A stretch of DNA of 32,000 bases from Nitrospira tepida (GTDB taxonomy: Bacteria; Nitrospirota; Nitrospiria; Nitrospirales; Nitrospiraceae), in contig NZ_OX365700.1 in the NCBI RefSeq assembly GCF_947241125.1, forward strand, positions 1,787,245 to 1,819,244. Direction: 5' to 3'. Of this stretch, positions 1-32,000 are shown one piece after another. The position numbers and the translations under genes were made by a program. The notes under the pieces were generated by a model. That model was not told the DNA's origin and searched no databases. It saw only the letters and a program-made list of their open reading frames with translations. Within the stretch, counting starts at the first letter, position 1, and each line of letters opens with the position of its first letter.

Positions 1-975
1 GACTGTTCCGCGCTGGAGCGGGAACAACAGGCCGTCGCCTCACAGGATCTCTTGCGGGCGCTGAAAGACGGGCAGGGCGTCGACCTCCAAGGAGTTCTGG
101 TAACCGGCGATCTGAGCTTGGATGCGGTGCCGGTCGCATCGGACGAACAGATGCGAAAACTGCCCGTAGCGGTGCGTGACTGGATTGCGCGGCAAGGCAC
201 CCAGGACATTCGCCTTGTCAGGGGCGGGATTGCCATCCGGGATTCCACGGTGCGGGGATCGATAACCCATCGCAGCAAGCAAGGATACCTGCTGATCGAG
301 GGGCCGGTGACGATGGCCGGCACGAGGTTCGAGGGATTCCAGGACTGGTCGCGGGTCATCTTTCTGGGTCCAGTGGACTGGTCCGGCGCAGAATTTGCGC
401 GCGAAGGATTCTTTGTGCAGGATCGGTTCTGGCACGACGCGACGTTCGATCGGACGACGTTCAGCGGCCGATCACGATTTCACCGTGCGCACTTTCAGGA
501 AGCGGTGTCCTTTCGCGAGGCCACGTTCAACGGATTGGCGGAACTGTTGGAAGTGACCTTCCAAGGACCGGCGCGCTTCGCCGGCGCCCGGTTCACGCAG
601 GGCTCGGGCTTCTCCGGAAGCCATTTTCATTCGGTGGCCGATTTCTCGCGGAGCCTGTTCGAACGGGAGGTCTATTTCATGTTCACGGTCTTTGAGCAGC
701 CTGCCTTGTTTCGCGGGGCGGGCTTTCGTTCGGTCAACAGTTATGCGGATGCGGAGTTCAATGGGACCGGGGATTTTTCGACCGCCGTGTTCGAGCAGGC
801 GCCTGAATTTATGAGGACGAAGTTCAAGGGAGAGCGGTTGTTGCCCTCCAGCGGGTCCGCGTCCTGGCCCGTCTATCTGCCGGTCTATCTGGTTGCGGCG
901 GTCGCCGTGATCTTCACCCTGTTGATCCTCAAGCAGACCTATCGATCGCGAAGCCCGTCCAGCCGAAACGGCTGA
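1..975 (+). CDS. Pentapeptide-repeat-like protein with C-terminal transmembrane anchor (5' end probably outside the window)
   Basis: The frame is open from nt 1 with no upstream stop, and the tracked start at 52 is TTG. There are long runs of 5/10-residue periodicity with F/L at the central position (ATFDRTTFSGRSRFHRAHFQEAVSFREATF...). A hydrophobic C-terminal segment follows (WPVYLPVYLVAAVAVIFTLLIL). Confidence 0.55.
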   Translation, partial: DCSALEREQQAVASQDLLRALKDGQGVDLQGVLVTGDLSLDAVPVASDEQMRKLPVAVRDWIARQGTQDIRLVRGGIAIRDSTVRGSITHRSKQGYLLIEGPVTMAGTRFEGFQDWSRVIFLGPVDWSGAEFAREGFFVQDRFWHDATFDRTTFSGRSRFHRAHFQEAVSFREATFNGLAELLEVTFQGPARFAGARFTQGSGFSGSHFHSVADFSRSLFEREVYFMFTVFEQPALFRGAGFRSVNSYADAEFNGTGDFSTAVFEQAPEFMRTKFKGERLLPSSGSASWPVYLPVYLVAAVAVIFTLLILKQTYRSRSPSSRNG

Positions 976-1084
976 AAAACCTACCACATATAGAGTTTTG
1001 GCTTGCCCCTACCCCCAATAAGCTGCTATAAGAAAAAACGGCCCGCCTTGTACGAGAACATTCAACTATAAAGCCGAGGATACT

Positions 1085-1852
1085 GTGGAGCAGGTCGAAC
1101 TTCCCTATCAGGTCCGACTTGAGAAGTTTGAAGGTCCGCTCGATCTGTTGCTCCACCTCATCCGGCAGAACCAGATCAACATCTACGATATTCCGATCGC
1201 GCTGATTGCCCAGCAGTATCTCGACTATCTGGAAACCATGCGCTCGTTGAATCTGGCCGTGGCGGGAGAATTCCTCGTCATGGCCGCGACCCTATTGCAG
1301 ATCAAATCCCGCATGTTGCTGCCGGTGGAGGAGCGCGCCCTTGACGACGAGGACGGGCCCGATCCGCGCGAAGAATTGGTCCGTCGTCTCTTGGAGTACA
1401 AGCAGTTCAAGGAGGCGGCGACTGAACTGGAAGACCAGTCGCGGCGGTGGCGGAACGTCTTCACCAGGCCGCCTGAACCCTTGCCGGCCGAGGAACCGGA
1501 GGAATATCTCGCGGAGGATGTCTCTTTGTTTGAGTTGGTCGATGCCTTGCACGACATCCTTGCCCGTACGCCGGCCGCGACCGTCATGGACATCATTCCC
1601 GATCACCTGACGGTTCGGAACCAAATGAATGTCATTGTGGAACGGCTGGAGGCTCGGGAATCGGCGACGTTCGGTGAGTTGTTCGAAGGGCCGATCACGC
1701 GGGCGATGGTGATCGTGACGTTCCTGGCATTGCTCGAATTGATCCGGCTGCGAATCATCCGCGCCTATCAAGCGGAGTTGTTCGGCACGATCCTGATCTC
1801 GCGGACGTTTACGGCTATGGCCGACGTCGAAGACCAGGTCGAAGAGAGTTAA
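1085..1852 (+). CDS. scpA: Segregation and condensation protein A (kleisin of SMC complex)
   Basis: The N-terminus FEGPLDLLLHLIRQNQINIYDIPIALIAQQYLDYL is the typical ScpA signature. GTG start with GAGGA 8 nt upstream, and scpB follows immediately. Confidence 0.9.
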   Translation: MEQVELPYQVRLEKFEGPLDLLLHLIRQNQINIYDIPIALIAQQYLDYLETMRSLNLAVAGEFLVMAATLLQIKSRMLLPVEERALDDEDGPDPREELVRRLLEYKQFKEAATELEDQSRRWRNVFTRPPEPLPAEEPEEYLAEDVSLFELVDALHDILARTPAATVMDIIPDHLTVRNQMNVIVERLEARESATFGELFEGPITRAMVIVTFLALLELIRLRIIRAYQAELFGTILISRTFTAMADVEDQVEES

Positions 1853-1873
1853 GAAGGACGAGGAGGTGGGGCG

Positions 1874-2824
1874 ATGAGTGACCTCGGTGATCGAATCGAG
1901 CCGGCGGCCGAGTCGTTTGAAATATCGGCGCAGAATGAATCGAACGGAGACGGCGCGTATGTGGGCGGGATATGCGATCCGAACGAAACGGCCGAAGTCG
2001 ATCCATCCGGCGTCACGAATCCAGCGATGACTGGCGAACGGGACGAGGCGCACCCGGCCGATGCGGAGATCAAGGCCGTACTGGAAGCCCTGCTGTTCGT
2101 GTCCGGCGAGCCGCTCTCGGTCGAGCGTTGCACGGCGATTCTCGGCCATGTGACCAAAAGTCACGTGCAGATGGCGCTGCGTGAACTCCAGCAGGACTAT
2201 CAGCAGGAGGGACGCGCGCTCCAGGTGGTCCAGGTGGCCGGCGGATACCGGCTGGCCACCAAAGAACAGTTTGCGCCCTGGATCAGGCGCTTGGACAAGG
2301 CCAAGGCGCCGGCCAAGTTGTCCCGGTCGGCGGTGGAGTCGTTGGCGATCATCGCCTACCGCCAGCCGATCGTCCGCGGAGAGATCGAAAAAATCCGCGG
2401 CGTGGAGACGTCCGGTGTCCTGCGGACGCTGCTCGAGCGCAAGTTGGTCCGGATGGTGGGACGCAAGGACGAGCCTGGCCGCCCGATCATGTACGGCACG
2501 ACCAAGCATTTCTTGGAACATTTTGGGCTCAAGAGTCTGGCCGATCTGCCGCCGCTGCGTGAATTCAAGGAGTTGGGTGAGGGCGATCAAGTGTCGCTCC
2601 TGAGCGAAGAGGCCCTCGGCGGGACGGGCGACGAGCGCGATCCCGAGCCGGACTGCTCCCATGCGATGGCCGAGGAACAGGCGGGACTGGCCTCGGCAGA
2701 TTCGTTATCGCCGGAATTGCACGATGCTCCCTGCCTCACGATCGACGAATCCAACGATAGGATCGAAGCCACGGATGAGGCTGAGACCATGCCGGATTTG
2801 ATTCCGGAGTCGGCCAACGCCTGA
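1874..2824 (+). CDS. scpB: Segregation and condensation protein B, with acidic N- and C-terminal extensions
   Basis: Core IKAVLEALLFVSGEPLSVERC...SRSAVESLAIIAYRQPIVRGEIEKIRGV...GRPIMYGTTKHFLEHFGL matches the ScpB winged-helix pair. GGAGG lies upstream of the ATG. Confidence 0.9.
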   Translation: MSDLGDRIEPAAESFEISAQNESNGDGAYVGGICDPNETAEVDPSGVTNPAMTGERDEAHPADAEIKAVLEALLFVSGEPLSVERCTAILGHVTKSHVQMALRELQQDYQQEGRALQVVQVAGGYRLATKEQFAPWIRRLDKAKAPAKLSRSAVESLAIIAYRQPIVRGEIEKIRGVETSGVLRTLLERKLVRMVGRKDEPGRPIMYGTTKHFLEHFGLKSLADLPPLREFKELGEGDQVSLLSEEALGGTGDERDPEPDCSHAMAEEQAGLASADSLSPELHDAPCLTIDESNDRIEATDEAETMPDLIPESANA

Positions 2825-2959
2825 TCAGTCCGTCTTTCCGCAGCCTTCCTCCCCTGTGTTCTGATGGGCTGGAATAATGCCGGCGGCCGCAGATCTTGCT
2901 TGTTCCATGGCCCGCGGCCTGCTCTGTATCCCTGCTGAAGCCCTGCTCGGCTCCGCTCC

Positions 2960-2989
2960 TTGACGCCCTTCTTGAGCCTTTGCTAGACT
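2960..2989 (+). promoter_or_regulatory. Candidate sigma70-like promoter for the NHL-repeat gene
   Basis: TTGACG (2960-2965), an 18-nt spacer, then TAGACT (2984-2989), about 80 nt upstream of the ATG at 3067. Pattern match only. Confidence 0.25.
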
Positions 2990-3066
2990 CCCACCTCTTA
3001 AGAATCGTCATGACGCGAGCGCAATCTAAGCAGTTGAAATCCTGAACAAAGGAACGAGGCAACCCC

Positions 3067-6027
3067 ATGAGTCTCACCTGGCTTTTCGAGGAAGAAGATC
3101 ATCGATCCCGCCTGCTGCTGTCCGCCCAGTCCGGGTCGGACGAGTGGGGGACCGGCGAAGTGACGGCAGAAGAAGAACTTCCTCCCGCGCCGGCGAATCT
3201 CAAGGCTCAGCCGGGCAACGGCCGTGTGTTGCTGACCTGGGACCCGGTTCCGGACGCCATGTACTACAACATCTACTACATGACGACCAAAGGCGTGCAG
3301 ATCAAATTCTCCGAATTGACGCGGCCGATCGCAGGCCCCCAGGACTTCAAGACCAAGATCGGTGTGACCAAAGAAAAGGGCACCTGCATCGAAGGCCCCT
3401 CCTCGCCCTACCTGCATGAAGACCTCGCCAACGGCACCTGCTACCACTATGTCGTCACGGTGGTCACGCAGAAGGGGGAAAGCCCGGAGTCCGAAGAAGT
3501 CATGACGATTCCGTCGCCCTATCTGGTCGCCCAGATCATCGGCTGCGAGGGGGTGGATGACGGCGAATTCAACTCTCCGACCGGGGTCGCCCTCGACAAG
3601 GATGGCAATATCTACGTGGGCGACACCGACAACCATTCGATTCAGAAATTCGACAAGACCGGCAAGTTTCTCGCTCGGTGGGGCGGCAATCCCGGGGCCG
3701 CCGAGGGCGAGTTTTATTATCCGCGCGGTGTGGCCGTCGGGTCCGAGGGCGAGGTGTACGTAGCGGACAGCGGGAACAACCGTATTCAGAAGTTCGATTC
3801 GGACGGCAACTATATGCATACCTGGGGCAAATTCGGCTTTGCCTGGCGAGGCGCCGACATCGGGCGTTTCGATGTGCCCTGGGGAGTGGCGACCGACCGC
3901 GAAGGCAACCTCTACGTGTCGGACACGAGCAACGCCCGCATTCAGAAGTTCGCCCACGACGGCACGCCGCTCCTCAAGTGGGGGCGCGATGGCAGCTATG
4001 ACGGCGCATTTTTCTACCCGCGGGGCATTGCGGTCGATTTCGTCGGAAACATTTACGTGTCAGAAGAGGGGAACCACCGCATCCAGAAATTCGACACCCG
4101 CGGGAGTTTCCTGACGAAGTGGGGGCGCGAGGGCGGCGGACCGGGGCAATTCAAGCGTCCCTGGGGCGTCGCCTGTGACGCCATGGGGTACGTCTATGTT
4201 GTGGATCAGGAGAATCATCGCATCCAGAAGTTCGACGGCAACGGGACCTTTCTCTGTTCGTGGGGCAACCGGGGTCTGAGCGAAGGCCAGCTCAATTTCC
4301 CGTCCGGCATCGCCATCGACAAGGAAGGCAACGTGTTCGTGGTGGACAGCGGCAACAACCGCATCATCAAATACGTGCCGACCGAAGAAGAGCTGAACCG
4401 CACGCTCCAGGCGAAACGGGAGGAAGCCGGGGACGACAAGACTCCGCGCGGCGTCGTGGCCAAGGCCGGTGATACCGAGGTCACGGTGAGCTGGATGGAG
4501 ATGCCCGGAGCCGTCTCCTACAACCTCTACTTCAGCACCAATTCCGGCTTCACGAAAGAAGGGGCCACCAAGATTGAAGGCGTGGAGAATCCCTATGTCC
4601 ATAGCGGGCTCAGTAACGACACCGCCTATTATTATGCGCTGACCGCGGTTTACGAAGGCGAGGTCGAGAGCGGGCTCTCGGCGGAGGTGACGGCAACCCC
4701 GGTGCTGATCGACATGACCGCGCCGCAAACCCCGTCCGCCGTGATCAACCACGGCGCGTTCATGACCAATACCCCGGAAATCATCGTCACGATTTCGGCC
4801 AACGACGTGGATTCTGGTGTGGGGGCCTACTACATCTCCGAGAACCCGATGGCTCCGATGGCCGGCAGTCCCGGGTGGGTGGAGGTCGAGCCGGCCCTGA
4901 AGTTCGGAGCGACGATTCCGTTCGTGCTGTCGCCGGGCGACGGGCAAAAGACGATCTACGTGTGGTTCAAGGATCTGGGGCAGAACATTTCGGTCCCGGC
5001 CAGCGCGACGATCCTGGTCAATACGTCGGGTTATCTCTGCGTGTCGAAGTGGGGGAAGCCGGGACGTGGAGCCTCCTTGCTGCACGGCGGCGAGTTCATG
5101 CCCCCGTTGTATGGCTTGGCCGTCGATCAACAGGGCGGCGTATTCGTGGTGGACAACGGCAACAATCGCGTCCAGAAGTTCGACAGCGCGGGCAATTTCA
5201 TCATTCTCTGGGGGTCGTTCGGGTCGGCCAACGGGAGCTTCCACAACCCGACGGGAATCGCCTGCGACGCGAAGGGCGACGTGTGGGTGGTGGACACCAA
5301 CAACCACCGCGTGCAGAAGTTCGATGGCAAGCTCGGCGGCTACCTCATGAAGTTTGGCTCGCGAGGCAACGGCGAAGGACAGTTCAACGCGCCCTGGGGC
5401 ATCGCCGTCGACCGCGTGCGGGGCTATGTGTACGTGGTGGACAGCGCGAATTTCCGCGTGCAAAAGTTCGACCTCACGGGCGAATTCATCATGGCCTGGG
5501 GCAGCTTCGGCAACCACGACGGGCAGTTCTATTTTCCGCGCGGCATTGCGGTCGACGAATCCGACGGGTCTGTCTACGTCGTGGACATGGGCAACCACCG
5601 CATCCAGAAGTTCGACACCAGCACGAACGTCTTGCCGCAACTGTTGACCAAGTGGGGCGGTAGCGTGGACGCCGGCCATGCCAGCAGTCCGACCGCGGTC
5701 GAGGCGGGGCAGCTTCGGAACCCGTGGGGCATCGCGGTCGATGCCAACGGGGATGTCTATGTGTCCGACGCCGGCAACCATCGGATCGAAAAGTTCGACC
5801 GCGAGGGCAATTTCATCACGCAATGGGGCGGCTTCGGCAACGGCGACGGGCAATTCAACTTCCCCTATGGAATTGCGGTGGGTCCGCGGGGCAGCATCTT
5901 CGTCGTGGACAGCGCTAACGCCAGAATTCAGCAGTTCATGCCGGCGGAAGAAGGAGAAGAGCGGCTGAGGGAGGAGGCGGAAGCGGCCGCGGCGTTGAGC
6001 GACCAGCGGACCGCGCAACCGTCCTGA
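3067..6027 (+). CDS. Large NHL-repeat protein: two six-bladed-type NHL propeller regions separated by FN3/Ig-like modules
   Basis: About 12 or more repeats of the motif P.GVAVD..GN(I/V)YV.D..N.RIQKFD..G.F...WG. FN3-like segments are present (PANLKAQPGNGRVLLTWDPVPDAMYYNIYY; AKAGDTEVTVSWMEMPGAVSYNLYF). Confidence 0.85.
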   Translation: MSLTWLFEEEDHRSRLLLSAQSGSDEWGTGEVTAEEELPPAPANLKAQPGNGRVLLTWDPVPDAMYYNIYYMTTKGVQIKFSELTRPIAGPQDFKTKIGVTKEKGTCIEGPSSPYLHEDLANGTCYHYVVTVVTQKGESPESEEVMTIPSPYLVAQIIGCEGVDDGEFNSPTGVALDKDGNIYVGDTDNHSIQKFDKTGKFLARWGGNPGAAEGEFYYPRGVAVGSEGEVYVADSGNNRIQKFDSDGNYMHTWGKFGFAWRGADIGRFDVPWGVATDREGNLYVSDTSNARIQKFAHDGTPLLKWGRDGSYDGAFFYPRGIAVDFVGNIYVSEEGNHRIQKFDTRGSFLTKWGREGGGPGQFKRPWGVACDAMGYVYVVDQENHRIQKFDGNGTFLCSWGNRGLSEGQLNFPSGIAIDKEGNVFVVDSGNNRIIKYVPTEEELNRTLQAKREEAGDDKTPRGVVAKAGDTEVTVSWMEMPGAVSYNLYFSTNSGFTKEGATKIEGVENPYVHSGLSNDTAYYYALTAVYEGEVESGLSAEVTATPVLIDMTAPQTPSAVINHGAFMTNTPEIIVTISANDVDSGVGAYYISENPMAPMAGSPGWVEVEPALKFGATIPFVLSPGDGQKTIYVWFKDLGQNISVPASATILVNTSGYLCVSKWGKPGRGASLLHGGEFMPPLYGLAVDQQGGVFVVDNGNNRVQKFDSAGNFIILWGSFGSANGSFHNPTGIACDAKGDVWVVDTNNHRVQKFDGKLGGYLMKFGSRGNGEGQFNAPWGIAVDRVRGYVYVVDSANFRVQKFDLTGEFIMAWGSFGNHDGQFYFPRGIAVDESDGSVYVVDMGNHRIQKFDTSTNVLPQLLTKWGGSVDAGHASSPTAVEAGQLRNPWGIAVDANGDVYVSDAGNHRIEKFDREGNFITQWGGFGNGDGQFNFPYGIAVGPRGSIFVVDSANARIQQFMPAEEGEERLREEAEAAAALSDQRTAQPS

Positions 6028-6166
6028 CGAGTAGAGCCCTCGCGTTTCTGATCTTCGCCTGGTCGGCCGGCCGTCGTTCATCTTCGTGTTCCATTCTACT
6101 TGAGGCTTGCGGGTTCGGGACGAGCGTCCTATGCGCGGCCGAGGCGTATGCTCCTACAGGTGACTC

Positions 6167-7633
<1,467 letters not shown>

Positions 7634-7737
7634 GGTTCACGGCGCACGTCAATCGTGAACCGTCAATCGGCCTCATCGCTTGACCTTCCTCCGATCCCCT
7701 CGCTTGACGTATGACGACTTACGGTTGACGTTCAATG
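7634..7737. repeat. Inverted heptad-repeat element in the guaB-guaA spacer
   Basis: Left arm CGTCAAT CGTGAAC CGTCAAT (7647-7667). Right arm CTTGACG TATGACG ACTTACG GTTGACG TTCAATG (7703-7737), and the last heptad contains the guaA ATG. There is also an 8-bp hairpin GGTTCACG/CGTGAACC (7634-7641 / 7654-7661) directly after the guaB stop. Confidence 0.6.
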
Positions 7738-9291
7738 GAACTCTGGCACGATCGAATTCTCGTCCTCGACTTCGGATCTCAATACACGCAACTGATCGCG
7801 CGCCGCATCCGCGAGGCGCAGGTCTATTCGCAAATCCTGCCCTGCACCGTTCCGCTGGCGACGATCCTGGCCTACCGTCCCAGCGGCATTATCCTCTCCG
7901 GCGGGCCGGCGAGCGTCTACGAGAAAAAGGCGCCCAAGATTTCGGTTGAGGTCCTCAATCAACAGATCCCGGTGCTGGGCATCTGCTACGGGATGCAATT
8001 AGTCACGCATCTGATGGACGGCGAGGTGGAGAAGGCGGCCAAGCGGGAATACGGCCGCGCGGAACTTCTGCTGGACGATACCTCCGATCTCTTCAAAGGC
8101 ATCGGCGGGGGCAAGACCACAACGGTCTGGATGTCGCATGGCGACCGGATCGAGCGCATGCCCAAGGGATTCCGGTCGATCGCGCATACCGCCAATTCTC
8201 CTGTCGCGGCCATGAAGGCCGTGGATGCGAAGCGGCGGATCTATTGTCTCCAGTTTCATCCGGAGGTCGCCCATACCCCGGAAGGCACGCGGATGCTGCG
8301 GAACTTCGTGCTCGACATCTGCGGGTGCAAGCCGACCTGGACGATGAGTTCCTATGTCGAGACCAGCGTGAAGCAGATCCGCGAGCAGGTCGGGGACGCC
8401 CGCGTGATCTGCGCGCTTAGCGGCGGAGTCGATTCGTCGGTCGCGGCGGTCCTGACGCACCGGGCGATCGGCGATCGGCTCACCTGCGTGTTCGTGGACA
8501 ATGGGCTGTTGCGGCAGGGGGAAGTCGAGAAGGTCCGCAAGACCTTTGCCGCGCAGTTCAAGATGAACGTGCGGGTGCTGGGGAAGGGCCGGGAATTCCT
8601 GGCGGCTTTGGCCCGCACCATCGATCCGGAACGAAAACGCAAGATCATCGGACGGCTGTTCATCAAGTTTTTCGAGGCGGAAGCGATGCGGAACGGCAAG
8701 GCTGCCTATCTGGTGCAGGGGACCCTTTACCCCGATGTGATCGAAAGCGTCAGCTTCAAGGGGCCGTCGGCCACCATCAAGACCCATCACAACGTGGGCG
8801 GCCTTCCCACCAGGATGAAGTTGCGCCTGATCGAGCCGCTGCGCGAGCTGTTCAAGGATGAAGTACGTGTCTTGGGCAAGGAACTCGGCATTGCCGACGA
8901 GATCGTGTGGCGGCAGCCGTTCCCCGGCCCGGGGCTGGCTATCCGCATCATCGGTACGGTGACGGAGGACCGGCTCCGGATCGTGCGGGAAGCCGACGTG
9001 ATCGTGCTGGAGGAAATCAAACGCGCCGGCTTGTACCGCGACACCTGGCAGGCCTTCGCCGTGCTCTTGCCGATCAAGAGCGTCGGGGTCATGGGCGATC
9101 AGCGGACCTATGAGCATGTCGTGGCCGTCCGCGCCGTGACCAGTCTGGACGGGATGACGGCGGATTGGGCGCGTCTGCCAGGCGAAGTCCTGGCGACCAT
9201 CTCATCGCGGATCATCAACGAGGTGCGGGGCGTAAACCGGGTAGTCTACGATATCAGCTCGAAACCGCCAAGCACGATCGAGTGGGAGTAA
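7735..9291 (+). CDS. guaA: GMP synthase (glutamine-hydrolysing)
   Basis: GATase catalytic site GICYGMQ, PP-loop SGGVDSSV, and the C-terminal dimerisation end ...PPSTIEWE. Confidence 0.97.
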
Positions 9292-9364
9292 GACGTCAAC
9301 CGTCAACAGTCAAACGCGAGCAGAGAACTCTTATCGAGTGACGATTGACGAATGACGAGATGAC
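9292..9364. repeat. Second inverted heptad-repeat element, in the guaA-rluB spacer
   Basis: Left arm CGTCAAC CGTCAAC AGTCAAA (9294-9314). Right arm AGTGACG ATTGACG AATGACG AGATGAC (9337-9364), and the last heptad contains the probable rluB ATG at 9360. Confidence 0.6.
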
Positions 9365-10202
9365 AATTCGTCTCCAAAAACTCATCGCCGGTAGTGGGCT
9401 GGCTTCCCGTCGCAAGGCGGAGGCGTTGATCGCGGCAGGCCGTGTGACGGTCAACGGGAAGGTGATCACCGAGCTGGGGACGAAGGTTGATCCGGCGCGC
9501 GATCACGTCAAAGTGGACGGCAAGCATCTCAGCGCGGCGCAGCCGTTCGTGTATCTGGTCCTGAATAAGCCCAAGAACGTGATGTCCACGTTGGATGATC
9601 CGGGTGGGCGTCCCACCGTGAAGGACTATCTGCGCGGCGTGTCTGTGCGGGTGTTTCCGGTCGGCCGGTTGGATTTCGACAGCGAAGGCCTGATGTTGCT
9701 GACGAACCACGGTGATCTGGCTCAAGCCCTGTTGCACCCCCGGTACCATGTCCCCAAGACCTATCTCATCAAAGTAAAGGGCGTGCTCACGGATGAAGAG
9801 ATCAGGAGGTTGGAACAGGGTGTCAGTTTGGAAGACGGCATGACCAGTCCGGCCCACGTCAAGAAGATCAAGAAGGCCGAGCAGAATTCCTGGCTGGAGC
9901 TCACCATCCGCGAGGGACGCAAGCATCAGGTCAAGCGCATGCTGGACGCCGTCGGCCATCCGGTGATCAAGCTGGTTCGAGTGAAGATGGGGCCGTTGTC
10001 GCTCGACAATCTGGAGCCGGGCGAATACCGGTTCCTGACAGATCGGGAAGCCAATGTCCTCCGTGAGCTGGTCGAGGAGCGGGTCGCGGCGGTCGAACGT
10101 GGAGAAGCACCCGCGCGGGCCAAACGGCCGGTCAGGCGAGCGGGCTGGGCCAAGCCTGCGAGGACGAAGAAGCATCAGCCGAAGAAAGCGAGTGTTGCAT
10201 GA
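9360..10202 (+). CDS. rluB: rRNA pseudouridine synthase, RsuA/RluB family, with N-terminal S4 domain
   Basis: S4 motif [30 protein letters not shown] and catalytic motif [15 protein letters not shown]. The basic C-terminal tail is typical of RluB. ATG 9360 is preferred over the tracked TTG at 9345. Confidence 0.85.
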
Positions 10203-11962
10203 AGTTCCGGACACACCATTGCGGTGAATTGACCAAGCAGCATGTCGGGCAGACCGTCGTGCTCAACGGGTGGGTCCACCGGCGTCGCGACCATGGTAAC
10301 GTCATCTTCATCGACCTGCGCGACCGGTATGGCCTGACGCAGGTGGTGTTCAACCCCGAGATCAGCGCCGGCGCGCACCGGCAGGCGCATGGGCTGCGAA
10401 GCGAATTCGTCGTCTCCGTCAGCGGGACCGTGGCGCGCCGCCCGGAAGGCTCGGCCAATCCCGATCTGGCCACCGGGGAGATCGAGGTCATGATCGACGA
10501 GGTGGAGATCCTGAACGAGGCCAAGACGCCGCCGTTCATGATCGATGGGGAGGGGGACGTCACCGAGGCCTTGCGGCTGAAATACCGGTTTCTAGACCTA
10601 CGCCGCCCCCCGATGCAGCGGCTGTTGCAGATCCGCCATGCGCTGACGCAAGAGGTCCGTGCCTTTTTGAACCGGGAAGGGTTTCTGGAGATCGAAACCC
10701 CGATCCTGACCAAGAGCACGCCGGAGGGGGCCCGCGACTATCTGGTGCCGTCGAGAGTCAATCCGGGTTATTTCTTCGCGCTGCCTCAATCGCCGCAGTT
10801 GTTCAAGCAGATTCTCATGGTGAGCGGCTGCGACCGGTATTACCAGATTGCCCGCTGTTTCCGCGACGAGGACCTGCGGAACGACCGCCAACCGGAGTTC
10901 ACGCAGATCGACCTGGAAATGTCATTCGTCGATCGCGACCAGGTCATGGGGACGATGGAACAGATGATCAGTCGGGCCTTCAAGGCTGTTGGAAGCGTGG
11001 ATCTTCCGATGCCGTTCCCTCGCTTGACCTACCAGGAGGCGGTCGGGCGCTATGGGTCCGACAAGCCTGATTTGCGGTTCGACATGCCGCTGCATGACCT
11101 GACGGAGTTTGCGAAGACGACGGAGTTCAAGGTCTTCCGGGACACGGCGGCCAAGGGCGGCCTCGTCAAGGCGATCATTGTGAAAGGGGGAGCGGAGATT
11201 CCCCGGAGCCGGATCGATGCGATCGGCGAACTGGCCAAAGGGTTCGGCGCCAAAGGATTGGCCTGGGTTAAGATCACGGGGGAGGGGCAGCTCGAATCGG
11301 TCATCGCCAAGTTCCTGCATCGCGAGCAGTTCCTCGCTTCCGTGCCGGACGCCAAGCCCGGCGATCTGTTGCTGTTCGTGGCGGATCAAGCGAAGGTCGT
11401 TCATGACGTGCTCGGACGGCTGCGGCTCTACTTCGGCAAGGAACTGGGCTTGATCCGAGAAGGGGAGTGGAAACCCCTGTGGGTCATCGAGTTTCCGTTG
11501 CTGGACTACGATCCGGAGCTTGGCCGCTACGTGTTCATGCACAATCCCTTTGCGGCGCCGATGGACGAAGACCTGCCGCTCCTGGACGGCAATCCCGGCC
11601 AGGCCAGGGCCAAGGCTTACGACATGGTGCTGAACGGCAACGAGATCGGCGGCGGCAGCATCCGCAACCATCGCCGCGAGATCCAGCTCAGAATCCTTGA
11701 TCTGCTGGGGATCGGCAAGGACCAGGCGCAGCGCCAGTTCGGATTCCTGCTCGACGCGCTGGACTATGGAGCGCCGCCCCACGGCGGGATCGCGTTCGGG
11801 CTGGACCGGCTGGTCATGCTGCTGGGCGGAGCCGACTCCATTCGGGACGTGATCGCCTTCCCCAAGACCCAGAAGGCGCAATGTCTGATGACCGACGCTC
11901 CCTCGGCCGTCACCCCCGAGCAACTGAAAGAGCTGTTCATCAAGCTCGACACGATCGAGTAG
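10199..11962 (+). CDS. aspS: Aspartate--tRNA ligase (class II)
   Basis: Starts [11 protein letters not shown]...[24 protein letters not shown]. Motif 2 [18 protein letters not shown] and motif 3 [12 protein letters not shown] are present. ATGA overlap with the rluB stop. Confidence 0.97.
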
Positions 11963-12014
11963 TGCGAGCGGCGAGCCGGTTCGCCAGCAGCGATTCGTTC
12001 CCATCAAGGCTGAC

Positions 12015-13178
12015 ATGGCCGGAAATACCTTTGGAAAGATCTTCTGCATCACCTCCTTCGGCGAAAGTCACGGGCCGGCGATCGGCTGTGTGGTCGACGG
12101 CTGTCCGCCCGGCTTGAACCTCTCGGTCGAAGACATTCAACAGGAACTCGATCGCCGGAAACCCGGCACGTCCCGCCATGTCACGCAACGGCAGGAATCG
12201 GATCGGGTCGAGATCCTCTCCGGGGTCTTTGAGGGCAAGACGACCGGAACGCCGATCGCGCTGTTGATCCGCAACGAAGACGCGCGGAGCCGGGATTACG
12301 GCAACCTGGCCGAGACCTTCAGGCCAGGCCATGCCGACTACACCTATTGGCAGAAATACGGCATCCGGGATTACCGCGGCGGAGGCCGGTCGTCGGCCAG
12401 GGAAACAGCGGTCCGCGTGGCGGCCGGCGCCATCGCGAAGAAATGGCTCGGGGAGAAGTATGGCATCGTGATCCGCGGCTATCTGGCCCAGTTAGGACCG
12501 ATCGAAATTCCGTTTGTGTCCTGGGATGCGGCGCGGAGCAATCCGTTCTTTGCCGGCGATGGGACCATGGTGGAAAAACTGGAATCCTTCATGGATGAAC
12601 TCCGCAAATCCGGCGATTCCGTCGGGGCGAAAATCACAGCCGTGGCGGAAGGCGTGCCGGTCGGGTGGGGCGATCCGGTCTATGCCAAGTTGGACGCGGA
12701 CCTGGCTTCGGCCATGATGAGCATCAATGCGGTGAAGGGAGTCGAGATCGGGGCCGGATTCGCGTCCGTGGCCCAGCGAGGATCGGAACATGGAGACGAG
12801 CTGACCCCGGAGGGCTTTGCCAGCAACCATGCCGGCGGCATCCTGGGCGGCATCTCGTCGGGGCAGGATGTCGTCGTCACGATCGCGATCAAGCCCACGT
12901 CTAGCATCAGGATTCCCAGACAGTCGATCGACAAGCAGGGCCGTCCGGTGACGGTCGAGACGCTCGGACGCCACGATCCCTGCGTGGGTATCAGGGCGAC
13001 CCCGATCGCCGAGGCCATGATGGCGCTGGTGCTCATGGACCATGCGCTGTTGCATCGGGCCCAGAACGCCGACGTGTCCACACCGACGCCCAAGCTTGCC
13101 GGCAACCGAGAACAGGTCCCGCAGGCCACAGGCGTCAAGAGTTCCGTCAAGCGCAATCCAAGCCCGGACGAAGCGTAA
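12015..13178 (+). CDS. aroC: Chorismate synthase
   Basis: Contains [33 protein letters not shown] and [11 protein letters not shown]. Confidence 0.97.
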
Positions 13179-13217
13179 CCTGTTTCAAGTACGCCGTGGT
13201 CCTTCGCGGCTGTGCTT

Positions 13218-13302
13218 GGGGGTACCCATTGCCCTTTTCCATGCAATGGGTCCAACGCCTGGCGACTGCCGGGTACCCGTTGCTCTTCCCGATGCAACGG
13301 GT
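13218..13302. repeat. Two tandem copies of a 32-nt REP-like hairpin (GGGTACCC[A/G]TTGC-N10/11-GCAA[T/C]GGGT)
   Basis: Stem ACCCATTGC (13224-13232) pairs with GCAATGGGT (13243-13251). Stem ACCCGTTGC (13275-13283) pairs with GCAACGGGT (13294-13302). The element lies directly downstream of aroC and may also act as a terminator. Confidence 0.6.
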
Positions 13303-13600
13303 GCAACGCGACGAACCGTCATGAATAATGCGGGCTAATCTCCCTCCCTCTCAGCCCCGAACAATCGAGATTGCCTGATCATCCGCTCCGGCCGGACGTC
13401 CGGCTGTCCGCGTTGCACTCTCGTCTGGCGACCGGTATCCTCATACTCCCATCGTCCTGCTGGAGTCGTCTCCGATGCCGCAACCGTCCGGCTCCCACCA
13501 TGGCGAACCGTCCGGGTCCTCGGGCGGCGCGGTGACGGATCTGCCGGCGGACAGCGTGCGGGCGCGAAAGCGGGCCGTCGGGTCTTCGGCAACCGGTGCA

Positions 13601-15043
13601 ATGACGGTCACGCTCTCCTTGGAACGCGAACGGAAGCTCTCCGCCGGGCGTAGTTTTCGTCTGCCCGATCTTCAGGGGGCGCCGTTCCCTCCACGCCTCT
13701 TGACCTCCACCTATTTCGATACAGAGGGGTATCGATTAGCGACAGCCGGCATTACGCTGCGCCGGCGAGTGCAGCAACGACGCAGTGGCTGGCAGCTCAA
13801 GCTGCCCTGTGCGGAAGGCCGATATGAAGTCGAGGCGAAAGGAGGGCCGGGTCGGCCGCCCGTTCAGCTCCTGGACCCGCTGTTCGCGCATCTACGGGGA
13901 ACACCGGTCGCGCCGGTCGTCATGATGAGGACCTGGCGTACCGGCGTACGTATCTCAACCAACGGCCGGCCTGTCGCCGAAGTCGTGCTGGATGCGGTCA
14001 GCGTGCTCGTGGACCGCCGTGTGGTCCGGCACTTCCGCGAGGTCGAGATCGAGCTGCTCGACGGGGATGAGGAGGTGCTCGACCGGCTGGAAGACCAGCT
14101 CCGGCAGGCGGGGGCCGGCGACCACGACGGTCGCCCGAAGATGTTTCGCGCGCTGGACCTGTCGCTACAGGAGCCGGTTCCCCCGGTCGCGCCGAATGCG
14201 CCGATCATCGACCATCTGCGCGCGCTGCTGTCCGCGCAAGTGGCCTCGTGGTTGCGGCACGATCCGCTCGTCCGGATCGGGGAAACCGTGGAGGCGGTGC
14301 ATCAGATGCGGGTGGCGACGCGGCGGCTGCGTGCCCTGCTGCGGGCCGCCCGCCCGCTGTTGGTGCCGGAATGGAGCGAGCAGGTGCGAAGCGAGCTCTC
14401 CTGGCTGGCGGGAGTCTTGGGACCGGCTCGGGATCTGGACGTCCTGATCGAGTATTTTCAACAGGAGCTGGCCACGCTTGAGCCGCGCGAGGCGCCGCCG
14501 GTCCGCCGGTTGATCCGGAGGCTCAGACGGGATCGTGCATCGGTTCAGGAGGAGCTGATCTCCGCGTTGCGCACCGATCGGTATCTCGCGGCGCTGGACC
14601 TCGCGGAGGCGGGGAGCCGGCATCCGCAGGTGATACCGTCGGATGTGTCCTTGCACGAGATTGCGGCGGCGGAGTTTCGCAAGCTGCGGAAGGCCGTCCG
14701 CGCTCTGCCCGAGCTTCCATCGGATGAGGAATTGCACCGGGTCCGAATCAAGGTCAAGCGGGCCCGTTATGCGGCCGAGCTGGCCGAGACCACGGTCGGG
14801 CGCCCAGCCTCCCGGTTTATTCAACGGGCCAAGGAGCTGCAGGACATCCTGGGCATGCATCAGGATGCCGTGGTGGCGGAAGGGCGGGTCCGGTCGTATC
14901 TGGACGGATCACAGAGTCGGACGGCGGCCTTTGCGGCCGGCCGGATGGTGGAACGCCAACGTCAGCGGAAGTTGCGGGCCAGAGAACAGTTTGCCCTGGC
15001 CTGGAAGAAGCTGGAGAAGCGGGGAAAAAAGGCGTGGGGGTAA
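13601..15043 (+). CDS. CYTH (triphosphate tunnel) plus CHAD domain protein
   Basis: N-terminal LSLERERKLS... and the later EVEIEL are CYTH-like. The C-terminal half has CHAD helices (VHQMRVATRRLRALLR, LHRVRIKVKRARYAAE). ATG 13601 is preferred, and the tracked ORF extends upstream to 13475. Confidence 0.8.
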   Translation: MTVTLSLERERKLSAGRSFRLPDLQGAPFPPRLLTSTYFDTEGYRLATAGITLRRRVQQRRSGWQLKLPCAEGRYEVEAKGGPGRPPVQLLDPLFAHLRGTPVAPVVMMRTWRTGVRISTNGRPVAEVVLDAVSVLVDRRVVRHFREVEIELLDGDEEVLDRLEDQLRQAGAGDHDGRPKMFRALDLSLQEPVPPVAPNAPIIDHLRALLSAQVASWLRHDPLVRIGETVEAVHQMRVATRRLRALLRAARPLLVPEWSEQVRSELSWLAGVLGPARDLDVLIEYFQQELATLEPREAPPVRRLIRRLRRDRASVQEELISALRTDRYLAALDLAEAGSRHPQVIPSDVSLHEIAAAEFRKLRKAVRALPELPSDEELHRVRIKVKRARYAAELAETTVGRPASRFIQRAKELQDILGMHQDAVVAEGRVRSYLDGSQSRTAAFAAGRMVERQRQRKLRAREQFALAWKKLEKRGKKAWG

Positions 15044-15048
15044 CCGGG

Positions 15049-15771
15049 TTACCGTGATGGATCGACGGGGTGAGCGGCCATCCACCGCCTCGACAAGGTC
15101 TGCGCCTGTTGGACCTGCTCTTTCCTCATGCCGGCGGCCAATTGCTCCAATGTCCCTTGGATGCGCCACTGGGTCTGGACGTCCAGGGATTCCGGTGATC
15201 GCGATTGCGCGAGGTCCAGCCACATGTAAGCCTGCACAGGATCTCTCGGAACCCCCTGCCCTTGGACATAGAGCATGCCGAGGTCAATCATCGCGCCACG
15301 GTCGCCCTTCTCGGCGGCCTGTCGATAGAGGGTGGCAGCCCGTGATTTGTCTTGGGCCACACCCAGACCATTGTCATACAGGTAGCCGAGATTACGGATG
15401 GCTCCGGGGTGCCCCTGGTCGGCGGCCAGCCGATACCACTGCAATGATTCAGCGTAGTTTTGTCCGACGCCGATCCCGTCCTGGTACAGGCCGCCGAGAT
15501 TGTTCTGCGCCTCGACGTGGCCCTTCTCCGCCGCCTTCCTGTACCACTGCTCGGCTTTTCTCAGATTCTGGCCGACCCCGCGGCCCTTTTCATAGGCCAG
15601 GCCGAGTTCGTAGGCGGATTCGACGTGGCCCTGCGTCGCCGTCTTGGTCAGGTCTTGCACGCGCTGACTCGGCCGATCCAGCAGCATGCAACCGGAGAAA
15701 CACAAGGTTGCGGCGAGAACCATGAGGCCGATGTTCCGCCAACCGGGTCTCATGGGCGGTCGGAGCCTCAT
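15049..15771 (-). CDS. Sel1-repeat (TPR-like) lipoprotein
   Basis: About six Sel1 repeats (A.WYRKAAEKGH..AQ.NLG.LY..G.GV.QN). Signal peptide with lipobox LCFSGC. The start is ambiguous (15771 or 15753, and the tracked ORF runs to 15834). Confidence 0.8.
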   Translation of the reverse strand: MRLRPPMRPGWRNIGLMVLAATLCFSGCMLLDRPSQRVQDLTKTATQGHVESAYELGLAYEKGRGVGQNLRKAEQWYRKAAEKGHVEAQNNLGGLYQDGIGVGQNYAESLQWYRLAADQGHPGAIRNLGYLYDNGLGVAQDKSRAATLYRQAAEKGDRGAMIDLGMLYVQGQGVPRDPVQAYMWLDLAQSRSPESLDVQTQWRIQGTLEQLAAGMRKEQVQQAQTLSRRWMAAHPVDPSR

Positions 15772-15823
15772 TTCAGCCTGTTGTGCAAGGAGATGAACTT
15801 GGCGCATCGGGCGATGAGGAAGC

Positions 15824-16489
15824 CTACCCCTCATCCTTCTCCAAGCCCTGGATGAATTTATCGGCCTCCGCGATGGAGCGGTTCATATCCTTGACGAGCT
15901 GATCAACCTGGGCGTCCACCTTGATCAGTTCGCCCTTCAGGGAGGACAGGGCACGGGCGTTGAGGTTGTGTTTGAGGTAGAGCACCTGGTCCCGCATCGG
16001 CCGCAGCACGGGGTCGATCCGTTGCTCGGCCTTCTTCATCGCGGCGAGCATCTCTCCGTATCGCGTTTTGGTCTGCGCATATTTGGCTTCGCTCTTGCGG
16101 CGCAGATCTTTGTTCGAGTATTGATCGAGTTCTTCCTTCCATTCCTTGAACAGGGCGTCGGCGACCGATTCCACATCGCTGATCCGCTTCCTGACCGTCT
16201 CGGCCCGCTCCTCGCTCGTTTCCAGCTCGCCGCTCAGCTTCTTATAGGTGGCCTCCAGATCGCCTCCGGAAAAATTGACGACCTTGCCGAACTGATCGAG
16301 CGCGCTCTGGATCTCCTGCTTGGCCTCTTCCTGGGCGTCCCGCGCCGCCTTGACGCGGCTGCTCAGGATGTCGCGCTTCGCATAGCCCATCTTCTCCATC
16401 GCGCCCATGTAGAGCGTGTCGCAGCCGGCCAGCATCAATCCGATCAGCACACAGGGCACGAAGCGGGTCAGGGAGATAGGCATTCGCAT
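15824..16489 (-). CDS. DUF2959-family coiled-coil lipoprotein
   Basis: Starts MRMPISLTRFVPCVLIGLMLAGC (lipobox), then YMGAMEKMGYAKRDILSSRVKAARDAQEEAKQE...ALFKEWKEELDQY, which resembles DUF2959 as I recall it. The internal start at 16489 is preferred over 16681. Confidence 0.7.
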   Translation of the reverse strand: MRMPISLTRFVPCVLIGLMLAGCDTLYMGAMEKMGYAKRDILSSRVKAARDAQEEAKQEIQSALDQFGKVVNFSGGDLEATYKKLSGELETSEERAETVRKRISDVESVADALFKEWKEELDQYSNKDLRRKSEAKYAQTKTRYGEMLAAMKKAEQRIDPVLRPMRDQVLYLKHNLNARALSSLKGELIKVDAQVDQLVKDMNRSIAEADKFIQGLEKDEG

Positions 16490-16681
16490 AGGGCCTTGTT
16501 GGGTCGGTGGTGTGTCGATGAAAACAACCGAAACCAGCGCATAGTCCGATGCAGCGATTGCAGAAGTCAAGATGCCGACGGAGCAGTTGCCAAGGTCCGG
16601 CGTTTGCTCACGCGATGCCGCTGAGGTAGTCTCGCCGTAGGCACGTTGTATCGTCTGTTTCTGATGACTGGAGGTATCCAC

Positions 16682-17248
16682 ATGCCTGGTTGTATGGGAC
16701 GACCGCTCATCCCGGTGATCACGCTGCTGCTCGGCGGCTGCGGATCATCCGGATTCGTTATGCCGGACGCGCTCGAGTCACAGGTTGATCCGTCGGTCTC
16801 GTTCCAGCAACTGTTGGCGAGTCCGGACTCGTACCAGGGGAAGATGGTCGTGGTGGGGGGCGAGGTGTTGAAAGCCTCCACGGCCGACGGGGGAACGGTG
16901 CTGGAGGTGTTGCAGCTTCCCTTGGACGAGGGGCAGCGGCCCGCTCGCGAGCGAACGGAAAGCCAGGGGCGGTTTCTGGCCAGACAGGAAACCTTCTTGG
17001 ATCCGGCGGCCGTCGGGGATCGAGCCCGAATCACGATCGTCGGACAGGTGACGGGGACGAGGACGGGTCGCTTGGACGAAGTGGAGTATCGATACCCCAC
17101 GCTTGACATCAAACACCTGCACCTTTGGAGACTGGAGGACTATGCAGAGCGGGCGAGGTCGGGTCCTTGGTGGGGCATTTCCGGCGGGGTGGGCATTGGC
17201 GGGGGAACGAGAACCGGCGGCGGCATCAGCATCGGGACGGGCTTTTAA
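16682..17248 (+). CDS. slp: Slp-family outer-membrane lipoprotein with Gly-rich tail
   Basis: Lipobox LLLGGC. The segment GRFLARQETFLDP...YRYPTLDIKHLHLW closely parallels E. coli Slp (GRLLARQSGFLDP...). Start at 16682 or 16694. Confidence 0.7.
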   Translation: MPGCMGRPLIPVITLLLGGCGSSGFVMPDALESQVDPSVSFQQLLASPDSYQGKMVVVGGEVLKASTADGGTVLEVLQLPLDEGQRPARERTESQGRFLARQETFLDPAAVGDRARITIVGQVTGTRTGRLDEVEYRYPTLDIKHLHLWRLEDYAERARSGPWWGISGGVGIGGGTRTGGGISIGTGF

Positions 17249-17309
17249 TCCTAATCCAAGAATAAGCGAGACCCCATAACCCCGTATTTCCTTCGCCCCA
17301 TCGGGGCGG

Positions 17310-17406
17310 GGGAGAGGGGAGGGTGAGGGGCACATCCTCACGGTCCCACCCTCACCTTTCTCCTCTCCCTCAACACCCGTTGCATTGAGGGGAGCAACGG
17401 GTACCC
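17310..17406. repeat. GC-rich imperfect inverted repeat followed by an inverted copy of the GGGTACCCGTTGC hairpin
   Basis: GGGAGAGGGGAGGGTGAGGG (17310-17329) faces CCCTCACCTTTCTCCTCTCCC (17349-17369). ACCCGTTGC (17375-17383) pairs with GCAACGGGT (17394-17402), then ACCC. The reverse complement nearly equals the 13271-13302 copy. Confidence 0.55.
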
Positions 17407-17746
17407 GAGGGCGAGGAAGCAGGATTGACGCAGGGACGGTCACCTCGTCAGCAGACATTATTATCGGATTAGGGTTAGCTATGACGGCTCTTCTGAAAAT
17501 CGTGTAGGTAGTGGGTAGAGCGAATGGCTCAGATCGCCTCGCCTGACGTTCGACCCGTTGCATTCAAAGCCGGGCAACTGGTGCCCCGCGATTCCAGGCC
17601 TCACCCTGATGCGTTATTGTCGGTGTCCTCGCGCTGTTGTCCTGTTGCCCTCGTGCGATCATTGTTCAGCGCTTTCCCTGTGACGGCCGCGTCGGAGCAG
17701 CGGTTGCCCACCTCCGTAAATACTGGTATTTCTCCAGACCCGCTGG

Positions 17747-17775
17747 TTGACACCTTTTTACGGAACCAGTAGCCT
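17747..17775 (+). promoter_or_regulatory. Candidate sigma70-like promoter for the TIR/DGR target gene
   Basis: TTGACA (17747-17752), a 17-nt spacer, then TAGCCT (17770-17775), about 135 nt upstream of ATG 17911. Pattern match only. Confidence 0.25.
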
Positions 17776-17910
17776 TTTGTCGTCCTGACCCATTCTCCGG
17801 CGCTCTCACCGCCATGGCGACGATCTCTGTTGGCCTATGCTCCACTATCACCGAAACACTATGCGACAGACTGACCCGAATAGAAGAACTAGCTTCCTTG
17901 AGGCGCCAAC

Positions 17911-19194
17911 ATGCCAAGCGATCAACGGCCTGAGACTCACAAAACAGTCTTCATCAGTTATCGACGACGGCAAAGTTGGCAAACTGCGCGCCTCATATAC
18001 TCGCATCTACGCGCGCATGACTATGACGTCTTCATGGATGTCGAGAGTATCGACAGCGGCCAATTCGATACCATTATCAGGAATCAAATCGCGGCGCGGG
18101 CGCATTTTCTAGTTGTTCTCGGTCCTGGTTCGATGGAAGGCTTCGACAATCCTCAAGATTGGCTCCGTCAAGAAATCGAGCATGCCATCAGCTTAGAACG
18201 TAACATCATTCCGATTCTTGAAGAGGGTTTCAAGTTCGAGAAGATCACACCGCCCCCAGGTCGGCTACAAGAACTGCCGAGGTACAACGCCCTCACCGTG
18301 CCACATGAATACTTCGACGCAGCCATGCAGAAGCTCCGGGAACGATATTTAAGAAAGCCGGTGCAGGGACCAATTCAGGCGACACCGGAGCGTGAAATAC
18401 CCGCTGTCGAGCAAAGGCTTGAAAAGACACGTCAAGAAATCGCTCGTGAATCCGCAAGGGAGGACCCAAAGCCATCCCCTGGTGCTCCTTCAGCGAGGCC
18501 GCGAGTGGAGTCACGGTCGGCCGAAGCGCCAGCCGGCATGGTGAAAGTGCCCAAGGGCCCGTTCCTCTACGGGGAGGATAGACATCGTGAGACGATCGAT
18601 CATGATTATTGGATCGGCATCTATCCCGTGACGAACGAGGAATTTCGTGCCTTCATCTTGGCGGGTGGCTACGAAAATCAGGCCTACTGGTCCCAAGAGG
18701 GGTGGAGATGGAAGACGGAAGAGAACATTCGGATTCCGGCGTCTTGGAATAACCCCAAATTTATTAAGCCCGACCATCCAGTGGTTGGGGTGAGCTTTCA
18801 CGAAGCTCAGGCCTATGCCACCTGGGCGCGCAAGCGCTTGCCGACGGAACAGGAGTGGGAAAAGGCGGCAAGGGGCACGGACGGGCGCATCTACCCCTGG
18901 GGTGACGAGTTCGATAAGAACAAATGCAACAGCCTCGAATCCCGTCTGGATAGCACCTCGCCTGTCAGCAAGTATCCCGAGGGCGTGAGCCCGTATGGTT
19001 GCTACGACATGGCCGGCAACGTGGGGGAATGGTGTGCGGTTTGGTATGAACAGAAACAACTTCCTAGTGCGGTCCGGGGCGGGGCCTGGTGCCAGAAGTC
19101 ACCGTCCCTGCGTGCCTGGCGACTTTTCCATATCGAGCCCGGCGGCCGGGACAGCTCCCTCGGGTTCCGTCTGGTCCAGGACATTTCCGAATAA
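17911..19194 (+). CDS. DGR target protein: N-terminal TIR domain, charged/Pro-rich linker, C-terminal FGE-sulfatase (SUMF1-like, C-type-lectin fold) domain carrying the VR
   Basis: TIR_2-like N-terminus KTVFISYRRRQSWQTARLIYSHLRAHDYDVFMDVESIDSGQFD...HFLVVLGPGS...DWLRQEIEHAI...IIPIL. FGE-like C-terminus MVKVPKGPFLYG...YWIGIYPVTNEEFRAFI...HPVVGVSFHEAQAYATWARKRLPTEQEWEKAARG...GNVGEWC...VRGGAW...LGFRLV. No signal peptide or TM segment. GAGG lies 8 nt upstream of the ATG. Confidence 0.8.
   Translation: MPSDQRPETHKTVFISYRRRQSWQTARLIYSHLRAHDYDVFMDVESIDSGQFDTIIRNQIAARAHFLVVLGPGSMEGFDNPQDWLRQEIEHAISLERNIIPILEEGFKFEKITPPPGRLQELPRYNALTVPHEYFDAAMQKLRERYLRKPVQGPIQATPEREIPAVEQRLEKTRQEIARESAREDPKPSPGAPSARPRVESRSAEAPAGMVKVPKGPFLYGEDRHRETIDHDYWIGIYPVTNEEFRAFILAGGYENQAYWSQEGWRWKTEENIRIPASWNNPKFIKPDHPVVGVSFHEAQAYATWARKRLPTEQEWEKAARGTDGRIYPWGDEFDKNKCNSLESRLDSTSPVSKYPEGVSPYGCYDMAGNVGEWCAVWYEQKQLPSAVRGGAWCQKSPSLRAWRLFHIEPGGRDSSLGFRLVQDISE
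19069..19194 (+). repeat. Variable repeat (VR) at the 3' end of the target gene
   Basis: Aligns without gaps (offset 1639 nt) to 20708-20833. Where the other copy has AAC/AAA codons, this copy has TGC, CAG, AAG, TCC and CGA. Confidence 0.6.
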
Positions 19195-19238
19195 CCCTTT
19201 GCCCTTTGTCCTTTGACCCTTTACCCTTCCGAAATGCT

Positions 19239-19267
19239 CCCTCTCCCGAATTGTGATTGGGAGAGGG
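19239..19267 (+). other. Perfect 9-bp stem hairpin downstream of the VR
   Basis: CCCTCTCCC (19239-19247), an 11-nt loop, then GGGAGAGGG (19259-19267), 45 nt after the target stop codon. It is absent downstream of the TR copy. Confidence 0.5.
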
Positions 19268-19283
19268 TTGGGGTGAGGGAATC

Positions 19284-19640
19284 ATGGCCACCACTCTTCC
19301 GCAAGCCGTGCAAGCCTGCCACGAGTTGCTGCTCTGGCTGATCCCGCAGCTCGACAAATTTCCCCGCTCGCGCCGGTTTACATTGGGCGAACGGTTGGAG
19401 GCCGGGTCGATCGAGGTCTTGGAGCTGCTGGTTGAAGCGGCCTATACGCACCATAAGACAGCCTCCCTGCATCGCGCGAACCTGCGATTGGAAGTCGTGC
19501 GCCATCTCTGGAGGCTGGCTCACGAATTGAAGGTGATCGCGTTGCGCCAGTATGAGCATGGCGCGCGGCTGTTTGATGACCTTGGGCGGCAGATCGGCGG
19601 CTGGCTCCGCAGTCGCGATCCGTCTCAGATGCAGCCATGA
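19284..19640 (+). CDS. avd: DGR accessory variability determinant (Avd, four-helix-bundle protein)
   Basis: About 118 aa. The segment CHELLLWLIPQLDKFPRSRRFTLGERLEAGSIEVLELLVEA...LRLEVVRHLWRLAHELKVI matches the four-helix-bundle / Avd family pattern. It sits between the target and the RT. The stop overlaps ATG 19637 (ATGA). Confidence 0.85.
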   Translation: MATTLPQAVQACHELLLWLIPQLDKFPRSRRFTLGERLEAGSIEVLELLVEAAYTHHKTASLHRANLRLEVVRHLWRLAHELKVIALRQYEHGARLFDDLGRQIGGWLRSRDPSQMQP

Positions 19641-19712
19641 CACGCCTTGCCAATCTCTGGCCGGAACTGGTGAGTTTTAAGAACCTACTCGACGCGTATC
19701 GGAAGGCGCGCC

Positions 19713-20711
19713 GTGGGCAGTGTTGCCGTCGCGGAGTTCGGCCTGAATCTGGAGCGCGAACTGTTGCGCTTGCGGCGCGAGCTTCAGGACGGGACGTATC
19801 GCCCAAGCAAGTATCGTCTGTTCACGATCTACGAGCGCAAGCCGCGCGTCATCGCGGCAGCGCCGTTTCGCGACCGGGTTGTGCACCACGCGGTCATGAA
19901 CGTGATCGAACGGCCGCTCGCCCGGACGTTTATCGAGGATTCTTACGCCTGCCGCCACGGCAAGGGGGTCCATGCGGCGGTGGACCGCTATCAAGCCTGG
20001 GCGCAGACCTATCGGTATGCCCTGAAAATGGACGTGCGCCAGTACTTCCCGTCCATCGATCACGACCTTCTGAAGGAAAAGCTGCGGCGACGGATCACAG
20101 ACTTGCGCGTCTTGGACCTGCTTGATCGCATCATCGATGGATCTCCTGGAGGAGACAGTGAGCCCCATTACTTTCCCGGCGACGACCTCTTCACGCCGAT
20201 CGATCGGGCCGTGGCTATTCCCATCGGCAACCTGACGAGCCAGTTCTTTGCCAATCTCTATCTCGACGATCTGGATCACCATATGAAGCAGGTCCTGCGG
20301 GTCCGGCCGTACCTTCGCTACGTGGACGACATGGTGGTGCTGGACCAGGACAAGACCCGGTTGGCAGACATTCGCGCAGCCGTCCGTGAGCGGCTTGCCG
20401 CCGATCGGCTCAGGCTCCATCCCGATAAGGCCCATGTGACGCGCACGGCCGATGGGTTGAACCTGCTCGGCTATGTCGTGTTCCCGAATCGCCGTCGGTT
20501 GCGGAACGACAACGGCCACCGGTTCGCGCGCCGATTCCGCCGGATGGCGCGGGCCTATGGAGCCGGGCGACTGGAATGGGTCAAGGTGGCGGCCTCGGTT
20601 CAGAGTTGGATCGGGCACGCTCAGCATGCCGATACGGAGGGCCTGCGCCGGGCGATCTTCTCCCAGGCTGTGTTTACGAGGGGAGCGGGCCAAGCGACGG
20701 CCTGCGCGTGA
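19713..20711 (+). CDS. DGR-type reverse transcriptase (core ORF); the apparent N-terminal about 26 codons lie in another frame at 19637-19715
   Basis: RT motifs are present: AAPFRDRVVHHAV, YALKMDVRQYFPSIDH, the DGR-diagnostic IGNLTSQFFANLYL, YLRYVDDMVVL, LHPDK and LGYVV. The frame starting at ATG 19637 encodes MTRLANLWPELVSFKNLLDAYRKARRG, which resembles the usual DGR RT N-terminus. Confidence 0.85.
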   Translation: MGSVAVAEFGLNLERELLRLRRELQDGTYRPSKYRLFTIYERKPRVIAAAPFRDRVVHHAVMNVIERPLARTFIEDSYACRHGKGVHAAVDRYQAWAQTYRYALKMDVRQYFPSIDHDLLKEKLRRRITDLRVLDLLDRIIDGSPGGDSEPHYFPGDDLFTPIDRAVAIPIGNLTSQFFANLYLDDLDHHMKQVLRVRPYLRYVDDMVVLDQDKTRLADIRAAVRERLAADRLRLHPDKAHVTRTADGLNLLGYVVFPNRRRLRNDNGHRFARRFRRMARAYGAGRLEWVKVAASVQSWIGHAQHADTEGLRRAIFSQAVFTRGAGQATACA

Positions 20712-20833
20712 TCCGTGGCGGTTCCTGGAACAACAAACCGGAGAACCTCCGTGCCTCGAACCGGTACGGGGTCCAGGCCGGCGGCCGGGACGGTACCATC
20801 GGCTTCCGTCTCGTCCAGGACAGGGACCAATAA
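20708..20833 (+). repeat. Template repeat (TR) of the DGR, non-coding
   Basis: An adenine-rich copy of the VR, reading V I R G G S W N N K P E N L R A S N R Y G ... G F R L V Q D. It starts at the RT stop codon. It shares the identical blocks GGCGGCCGGGAC (20780-20791 = 19141-19152) and TAACCCTTTG with the VR copy. Confidence 0.65.
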
Positions 20834-21154
20834 CCCTTTGTTCCCTGACCCGTTGCTCTCCTGAAAGAAATTGCCCCGTCCCTTTCTCATGAGAACAGGA
20901 AGGACAGAGACCATCGTCTGTCCCTCAAGACCCACCGTCCAGCCTCCGAGTCTCGATCAACCGCTGCCAATGGGAGGACGCAACGATCGGATGACGACAT
21001 GGTTCTGACGATCCGGCACCCAAGCTCAATGTGCCGATCGCACGGCAGGAGGTGACAGCAGGAGAGGATGTGAGCGGCGGCGTCGGATTTCGTGCGTTTT
21101 CTCGTGCGCTGTGGCCTATGGTATGATCCATCCCAATCGAGGATCGCCGCGTAG

Positions 21155-21451
21155 ATGGAATTCGAGTGGGATTTATCAAAGGAACTGAGGAACATACGCA
21201 AGCACGGGGTGACATTTTCAGAAGCGGTGGAATCGTTCCTCGATAAGAAGGGTTTTCAACTCGTTGACGCGAAGCATTCTGTGAAGGAGAAGCGGTTGTT
21301 CTGGGTGGGTCAAACCTCGACAGGACGGCTCATCACAACACGGTTTACCATGAGAGGCAGCAGGATTCGTCTCATTGGATCAGCCGAATGGCGAAAGTTT
21401 CGGAGGTTATACGATGAGAGAACCAAAGCTCGAACACCTGAAGGTGGATGA
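21155..21451 (+). CDS. brnT: BrnT-family (DUF497) type II toxin
   Basis: MEFEWDLSKELRNIRKHGVTFSEAVESFLD matches the feWD..K...N..KHGv.F.EA signature. About 98 aa, and it overlaps the downstream antitoxin ORF. Confidence 0.8.
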   Translation: MEFEWDLSKELRNIRKHGVTFSEAVESFLDKKGFQLVDAKHSVKEKRLFWVGQTSTGRLITTRFTMRGSRIRLIGSAEWRKFRRLYDERTKARTPEGG

Positions 21452-21692
21452 GGCAGGCACGGCCAAGCTTCGGGCAACATTTGCGCGGCAGAAGGCTGTA
21501 CGAATCACCATCAATATCGATCCCGGAAGCTACCGAGGTCTGAGACGGGTTGCTCGGGAGACCGGTGTGCCTTATGAAACCTTGATAAGCTGGCTCTTGA
21601 GGATGGACGAGGACAGGCGAGCCACCATGGAGACTCGCCTTAATCGGCTGGAGCAAGAAGTCAAAAGAATGAAGCGGATCATGGTTGCCTGA
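21414..21692 (+). CDS. brnA: BrnA-like antitoxin
   Basis: VRITINIDPGSYRGLRRVARETGVPYETLISWLLR resembles the BrnA pattern (a ribbon-helix-helix-like region with the G.PYQTLI motif). ATG 21414 is preferred over the tracked start at 21375. It overlaps brnT by 38 nt. Confidence 0.7.
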   Translation: MREPKLEHLKVDEAGTAKLRATFARQKAVRITINIDPGSYRGLRRVARETGVPYETLISWLLRMDEDRRATMETRLNRLEQEVKRMKRIMVA

Positions 21693-21820
21693 ACGCTGTC
21701 GACGATGGTTGACCCTTCTCCTTCCGGTCGTCCTGTTCGTACAGGAGTCGATGATTACCGACTCTTAAACAGTGTCCTTCTCCGCCGGACGTTTGATCAA
21801 CTGGTGTGACCACCGGTGTC

Positions 21821-21855
21821 GGCGTCCGTCTCGTCCAGGACCTTCCCTAACCCTT
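21821..21855 (+). repeat. Orphan third copy of the VR/TR 3' end
   Basis: GGCGTCCGTCTCGTCCAGGAC matches the TR (GGCTTCCGTCTCGTCCAGGAC, 20801-20821) at 20 of 21 positions. It is followed by ...TAACCCTT as in the VR and TR, and no homologous gene body lies upstream (in-frame stop at 21794). Confidence 0.45.
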
Positions 21856-21985
21856 GAAATCGACGGACTCGATCAGATGCCGCTCACGACGGGGGTGATG
21901 ACCCTACACGCCGGCTAAGCAGTCGGCTTGCACATCCACCTTCATTCCAGCGGGAGGTCCCCGCCTGCAAAGGCCGGGGCGGGAT

Positions 21986-23503
21986 CTATGCAGCCAAGAA
22001 TTCTGTGCTCGACGACCGTGTCCGCTGGTCGTCCGGTAATGCATCGGATACGACCGGGTCAGGAGCACTGTGACCGACGAGCGCCGCCAGTCTTTCCTGG
22101 TCTCGCCTCATCTGCTCTCCTGCACAGGAGGCGATGTGCATGATCTTCGGGGTTTGGCGGGCGAGGGTATCGAGGGCGCGGACCACCTTATCGAACATGT
22201 CCAGCTTCATTTTGGTATCGTCCATGTGCTTCTGAATATCATGGAAGATCGTCGTGAACACGCCGTTCTCCGTCAGGCGAGAAGCTTCGACCAACCCGCC
22301 GACGTACGTGACCTGAAGTGAGAGCATGGCTTTGCGCAGCTCTTCGACTTCGATATTCAACCCCTTCAGTTCCTTGGACAAATCCTGTAGCGAGCGTTCC
22401 ACGGAGGCCATGGTCTTGCAAAATGCAAAACGCAGATCGGCCAGTCTGCTCAGGTGCGTGGTCGGCTGTGTCTTATTGTCGAGGTCGGCAAGTCCGGCCC
22501 GGAATTCACGATAGTAGGCAATTACCATCTCAAATTGCAGGCGTGCCCACGCCAAGCCGAACACTGTCTGCCCAAGATATTGGGAGATCTTGGCCGCCTG
22601 CGCGGCGAGTCCGGAGACGATGCTGGCAATCCAGGAGGAAGCTTCGCGAAGGTGTGCAGAGATCACGGTGAGCGTATGGCCGGCATTCGCCAACCGACTC
22701 GATGCCACTGAAAGGTTCAGGCAAATGAGCTGGAATTCACGGGTCAACGAGAGAATCGCGCGTGATTGCGTGCAGAGCTCCTCATTACGGTGAACATACT
22801 CATCGAGTTGGGCGTACACCCCGTTGATGTGCTGGTACATCTGTTGGGAATCTTGATACAGCATACGGAGCGCGGCGTCGAGCGGGTCCTCCTCGGCACG
22901 CCGCGGCGTCAGCGGCGGGAACATAGTGAGATGTTCACGAGCCAGGATGCCGTCCCGGCTGTTCAGTTCCTGATAGAGCAGGGCCTGCATGAACGCGTCA
23001 TAGTCGGCAAAGCCTTTCGCCTGCAGGATCTCGCCGAGTTTGGCCCCGGCGGCCTGCATACCGGCTTTGGGCCCGTCGCCTTGCTTTTCGTGCATCTGTT
23101 CGATGGTGCGCAACTCGCTGTAGATATCCGGGATGAGCGCAAATAGCTGACTCGACGGCTTGAATCGCACGGACAAGAAGCCATCCCCCTCGATTGGTGT
23201 GGCGAGCGCGACAACCCAGTAATAGCGGCCGTCAGACGCCATGTTTTTGACATAGGCCGCGATCGACTTCCCAGCGAGGAGATAGTCCCACAGCAACTTG
23301 AAGACGGTGCGCGGCATGTCGGGGTGACGAATCAGATTGTGCGGCTGGCCGATCATCTCCTCGAGCCGGTAGTGGCTGACACGGGCGAACACCTCGTTGC
23401 CAGACACAATGATGCCCTTGTGAGTGGTCGTCGAGAAAAAGAGTTCGTTGATGAAAAAATCTCTGGAGGCGTTCACGGGAACGATCTTCCGTTTGGAGTC
23501 CAT
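21986..23503 (-). CDS. Soluble PAS-domain protein with a degenerate methyl-accepting-chemotaxis-like signalling domain
   Basis: Aer-type PAS N-terminus THKGIIVSGNEVFARVSHYRLEEMIGQPHNLIRHPDMPRTVFKLLWDYLLAGKSIAAYVKNMASDGRYYWV. The later segment ICLNLSVASSRLANAGHTLTVISAHLREAS resembles the MCP hairpin tip ([22 protein letters not shown].LA). No TM segments. ATG 23503 is preferred over 23542. Confidence 0.6.
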   Translation of the reverse strand: MDSKRKIVPVNASRDFFINELFFSTTTHKGIIVSGNEVFARVSHYRLEEMIGQPHNLIRHPDMPRTVFKLLWDYLLAGKSIAAYVKNMASDGRYYWVVALATPIEGDGFLSVRFKPSSQLFALIPDIYSELRTIEQMHEKQGDGPKAGMQAAGAKLGEILQAKGFADYDAFMQALLYQELNSRDGILAREHLTMFPPLTPRRAEEDPLDAALRMLYQDSQQMYQHINGVYAQLDEYVHRNEELCTQSRAILSLTREFQLICLNLSVASSRLANAGHTLTVISAHLREASSWIASIVSGLAAQAAKISQYLGQTVFGLAWARLQFEMVIAYYREFRAGLADLDNKTQPTTHLSRLADLRFAFCKTMASVERSLQDLSKELKGLNIEVEELRKAMLSLQVTYVGGLVEASRLTENGVFTTIFHDIQKHMDDTKMKLDMFDKVVRALDTLARQTPKIMHIASCAGEQMRRDQERLAALVGHSAPDPVVSDALPDDQRTRSSSTEFLAA

Positions 23504-23767
23504 GTGTCGGTGGCCTTTCAGCTCTCGGTATGCGCTCAGCATCGGGCTGAGCGGTTACATCAGATCGGAATTGTTCGGGTGATCGTGTATCGAGCTGGCA
23601 TGGAGCTCTGAGTGCAGCTCATCATGTTTGTGTGTGGTCACACGAGGAGACTGTTCTGCTGCTCTTGCCTCACTGTATCGGTCAACAGGCTGGAGACTTG
23701 AGTGAAAATGAGAGAATGGTGTCCGCAGCCAGGGAGAGACTATCACGATTCGTCCCGTTTCTCCGAG

Positions 23768-24634
23768 CTACGCGGCGGGATCGGCGAACGTGTCGCAGGC
23801 GGCGGGATCGCCTGATTCGAGGCCGCGCCGGAGCCAGGTTGCCCGCTGCTTCGACGAGCCGTGCGTCCAGCTTTCCGGCTGCACGTGCCCCTGCGACCTG
23901 TGTTGCAACCGGTCGTCGCCGATGGCGGCCGCCGCCCGCAGCCCTTCCTCGAAATCGCCCGGCTCAATCACACGCCGTTCGCGACGAGCGTGGTGGCCCC
24001 AGACTCCGGCCAGGCAATCCGCCTGCAATTCCATCTTTACCGACAGCACATTCGCCTCGGCTGCGGAGGTCTGGCGCTGCCGATGGGCCACCTGCTCGGC
24101 CACGCCGAGCAGGTTCTGCACATGGTGGCCGATCTCATGGGCGATGACGTAGGCCTGCGCGAAGTCTCCTGGAGCGCCCAGCCGCTGGGACAGCTCTTGG
24201 AAGAAGGCGAGGTCCAGATAGACCTTGTGGTCACCGGGGCAATAGAAGGGTCCGACCGCCGAAGAGGCCGTGCCGCAGGCCGAACGGACCGCACCGGTGA
24301 AGAGGACCAAGCGGGGCTCTTTGTAAGAGCGGCCTTTCTGTGAGAACAGCGAACGCCAGGTGTCTTCCGTGTCGGCCAGCACGAGGGAGGCGAATGTCCC
24401 CAATTGATCCTGCGGTGGCTGTGCCGGGCCCGGAGACTCGACCGCTGATTGGAGAGCACCATCCTGGAGGCCGCCGATCATGTTCAGGATCTGAAGGGGA
24501 TTGGTCCCGGTGAAGAAACTGACGGCAAGCACCAGGACAATCCCGCCGAGCCCGATGCCGACTCCGGGACGAATGGGACCCATTCCGCGGCGATCTTCGA
24601 TGTTGTCGCTCTGACGATGCCCCTCCCATCGCAT
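23768..24634 (-). CDS. ypfJ: YpfJ-family neutral zinc metallopeptidase (membrane-anchored)
   Basis: N-terminus MRWEGHRQSDNIEDRRG, one TM segment, and the HExxH site VIAHEIGHHVQN. Confidence 0.85.
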   Translation of the reverse strand: MRWEGHRQSDNIEDRRGMGPIRPGVGIGLGGIVLVLAVSFFTGTNPLQILNMIGGLQDGALQSAVESPGPAQPPQDQLGTFASLVLADTEDTWRSLFSQKGRSYKEPRLVLFTGAVRSACGTASSAVGPFYCPGDHKVYLDLAFFQELSQRLGAPGDFAQAYVIAHEIGHHVQNLLGVAEQVAHRQRQTSAAEANVLSVKMELQADCLAGVWGHHARRERRVIEPGDFEEGLRAAAAIGDDRLQHRSQGHVQPESWTHGSSKQRATWLRRGLESGDPAACDTFADPAA

Positions 24635-24827
24635 GGCCGCACCCTCTTCCGGAACGAGGTCTTAGCACAGCATATGAAGAACGCCCGGATCAAGGAGGCG
24701 GAACGTCGATGTGCCATGGCCTTCTGATCCATCGGCTTTCTGCGGCGATTGCAGGATCGATTCCCTCCCGGCTAAGCTCGGCAGGCGAGATGAAGCGGAG
24801 TCTTTGGCTGTGATCGAGCGAACGCCG

Positions 24828-25610
24828 ATGATCGAACTGCGAAATGTCACGGCTTTCAAAGGCAACAGCAAGGTGTTCGACCGTCTGACCCTCTCGTTTC
24901 GGCAAGGACGACATACAGCCATCCTCGGCCCGAACGGGGCGGGGAAATCGACCTTGCTGAAGCTGCTCTCCGGCGAGCTGCACCCGGCTCCTGACGACGA
25001 AACGGTGGTTAGCCTGTTTGGGAGCGATCGATGGAACGTGTGGGAGTTGAGGAAGCATTTGGGGGTTGTCTCCCATGACCTCCAGCACCGGTATCTCGAG
25101 CATGTCTCGGGGTTGGATGTGATCCTCTCAGGCTACTATGCGAGCATCGGCACCTATGATCATCAACGGTTCGGTTCTGAGCAATGGATCAGGGCGCAGG
25201 AGATCGCGCACATGGTGGGCGTCGGCAATCTGATCACCAGGCCCTTCGGCACGCTCTCGACCGGAGAACAGCGCCGATTCCTGCTGGGCCGGGCGTTGGT
25301 GCATGATCCGGCGGTGCTGGTCTTTGACGAGCCGACCAGCGGACTGGACCTGCCGGCCTGTTTTGCCTACCTCGAGACGATGCGGAAACTGATGCGTGCG
25401 GGCAAGACCTTGCTCCTCGTGACCCACCATCTCCATGAGATTCCTCCTGAAATCGGGCGTGTCGTGCTGCTGAAAGGTGGACGGGTCGTCGCCGACGGTC
25501 CCAAGGTACAGGTGCTGACAAGTGACGCGCTGACGTCCTTGTACGGCATGCCCATCGAACTGGTCCAGATCAACGGCTTTTATCAAGCCCTGCCGGGGGC
25601 GAAGCGATAA
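24828..25610 (+). CDS. ABC transporter ATP-binding protein (stand-alone ATPase, ModF-like)
   Basis: Walker A GPNGAGKST, signature LSTGEQRR, Walker B LVFDEPTSGLD, H-loop VTHH. Start uncertain (the tracked ORF starts at 24711). Confidence 0.8.
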   Translation: MIELRNVTAFKGNSKVFDRLTLSFRQGRHTAILGPNGAGKSTLLKLLSGELHPAPDDETVVSLFGSDRWNVWELRKHLGVVSHDLQHRYLEHVSGLDVILSGYYASIGTYDHQRFGSEQWIRAQEIAHMVGVGNLITRPFGTLSTGEQRRFLLGRALVHDPAVLVFDEPTSGLDLPACFAYLETMRKLMRAGKTLLLVTHHLHEIPPEIGRVVLLKGGRVVADGPKVQVLTSDALTSLYGMPIELVQINGFYQALPGAKR

Positions 25611-25680
25611 CCAGGGCTCTTGTCGAGATCAGGTGATCGGGCGTATCATCATGGCCATTCTCACCACAAGGGGGTCGCGT

Positions 25681-26466
25681 ATGATCAACGAGACCACGCC
25701 TGGCTCTTCGCGCACAGCCTCTCTGGATCGCAGCATCGACCGGCTTCGGCAACATCTCGCGCAGTTGGTGCCTTTGATCGCCGAATGGAAAGATCATCAG
25801 GACAAGGTGCTCGACGACTTCGATTCCAAGGCAGAGCAACTGATACGAGAGGCCTTGGGCGACACGTCCAGGATGGTGGAAGCCTATGAGTATGCGCAGC
25901 TCGGAGCCGCCGCCGGGCTCGTAAATTTTCCTGACGAGGCGCCGGAGGGCGGGGAGACCACCCGCGATCACAAGCGGGAAAGTCTCAACCAGCGCAAGCG
26001 GGTGCTGGAAAGCTGCATTGCCGAGTTGGAAGCCGACCGGGCGGCGGTCGTCGCTCAGAGCGGGCACGATGTCGAGGCCGTGATCGGACCCCATGTGGCT
26101 CATCATATGACGTCCGAGCTGCGCAGCGTGCACGTGAATGCTTCCCTTAAGGAGGCAGGCCGGCTTATGCAGCAATGGGCGGTCGGGTCGCTGCTGGTGA
26201 CCGACGACAAGGCCTTTGTCGGGTTGGTCACGGATTCCGATTTGGCCCGCGAGGTCGTCGCGAAAGGCTTGGATCCGGCGATCACCAAGGTGAAGGCCTG
26301 CATGCGCAGTCCGATCCCCGCCATTGAAGGCGATCGGCCGATCATCGAGGCCGTGCGGATGATGAAGGACAGGGCCACTCGGCACCTAGCCGTCACGGAC
26401 CGGGGAGAGATCACCGGCCTAATCTCGGTCTCGAATATCTTGCGTTATTACTCCGGCGTCGTGTGA
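25681..26466 (+). CDS. CBS-pair domain protein with an N-terminal helical region of unknown function
   Basis: C-terminal tandem CBS motifs (SLKEAGRLMQQWAVGSLLVTDD..FVGLVTDSDL; PIIEAVRMMKDRATRHLAVTDRGEITGLISVSNILRY). AAGGGGG lies upstream of ATG 25681. Alternative starts at 25633 and 25651. Confidence 0.7.
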   Translation: MINETTPGSSRTASLDRSIDRLRQHLAQLVPLIAEWKDHQDKVLDDFDSKAEQLIREALGDTSRMVEAYEYAQLGAAAGLVNFPDEAPEGGETTRDHKRESLNQRKRVLESCIAELEADRAAVVAQSGHDVEAVIGPHVAHHMTSELRSVHVNASLKEAGRLMQQWAVGSLLVTDDKAFVGLVTDSDLAREVVAKGLDPAITKVKACMRSPIPAIEGDRPIIEAVRMMKDRATRHLAVTDRGEITGLISVSNILRYYSGVV

Positions 26467-26680
26467 TCAGCCTGTAATGGCCCGCGCCGAAATTGCGGCG
26501 GTGCAGGCTGCGTCACGCGCGGAATGTTCAAGGCCGCCGCAGGACTTTCCGGAAATCCACTCGCGACCATCCGACCAGATTCGCACCTCCCCCGGCGAAC
26601 CAAGCGGCACAGCTGAGGTCGCCGACTGCCGCGTGAAGTCAACACCAGTGCACAGGACTCTGAAACCGCGACCACGCCGG

Positions 26681-27262
26681 ATGGACCTGACCACGCCAGC
26701 TCCTACCATCGTCTTCAATAAACCGTACGGCGTGCTGCCCTGTTTTACCGATCCGGAGAGACGGCCGACCTTGGCGGACTATATCAAGCTCCCCGGCGTC
26801 TATGCGGCCGGCCGGCTGGATTTCGACAGCGAGGGGCTGATGATCCTGACGTCGAACGGCGTCTTGATCCATCGCGTCACCGATCCAGAGCATGCCTGGC
26901 CGAAGGTCTATCTGGTTCAGGTGGAGCGAGTCCCTGACGAGCATGCGCTGCGTCGGCTTCGCCAGGGGGTCATGCTGAAGGGTGTGCGGACGAGACCAGC
27001 CGAGGCGCGGCTGTTGTCCGACGAGCCGGAACTGCCCGAGCGTCCTGTTCCGATTCGATACAGAAAAAGTGTCCCAACTGCCTGGTTGGAGTTGACGATC
27101 CGAGAGGGACAGAACCGTCAAGTGCGTCGAATGACGGCTGCGGTCGGGCATCCGACATTACGGCTGGTCCGGGTCGCGATCGGGCCGATCACCTTGGGGA
27201 CGCTTCGGCCCGGCGAATGGCGGCCGGCGACGAAGCGCGAGCTGGGTGAGTTGCTGGGCTGA
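26681..27262 (+). CDS. rluE: Pseudouridine synthase, RsuA/RluE family (no S4 domain)
   Basis: Contains IVFNKPYGVL, the catalytic motif [15 protein letters not shown], and [20 protein letters not shown] 26681 is preferred over the tracked start at 26477. Confidence 0.8.
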   Translation: MDLTTPAPTIVFNKPYGVLPCFTDPERRPTLADYIKLPGVYAAGRLDFDSEGLMILTSNGVLIHRVTDPEHAWPKVYLVQVERVPDEHALRRLRQGVMLKGVRTRPAEARLLSDEPELPERPVPIRYRKSVPTAWLELTIREGQNRQVRRMTAAVGHPTLRLVRVAIGPITLGTLRPGEWRPATKRELGELLG

Positions 27263-27334
27263 CCGCCGGGATGACGGCTTGGTAATCTGCTTTTTGCTTG
27301 TCCGTCGGAGACACCCCTCTACAATAAAGGCGGA

Positions 27335-27823
27335 ATGAGCGACCCGCAAACCGCCCAACCATGCTCCCTTCCGCTCAGGTCCTACGGGTATGTGCTCTTG
27401 GTTCTGTTGATCCTGTTCAGCGGGAGGGTCCTGGCTCAGCTCATTCAAGCGTGGGTTCCCGTTCGGTTTCTCCCGCCGTTTGACGCCTGGCACAGCGGGG
27501 TGCTCCCCTATCCGGCGCTCGTCCTCATCCAACTCATCATCATCGGTCTGTGCCTCGGCGCCGTCTGGAAGGTGCTGGCTGGTTCAGTCGTGTTGTCGCC
27601 ACGGAAAGGAAGAATCCTGTTGGCGTTGGGGCTGGTTTATTTCGGCGTGATGGCCCTGCGGTTGGCGGTGGGGGTGTTCCTGGCCCCGGATCACTTTTGG
27701 TTCGGCGCCAGGCTCCCCACTCTGTTCCACCTCGTGCTGGCGGCCTTTGTGCTGCTCTACGGCCGTCTTCACTCTGCCTGTCGCCGAGAGAGGACTGAAC
27801 GGAGCCGTGAGGGAGTGTTATGA
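27335..27823 (+). CDS. Hypothetical integral membrane protein (about 4 TM helices)
   Basis: Four hydrophobic stretches. The stop overlaps the next gene's start (ATGA at 27820-27823). Confidence 0.5.
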   Translation: MSDPQTAQPCSLPLRSYGYVLLVLLILFSGRVLAQLIQAWVPVRFLPPFDAWHSGVLPYPALVLIQLIIIGLCLGAVWKVLAGSVVLSPRKGRILLALGLVYFGVMALRLAVGVFLAPDHFWFGARLPTLFHLVLAAFVLLYGRLHSACRRERTERSREGVL

Positions 27824-28695
27824 AGCGGCTGATGCAATATGGCGCCTATCCGGTCGTCATGACGGTCTGTGTCGCCTTCCACTTCGTTCTCATTGATCGA
27901 GATGTCGGATCCCTTATGGCTGCCTACGTCCCGGTGACGCTGGGCGCGCTGCTCGTCACCCTGCTCGAACTGTATCTGCCCTATCGGCGAGCGTGGCGAC
28001 CCTCCCCGGGCGAGGTGGCCCATGATTCCTTGTTCCTGACGACCGTTCAGGTCTTGTTGCCCAAATGCTTGTCGTTTGCCGCGGTGCTGGTCATCTTCCA
28101 CTGGCTCCAGGGGGAAACCTGGTCCCTGCGCGCCTGGTGGCCTTCGTACTGGCCGGTCGGATGGCAAGCGTGGTGGATGGTCGTGCTTGCGGACGGGATG
28201 CGGTATTGGCTCCATCGCCTCAGTCACGAATGGGAGCCGTTCTGGCGATTTCATGCGGTGCACCACGCACCGCACAAGCTGTATTGGCTCAACGTCGGGC
28301 GGTTTCATCCCATCGACAAGGCCTTGCAGTTCCTCTTTGACAGTGTGCCCTTTATCGTGCTGGGAGTCGGCGAGGACGTCCTGAGCCTGTACTTCGTGGG
28401 ATATGCGGTCAACGGCTTTTTCCAGCATTGCAATATTGATGTGCGGCTCGGCCTCCTGAATTACCTCATCAGCGGGCCAGAGTTGCATCGCTGGCACCAT
28501 TCCATGGTGAAGGACGAATCCAACCGCAATTACGGCAACAACCTCATCATCTGGGACCTCGTATTTGGCTCACGATATTTGCCGGCAGATCAGGAGGTCG
28601 AGACCTTGGGTCTGGTCAATCGACGGTATCCTGAGGGATTCATGGATCAAATGGCCGCACCCTTCACCCGGCATCTCGATCAGCGGGCGGCCTGA
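27820..28695 (+). CDS. Fatty-acid hydroxylase / sterol desaturase superfamily membrane di-iron enzyme
   Basis: Histidine boxes HRLSH, HAVHH and HRWHH, with several TM segments. Confidence 0.8.
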   Translation: MKRLMQYGAYPVVMTVCVAFHFVLIDRDVGSLMAAYVPVTLGALLVTLLELYLPYRRAWRPSPGEVAHDSLFLTTVQVLLPKCLSFAAVLVIFHWLQGETWSLRAWWPSYWPVGWQAWWMVVLADGMRYWLHRLSHEWEPFWRFHAVHHAPHKLYWLNVGRFHPIDKALQFLFDSVPFIVLGVGEDVLSLYFVGYAVNGFFQHCNIDVRLGLLNYLISGPELHRWHHSMVKDESNRNYGNNLIIWDLVFGSRYLPADQEVETLGLVNRRYPEGFMDQMAAPFTRHLDQRAA

Positions 28696-28700
28696 GGCAG

Positions 28701-30344
28701 ATGCACGATCGCCTGCTCAACGCGGCCGTTCGCGCCTCCATGTGGGTGATCGAGCGGCGGGACTGGGCTCCCTTCATTCGGAAGACCTGCCGTCCCGGAC
28801 CGGTTCAAGAGGCCCTGCTCCAACGCATTCTGGCCAGGCAGGCGGAGACGGCCTTTGGACAGCAGCACCGGTTTCGGGCTCTTCGCACGTTCGACGACTA
28901 TCGCCGGGCCGTGCCGATCCAGGTCTATGAGGATTTGCGGCCCTACATCGAGGGCCAGGAACAGACGAGCGAACGCCGAGTCAACGCCGATCCGCCCTTG
29001 TTATACGCGCAGACGAGCGGCACCACGGGGAAGCCGAAGCTGATTCCGATTCTGAGCGACACGGCTCGCGGGATCAGGCTCTATCAACGACTCTTCGCCT
29101 TTGCGCAATATCAAGGGGCGCCAGGGGTCTACCAAGGAAAGACCCTGGTCATCGCGGGTGCGACGATCGAAGGGCACCTGCCGACCGGGACCGGCTACGG
29201 GGCGATGTCCGGTGTCATGACGGATTCGCTCCCCTGGGCCATCCGGCGAAAATCCTGCTTGCCGGATGCCGTGCGCGGGCTCGCGGATTACGGTCAGAAG
29301 TATCGGCATATTGCGGCCTGCGCGCTGGCCGAGCCGTCGCTGTCTGTCCTCGCTACGCCCAATCCCTCGACCATTCTCAAGTTGCTGGAAGTTATCCGCC
29401 GGGAATATCCCGAGCTGATCGAAGCGCTGTCATCCCGACGGGGTCATGCTGGAGCCGCCCCTGTGCCGCTGCCGGCCGCCTCGCCCGCGCGGCTGTCCCA
29501 CCTGCGGGCATTGATCGGACAGGAGGATCGCCTGACGTTGGCGTCGCTCTGGCCGTCTCTTCGCGCGGTGGTGACCTGGACCGGAGGCAATTGCGCGCTG
29601 TTGATTCCGAAGCTGACGGCCCTGTTGCCACAAGGTGCCGCCATCATTGAAATGGGGTACCTCTCGAGCGAATGTCTGGGAAGCCTGAATGTCGACGTGG
29701 TGCGCAATCGTTGTGTGCCGACCCTGCATGAGCAGGTCTTCGAGTTTGTGGAGGCCCATCACTGGGAACGGGATCAGCCGCCCACCGTGACGCTCGACCA
29801 ACTCGAAGAGGGACGGAAATACTCCGTGATCGTGACAACTTCCAACGGCCTGTACCGCTATGCGATGAACGACATCGTGGAGGTGACGGGGCGGTTCAAT
29901 CAGACGCCGGCGATTCGCTTCGTCCAAAAGGGAAAGGGCGTTACCAACATCACGGGAGAAAAAGTCTACGAGCATCAGGTGATCCAGGCGGTCGAGGATG
30001 TGGCAAAGTCAGTCGGGACAAGCTGTGAGTTCTTCATGATGCTCGCGGATGTGGATGAAGGTCGATACCGGCTCTATCTGGAGCCTCCGCCTGACGAACC
30101 CTGTCTCGAGCGCATGGTGGACGAGCGACTGGCTGGACTGAACGTCGAGTACAAGGCAAAGCGAGAGAGCGGCCGGCTACAGCTTCTGCACGTGTGCCTG
30201 CTCGAGCCCGGCACCGGCGAGGCCTATAAACGACATTGCCTCCAGAACGGGCAACGGGAAGCGCAATTTAAACTTGTGCGGCTGCAGTATGCCCACGAGT
30301 GCCAGTTTGGTTTCACATCCCACGCGAGGGAATCGTCCCATTGA
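28701..30344 (+). CDS. GH3-family acyl-acid amido synthetase (adenylating enzyme)
   Basis: FDDYRRAVPIQVYEDLRPYIE and YAQTSGTTGKPKLIPI are typical of bacterial GH3 auxin-responsive-promoter family proteins. GAGG lies upstream of the ATG, 5 nt after the previous stop. Confidence 0.8.
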   Translation: MHDRLLNAAVRASMWVIERRDWAPFIRKTCRPGPVQEALLQRILARQAETAFGQQHRFRALRTFDDYRRAVPIQVYEDLRPYIEGQEQTSERRVNADPPLLYAQTSGTTGKPKLIPILSDTARGIRLYQRLFAFAQYQGAPGVYQGKTLVIAGATIEGHLPTGTGYGAMSGVMTDSLPWAIRRKSCLPDAVRGLADYGQKYRHIAACALAEPSLSVLATPNPSTILKLLEVIRREYPELIEALSSRRGHAGAAPVPLPAASPARLSHLRALIGQEDRLTLASLWPSLRAVVTWTGGNCALLIPKLTALLPQGAAIIEMGYLSSECLGSLNVDVVRNRCVPTLHEQVFEFVEAHHWERDQPPTVTLDQLEEGRKYSVIVTTSNGLYRYAMNDIVEVTGRFNQTPAIRFVQKGKGVTNITGEKVYEHQVIQAVEDVAKSVGTSCEFFMMLADVDEGRYRLYLEPPPDEPCLERMVDERLAGLNVEYKAKRESGRLQLLHVCLLEPGTGEAYKRHCLQNGQREAQFKLVRLQYAHECQFGFTSHARESSH

Positions 30345-31435
30345 AGATCAGCAGCCTCCATCTGACGTTCCTTGAGATTCCCTTCAAGCAGACCGTGAGT
30401 CATGCGTCCGCCTCCCGGTCCGTCACCGAGAGCGTTTTGGTCACGGCCCATTCCACAGAGGGATTGGTGGGGGTCGGAGAAGGCTGTCCGCGGCGCTATG
30501 TGACGGGGGAATCCGTGGAATCAGCCAGGGCTTTTGTCGAAACTCATCGACGCATCTGGGAACAATGGTCCACTCTCAATGATCTGCGATGTTGGGCGGC
30601 AAGCCATGAAGCACTCATCGACTGCAATCCCGCCGCCTGGTGCGCGCTCGAAACGGCCTGTCTCGACCTGTTGGGGAAGGAGTTGTGCCGCCCGATCGAG
30701 TCGCTGCTTTCGGTCCCCTGCCTATCGGGGCCTTTCCGCTATTCCGCGGTGTTGGGAACCGACAACCCGGAGACCTTCCAGCAACAACTGGCCCTATACC
30801 TTGCCATCGGCTTCACCGACTTCAAGATCAAGGTGACCGGAAATGTTCCGATGGACCGGCACAAGATCGACCGTCTCAAAGAATCCTCGGATCCGGGACT
30901 TCCTGTCCGTCTCGACGCGAATAATCTGTGGAAGACCCCGCAGGAAGCCTCCGACTATGTCGAGCGTTTGAACTATCCGTTCTGGGCGATAGAAGAACCA
31001 CTTCAAGTCGGCGACTACGATGGCTGTCGGGTCTTGTCGCGGGAGTTGGGGCTTCCGATCATCCTGGATGAGAGCTTTCTTCGGACCGAACAGTTTGCGT
31101 CGATTCAGGATACGCCATCGACCTGGATCATCAATATTCGCATCTCCAAGATGGGCGGCCTGCTGCGATCGCTTGCCGTGGCGGAACGGGCGAAGGAGGT
31201 CGGCATACCGATCATCGTCGGCGCACAGGTCGGGGAAACCAGCATTCTCACACGAGCCGCTCTTACCGTGGCCAATGCCTATCGAGATATGGTGGTCGCG
31301 CAAGAAGGGGCCTTCGGGACTTACCTGTTGGAACGCGAGATCTGCCAGCCGGTTCTGATGTTCAGCAAAGAAGGACGGATCGCGATTGATTCACTCAACA
31401 CTGCGCCAGGGCTGGGGTTGACGGTCGCCACGTGA
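30299..31435 (+). CDS. Enolase-superfamily enzyme, muconate-lactonizing-enzyme (MLE) subgroup (racemase/epimerase/OSBS-like)
   Basis: KxK motif FKIKV. Metal ligands are in RLDANN, IEEP and ILDES, and the second catalytic Lys is in RISKMGG. The start may instead be TTG 30341, which overlaps the GH3 stop (TTGA). Confidence 0.8.
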   Translation: MPVWFHIPREGIVPLKISSLHLTFLEIPFKQTVSHASASRSVTESVLVTAHSTEGLVGVGEGCPRRYVTGESVESARAFVETHRRIWEQWSTLNDLRCWAASHEALIDCNPAAWCALETACLDLLGKELCRPIESLLSVPCLSGPFRYSAVLGTDNPETFQQQLALYLAIGFTDFKIKVTGNVPMDRHKIDRLKESSDPGLPVRLDANNLWKTPQEASDYVERLNYPFWAIEEPLQVGDYDGCRVLSRELGLPIILDESFLRTEQFASIQDTPSTWIINIRISKMGGLLRSLAVAERAKEVGIPIIVGAQVGETSILTRAALTVANAYRDMVVAQEGAFGTYLLEREICQPVLMFSKEGRIAIDSLNTAPGLGLTVAT

Positions 31436-31451
31436 TGCTTCGATGCGATTG

Positions 31452-32000
31452 TCATCGCCTGCGTCGCCGGCCACCTTGCGGCTGCTCAAGTGCCTGGCCC
31501 CAGTAGGCAAGAAATCTGGTGAGGAAGGTATGTTCCTGAGCCGGCTCCACAGCCAGCGGGGCGAGCGCGAGGGCGACGGCGAGCGAAATGTGGTAGCCCA
31601 CGGAGCGGGAGGCCAACGCTCGCCGGTATGCGGGGTGGGCCTGATTGATCCAGACGGTGGATTCGACGAGCCGTCCCAACTCGGCATCGTCGGGCCGATC
31701 CTCGAACTGAATTCCGAGCCCATACCGCATTGGAGCACGGGAACGGCCCTGGCCCGGCAACGTGGTGGAGGCCGGCGGTGGGACCGAGGGACTCGGCGGC
31801 TCGGTCGTTGCGGCGTCTTGTTCAGGCGGCGGAGCCGTTGCTGGTGGCTGATCGGGAATCGCACTGTCGGTCGGTCCTGCACCGGCTGGCGGGGTTGCCA
31901 CCGCCGTGAAGCTGTTGCTTTCAAGGTCAAGATTCCCGCTCTTGATCGGCAGCCGCTTCTGGCCTCCGGCCTTGCGCTCGACCAGCGAGGCCAACAACGG
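31452..32000 (-). CDS. C-terminal part of a hypothetical protein with a Pro/Thr-rich linker (5' end outside the window)
   Basis: The frame is open to the window edge. The tail ...VWINQAHPAYRRALASRSVGYHISLAVALALAPL weakly recalls C-termini of GHKL/HSP90-like ATPase-family proteins, but the ATPase part is not in the window. Confidence 0.4.
   Translation of the reverse strand, partial: PLLASLVERKAGGQKRLPIKSGNLDLESNSFTAVATPPAGAGPTDSAIPDQPPATAPPPEQDAATTEPPSPSVPPPASTTLPGQGRSRAPMRYGLGIQFEDRPDDAELGRLVESTVWINQAHPAYRRALASRSVGYHISLAVALALAPLAVEPAQEHTFLTRFLAYWGQALEQPQGGRRRRR

Follow-up and report, generated by a model that had tools for sequence, protein, structure and literature searches.

Genes and features of the locus

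The window is the whole 32,000-nucleotide stretch of Nitrospira tepida DNA that was analyzed. A target gene is followed in it by avd, a DGR-type reverse transcriptase (RT) and a repeat of the target 3′ end (20708-20840). The open reading frame coordinates in the original prediction were correct on re-check, and its placement of a TIR-FGE protein within a DGR cassette is supported. The features are as follows.

17380-17446, minus strand: possible VR-like relic in inverted orientation, lying between slp and the target gene (inverted repeats)
17911-19194, plus strand: target gene, TIR_2 + FGE-sulfatase protein (ORF list, Pfam)
17944-18336, plus strand: SARM1-like TIR domain, residues 12-142 (phmmer, Foldseek, E88 conservation)
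18172-18174, plus strand: candidate catalytic Glu88 (invariant in homologues, aligned with the SARM1 motif)
18532-19176, plus strand: FGE-sulfatase/C-type-lectin-fold domain, residues 208-422 (Pfam)
19069-19201, plus strand: former VR, now apparently fixed (gap-free match to 20708-20840)
19160-19267, plus strand: conserved VR 3′ flank, CCTTTG-rich (19160-19235), and hairpin (19239-19267)
19284-19640, plus strand: avd, 118 aa, intact (Pfam bAvd, NCBIfam DivGenRetAVD)
19637-19716, plus strand: ancestral RT start and the ~26 opening codons (MTRLANLWPELVSFKNLLDAYRKARRG), no longer in the frame of the remainder (frame analysis)
19714-19717 (~19715), plus strand: point where a net loss of 8 nt shifts the RT frame after codon 26
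19713-20711, plus strand: remaining RT frame, 332 aa from GTG (Pfam RVT_1; IGNLTSQ and YVDD)
20698-20766, plus strand: TR-like 5′ half of the repeat (AAC AAC AAA ... AAC kept)
20767-20866, plus strand: VR-like 3′ half, with A-substituted codons, an in-frame stop and a VR-type flank
21819-21850, plus strand: remnant of a further VR 3′ end (…GVRLVQDLP*) with stop codons ahead of it (repeat search family D2, blastn E = 2e-4; translation; VR-flank match)

The inverted relic has two collinear arms matching 19095-19113 plus 19157-19177, and also 20848-20870; the arms are weak one by one (blastn E = 0.14).

The target is a 427-aa cytoplasmic protein, 100% identical to NCBI WP_289268283.1 of N. tepida, in which a TIR_2 domain is joined by a 90-residue charged linker to an FGE-sulfatase domain of the C-type-lectin fold. 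The predicted cytoplasmic location was borne out by hydropathy, which gave no transmembrane helix in the protein (maximum Kyte-Doolittle 19-residue mean of 0.98). HMM searches recovered both predicted domains, TIR_2 at residues 13-114 (E = 1.2e-11; 45.6 bits against a gathering cut-off of 28) and FGE-sulfatase, the domain that ends in the DGR-type VR (E = 4.7e-53). These were the only Pfam domains in the target; no STAND NTPase (nSTAND1/NACHT) was detected, and there was no similarity to the STAND regions of the targets in related loci L087, L088 and L090. The best Foldseek matches of the FGE domain are the FGE-like domains of EgtB, SenA and OvoA. AlphaFold confidence falls below 50 at residues 323-370 and 391-405.

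The TIR domain resembles that of human SARM1 in sequence (phmmer E = 1.4e-22, ~32-37% identity over ~135 residues), and Foldseek superimposes it on the SARM1/TIR-1 TIR with TM scores of 0.81-0.84 and an rmsd of 2.0-2.7 Å. Target DWLRQEIEHA aligns with SARM1 DWVHKEIVTA, which places Glu88 opposite the glutamate of the SARM1 KEI motif, the catalytic E642. Glu88 is invariant in 36 of 36 family members, in keeping with its earlier nomination as the candidate catalytic residue. The PADLOC ThsB profile (E = 2.4e-9) and the NCBIfam ThcB4 profile (E = 6.6e-11; 41.7 bits against a cut-off of 220) also match the domain weakly. These ThsB-type scores lie far under the family cut-offs, and Thoeris membership was rejected.

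Proteins of ~400 aa with the TIR-FGE arrangement are abundant in Nitrospira, and the target belongs among them with 42-53% identity over 97% of the query. The majority of its best 120 homologues carry TIR_2 and FGE-sulfatase. The closest, P0002 (81% identity), has the same architecture and a downstream gene at the equal 90-nt spacing; the N. tepida/P0002 pair is a divergent branch, without an 8-residue insertion in the TIR. In other Nitrospira, most of the short TIR-FGE genes lack an RT in the 6 kb around them. The intact DGRs of relatives diversify TIR/DUF4062-nSTAND1-FGE proteins, and in L088 the same slp...Zn-peptidase site that is occupied here holds an intact DGR with a DUF4062-nSTAND1-FGE target.

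Avd, the reverse transcriptase and the repeat

Avd is intact, passes the NCBIfam DivGenRetAVD equivalog model (97.3 bits; cut-off 80) and is 81-83% identical to Avd of intact relatives. The ancestral RT start overlaps the avd stop codon (ATGA), and homologues of 360 aa have the same 4-nt overlap and N-terminus; the encoded segment aligns to residues 11-38 of bRT. At least 96 RT homologues among the matches listed are 360 aa long with a common conserved N-terminus. The RT region of the window is 8 nt shorter than in six intact homologues, and GGCAAAGG is present as an insertion at the deletion point in L179, a near-identical strain. The original prediction gave 19637 and 19713 as RT starts but missed that the net 8-nt deletion puts them in different frames. 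The RT frame, whose continuity is a criterion for a functional DGR, is interrupted in N. tepida.

The remaining 332-aa frame has the predicted IGNLTSQ and YVDD motifs and is 72-86% identical to the 360-aa Nitrospira DGR RTs. Homologue P0123 (360 aa, 83% identity to the window RT) matches Bordetella bRT (PDB 8ub7, its best PDB match) with E = 3e-48, and the match takes in the N-terminal segment and the I/LGxxxSQ motif. The remainder has two real deviations at columns conserved to at least 98%, and intact homologues have 0-5. With avd intact and so few deviations, the decay is recent, or the truncated RT might be partly active; translation from GTG 19713, which has GGAAGG 6 nt upstream, might yield a protein that retains some activity.

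The predicted gap-free alignment of the target 3′ end to a copy after the RT was recovered at an offset of 1639 (19073-19201 with 20712-20840; 69.8% identity, blastn E = 1e-18). The copy does not have the composition of the ordinary TR for which it had been taken. Its 5′ half is the same as the canonical TRs of L087, L088 and L090 at 53-56 of 61 positions (20706-20766). The 3′ half differs from them at 15-17 positions, 11 of which sit on TR adenines, and contains the stop codon. The 3′ flank is identical to VR flanks at 29-31 of 44 positions versus 15-16 of 44 for TR flanks, and no TR-type flank was found after the repeat. The N. tepida "TR" is, by these matches, a chimera of a TR-like head and a VR-like tail.

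A structured RNA is conserved 3′ of the TR in more than 45 related DGRs. Covariation in 28 loci gave compensatory changes in 18 of 27 pairs, and a covariance model (R1) recovered the module in 18 held-out relatives at 45-123 bits. This RNA is probably the clade-specific counterpart of the DGR spacer/priming region. It was not found in the 32-kb window, where the best R1 score was 9 bits (E = 0.12, filters off).

Mismatch pattern and strain variation of the VR

TR/VR differences were expected to be adenine-specific, and they are not. Comparison of 19069-19194 with the repeat gave 41 mismatches, 14 at TR adenines and 27 at C, G or T. Mismatches occur at 14 of 26 TR adenines versus 27 of 100 other positions (Fisher p = 0.017). 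A common scoring script assigned 13 of 39 N. tepida mismatches to adenines. The same script gave mostly 75-100% adenine mismatches in ~30 related loci. Counts for single related loci were 17/17 (L090), 10/10 (L094), 14/14 (L105), 16/16 (L115), 19/19 (L126) and 17/18 (L097). TRs of the clade are highly alike between loci, and heterologous canonical TRs are a better fit to the VR than the local TR is, with 22-24 adenine and 18-19 other mismatches. Columns that are hypervariable across the family fall on adenine-containing codons of canonical TRs. The N. tepida VR departs from the family scaffold at S392A, P397S, S403W and R405L. The VR flank (19160-19235) has 97% identity to the flank of a STAND-type target in L087 that is itself unrelated, and the hairpin (19239-19267) is kept in relatives with its top pairs weaker in N. 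tepida. Flank and hairpin are presumed to be the target-recognition (IMH-like) element.

The VR polymorphism that had been anticipated was not seen in a comparison of assembled strains, although SNPs are present elsewhere. The 90%-identity cluster of the target contains only two full-length variants, with 2-3 substitutions that all lie outside the VR, and P0001, P0242 and P0243 have no VR differences. Strains L175-L178 carry 7-67 SNPs per 9-15 kb and zero in 19069-19201 or 20708-20850. No VR variation was found in strain variants, public assemblies or ~70 contigs; with divergence of just 0.1-0.6%, the strains compared cover a brief span of time. Each of the three strain SNPs that fall in the target gene is non-synonymous. 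In sister strain L179, a short Logan contig that is possibly misassembled, the target, avd and the RT 5′ end are lost. P0248 bears a further frameshift. The lesions in these two sister lineages appear to be independent.

Interpretation and comparison with known systems

The DGR is probably a fossil, and the TIR-FGE receptor next to it, short and with no NTPase, probably has a frozen VR. The element groups with a clade of Nitrospira DGRs; where these are intact, the part that they hypermutate is the C-terminal lectin-fold tip of intracellular NLR-like proteins. Such targets begin with TIR or DUF4062, followed by an nSTAND1 NTPase and FGE, and the N. tepida target is a short relative that lacks the NTPase. 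Hypervariability at TR-adenine codons and the retained flank and hairpin suggest that the VR was written by past adenine mutagenesis. On this reading the machinery is now dead, by steps that the sequences show. Recombination of the TR with a VR, or conversion by one, produced the TR-head/VR-tail chimera and removed the structured RNA. The RT lost 8 nt and its reading frame after this event, whereas in the sister strain it was the target, avd and the RT 5′ end that went. The VR, invariant among strains, has since drifted at non-adenine scaffold positions. Because the retroelement is broken, the formerly hypervariable tip of the sensor would now be fixed.

The original prediction was that the local Avd, RT and TR now hypermutate the TIR-FGE protein to supply a repertoire of anticipatory intracellular receptors. 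Ongoing diversification agrees with the canonical gene order, the intact Avd, the DGR motifs in the RT and the slight enrichment of TR adenines among the mismatches. It is highly improbable and largely refuted by the excess of non-adenine mismatches over the level in relatives, the RT frameshift, the chimeric TR with no RNA module downstream and a VR that is the same in all strain variants and public assemblies. The retained flank and hairpin mean that an intact DGR elsewhere in the 4.73-Mb N. tepida genome could in principle diversify the VR in trans, with the local cassette dead. Such action at a distance would suit the near-identity of the flank to one beside a target that is actively diversified in a different Nitrospira, the likeness of TRs between loci, the better fit of the VR to heterologous TRs and the many short TIR-FGE genes that have no RT nearby. 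It is nevertheless quite unlikely, as 18-19 non-adenine mismatches persist against canonical TRs, scaffold residues are altered and no VR variation was seen among strains or contigs; the best 120 RT homologues include no second RT named as N. tepida, which is weak evidence.

It is also doubtful that the TIR-FGE gene is becoming a pseudogene or has a non-immune role, with the whole locus being debris and not a hard-wired receptor. The four changed residues of the otherwise conserved VR scaffold, the low-confidence segments of the AlphaFold model, the non-synonymous strain SNPs (three of three) and the deletion of the gene in the sister strain point this way. The open reading frame is intact, however, the catalytic glutamate and all invariant TIR residues are kept, and P0002 preserves the architecture and the downstream spacing.

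On the reading of a fossil DGR beside a frozen receptor, the TIR-FGE protein is, or was, most likely a sensor and effector in one polypeptide. By analogy with SARM1 and bacterial TIR biology, a ligand at the lectin-fold face would cluster the TIR domains, and clustering would lead to NAD+ cleavage through Glu88 and to abortive infection or a signal. A more specific proposal is tentative and has a modest chance of being correct: the protein may be a functional pattern-recognition receptor that lacks STAND and has a SARM1-like NADase, its specificity explored by the DGR and then hard-wired when the retroelement died, with TR x VR recombination as an off-switch route. If true, it would be a natural passage from an anticipatory to a germline-fixed immune receptor.

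A textbook DGR layout of target, avd, RT and TR with the right motifs can hide a dead element, and a DGR should be annotated only once mismatches have been tested for adenine specificity and both an unbroken RT and the RNA next to the TR have been confirmed. The locus documents what appears to be stepwise decay, a TR/VR chimera followed by independent RT lesions in sister strains. The abundant NTPase-less family of SARM1-like TIR-lectin-fold proteins in Nitrospira offers candidate minimal sensor-effectors in a cultured nitrifier.

The locus shares an Avd equivalog, a bRT-like RT and a VR at the C-terminus of a lectin-type fold with the Bordetella phage BPP-1 DGR (Mtd, Avd, bRT and a TR with spacer RNA). 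The BPP-1 order is avd-TR-brt, whereas N. tepida has avd-RT-TR, a cytoplasmic target instead of a phage tail fiber and neither adenine specificity, an intact RT nor the RNA module. The TIR fold and the position of Glu88 at the catalytic-glutamate motif of a predicted NADase are shared with the SARM1/TIR-1 NAD+ hydrolases. Unlike them the target has no ARM or SAM domains, so oligomerization would need ligand binding or the linker. The TIR domain gives weak profile matches to Thoeris ThsB and other bacterial TIR defense proteins, but the sensor here is a fused lectin-fold domain and no ThsA-type partner was seen adjoining the gene.

DGRs of multicellular or aggregating bacteria diversify STAND-NTPase-CLec 'antigen sensors', some with an N-terminal TIR (Doré et al. 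2024, PMC10907252, clade 5D; Kaur et al. 2020, PMC7159879). The window RT is 72-86% identical to Nitrospira RTs adjoining such TIR_2/DUF4062-nSTAND1-FGE targets, and the target-avd-RT-TR order, the VR flank and the idea of a lectin-fold sensor with a TIR effector are common to both. The N. tepida target differs in having no NTPase domain, a defunct DGR and an FGE domain only 29-34% identical to those of STAND-type targets. Cyanobacterial multidomain DGR variable proteins have TIR-like N-termini (Vallota-Eastman et al. 2020, PMC7517822), and the Thiohalocapsa DGR2 target has CHAT and TIR besides the CLec domain with the VR that the DGR targets of that paper share (PMC10907252). These also fuse a TIR-type domain straight to a DGR-diversified lectin-fold domain with no STAND NTPase; they belong to another phylum, and in N. 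tepida the TIR is the sole effector and the local DGR is inactive. Published work already contains the concept of an intracellular sensor that a DGR diversifies and that is coupled to a TIR effector (PMC10907252, PMC7159879, PMC7517822), so the original prediction over-rated the novelty of the locus. TIR-linked, DGR-diversified sensors having been described, no new class of system is opened by the N. tepida locus.

The target protein and its family

ORF analysis of the window, part of the Nitrospira tepida chromosome, bore out the positions of the original prediction:

17911-19194 (+), target gene, with the variable region (VR) at its 3' end (19069-19201)
19284-19640 (+), avd gene, encoding a bAvd that passes the NCBIfam DivGenRetAVD equivalog
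19713-20711 (+), RVT_1 reverse transcriptase (RT) carrying IGNLTSQ and YVDD
20708-20840 (+), repeat following the RT, designated the template repeat (TR)

The 427-aa target is WP_289268283.1 (100% identity), and the same sequence occurs in many assemblies. No TM segment is predicted in the protein, which matches Pfam FGE-sulfatase at residues 208-422 (E = 4.7e-53) and Pfam TIR_2 at residues 13-114 (E = 1.2e-11). The predicted TIR domain is thus confirmed, and its likeness to SARM1 is closer than had been supposed, with a phmmer E-value of 1.4e-22 across 131 residues of the human SARM1 TIR. The target sequence DWLRQEIEHA aligns with SARM1 DWVHKEIVTA, which places Glu88 on the catalytic-Glu motif. 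This alignment and the invariance of E88 across 36 family members support the earlier choice of Glu88 as the candidate catalytic residue. An AlphaFold model of the target superimposes on the SARM1/TIR-1 TIR with TM scores of 0.81-0.84. The model is only moderate (pLDDT 67, VR <50), and surface exposure of the VR is therefore not argued from it. These data establish which domains the target contains, that its Glu is conserved and that it is cytoplasmic. In the proposed mechanism, the lectin-fold face would bind a ligand and receptor clustering would activate a SARM1-like TIR NADase, the outcome being either signalling or depletion of NAD+.

The target belongs to an abundant Nitrospira family of TIR-FGE proteins of ~400 aa with 42-53% identity. 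Derivation from STAND targets by deletion was rejected, since the FGE domains of the two groups share only 29-34% identity. Family columns with >2 bits of entropy correspond to the AAC/AAA/GAG/ATC codons of canonical TRs. At L097, a related Nitrospira DGR, the FGE domain beside an intact cassette resembles those of the short family and 17/18 mismatches fall on adenines, so DGR activity has diversified the TIR-FGE family in the past. Within 6 kb of 20 other short TIR-FGE genes there was no RT of this clade, and the upstream RT match at the short TIR-FGE locus L050 has only 27% identity. Another such locus, L007, has an avd fragment (7355-7447; 31 codons, 74% identical) directly 3' of a short TIR-FGE gene that lacks an RT, and looks like a further decayed cassette. 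L007 was rejected as a remote target of the intact L087 and L090 DGRs of the same MAG because 17-19 mismatches lie at non-adenines. Within-cluster VR turnover in other species was tried as a positive control using P0061 and P0289, two 94% identical TIR-FGE proteins. The two agree throughout residues 1-305, and their 24 differences are all confined to the final 90 residues (306-395). These differences extend 5' beyond the VR, which suggests C-terminal segment exchange or recombination rather than pure adenine mutagenesis.

Reverse transcriptase, repeat and adjacent RNA

An intact RT homologue matches Bordetella bRT (PDB 8ub7) with E = 3e-48. As in all relatives, the RT start (ATG 19637) lies across the avd stop. 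Translation from this ATG gives MTRLANLWPELVSFKNLLDAYRKARRG before the frame is lost, and the remaining RT frame is that of GTG 19713. Between ...RRG and VAEF..., the window is 8 nt shorter than six intact homologues, and L179, a contig from a 98.8%-identical sister strain, has GGCAAAGG at exactly the deletion point. The lost segment aligns with bRT residues 11-38. The RT is not an NCBI-called pseudogene; a 332-aa product is annotated instead. This remainder deviates at just two columns of ≥98% conservation (D70A and G-to-A in the GIPxG motif), a count inside the range of intact homologues. Nitrospira genomes abound in RT homologues of 72-86% identity; among the matches listed, nearly all are 360 aa.

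The repeat claimed in the original prediction is real: the final ~129 nt of the target together with its 3' flank give a gap-free alignment with 20712-20840 (69.8% identity, E = 1e-18). It does not form a canonical TR/VR pair, since 27 of the 41 mismatches between 19069-19194 and the TR fall on C/G/T and 14 on TR adenines. About 30 related DGR loci were scored for adenine mismatches by the same script. The relatives gave 17/17, 10/10, 14/14, 16/16, 19/19 and 17/18, with most others at least 75%, and N. tepida (13/39) is a clear outlier. A blastn search of the window (word size 7, both strands) for a better cognate VR returned only the 70% match and short relics.

Alignment of TRs and VRs (A2) resolves the repeat into segments. 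Positions 20706-20766 are 87-92% identical to canonical TRs and retain the AAC/AAA codons. At 20767-20802, 11 of 15-17 differences from canonical TRs lie on their adenines, and this segment looks like a mutagenised VR. Positions 20823-20866 contain an in-frame stop and are 66-70% identical to VR flanks versus 34-36% to TR flanks. Judged by sequence, the TR is a chimera of a TR-like 5' part and a VR-like 3' part. Recombination between a TR and a VR would yield such a repeat, and the related locus L174 illustrates that a second target can sit immediately downstream of a TR. A further, orphan VR 3' end (…GVRLVQDLP*), whose VR-type flank is shortened, occurs at 21819-21850 (+), 1 kb 3' of the TR and beyond a toxin-antitoxin module; it was probably left by a second target. 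Tentative inverted VR-like fragments at 17290-17446 (-) adjoin a long G+C-rich hairpin in the spacer that separates slp from the target; this spacer is 660 nt in the window versus 320 nt in the syntenic L088.

Relatives carry a conserved structured RNA of ~130 nt directly 3' of the TR (L087 9188-9320, L090 9180-9312 and >45 other loci; alignment A3). Its GGGTRTCCATGA core is invariant and its hairpin covaries, with compensatory changes in 18 of 27 predicted pairs (28 sequences). A covariance model (R1) recovers the RNA in 18 held-out loci at 45-123 bits. The best score in the 32-kb window with filters off was 9 bits (E = 0.12). No Rfam family matches this RNA.

Strain comparison and status of the element

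Protein identity had spanned 57 contigs; six of the first assemblies (L001-L006) are essentially one strain, so identity across them is uninformative for a static VR. The 90% cluster holds two true protein variants (M75I + R307G, one also R183K), and strain variants L175-L178 have 7-67 SNPs per 9-15 kb. The VR and TR contain none of these changes. The strain SNPs in the target gene (18135, 18458 and 18829) are all non-synonymous (M75I, R183K and R307G; 3/3), and R307G returns to the family consensus. In L179 (Logan SRR25435851, 1-330), an unrelated stretch of 300 nt links the slp end to RT codon ~15. L179 lacks the target and avd, yet retains the 8 nt and has a TR that is chimeric as in the window; it is a short contig that could be misassembled. 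Its sharing of the chimeric TR with the window suggests that this was the first lesion. In another sister lineage, P0248 has an additional frameshift near YVDD. The VR scaffold changes S392A, P397S, S403W and R405L are at positions 74-94% conserved in the family, and none of the four corresponds to a TR adenine.

The RT frameshift, chimeric TR, missing RNA module, frozen VR, sister-lineage lesions and VR drift are evidence that the N. tepida DGR is dead. The original observation is confirmed in part, and the original interpretation of a diversified TIR sensor has partial support: it holds for the family and the past, and fails for this element now, given the frameshift, TR and RNA module. Caution comes from the intact avd. 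In addition, the hairpin and the VR flank (97% identity to the L087 flank) are retained, and these features together with the intact avd and the near-consensus RT indicate that decay is recent. With low probability, another DGR in the genome may act in trans on the N. tepida VR, which the retained flank and hairpin would favor.

Intact relatives and known systems

In the relatives, the target is followed by avd and then by the RT, with a 4-nt overlap between the avd stop and the RT start; the TR starts 13 nt upstream of the RT stop.

Targets of intact Nitrospira relatives
L087, L171, L174: TIR_2-nSTAND1-FGE
L088, L094, L099: DUF4062-nSTAND1-FGE
L090: nSTAND1-FGE, adjoining a SIR2 gene

L088 is syntenic with the window (slp, target, avd, RT, TR, toxin-antitoxin, Zn peptidase). 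Toxin-antitoxin modules recur directly beside cassettes of this clade (window 21155-21692; L088 9765-10064; L090 3214-3985 and 10490-11130; L173 1989-2422), with BrnT and a BrnA-like partner in the window and ParE, HicAB and PIN/MazE in relatives. The DUF4062-nSTAND1-FGE VR of L088 (Nitrospira sp. CP126122, 7410-7561) aligns to its TR with a gap of 1 nt, which leaves the C-terminus frameshifted. L097 has a ~280-nt insertion (2038-2317) bounded by inverted repeats (GTAGGGTGGGCATCGCCCACC…) between the RT stop and TR, and is otherwise a canonical DGR.

The DGRs of the Nitrospira relatives are of the STAND-CLec 'antigen sensor' type, which Doré et al. 2024 (PMC10907252) and Kaur et al. 2020 (PMC7159879) have described; the former noted N-terminal TIR effectors on such targets. 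Cyanobacterial variable proteins with TIR-like domains were reported by Vallota-Eastman et al. 2020 (PMC7517822). Unlike the nSTAND1-FGE targets of L087, L088 and L090, the N. tepida target has no STAND NTPase.

Follow-up and report, generated by a model that had tools for sequence, protein, structure and literature searches.

Architecture of the locus

The window, that is, the whole stretch of Nitrospira tepida DNA that we analysed (32 kb; all coordinates count from its first letter), contains a chromosomal diversity-generating retroelement (DGR) comprising a target gene that joins TIR and FGE/C-type-lectin domains, the accessory gene avd, a reverse transcriptase (RT) gene and a template repeat (TR). 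The N. tepida annotation names three genes: the TIR protein, Avd and RT. The features of the locus are as follows:

17911-19194, + strand: DGR target gene, 427 aa, TIR_2 and FGE-sulfatase domains (CAI4031355.1 / WP_289268283.1)
19072-19179, + strand: VR1, the part of the variable repeat (VR) that matches the family TR, 108 nt
19195-19243, + strand: pyrimidine-rich 3' flank of the target, CCCTTTG..CTTTG..ACCCTTT
19239-19267, + strand: hairpin 3' of VR1, 9-bp perfect stem CCCTCTCCC / GGGAGAGGG, 11-nt loop
19284-19640, + strand: avd accessory gene, 118 aa, intact (Pfam bAvd, NF033474)
19637-19714, + strand: RT codons 1-26, MTRLANLWPELVSFKNLLDAYRKARR, in a different frame from the remaining RT
19713-20711, + strand: rest of the RT frame, 332 aa from a GTG start (Pfam RVT_1)
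20711-20764, + strand: genuine 5' half of the TR, family-invariant adenines all intact
20765-20833, + strand: 3' half of the 'TR', of VR origin: mutagenised copy, VR-type end GAC AGG GAC CAA, TAA stop
20834-20880, + strand: target-type 3' flank, in local alignment with 19202-19243
21155-21451, + strand: BrnT toxin (Pfam BrnT_toxin, E 6.4e-16)
21414-21692, + strand: antitoxin-like open reading frame overlapping BrnT (gene calls)
21819-21850, + strand: remnant of a third gene end of VR type, TCGGCGTCCGTCTCGTCCAGGACCTTCCCTAA followed by CCCTTG

The original prediction of a DGR with VR, avd, RT and TR was correct: a DGR-clade RT and an avd are present, supported by profile matches and, for the RT, by a structure match, and the FGE target carries a C-terminal VR. 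In this target, Pfam places TIR_2 at residues 13-114 (E 1.2e-11) and FGE-sulfatase, which has the C-type-lectin fold, at residues 208-422 of 427 (E 4.7e-53), with the VR at residues 388-427, inside the C-terminal region. The TIR domain weakly resembles that of ThcB4 from type III Thoeris. Pfam detected no STAND NTPase (nSTAND1 or NACHT) in the 427-aa protein; nSTAND1 is present in the relatives L019, L020 and L022 (L numbers are our labels for related loci), and the TIR-FGE architecture without an NTPase is itself common among the homologues, of which there are more than 7,000, mostly from Nitrospira and with a classical variable C-terminus. The earlier VR limit of 19191 takes in four further codons, up to the stop, that the family TR does not cover.

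The motif of the 19195-19243 flank is present after every VR in the family, and the flank is 81.5% identical to that of the orthologous VR in L017. The hairpin has a modest fold z-score (-1.7), and L017 has one at the same place with a different stem sequence. It stands where DGR target sites have a hairpin or cruciform and may, by analogy with Bordetella, have a similar role.

Avd scored 97.3 bits against NCBIfam NF033474 (DivGenRetAVD; cut-off 80) and 61.8 against Pfam bAvd (cut-off 40), and its length of 118 aa is the same in relatives. The RT has the motifs YVDD and IGNLTSQ, its best match among solved structures is the Bordetella DGR RT (8ub7, E 7e-41), and about 100 Nitrospira RTs that adjoin an avd and a TR share 77-86% identity with it.

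Downstream, the BrnT/antitoxin-like pair (21155-21692) sits among DGR remnants. The relic at 21819-21850 shares 89% identity with the L017 VR end and is also matched by a profile of the common TR/VR end; upstream of it there is no FGE coding sequence. Apart from the flank and this relic, neither a second avd nor any other DGR remnant turned up in searches of 20834-21154 and 21693-21985. The window and two relatives gave no matches in Rfam and tRNA scans. An assembly artefact was ruled out, as the same junctions occur in a complete genome, a metagenome-assembled genome (MAG) and more than 15 independent assemblies.

VR and TR differ at many non-adenine positions

Ungapped alignment of 19072-19191 with 20711-20830 (offset 1639) gave 40 mismatches in 120 nt, affecting 14 of the 24 TR adenines and 26 of the 96 non-adenine bases, exactly as had been counted by hand. 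The mismatches are therefore not confined to TR adenines, whereas in an ordinary active DGR the TR and VR differ essentially at TR adenines alone. The synonymous third-position changes reported earlier (CGT/CGG, GGT/GGG, CTC/CTG, GGC/GGG) were found at positions 6, 12, 39, 93 and 102. The homology itself is real: across both strands of the 32-kb window, the next-best placement of the TR had 47 mismatches at the 96 non-adenine positions, against 26 here, and the similarity extends about 45 nt beyond the common TAA stop with one 7-nt indel.

The suspicion that so many non-adenine mismatches are abnormal was borne out by comparison with related loci. Among 36 of these in which a VR was found, 24 had 0-3 non-adenine and 9-20 adenine mismatches over 108 nt, compared with 22 and 13, respectively, for the N. 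tepida pair over the same 108 nt. The remaining 12 had 6-29 non-adenine mismatches; three of them were inspected, and in these the high ungapped counts were due to VR indels.

One 108-nt sequence is common to 25 TRs from related loci whose RT is at least 75% identical. VR1 had at least 17 non-adenine mismatches with any family TR, and 15 of the 26 non-adenine mismatches were changes private to VR1 at sites conserved in family TRs. These private changes are mostly non-synonymous and lie mostly in the 5' two-thirds of the VR (13 of 15 at positions 12-67). P0019, an 81%-identical orthologue of the target, still has a canonical VR scaffold (compared as protein).

One earlier proposal was that an avd-RT-TR unit of a foreign lineage had been inserted beside a pre-existing target, and VR1 is indeed closer to the L019 TR than to the local TR at a few sites (CGG, GGG, GCC, CTG). 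However, these sites are polymorphic among family TRs, and no family TR brings VR1 below the 17 mismatches given above. The proposal is also contradicted by conserved synteny, with the order Slp - target - avd - RT - TR ... Zn-peptidase - pseudouridine synthase kept in Nitrospira sp. CP126122.1, and by a conserved spacer, the stretch from VR to the avd start being 81.5% identical to L017 (RT 85.6%). We regard such a swap as exceedingly improbable.

The TR is a hybrid with a target-gene end

The TR starts at 20711, a base that also ends the RT stop codon. Over positions 1-55 it differs from the TRs of relatives by 1-6 non-adenine and 1-4 adenine bases; at family-invariant sites, 1 of 10 adenines and 0 of 26 other bases are changed, and the sole changed adenine is position 55 itself (20765). 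Over positions 56-108, 10 of 14 invariant adenines are changed, as against 1 of 23 non-adenine bases (Fisher p 2.7e-5). The sequence that follows also differs. In 23 of the 25 relatives, that is, in all that have sequence past the TR, the TR is followed by TCCGCCCGCACGG (L034 with GCC for TCC, L033 with one internal mismatch). In N. tepida, CAG is followed by GAC xxx xxx xxx TAA CCCTTTG and a pyrimidine-rich flank, which is VR-like and is not TCCGCCCGCACGG. The motif of this flank (20834-20880) is that of the VR flanks in L052, L056, L065 and L074. The 'TR' is thus a hybrid, a true template to 20764 and from there a former target-gene end with its stop and flank. The alternative raised earlier, in which 20708-20833 belongs to a coding gene and is no TR, applies to 20765-20833 as a former gene end; 20711-20764 is genuine TR.

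VR1 and the VR-derived half agree at five former adenine positions (GGC GGC CGG GAC), a hint that the two are not fully independent but share ancestry or have undergone gene conversion. A GC run common to VR and 'TR', GCCGGCGGCCGGG, was considered as an element resembling a homing signal and rejected: family TRs read GCCGACAACCGGAAC here, so the run is a product of adenine substitution.

The target-type flank fills the place of an RNA domain. About 70 related loci have a structured domain of about 145 nt after the TR, with 49 predicted pairs, 8 of them with compensatory changes; when 84 related loci were searched with its profile, 71 matches had an E value of 1e-3 or lower. Motif and profile searches of the 32-kb window found no such domain, the profile matching just the 19-nt common TR/VR end. 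Priming of cDNA synthesis in the Bordetella prototype requires the equivalent RNA region, and by analogy the Nitrospira domain may do the same.

The adenine-specific loss, which is limited to the 3' part and has a sharp edge at 20760-20765, could also have arisen by self-homing, the TR having gained a VR-type 3' end and its own adenine-mutagenised cDNA then having overwritten it up to the 5' crossover. The polarity fits retrohoming, which begins at the 3' end, and Doulatov and colleagues are said to have found in 2004 that a Bordetella phage TR became a recipient of mutagenesis once the VR 3' signal was swapped onto it. However, a prior recombination would still be needed for the stop codon, the flank and the removal of the RNA domain; cDNA synthesis should already have failed once that domain was gone; and a single TR x VR crossover gives the same pattern in one step. 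We therefore think self-homing quite unlikely, although the present data fit the two models alike.

A probably recent RT frameshift and an invariant VR

The RT frame of the type strain is broken by an 8-nt deletion at codon 27, between 19714 and 19715, which was seen in every assembly examined for it. Strain L010 retains the extra GGCAAAGG and a continuous frame; restored in this way, the N. tepida RT has 78 + 8 + 997 nt, or 361 codons, in agreement with the 360-aa RT of the family. L010 has the same hybrid TR and is 98.8% identical over the aligned 1.5 kb; in this strain it is apparently the target and avd that were lost. The frameshift has probably abolished RT function. A GTG with GGAAGG six bases upstream could permit an N-terminally truncated RT, and such a product is conceivable.

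Against relatives, the RT dN/dS was 0.09-0.17 (family mean 0.106), and only 3 private changes were found across 181 invariant columns. A normal dN/dS implies that the RT broke recently. Since the frameshift is moreover absent from a strain 98.8% identical, RT inactivation is, judged by sequence comparison, most probably far younger than the roughly 20% divergence of VR and TR.

The VR shows no sign of recent diversification. An identical 427-aa target protein was indexed in 87 sample blocks, the loci in nine assemblies were 99.99-100% identical to the window, and a second strain had 36 differences in 14 kb, none of them in VR or TR. The 90% cluster of the target holds four sequences only, with the same VR in all. 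No VR polymorphism was seen among samples or strains in these comparisons, which were made at assembly level, where low-frequency variants could escape notice. As a positive control, the active relatives L020 and L021 had 22 VR differences within 108 nt between two samples, and the remaining 5.3 kb before position 5398 differed at just 2 sites.

The simplest form of decay would be that a canonical pair ceased homing and that point-mutation drift in both copies alone made the non-adenine mismatches. This would fit the frameshifted RT, the invariance of the VR across strains and the 15 private VR substitutions at conserved sites. However, drift is not adenine-specific, and the changes in the TR are, with a 3' half altered at adenines and a 5' half with no changed non-adenine site. 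Neither can drift make a stop codon with about 45 nt of target-type flank, nor remove an RNA domain of about 145 nt. The recent loss of the RT likewise means that simple mutual drift is not the whole story, and as a sole cause we consider it very unlikely. The original prediction of an inactive, drifted cassette thus stands as regards inactivity and the private share of the VR changes, but not for the 3' half of the TR, which is a target-gene end, nor for the timing, as the RT was under normal purifying selection and was broken only lately, long after VR and TR had diverged.

The same dN/dS could be read differently: RT and TR may work, or have worked until very recently, on a cognate VR elsewhere in the genome, with the adjacent gene a paralogue. 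A normal dN/dS would then imply that the RT was still serving some VR well after drift of the adjacent one had begun, and trans-acting DGRs have been documented in Thiohalocapsa PB-PSB1 (PMC10907252). However, the 32-kb window holds no further TR-like or VR-like match, the TR lacks its RNA domain and most of its 3'-half adenines, the RT is frameshifted, and the adjacent gene is the syntenic orthologue of the targets of relatives. A search with the 40-aa 'TR' peptide returned only four TR open reading frames, including the 41-aa one of N. tepida, at a low sensitivity that missed family targets with GFRLVQD. When the TR 5' half was searched with its adenines as N, the sole match, in a contig collection evidently without N. 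tepida, was to the TR and VR of a Nitrospiraceae MAG (DATIBM010000397.1). A remote target seems to us extremely unlikely.

A probably recombinant template and a frozen VR

We consider it quite probable that the locus is a dead DGR with a TR x VR recombinant template, a long-frozen VR and a later RT frameshift. On this account, the mismatches are odd because half of the template was replaced by a target-gene end while the VR was frozen and drifting. In the simplest route, a second target would have lain downstream in direct orientation, and its VR would have undergone homologous recombination with the TR, a crossover that would have deleted the 3' half of the TR, the structured RNA domain and most of the second target gene. 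With the RNA domain and the template adenines of the 3' half gone, mutagenic retrohoming would have been impossible; the upstream VR, long not overwritten, would have acquired its 15 ordinary scaffold substitutions; and the RT, dispensable after the fusion, could then have suffered the 8-nt frameshifting deletion seen in the N. tepida type strain. Loci with two targets (target-avd-RT-TR-domain-target) and canonical VRs do exist in the family (L052, L056, L065 and L074). No second target was found downstream of the TR in the closest relatives that have such sequence (L017, L019 and L022), so we infer the donor VR and its position rather than observe them. The order of these events is likewise the probable one.

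A more far-reaching reading, which we hold to be unlikely, is that the hybrid 'TR' records a DGR destroying its own template, whether by retrohoming of mutagenised cDNA into a TR with a captured VR-type 3' end, or because TR x VR recombination is a failure mode generally built into DGRs that have their targets in direct orientation. If true, this would give a datable decay, in which the template went first and the RT later while the frozen VR evolved by ordinary mutation. Under the recombinant-template account that we favour, many non-adenine mismatches need not mean an odd mutagenesis spectrum or a hidden remote target; here they probably mark a TR::VR recombinant fossil. Live and fossil DGRs can be told apart by comparing the TR with family TRs, by the presence of the post-TR RNA domain and by RT length.

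Comparison with known systems

The Bordetella phage BPP-1 DGR has a homologous RT (8ub7, above) and Avd. It further resembles the Nitrospira family in its adenine-specific flow from TR to VR and in a structured RNA adjoining the TR, and N. tepida may share a hairpin downstream of the VR. The two differ in target (a phage tail fibre in BPP-1, a chromosomal TIR-lectin protein in N. tepida) and in order, which is VR-avd-TR-RT in BPP-1, whereas in N. tepida the TR comes after the RT. Unlike BPP-1, the N. tepida copy is probably non-functional.

A DGR clade that diversifies C-type-lectin 'antigen sensors' linked to STAND or TIR domains has been described by Dore et al. (PNAS 2024, PMC10907252), who found that DGR loci commonly have two targets. 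In their Thiohalocapsa sp. PB-PSB1, as in N. tepida, conflict-system domains (there TIR and nSTAND1/NACHT) are joined to a DGR-diversified FGE/CLec domain; unlike the STAND sensors, the N. tepida target has TIR and FGE without a STAND NTPase. PB-PSB1 also has 'degenerate' loci, with machinery missing or pseudogenised and with disruption that is heterogeneous in the population. Transposons and MITE-like repeats are named as the main cause of their degradation (PMC10907252), whereas that of N. tepida involves a TR x VR hybrid, an 8-nt deletion and BrnT/BrnA cassettes.

The closest likeness is to the DGR family of Nitrospira and Nitrospirota (for example L021, L024, L025, L030, L031, L038, L041 and L048, with CP126122.1 syntenic). 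N. tepida shares with it the order of a target with a C-terminal FGE VR, avd (118 aa) and RT with the TR at its stop codon, the RT identity of 77-86%, the TR 5' half, the VR scaffold, the VR flank motif and the chromosomal neighbourhood. Active members have a 360-aa RT, an adenine-rich 108-nt TR with its RNA domain of about 145 nt, and 0-3 non-adenine mismatches. N. tepida, unlike them, has a frameshifted RT, a VR-derived TR 3' half, no RNA domain, 22 non-adenine mismatches and an invariant VR. The N. tepida locus is a decayed member of this large known family, a probably dead copy that shows ordinary decay and no new mechanism: cultured N. tepida has a frozen TIR-lectin sensor, while many of its uncultured relatives still diversify theirs.

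A vertically inherited retroelement cassette

The diversity-generating retroelement (DGR) of Nitrospira tepida occupies the forward strand, with its repeat last in the order target, avd, reverse transcriptase (RT), repeat:

17911-19194, forward: target gene, 427 aa, TIR_2 plus FGE-sulfatase (C-type-lectin fold), CAI4031355.1
19284-19640, forward: avd, CAI4031357.1, 'Diversity-generating retroelement protein Avd'
3' of avd, forward: RT, CAI4031358.1
beginning at the RT stop codon, forward: the repeat, read as the template repeat (TR)

Avd scored above the NCBIfam DGR-Avd cut-off, and the top match of the RT among solved structures was the Bordetella DGR RT (8ub7, E 7e-41). Searches recovered more than 7000 TIR/FGE homologues, whose C-termini lie on the classical variable pattern RGGSWxxxPxxLRxSxRxxxxxxxRxxxIGFRLxQD, and about 100 RT homologues (72-86% identical), nearly all of 360 aa. 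The gene order Slp - target - avd - RT - TR ... Zn-peptidase - pseudouridine synthase recurs in the complete genome of Nitrospira sp. CP126122.1, so the element is vertically inherited at its chromosomal site between Slp and the Zn-peptidase. This synteny and the conserved spacer between variable repeat (VR) and avd contradict the suggestion that an avd-RT-TR module was swapped in beside a pre-existing target.

Repeats in related loci

For comparison we took 84 loci, 80 metagenomic and four found via RT homologues. Where RT identity reaches 75% or more (25 relatives), a conserved 108-nt TR, rich in AAC codons, begins at the RT stop. It is followed by TCCGCCCGCACGG in all 23 relatives with sequence there (one mismatch each in L034 and L033), the start of a conserved domain of ~145 nt with 49 predicted base pairs, 8 of them with compensatory changes, and one predicted long-range helix pairing the TR 3' end with downstream CTGGGGTGAGGCG. 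The domain lies, for example, at L021:4619-4760 and L019:7191-7335, with about 70 related loci having it in the equivalent place; its profile gave 71 hits at E ≤ 1e-3 across the 84 related loci. It matched no Rfam family and may correspond to the RNA spacer region of the Bordetella DGR.

VR/TR pairs of relatives mostly differ at 9-20 adenines and 0-3 non-adenine positions. DGR activity in such data has the appearance of L020 versus L021, loci of one relative from two samples with identical RT protein: 22 sites differ inside the 108-nt VR, against just 2 over the remaining 5.3 kb that precedes position 5398. The VR of some active relatives also departs from its TR by small indels plus adenine changes (net +3 nt at L020:5423-5546 versus L021:2867-2974; a 1-nt gap relative to the TR at L022:5410-5536). 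Two TRs are atypical, one shortened by an internal deletion that directly joins AACCGGAACAACAACATCGG (L036:4496-4580) and one with a 1-nt deletion (CCGGGACACAACC; L037:4496-4602); template damage may be recurrent across the Nitrospira family.

The template repeat is a hybrid

The N. tepida VR (19072-19191) aligns with the repeat at 20711-20830 without gaps, at an offset of 1639. Recomputation returned exactly the hand count of the original prediction, 40 mismatches in 120 nt, with 14 of the 24 TR adenines and 26 of the 96 non-adenine positions affected, and the non-adenine excess is indeed abnormal beside the relatives. Homology continues ~45 nt past the common TAA with one 7-nt indel. VR/TR similarity is far above background, the runner-up TR placement in the window leaving 47 non-adenine mismatches against 26. 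A remote cognate VR, with the adjacent gene a paralogue, had been offered as an explanation and finds no support within the window, which holds no competing TR placement.

At 15 of the 26 non-adenine mismatches the VR is off the family consensus and the TR on it; these are mostly non-synonymous, and 13 fall within positions 12-67. Four more coincide with adenines of the family TR, making VR and TR alike products of mutagenesis there. The rest lie past the family TR end (four, positions 109-120) or at sites polymorphic among family TRs (three). Against any family TR, the VR (19072-19179) has at least 17 non-adenine mismatches.

The N. tepida TR itself falls into two parts. Over positions 1-55, 1 of 10 family-invariant adenines is changed (position 55 itself, 20765) and 0 of 26 invariant non-adenines, whereas over positions 56-108 the counts are 10 of 14 and 1 of 23 (Fisher, adenine versus non-adenine in the 3' part, p 2.7e-5; 5' versus 3' adenines, p 0.0045). 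Adenine-specific change is the signature of a VR rather than a TR, and the repeat is thus a hybrid, TR in its 5' half and VR-type in its 3' half. Past the final common codon CAG, all related TRs read TCCGCCCGC... and this one reads GAC AGG GAC CAA TAA CCCTTTGTTCCCTGACCC..., the form in which every family VR ends: GAC, 2-3 codons, a stop and a pyrimidine-rich flank. Three conserved motifs of the post-TR domain had no match in the whole window with up to three mismatches allowed, and the only matches of the domain profile, at 20801, 19162 and 21821, were to the 19-nt TR/VR end. Long inactivity with drift of both repeats, another explanation in the original prediction, accounts for the changes private to the VR and leaves unexplained the adenine-specific 3' half, the stop codon, the flank and the missing RNA domain.

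The simplest origin would be a single TR x VR crossover, bounded at 20760-20765, and we infer that the donor VR belonged to a second target gene downstream in direct orientation. Two-target loci with a canonical VR on each side occur in the family (L052, L056, L065 and L074; the downstream target of L052 is a TIR+FGE gene of 458 aa); no second target occurs in L017, L019 or L022, the nearest relatives whose sequence extends downstream. Identical outcomes at five former adenine sites in the VR and the VR-derived half (GGC GGC CGG GAC) hint at some common history. Self-homing into a TR that had previously captured a VR-type end predicts the same pattern as the crossover, at the cost of one more step.

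The variable repeat is frozen and drifted

Index entries for an identical 427-aa target protein come from 87 sample blocks; nine loci match the window at 99.99-100% identity over spans of 7-21 kb. A second strain (L011-L016) has 36 differences in 14 kb, 0 of them in the VR or TR. Its three target-gene differences, at 18135, 18458 and 18829, are all non-synonymous (M75I, R183K, R307G). An 81% identical orthologue (P0019) retains the canonical VR scaffold. The N. tepida target departs from the pattern directly upstream of the VR too (NVGEW, SAVRGGAW), which argues for ordinary mutation across the entire C-terminal region. The VR is frozen and drifted.

The RT probably broke after the fusion

An ATG at 19637, overlapping the avd stop, encodes a canonical DGR RT N-terminus (MTRLANLWPELVSFKNLLDAYRKARR), and the remainder of the RT is in a different frame. 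A strain represented by contig L010 (98.8% identity across 1.5 kb of alignment) has eight additional bases, GGCAAAGG, after 19714 and a continuous frame (...RRGKGGSVAVAEF...); with 8 nt added, the window RT comes to 360 aa, precisely the family length. The complete genome, a MAG and every other assembly examined share the deletion, ruling out sequencing error. The hybrid TR of L010 is identical to that of the window, so the fusion is older than the deletion. Against twelve relatives the RT has a dN/dS of 0.09-0.17 (family 0.07-0.16, mean 0.106), and just three of the 181 columns that are otherwise invariant carry a private change; the RT was therefore normally constrained until recently. Within 19698-19715, GGAAGG stands six bases 5' of a GTG at 19713 and could be the ribosome-binding site of an N-terminally truncated 332-aa RT.

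Neighbouring debris and strain variants

Two further features lie downstream:

21155-21692: BrnT/BrnA pair, between the hybrid TR and the relic
21819-21850: relic of 32 nt left from a third gene end of VR type (..GVGVRLVQDLP* followed by CCCTTG), 89% identical to the L017 VR end

No FGE coding sequence lies upstream of the relic. In L017, a related MAG contig, a BrnA/BrnT pair (940-1384, minus strand) stands in place of avd and the 5' part of the RT; such pairs thus sit at DGR disruption points in two different lineages, with no detectable DNA similarity between them. In L010 (SRR25435851, 1851 bp), positions 1-321 comprise 24 nt of the Slp gene end and then ~297 nt, before RT codon 15; the ~297 nt are unrelated to the window and in part resemble sequence upstream of the L019 target. 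This single short contig, a possible chimera, seems to lack the target, avd and RT codons 1-14.

A proposed course of decay

The adjacent VR would have ceased to be rewritten long ago, with the RT meanwhile kept under selection, which suggests that it served another VR. TR x VR recombination would then have removed the 3' half of the template together with the RNA domain, leaving the RT free to break. From the anatomy of the locus and the invariance of its VR, we infer that DGR function has probably been lost.

The TR::VR hybrid is not a new mechanism; it offers a tidy, datable example of DGR death and a useful caution for annotation. By homology the locus is a DGR, in RT clade, Avd and C-type-lectin target; functionally, it lacks an intact RT, adenine-only TR/VR differences, a TR-adjacent RNA domain and VR polymorphism. 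FGE/C-type-lectin sensors that carry a fused TIR or STAND domain and are diversified by DGRs have been described, along with 'degenerate' loci whose machinery is missing or pseudogenised (PMC10907252), and the N. tepida locus is a degenerate member of this kind.
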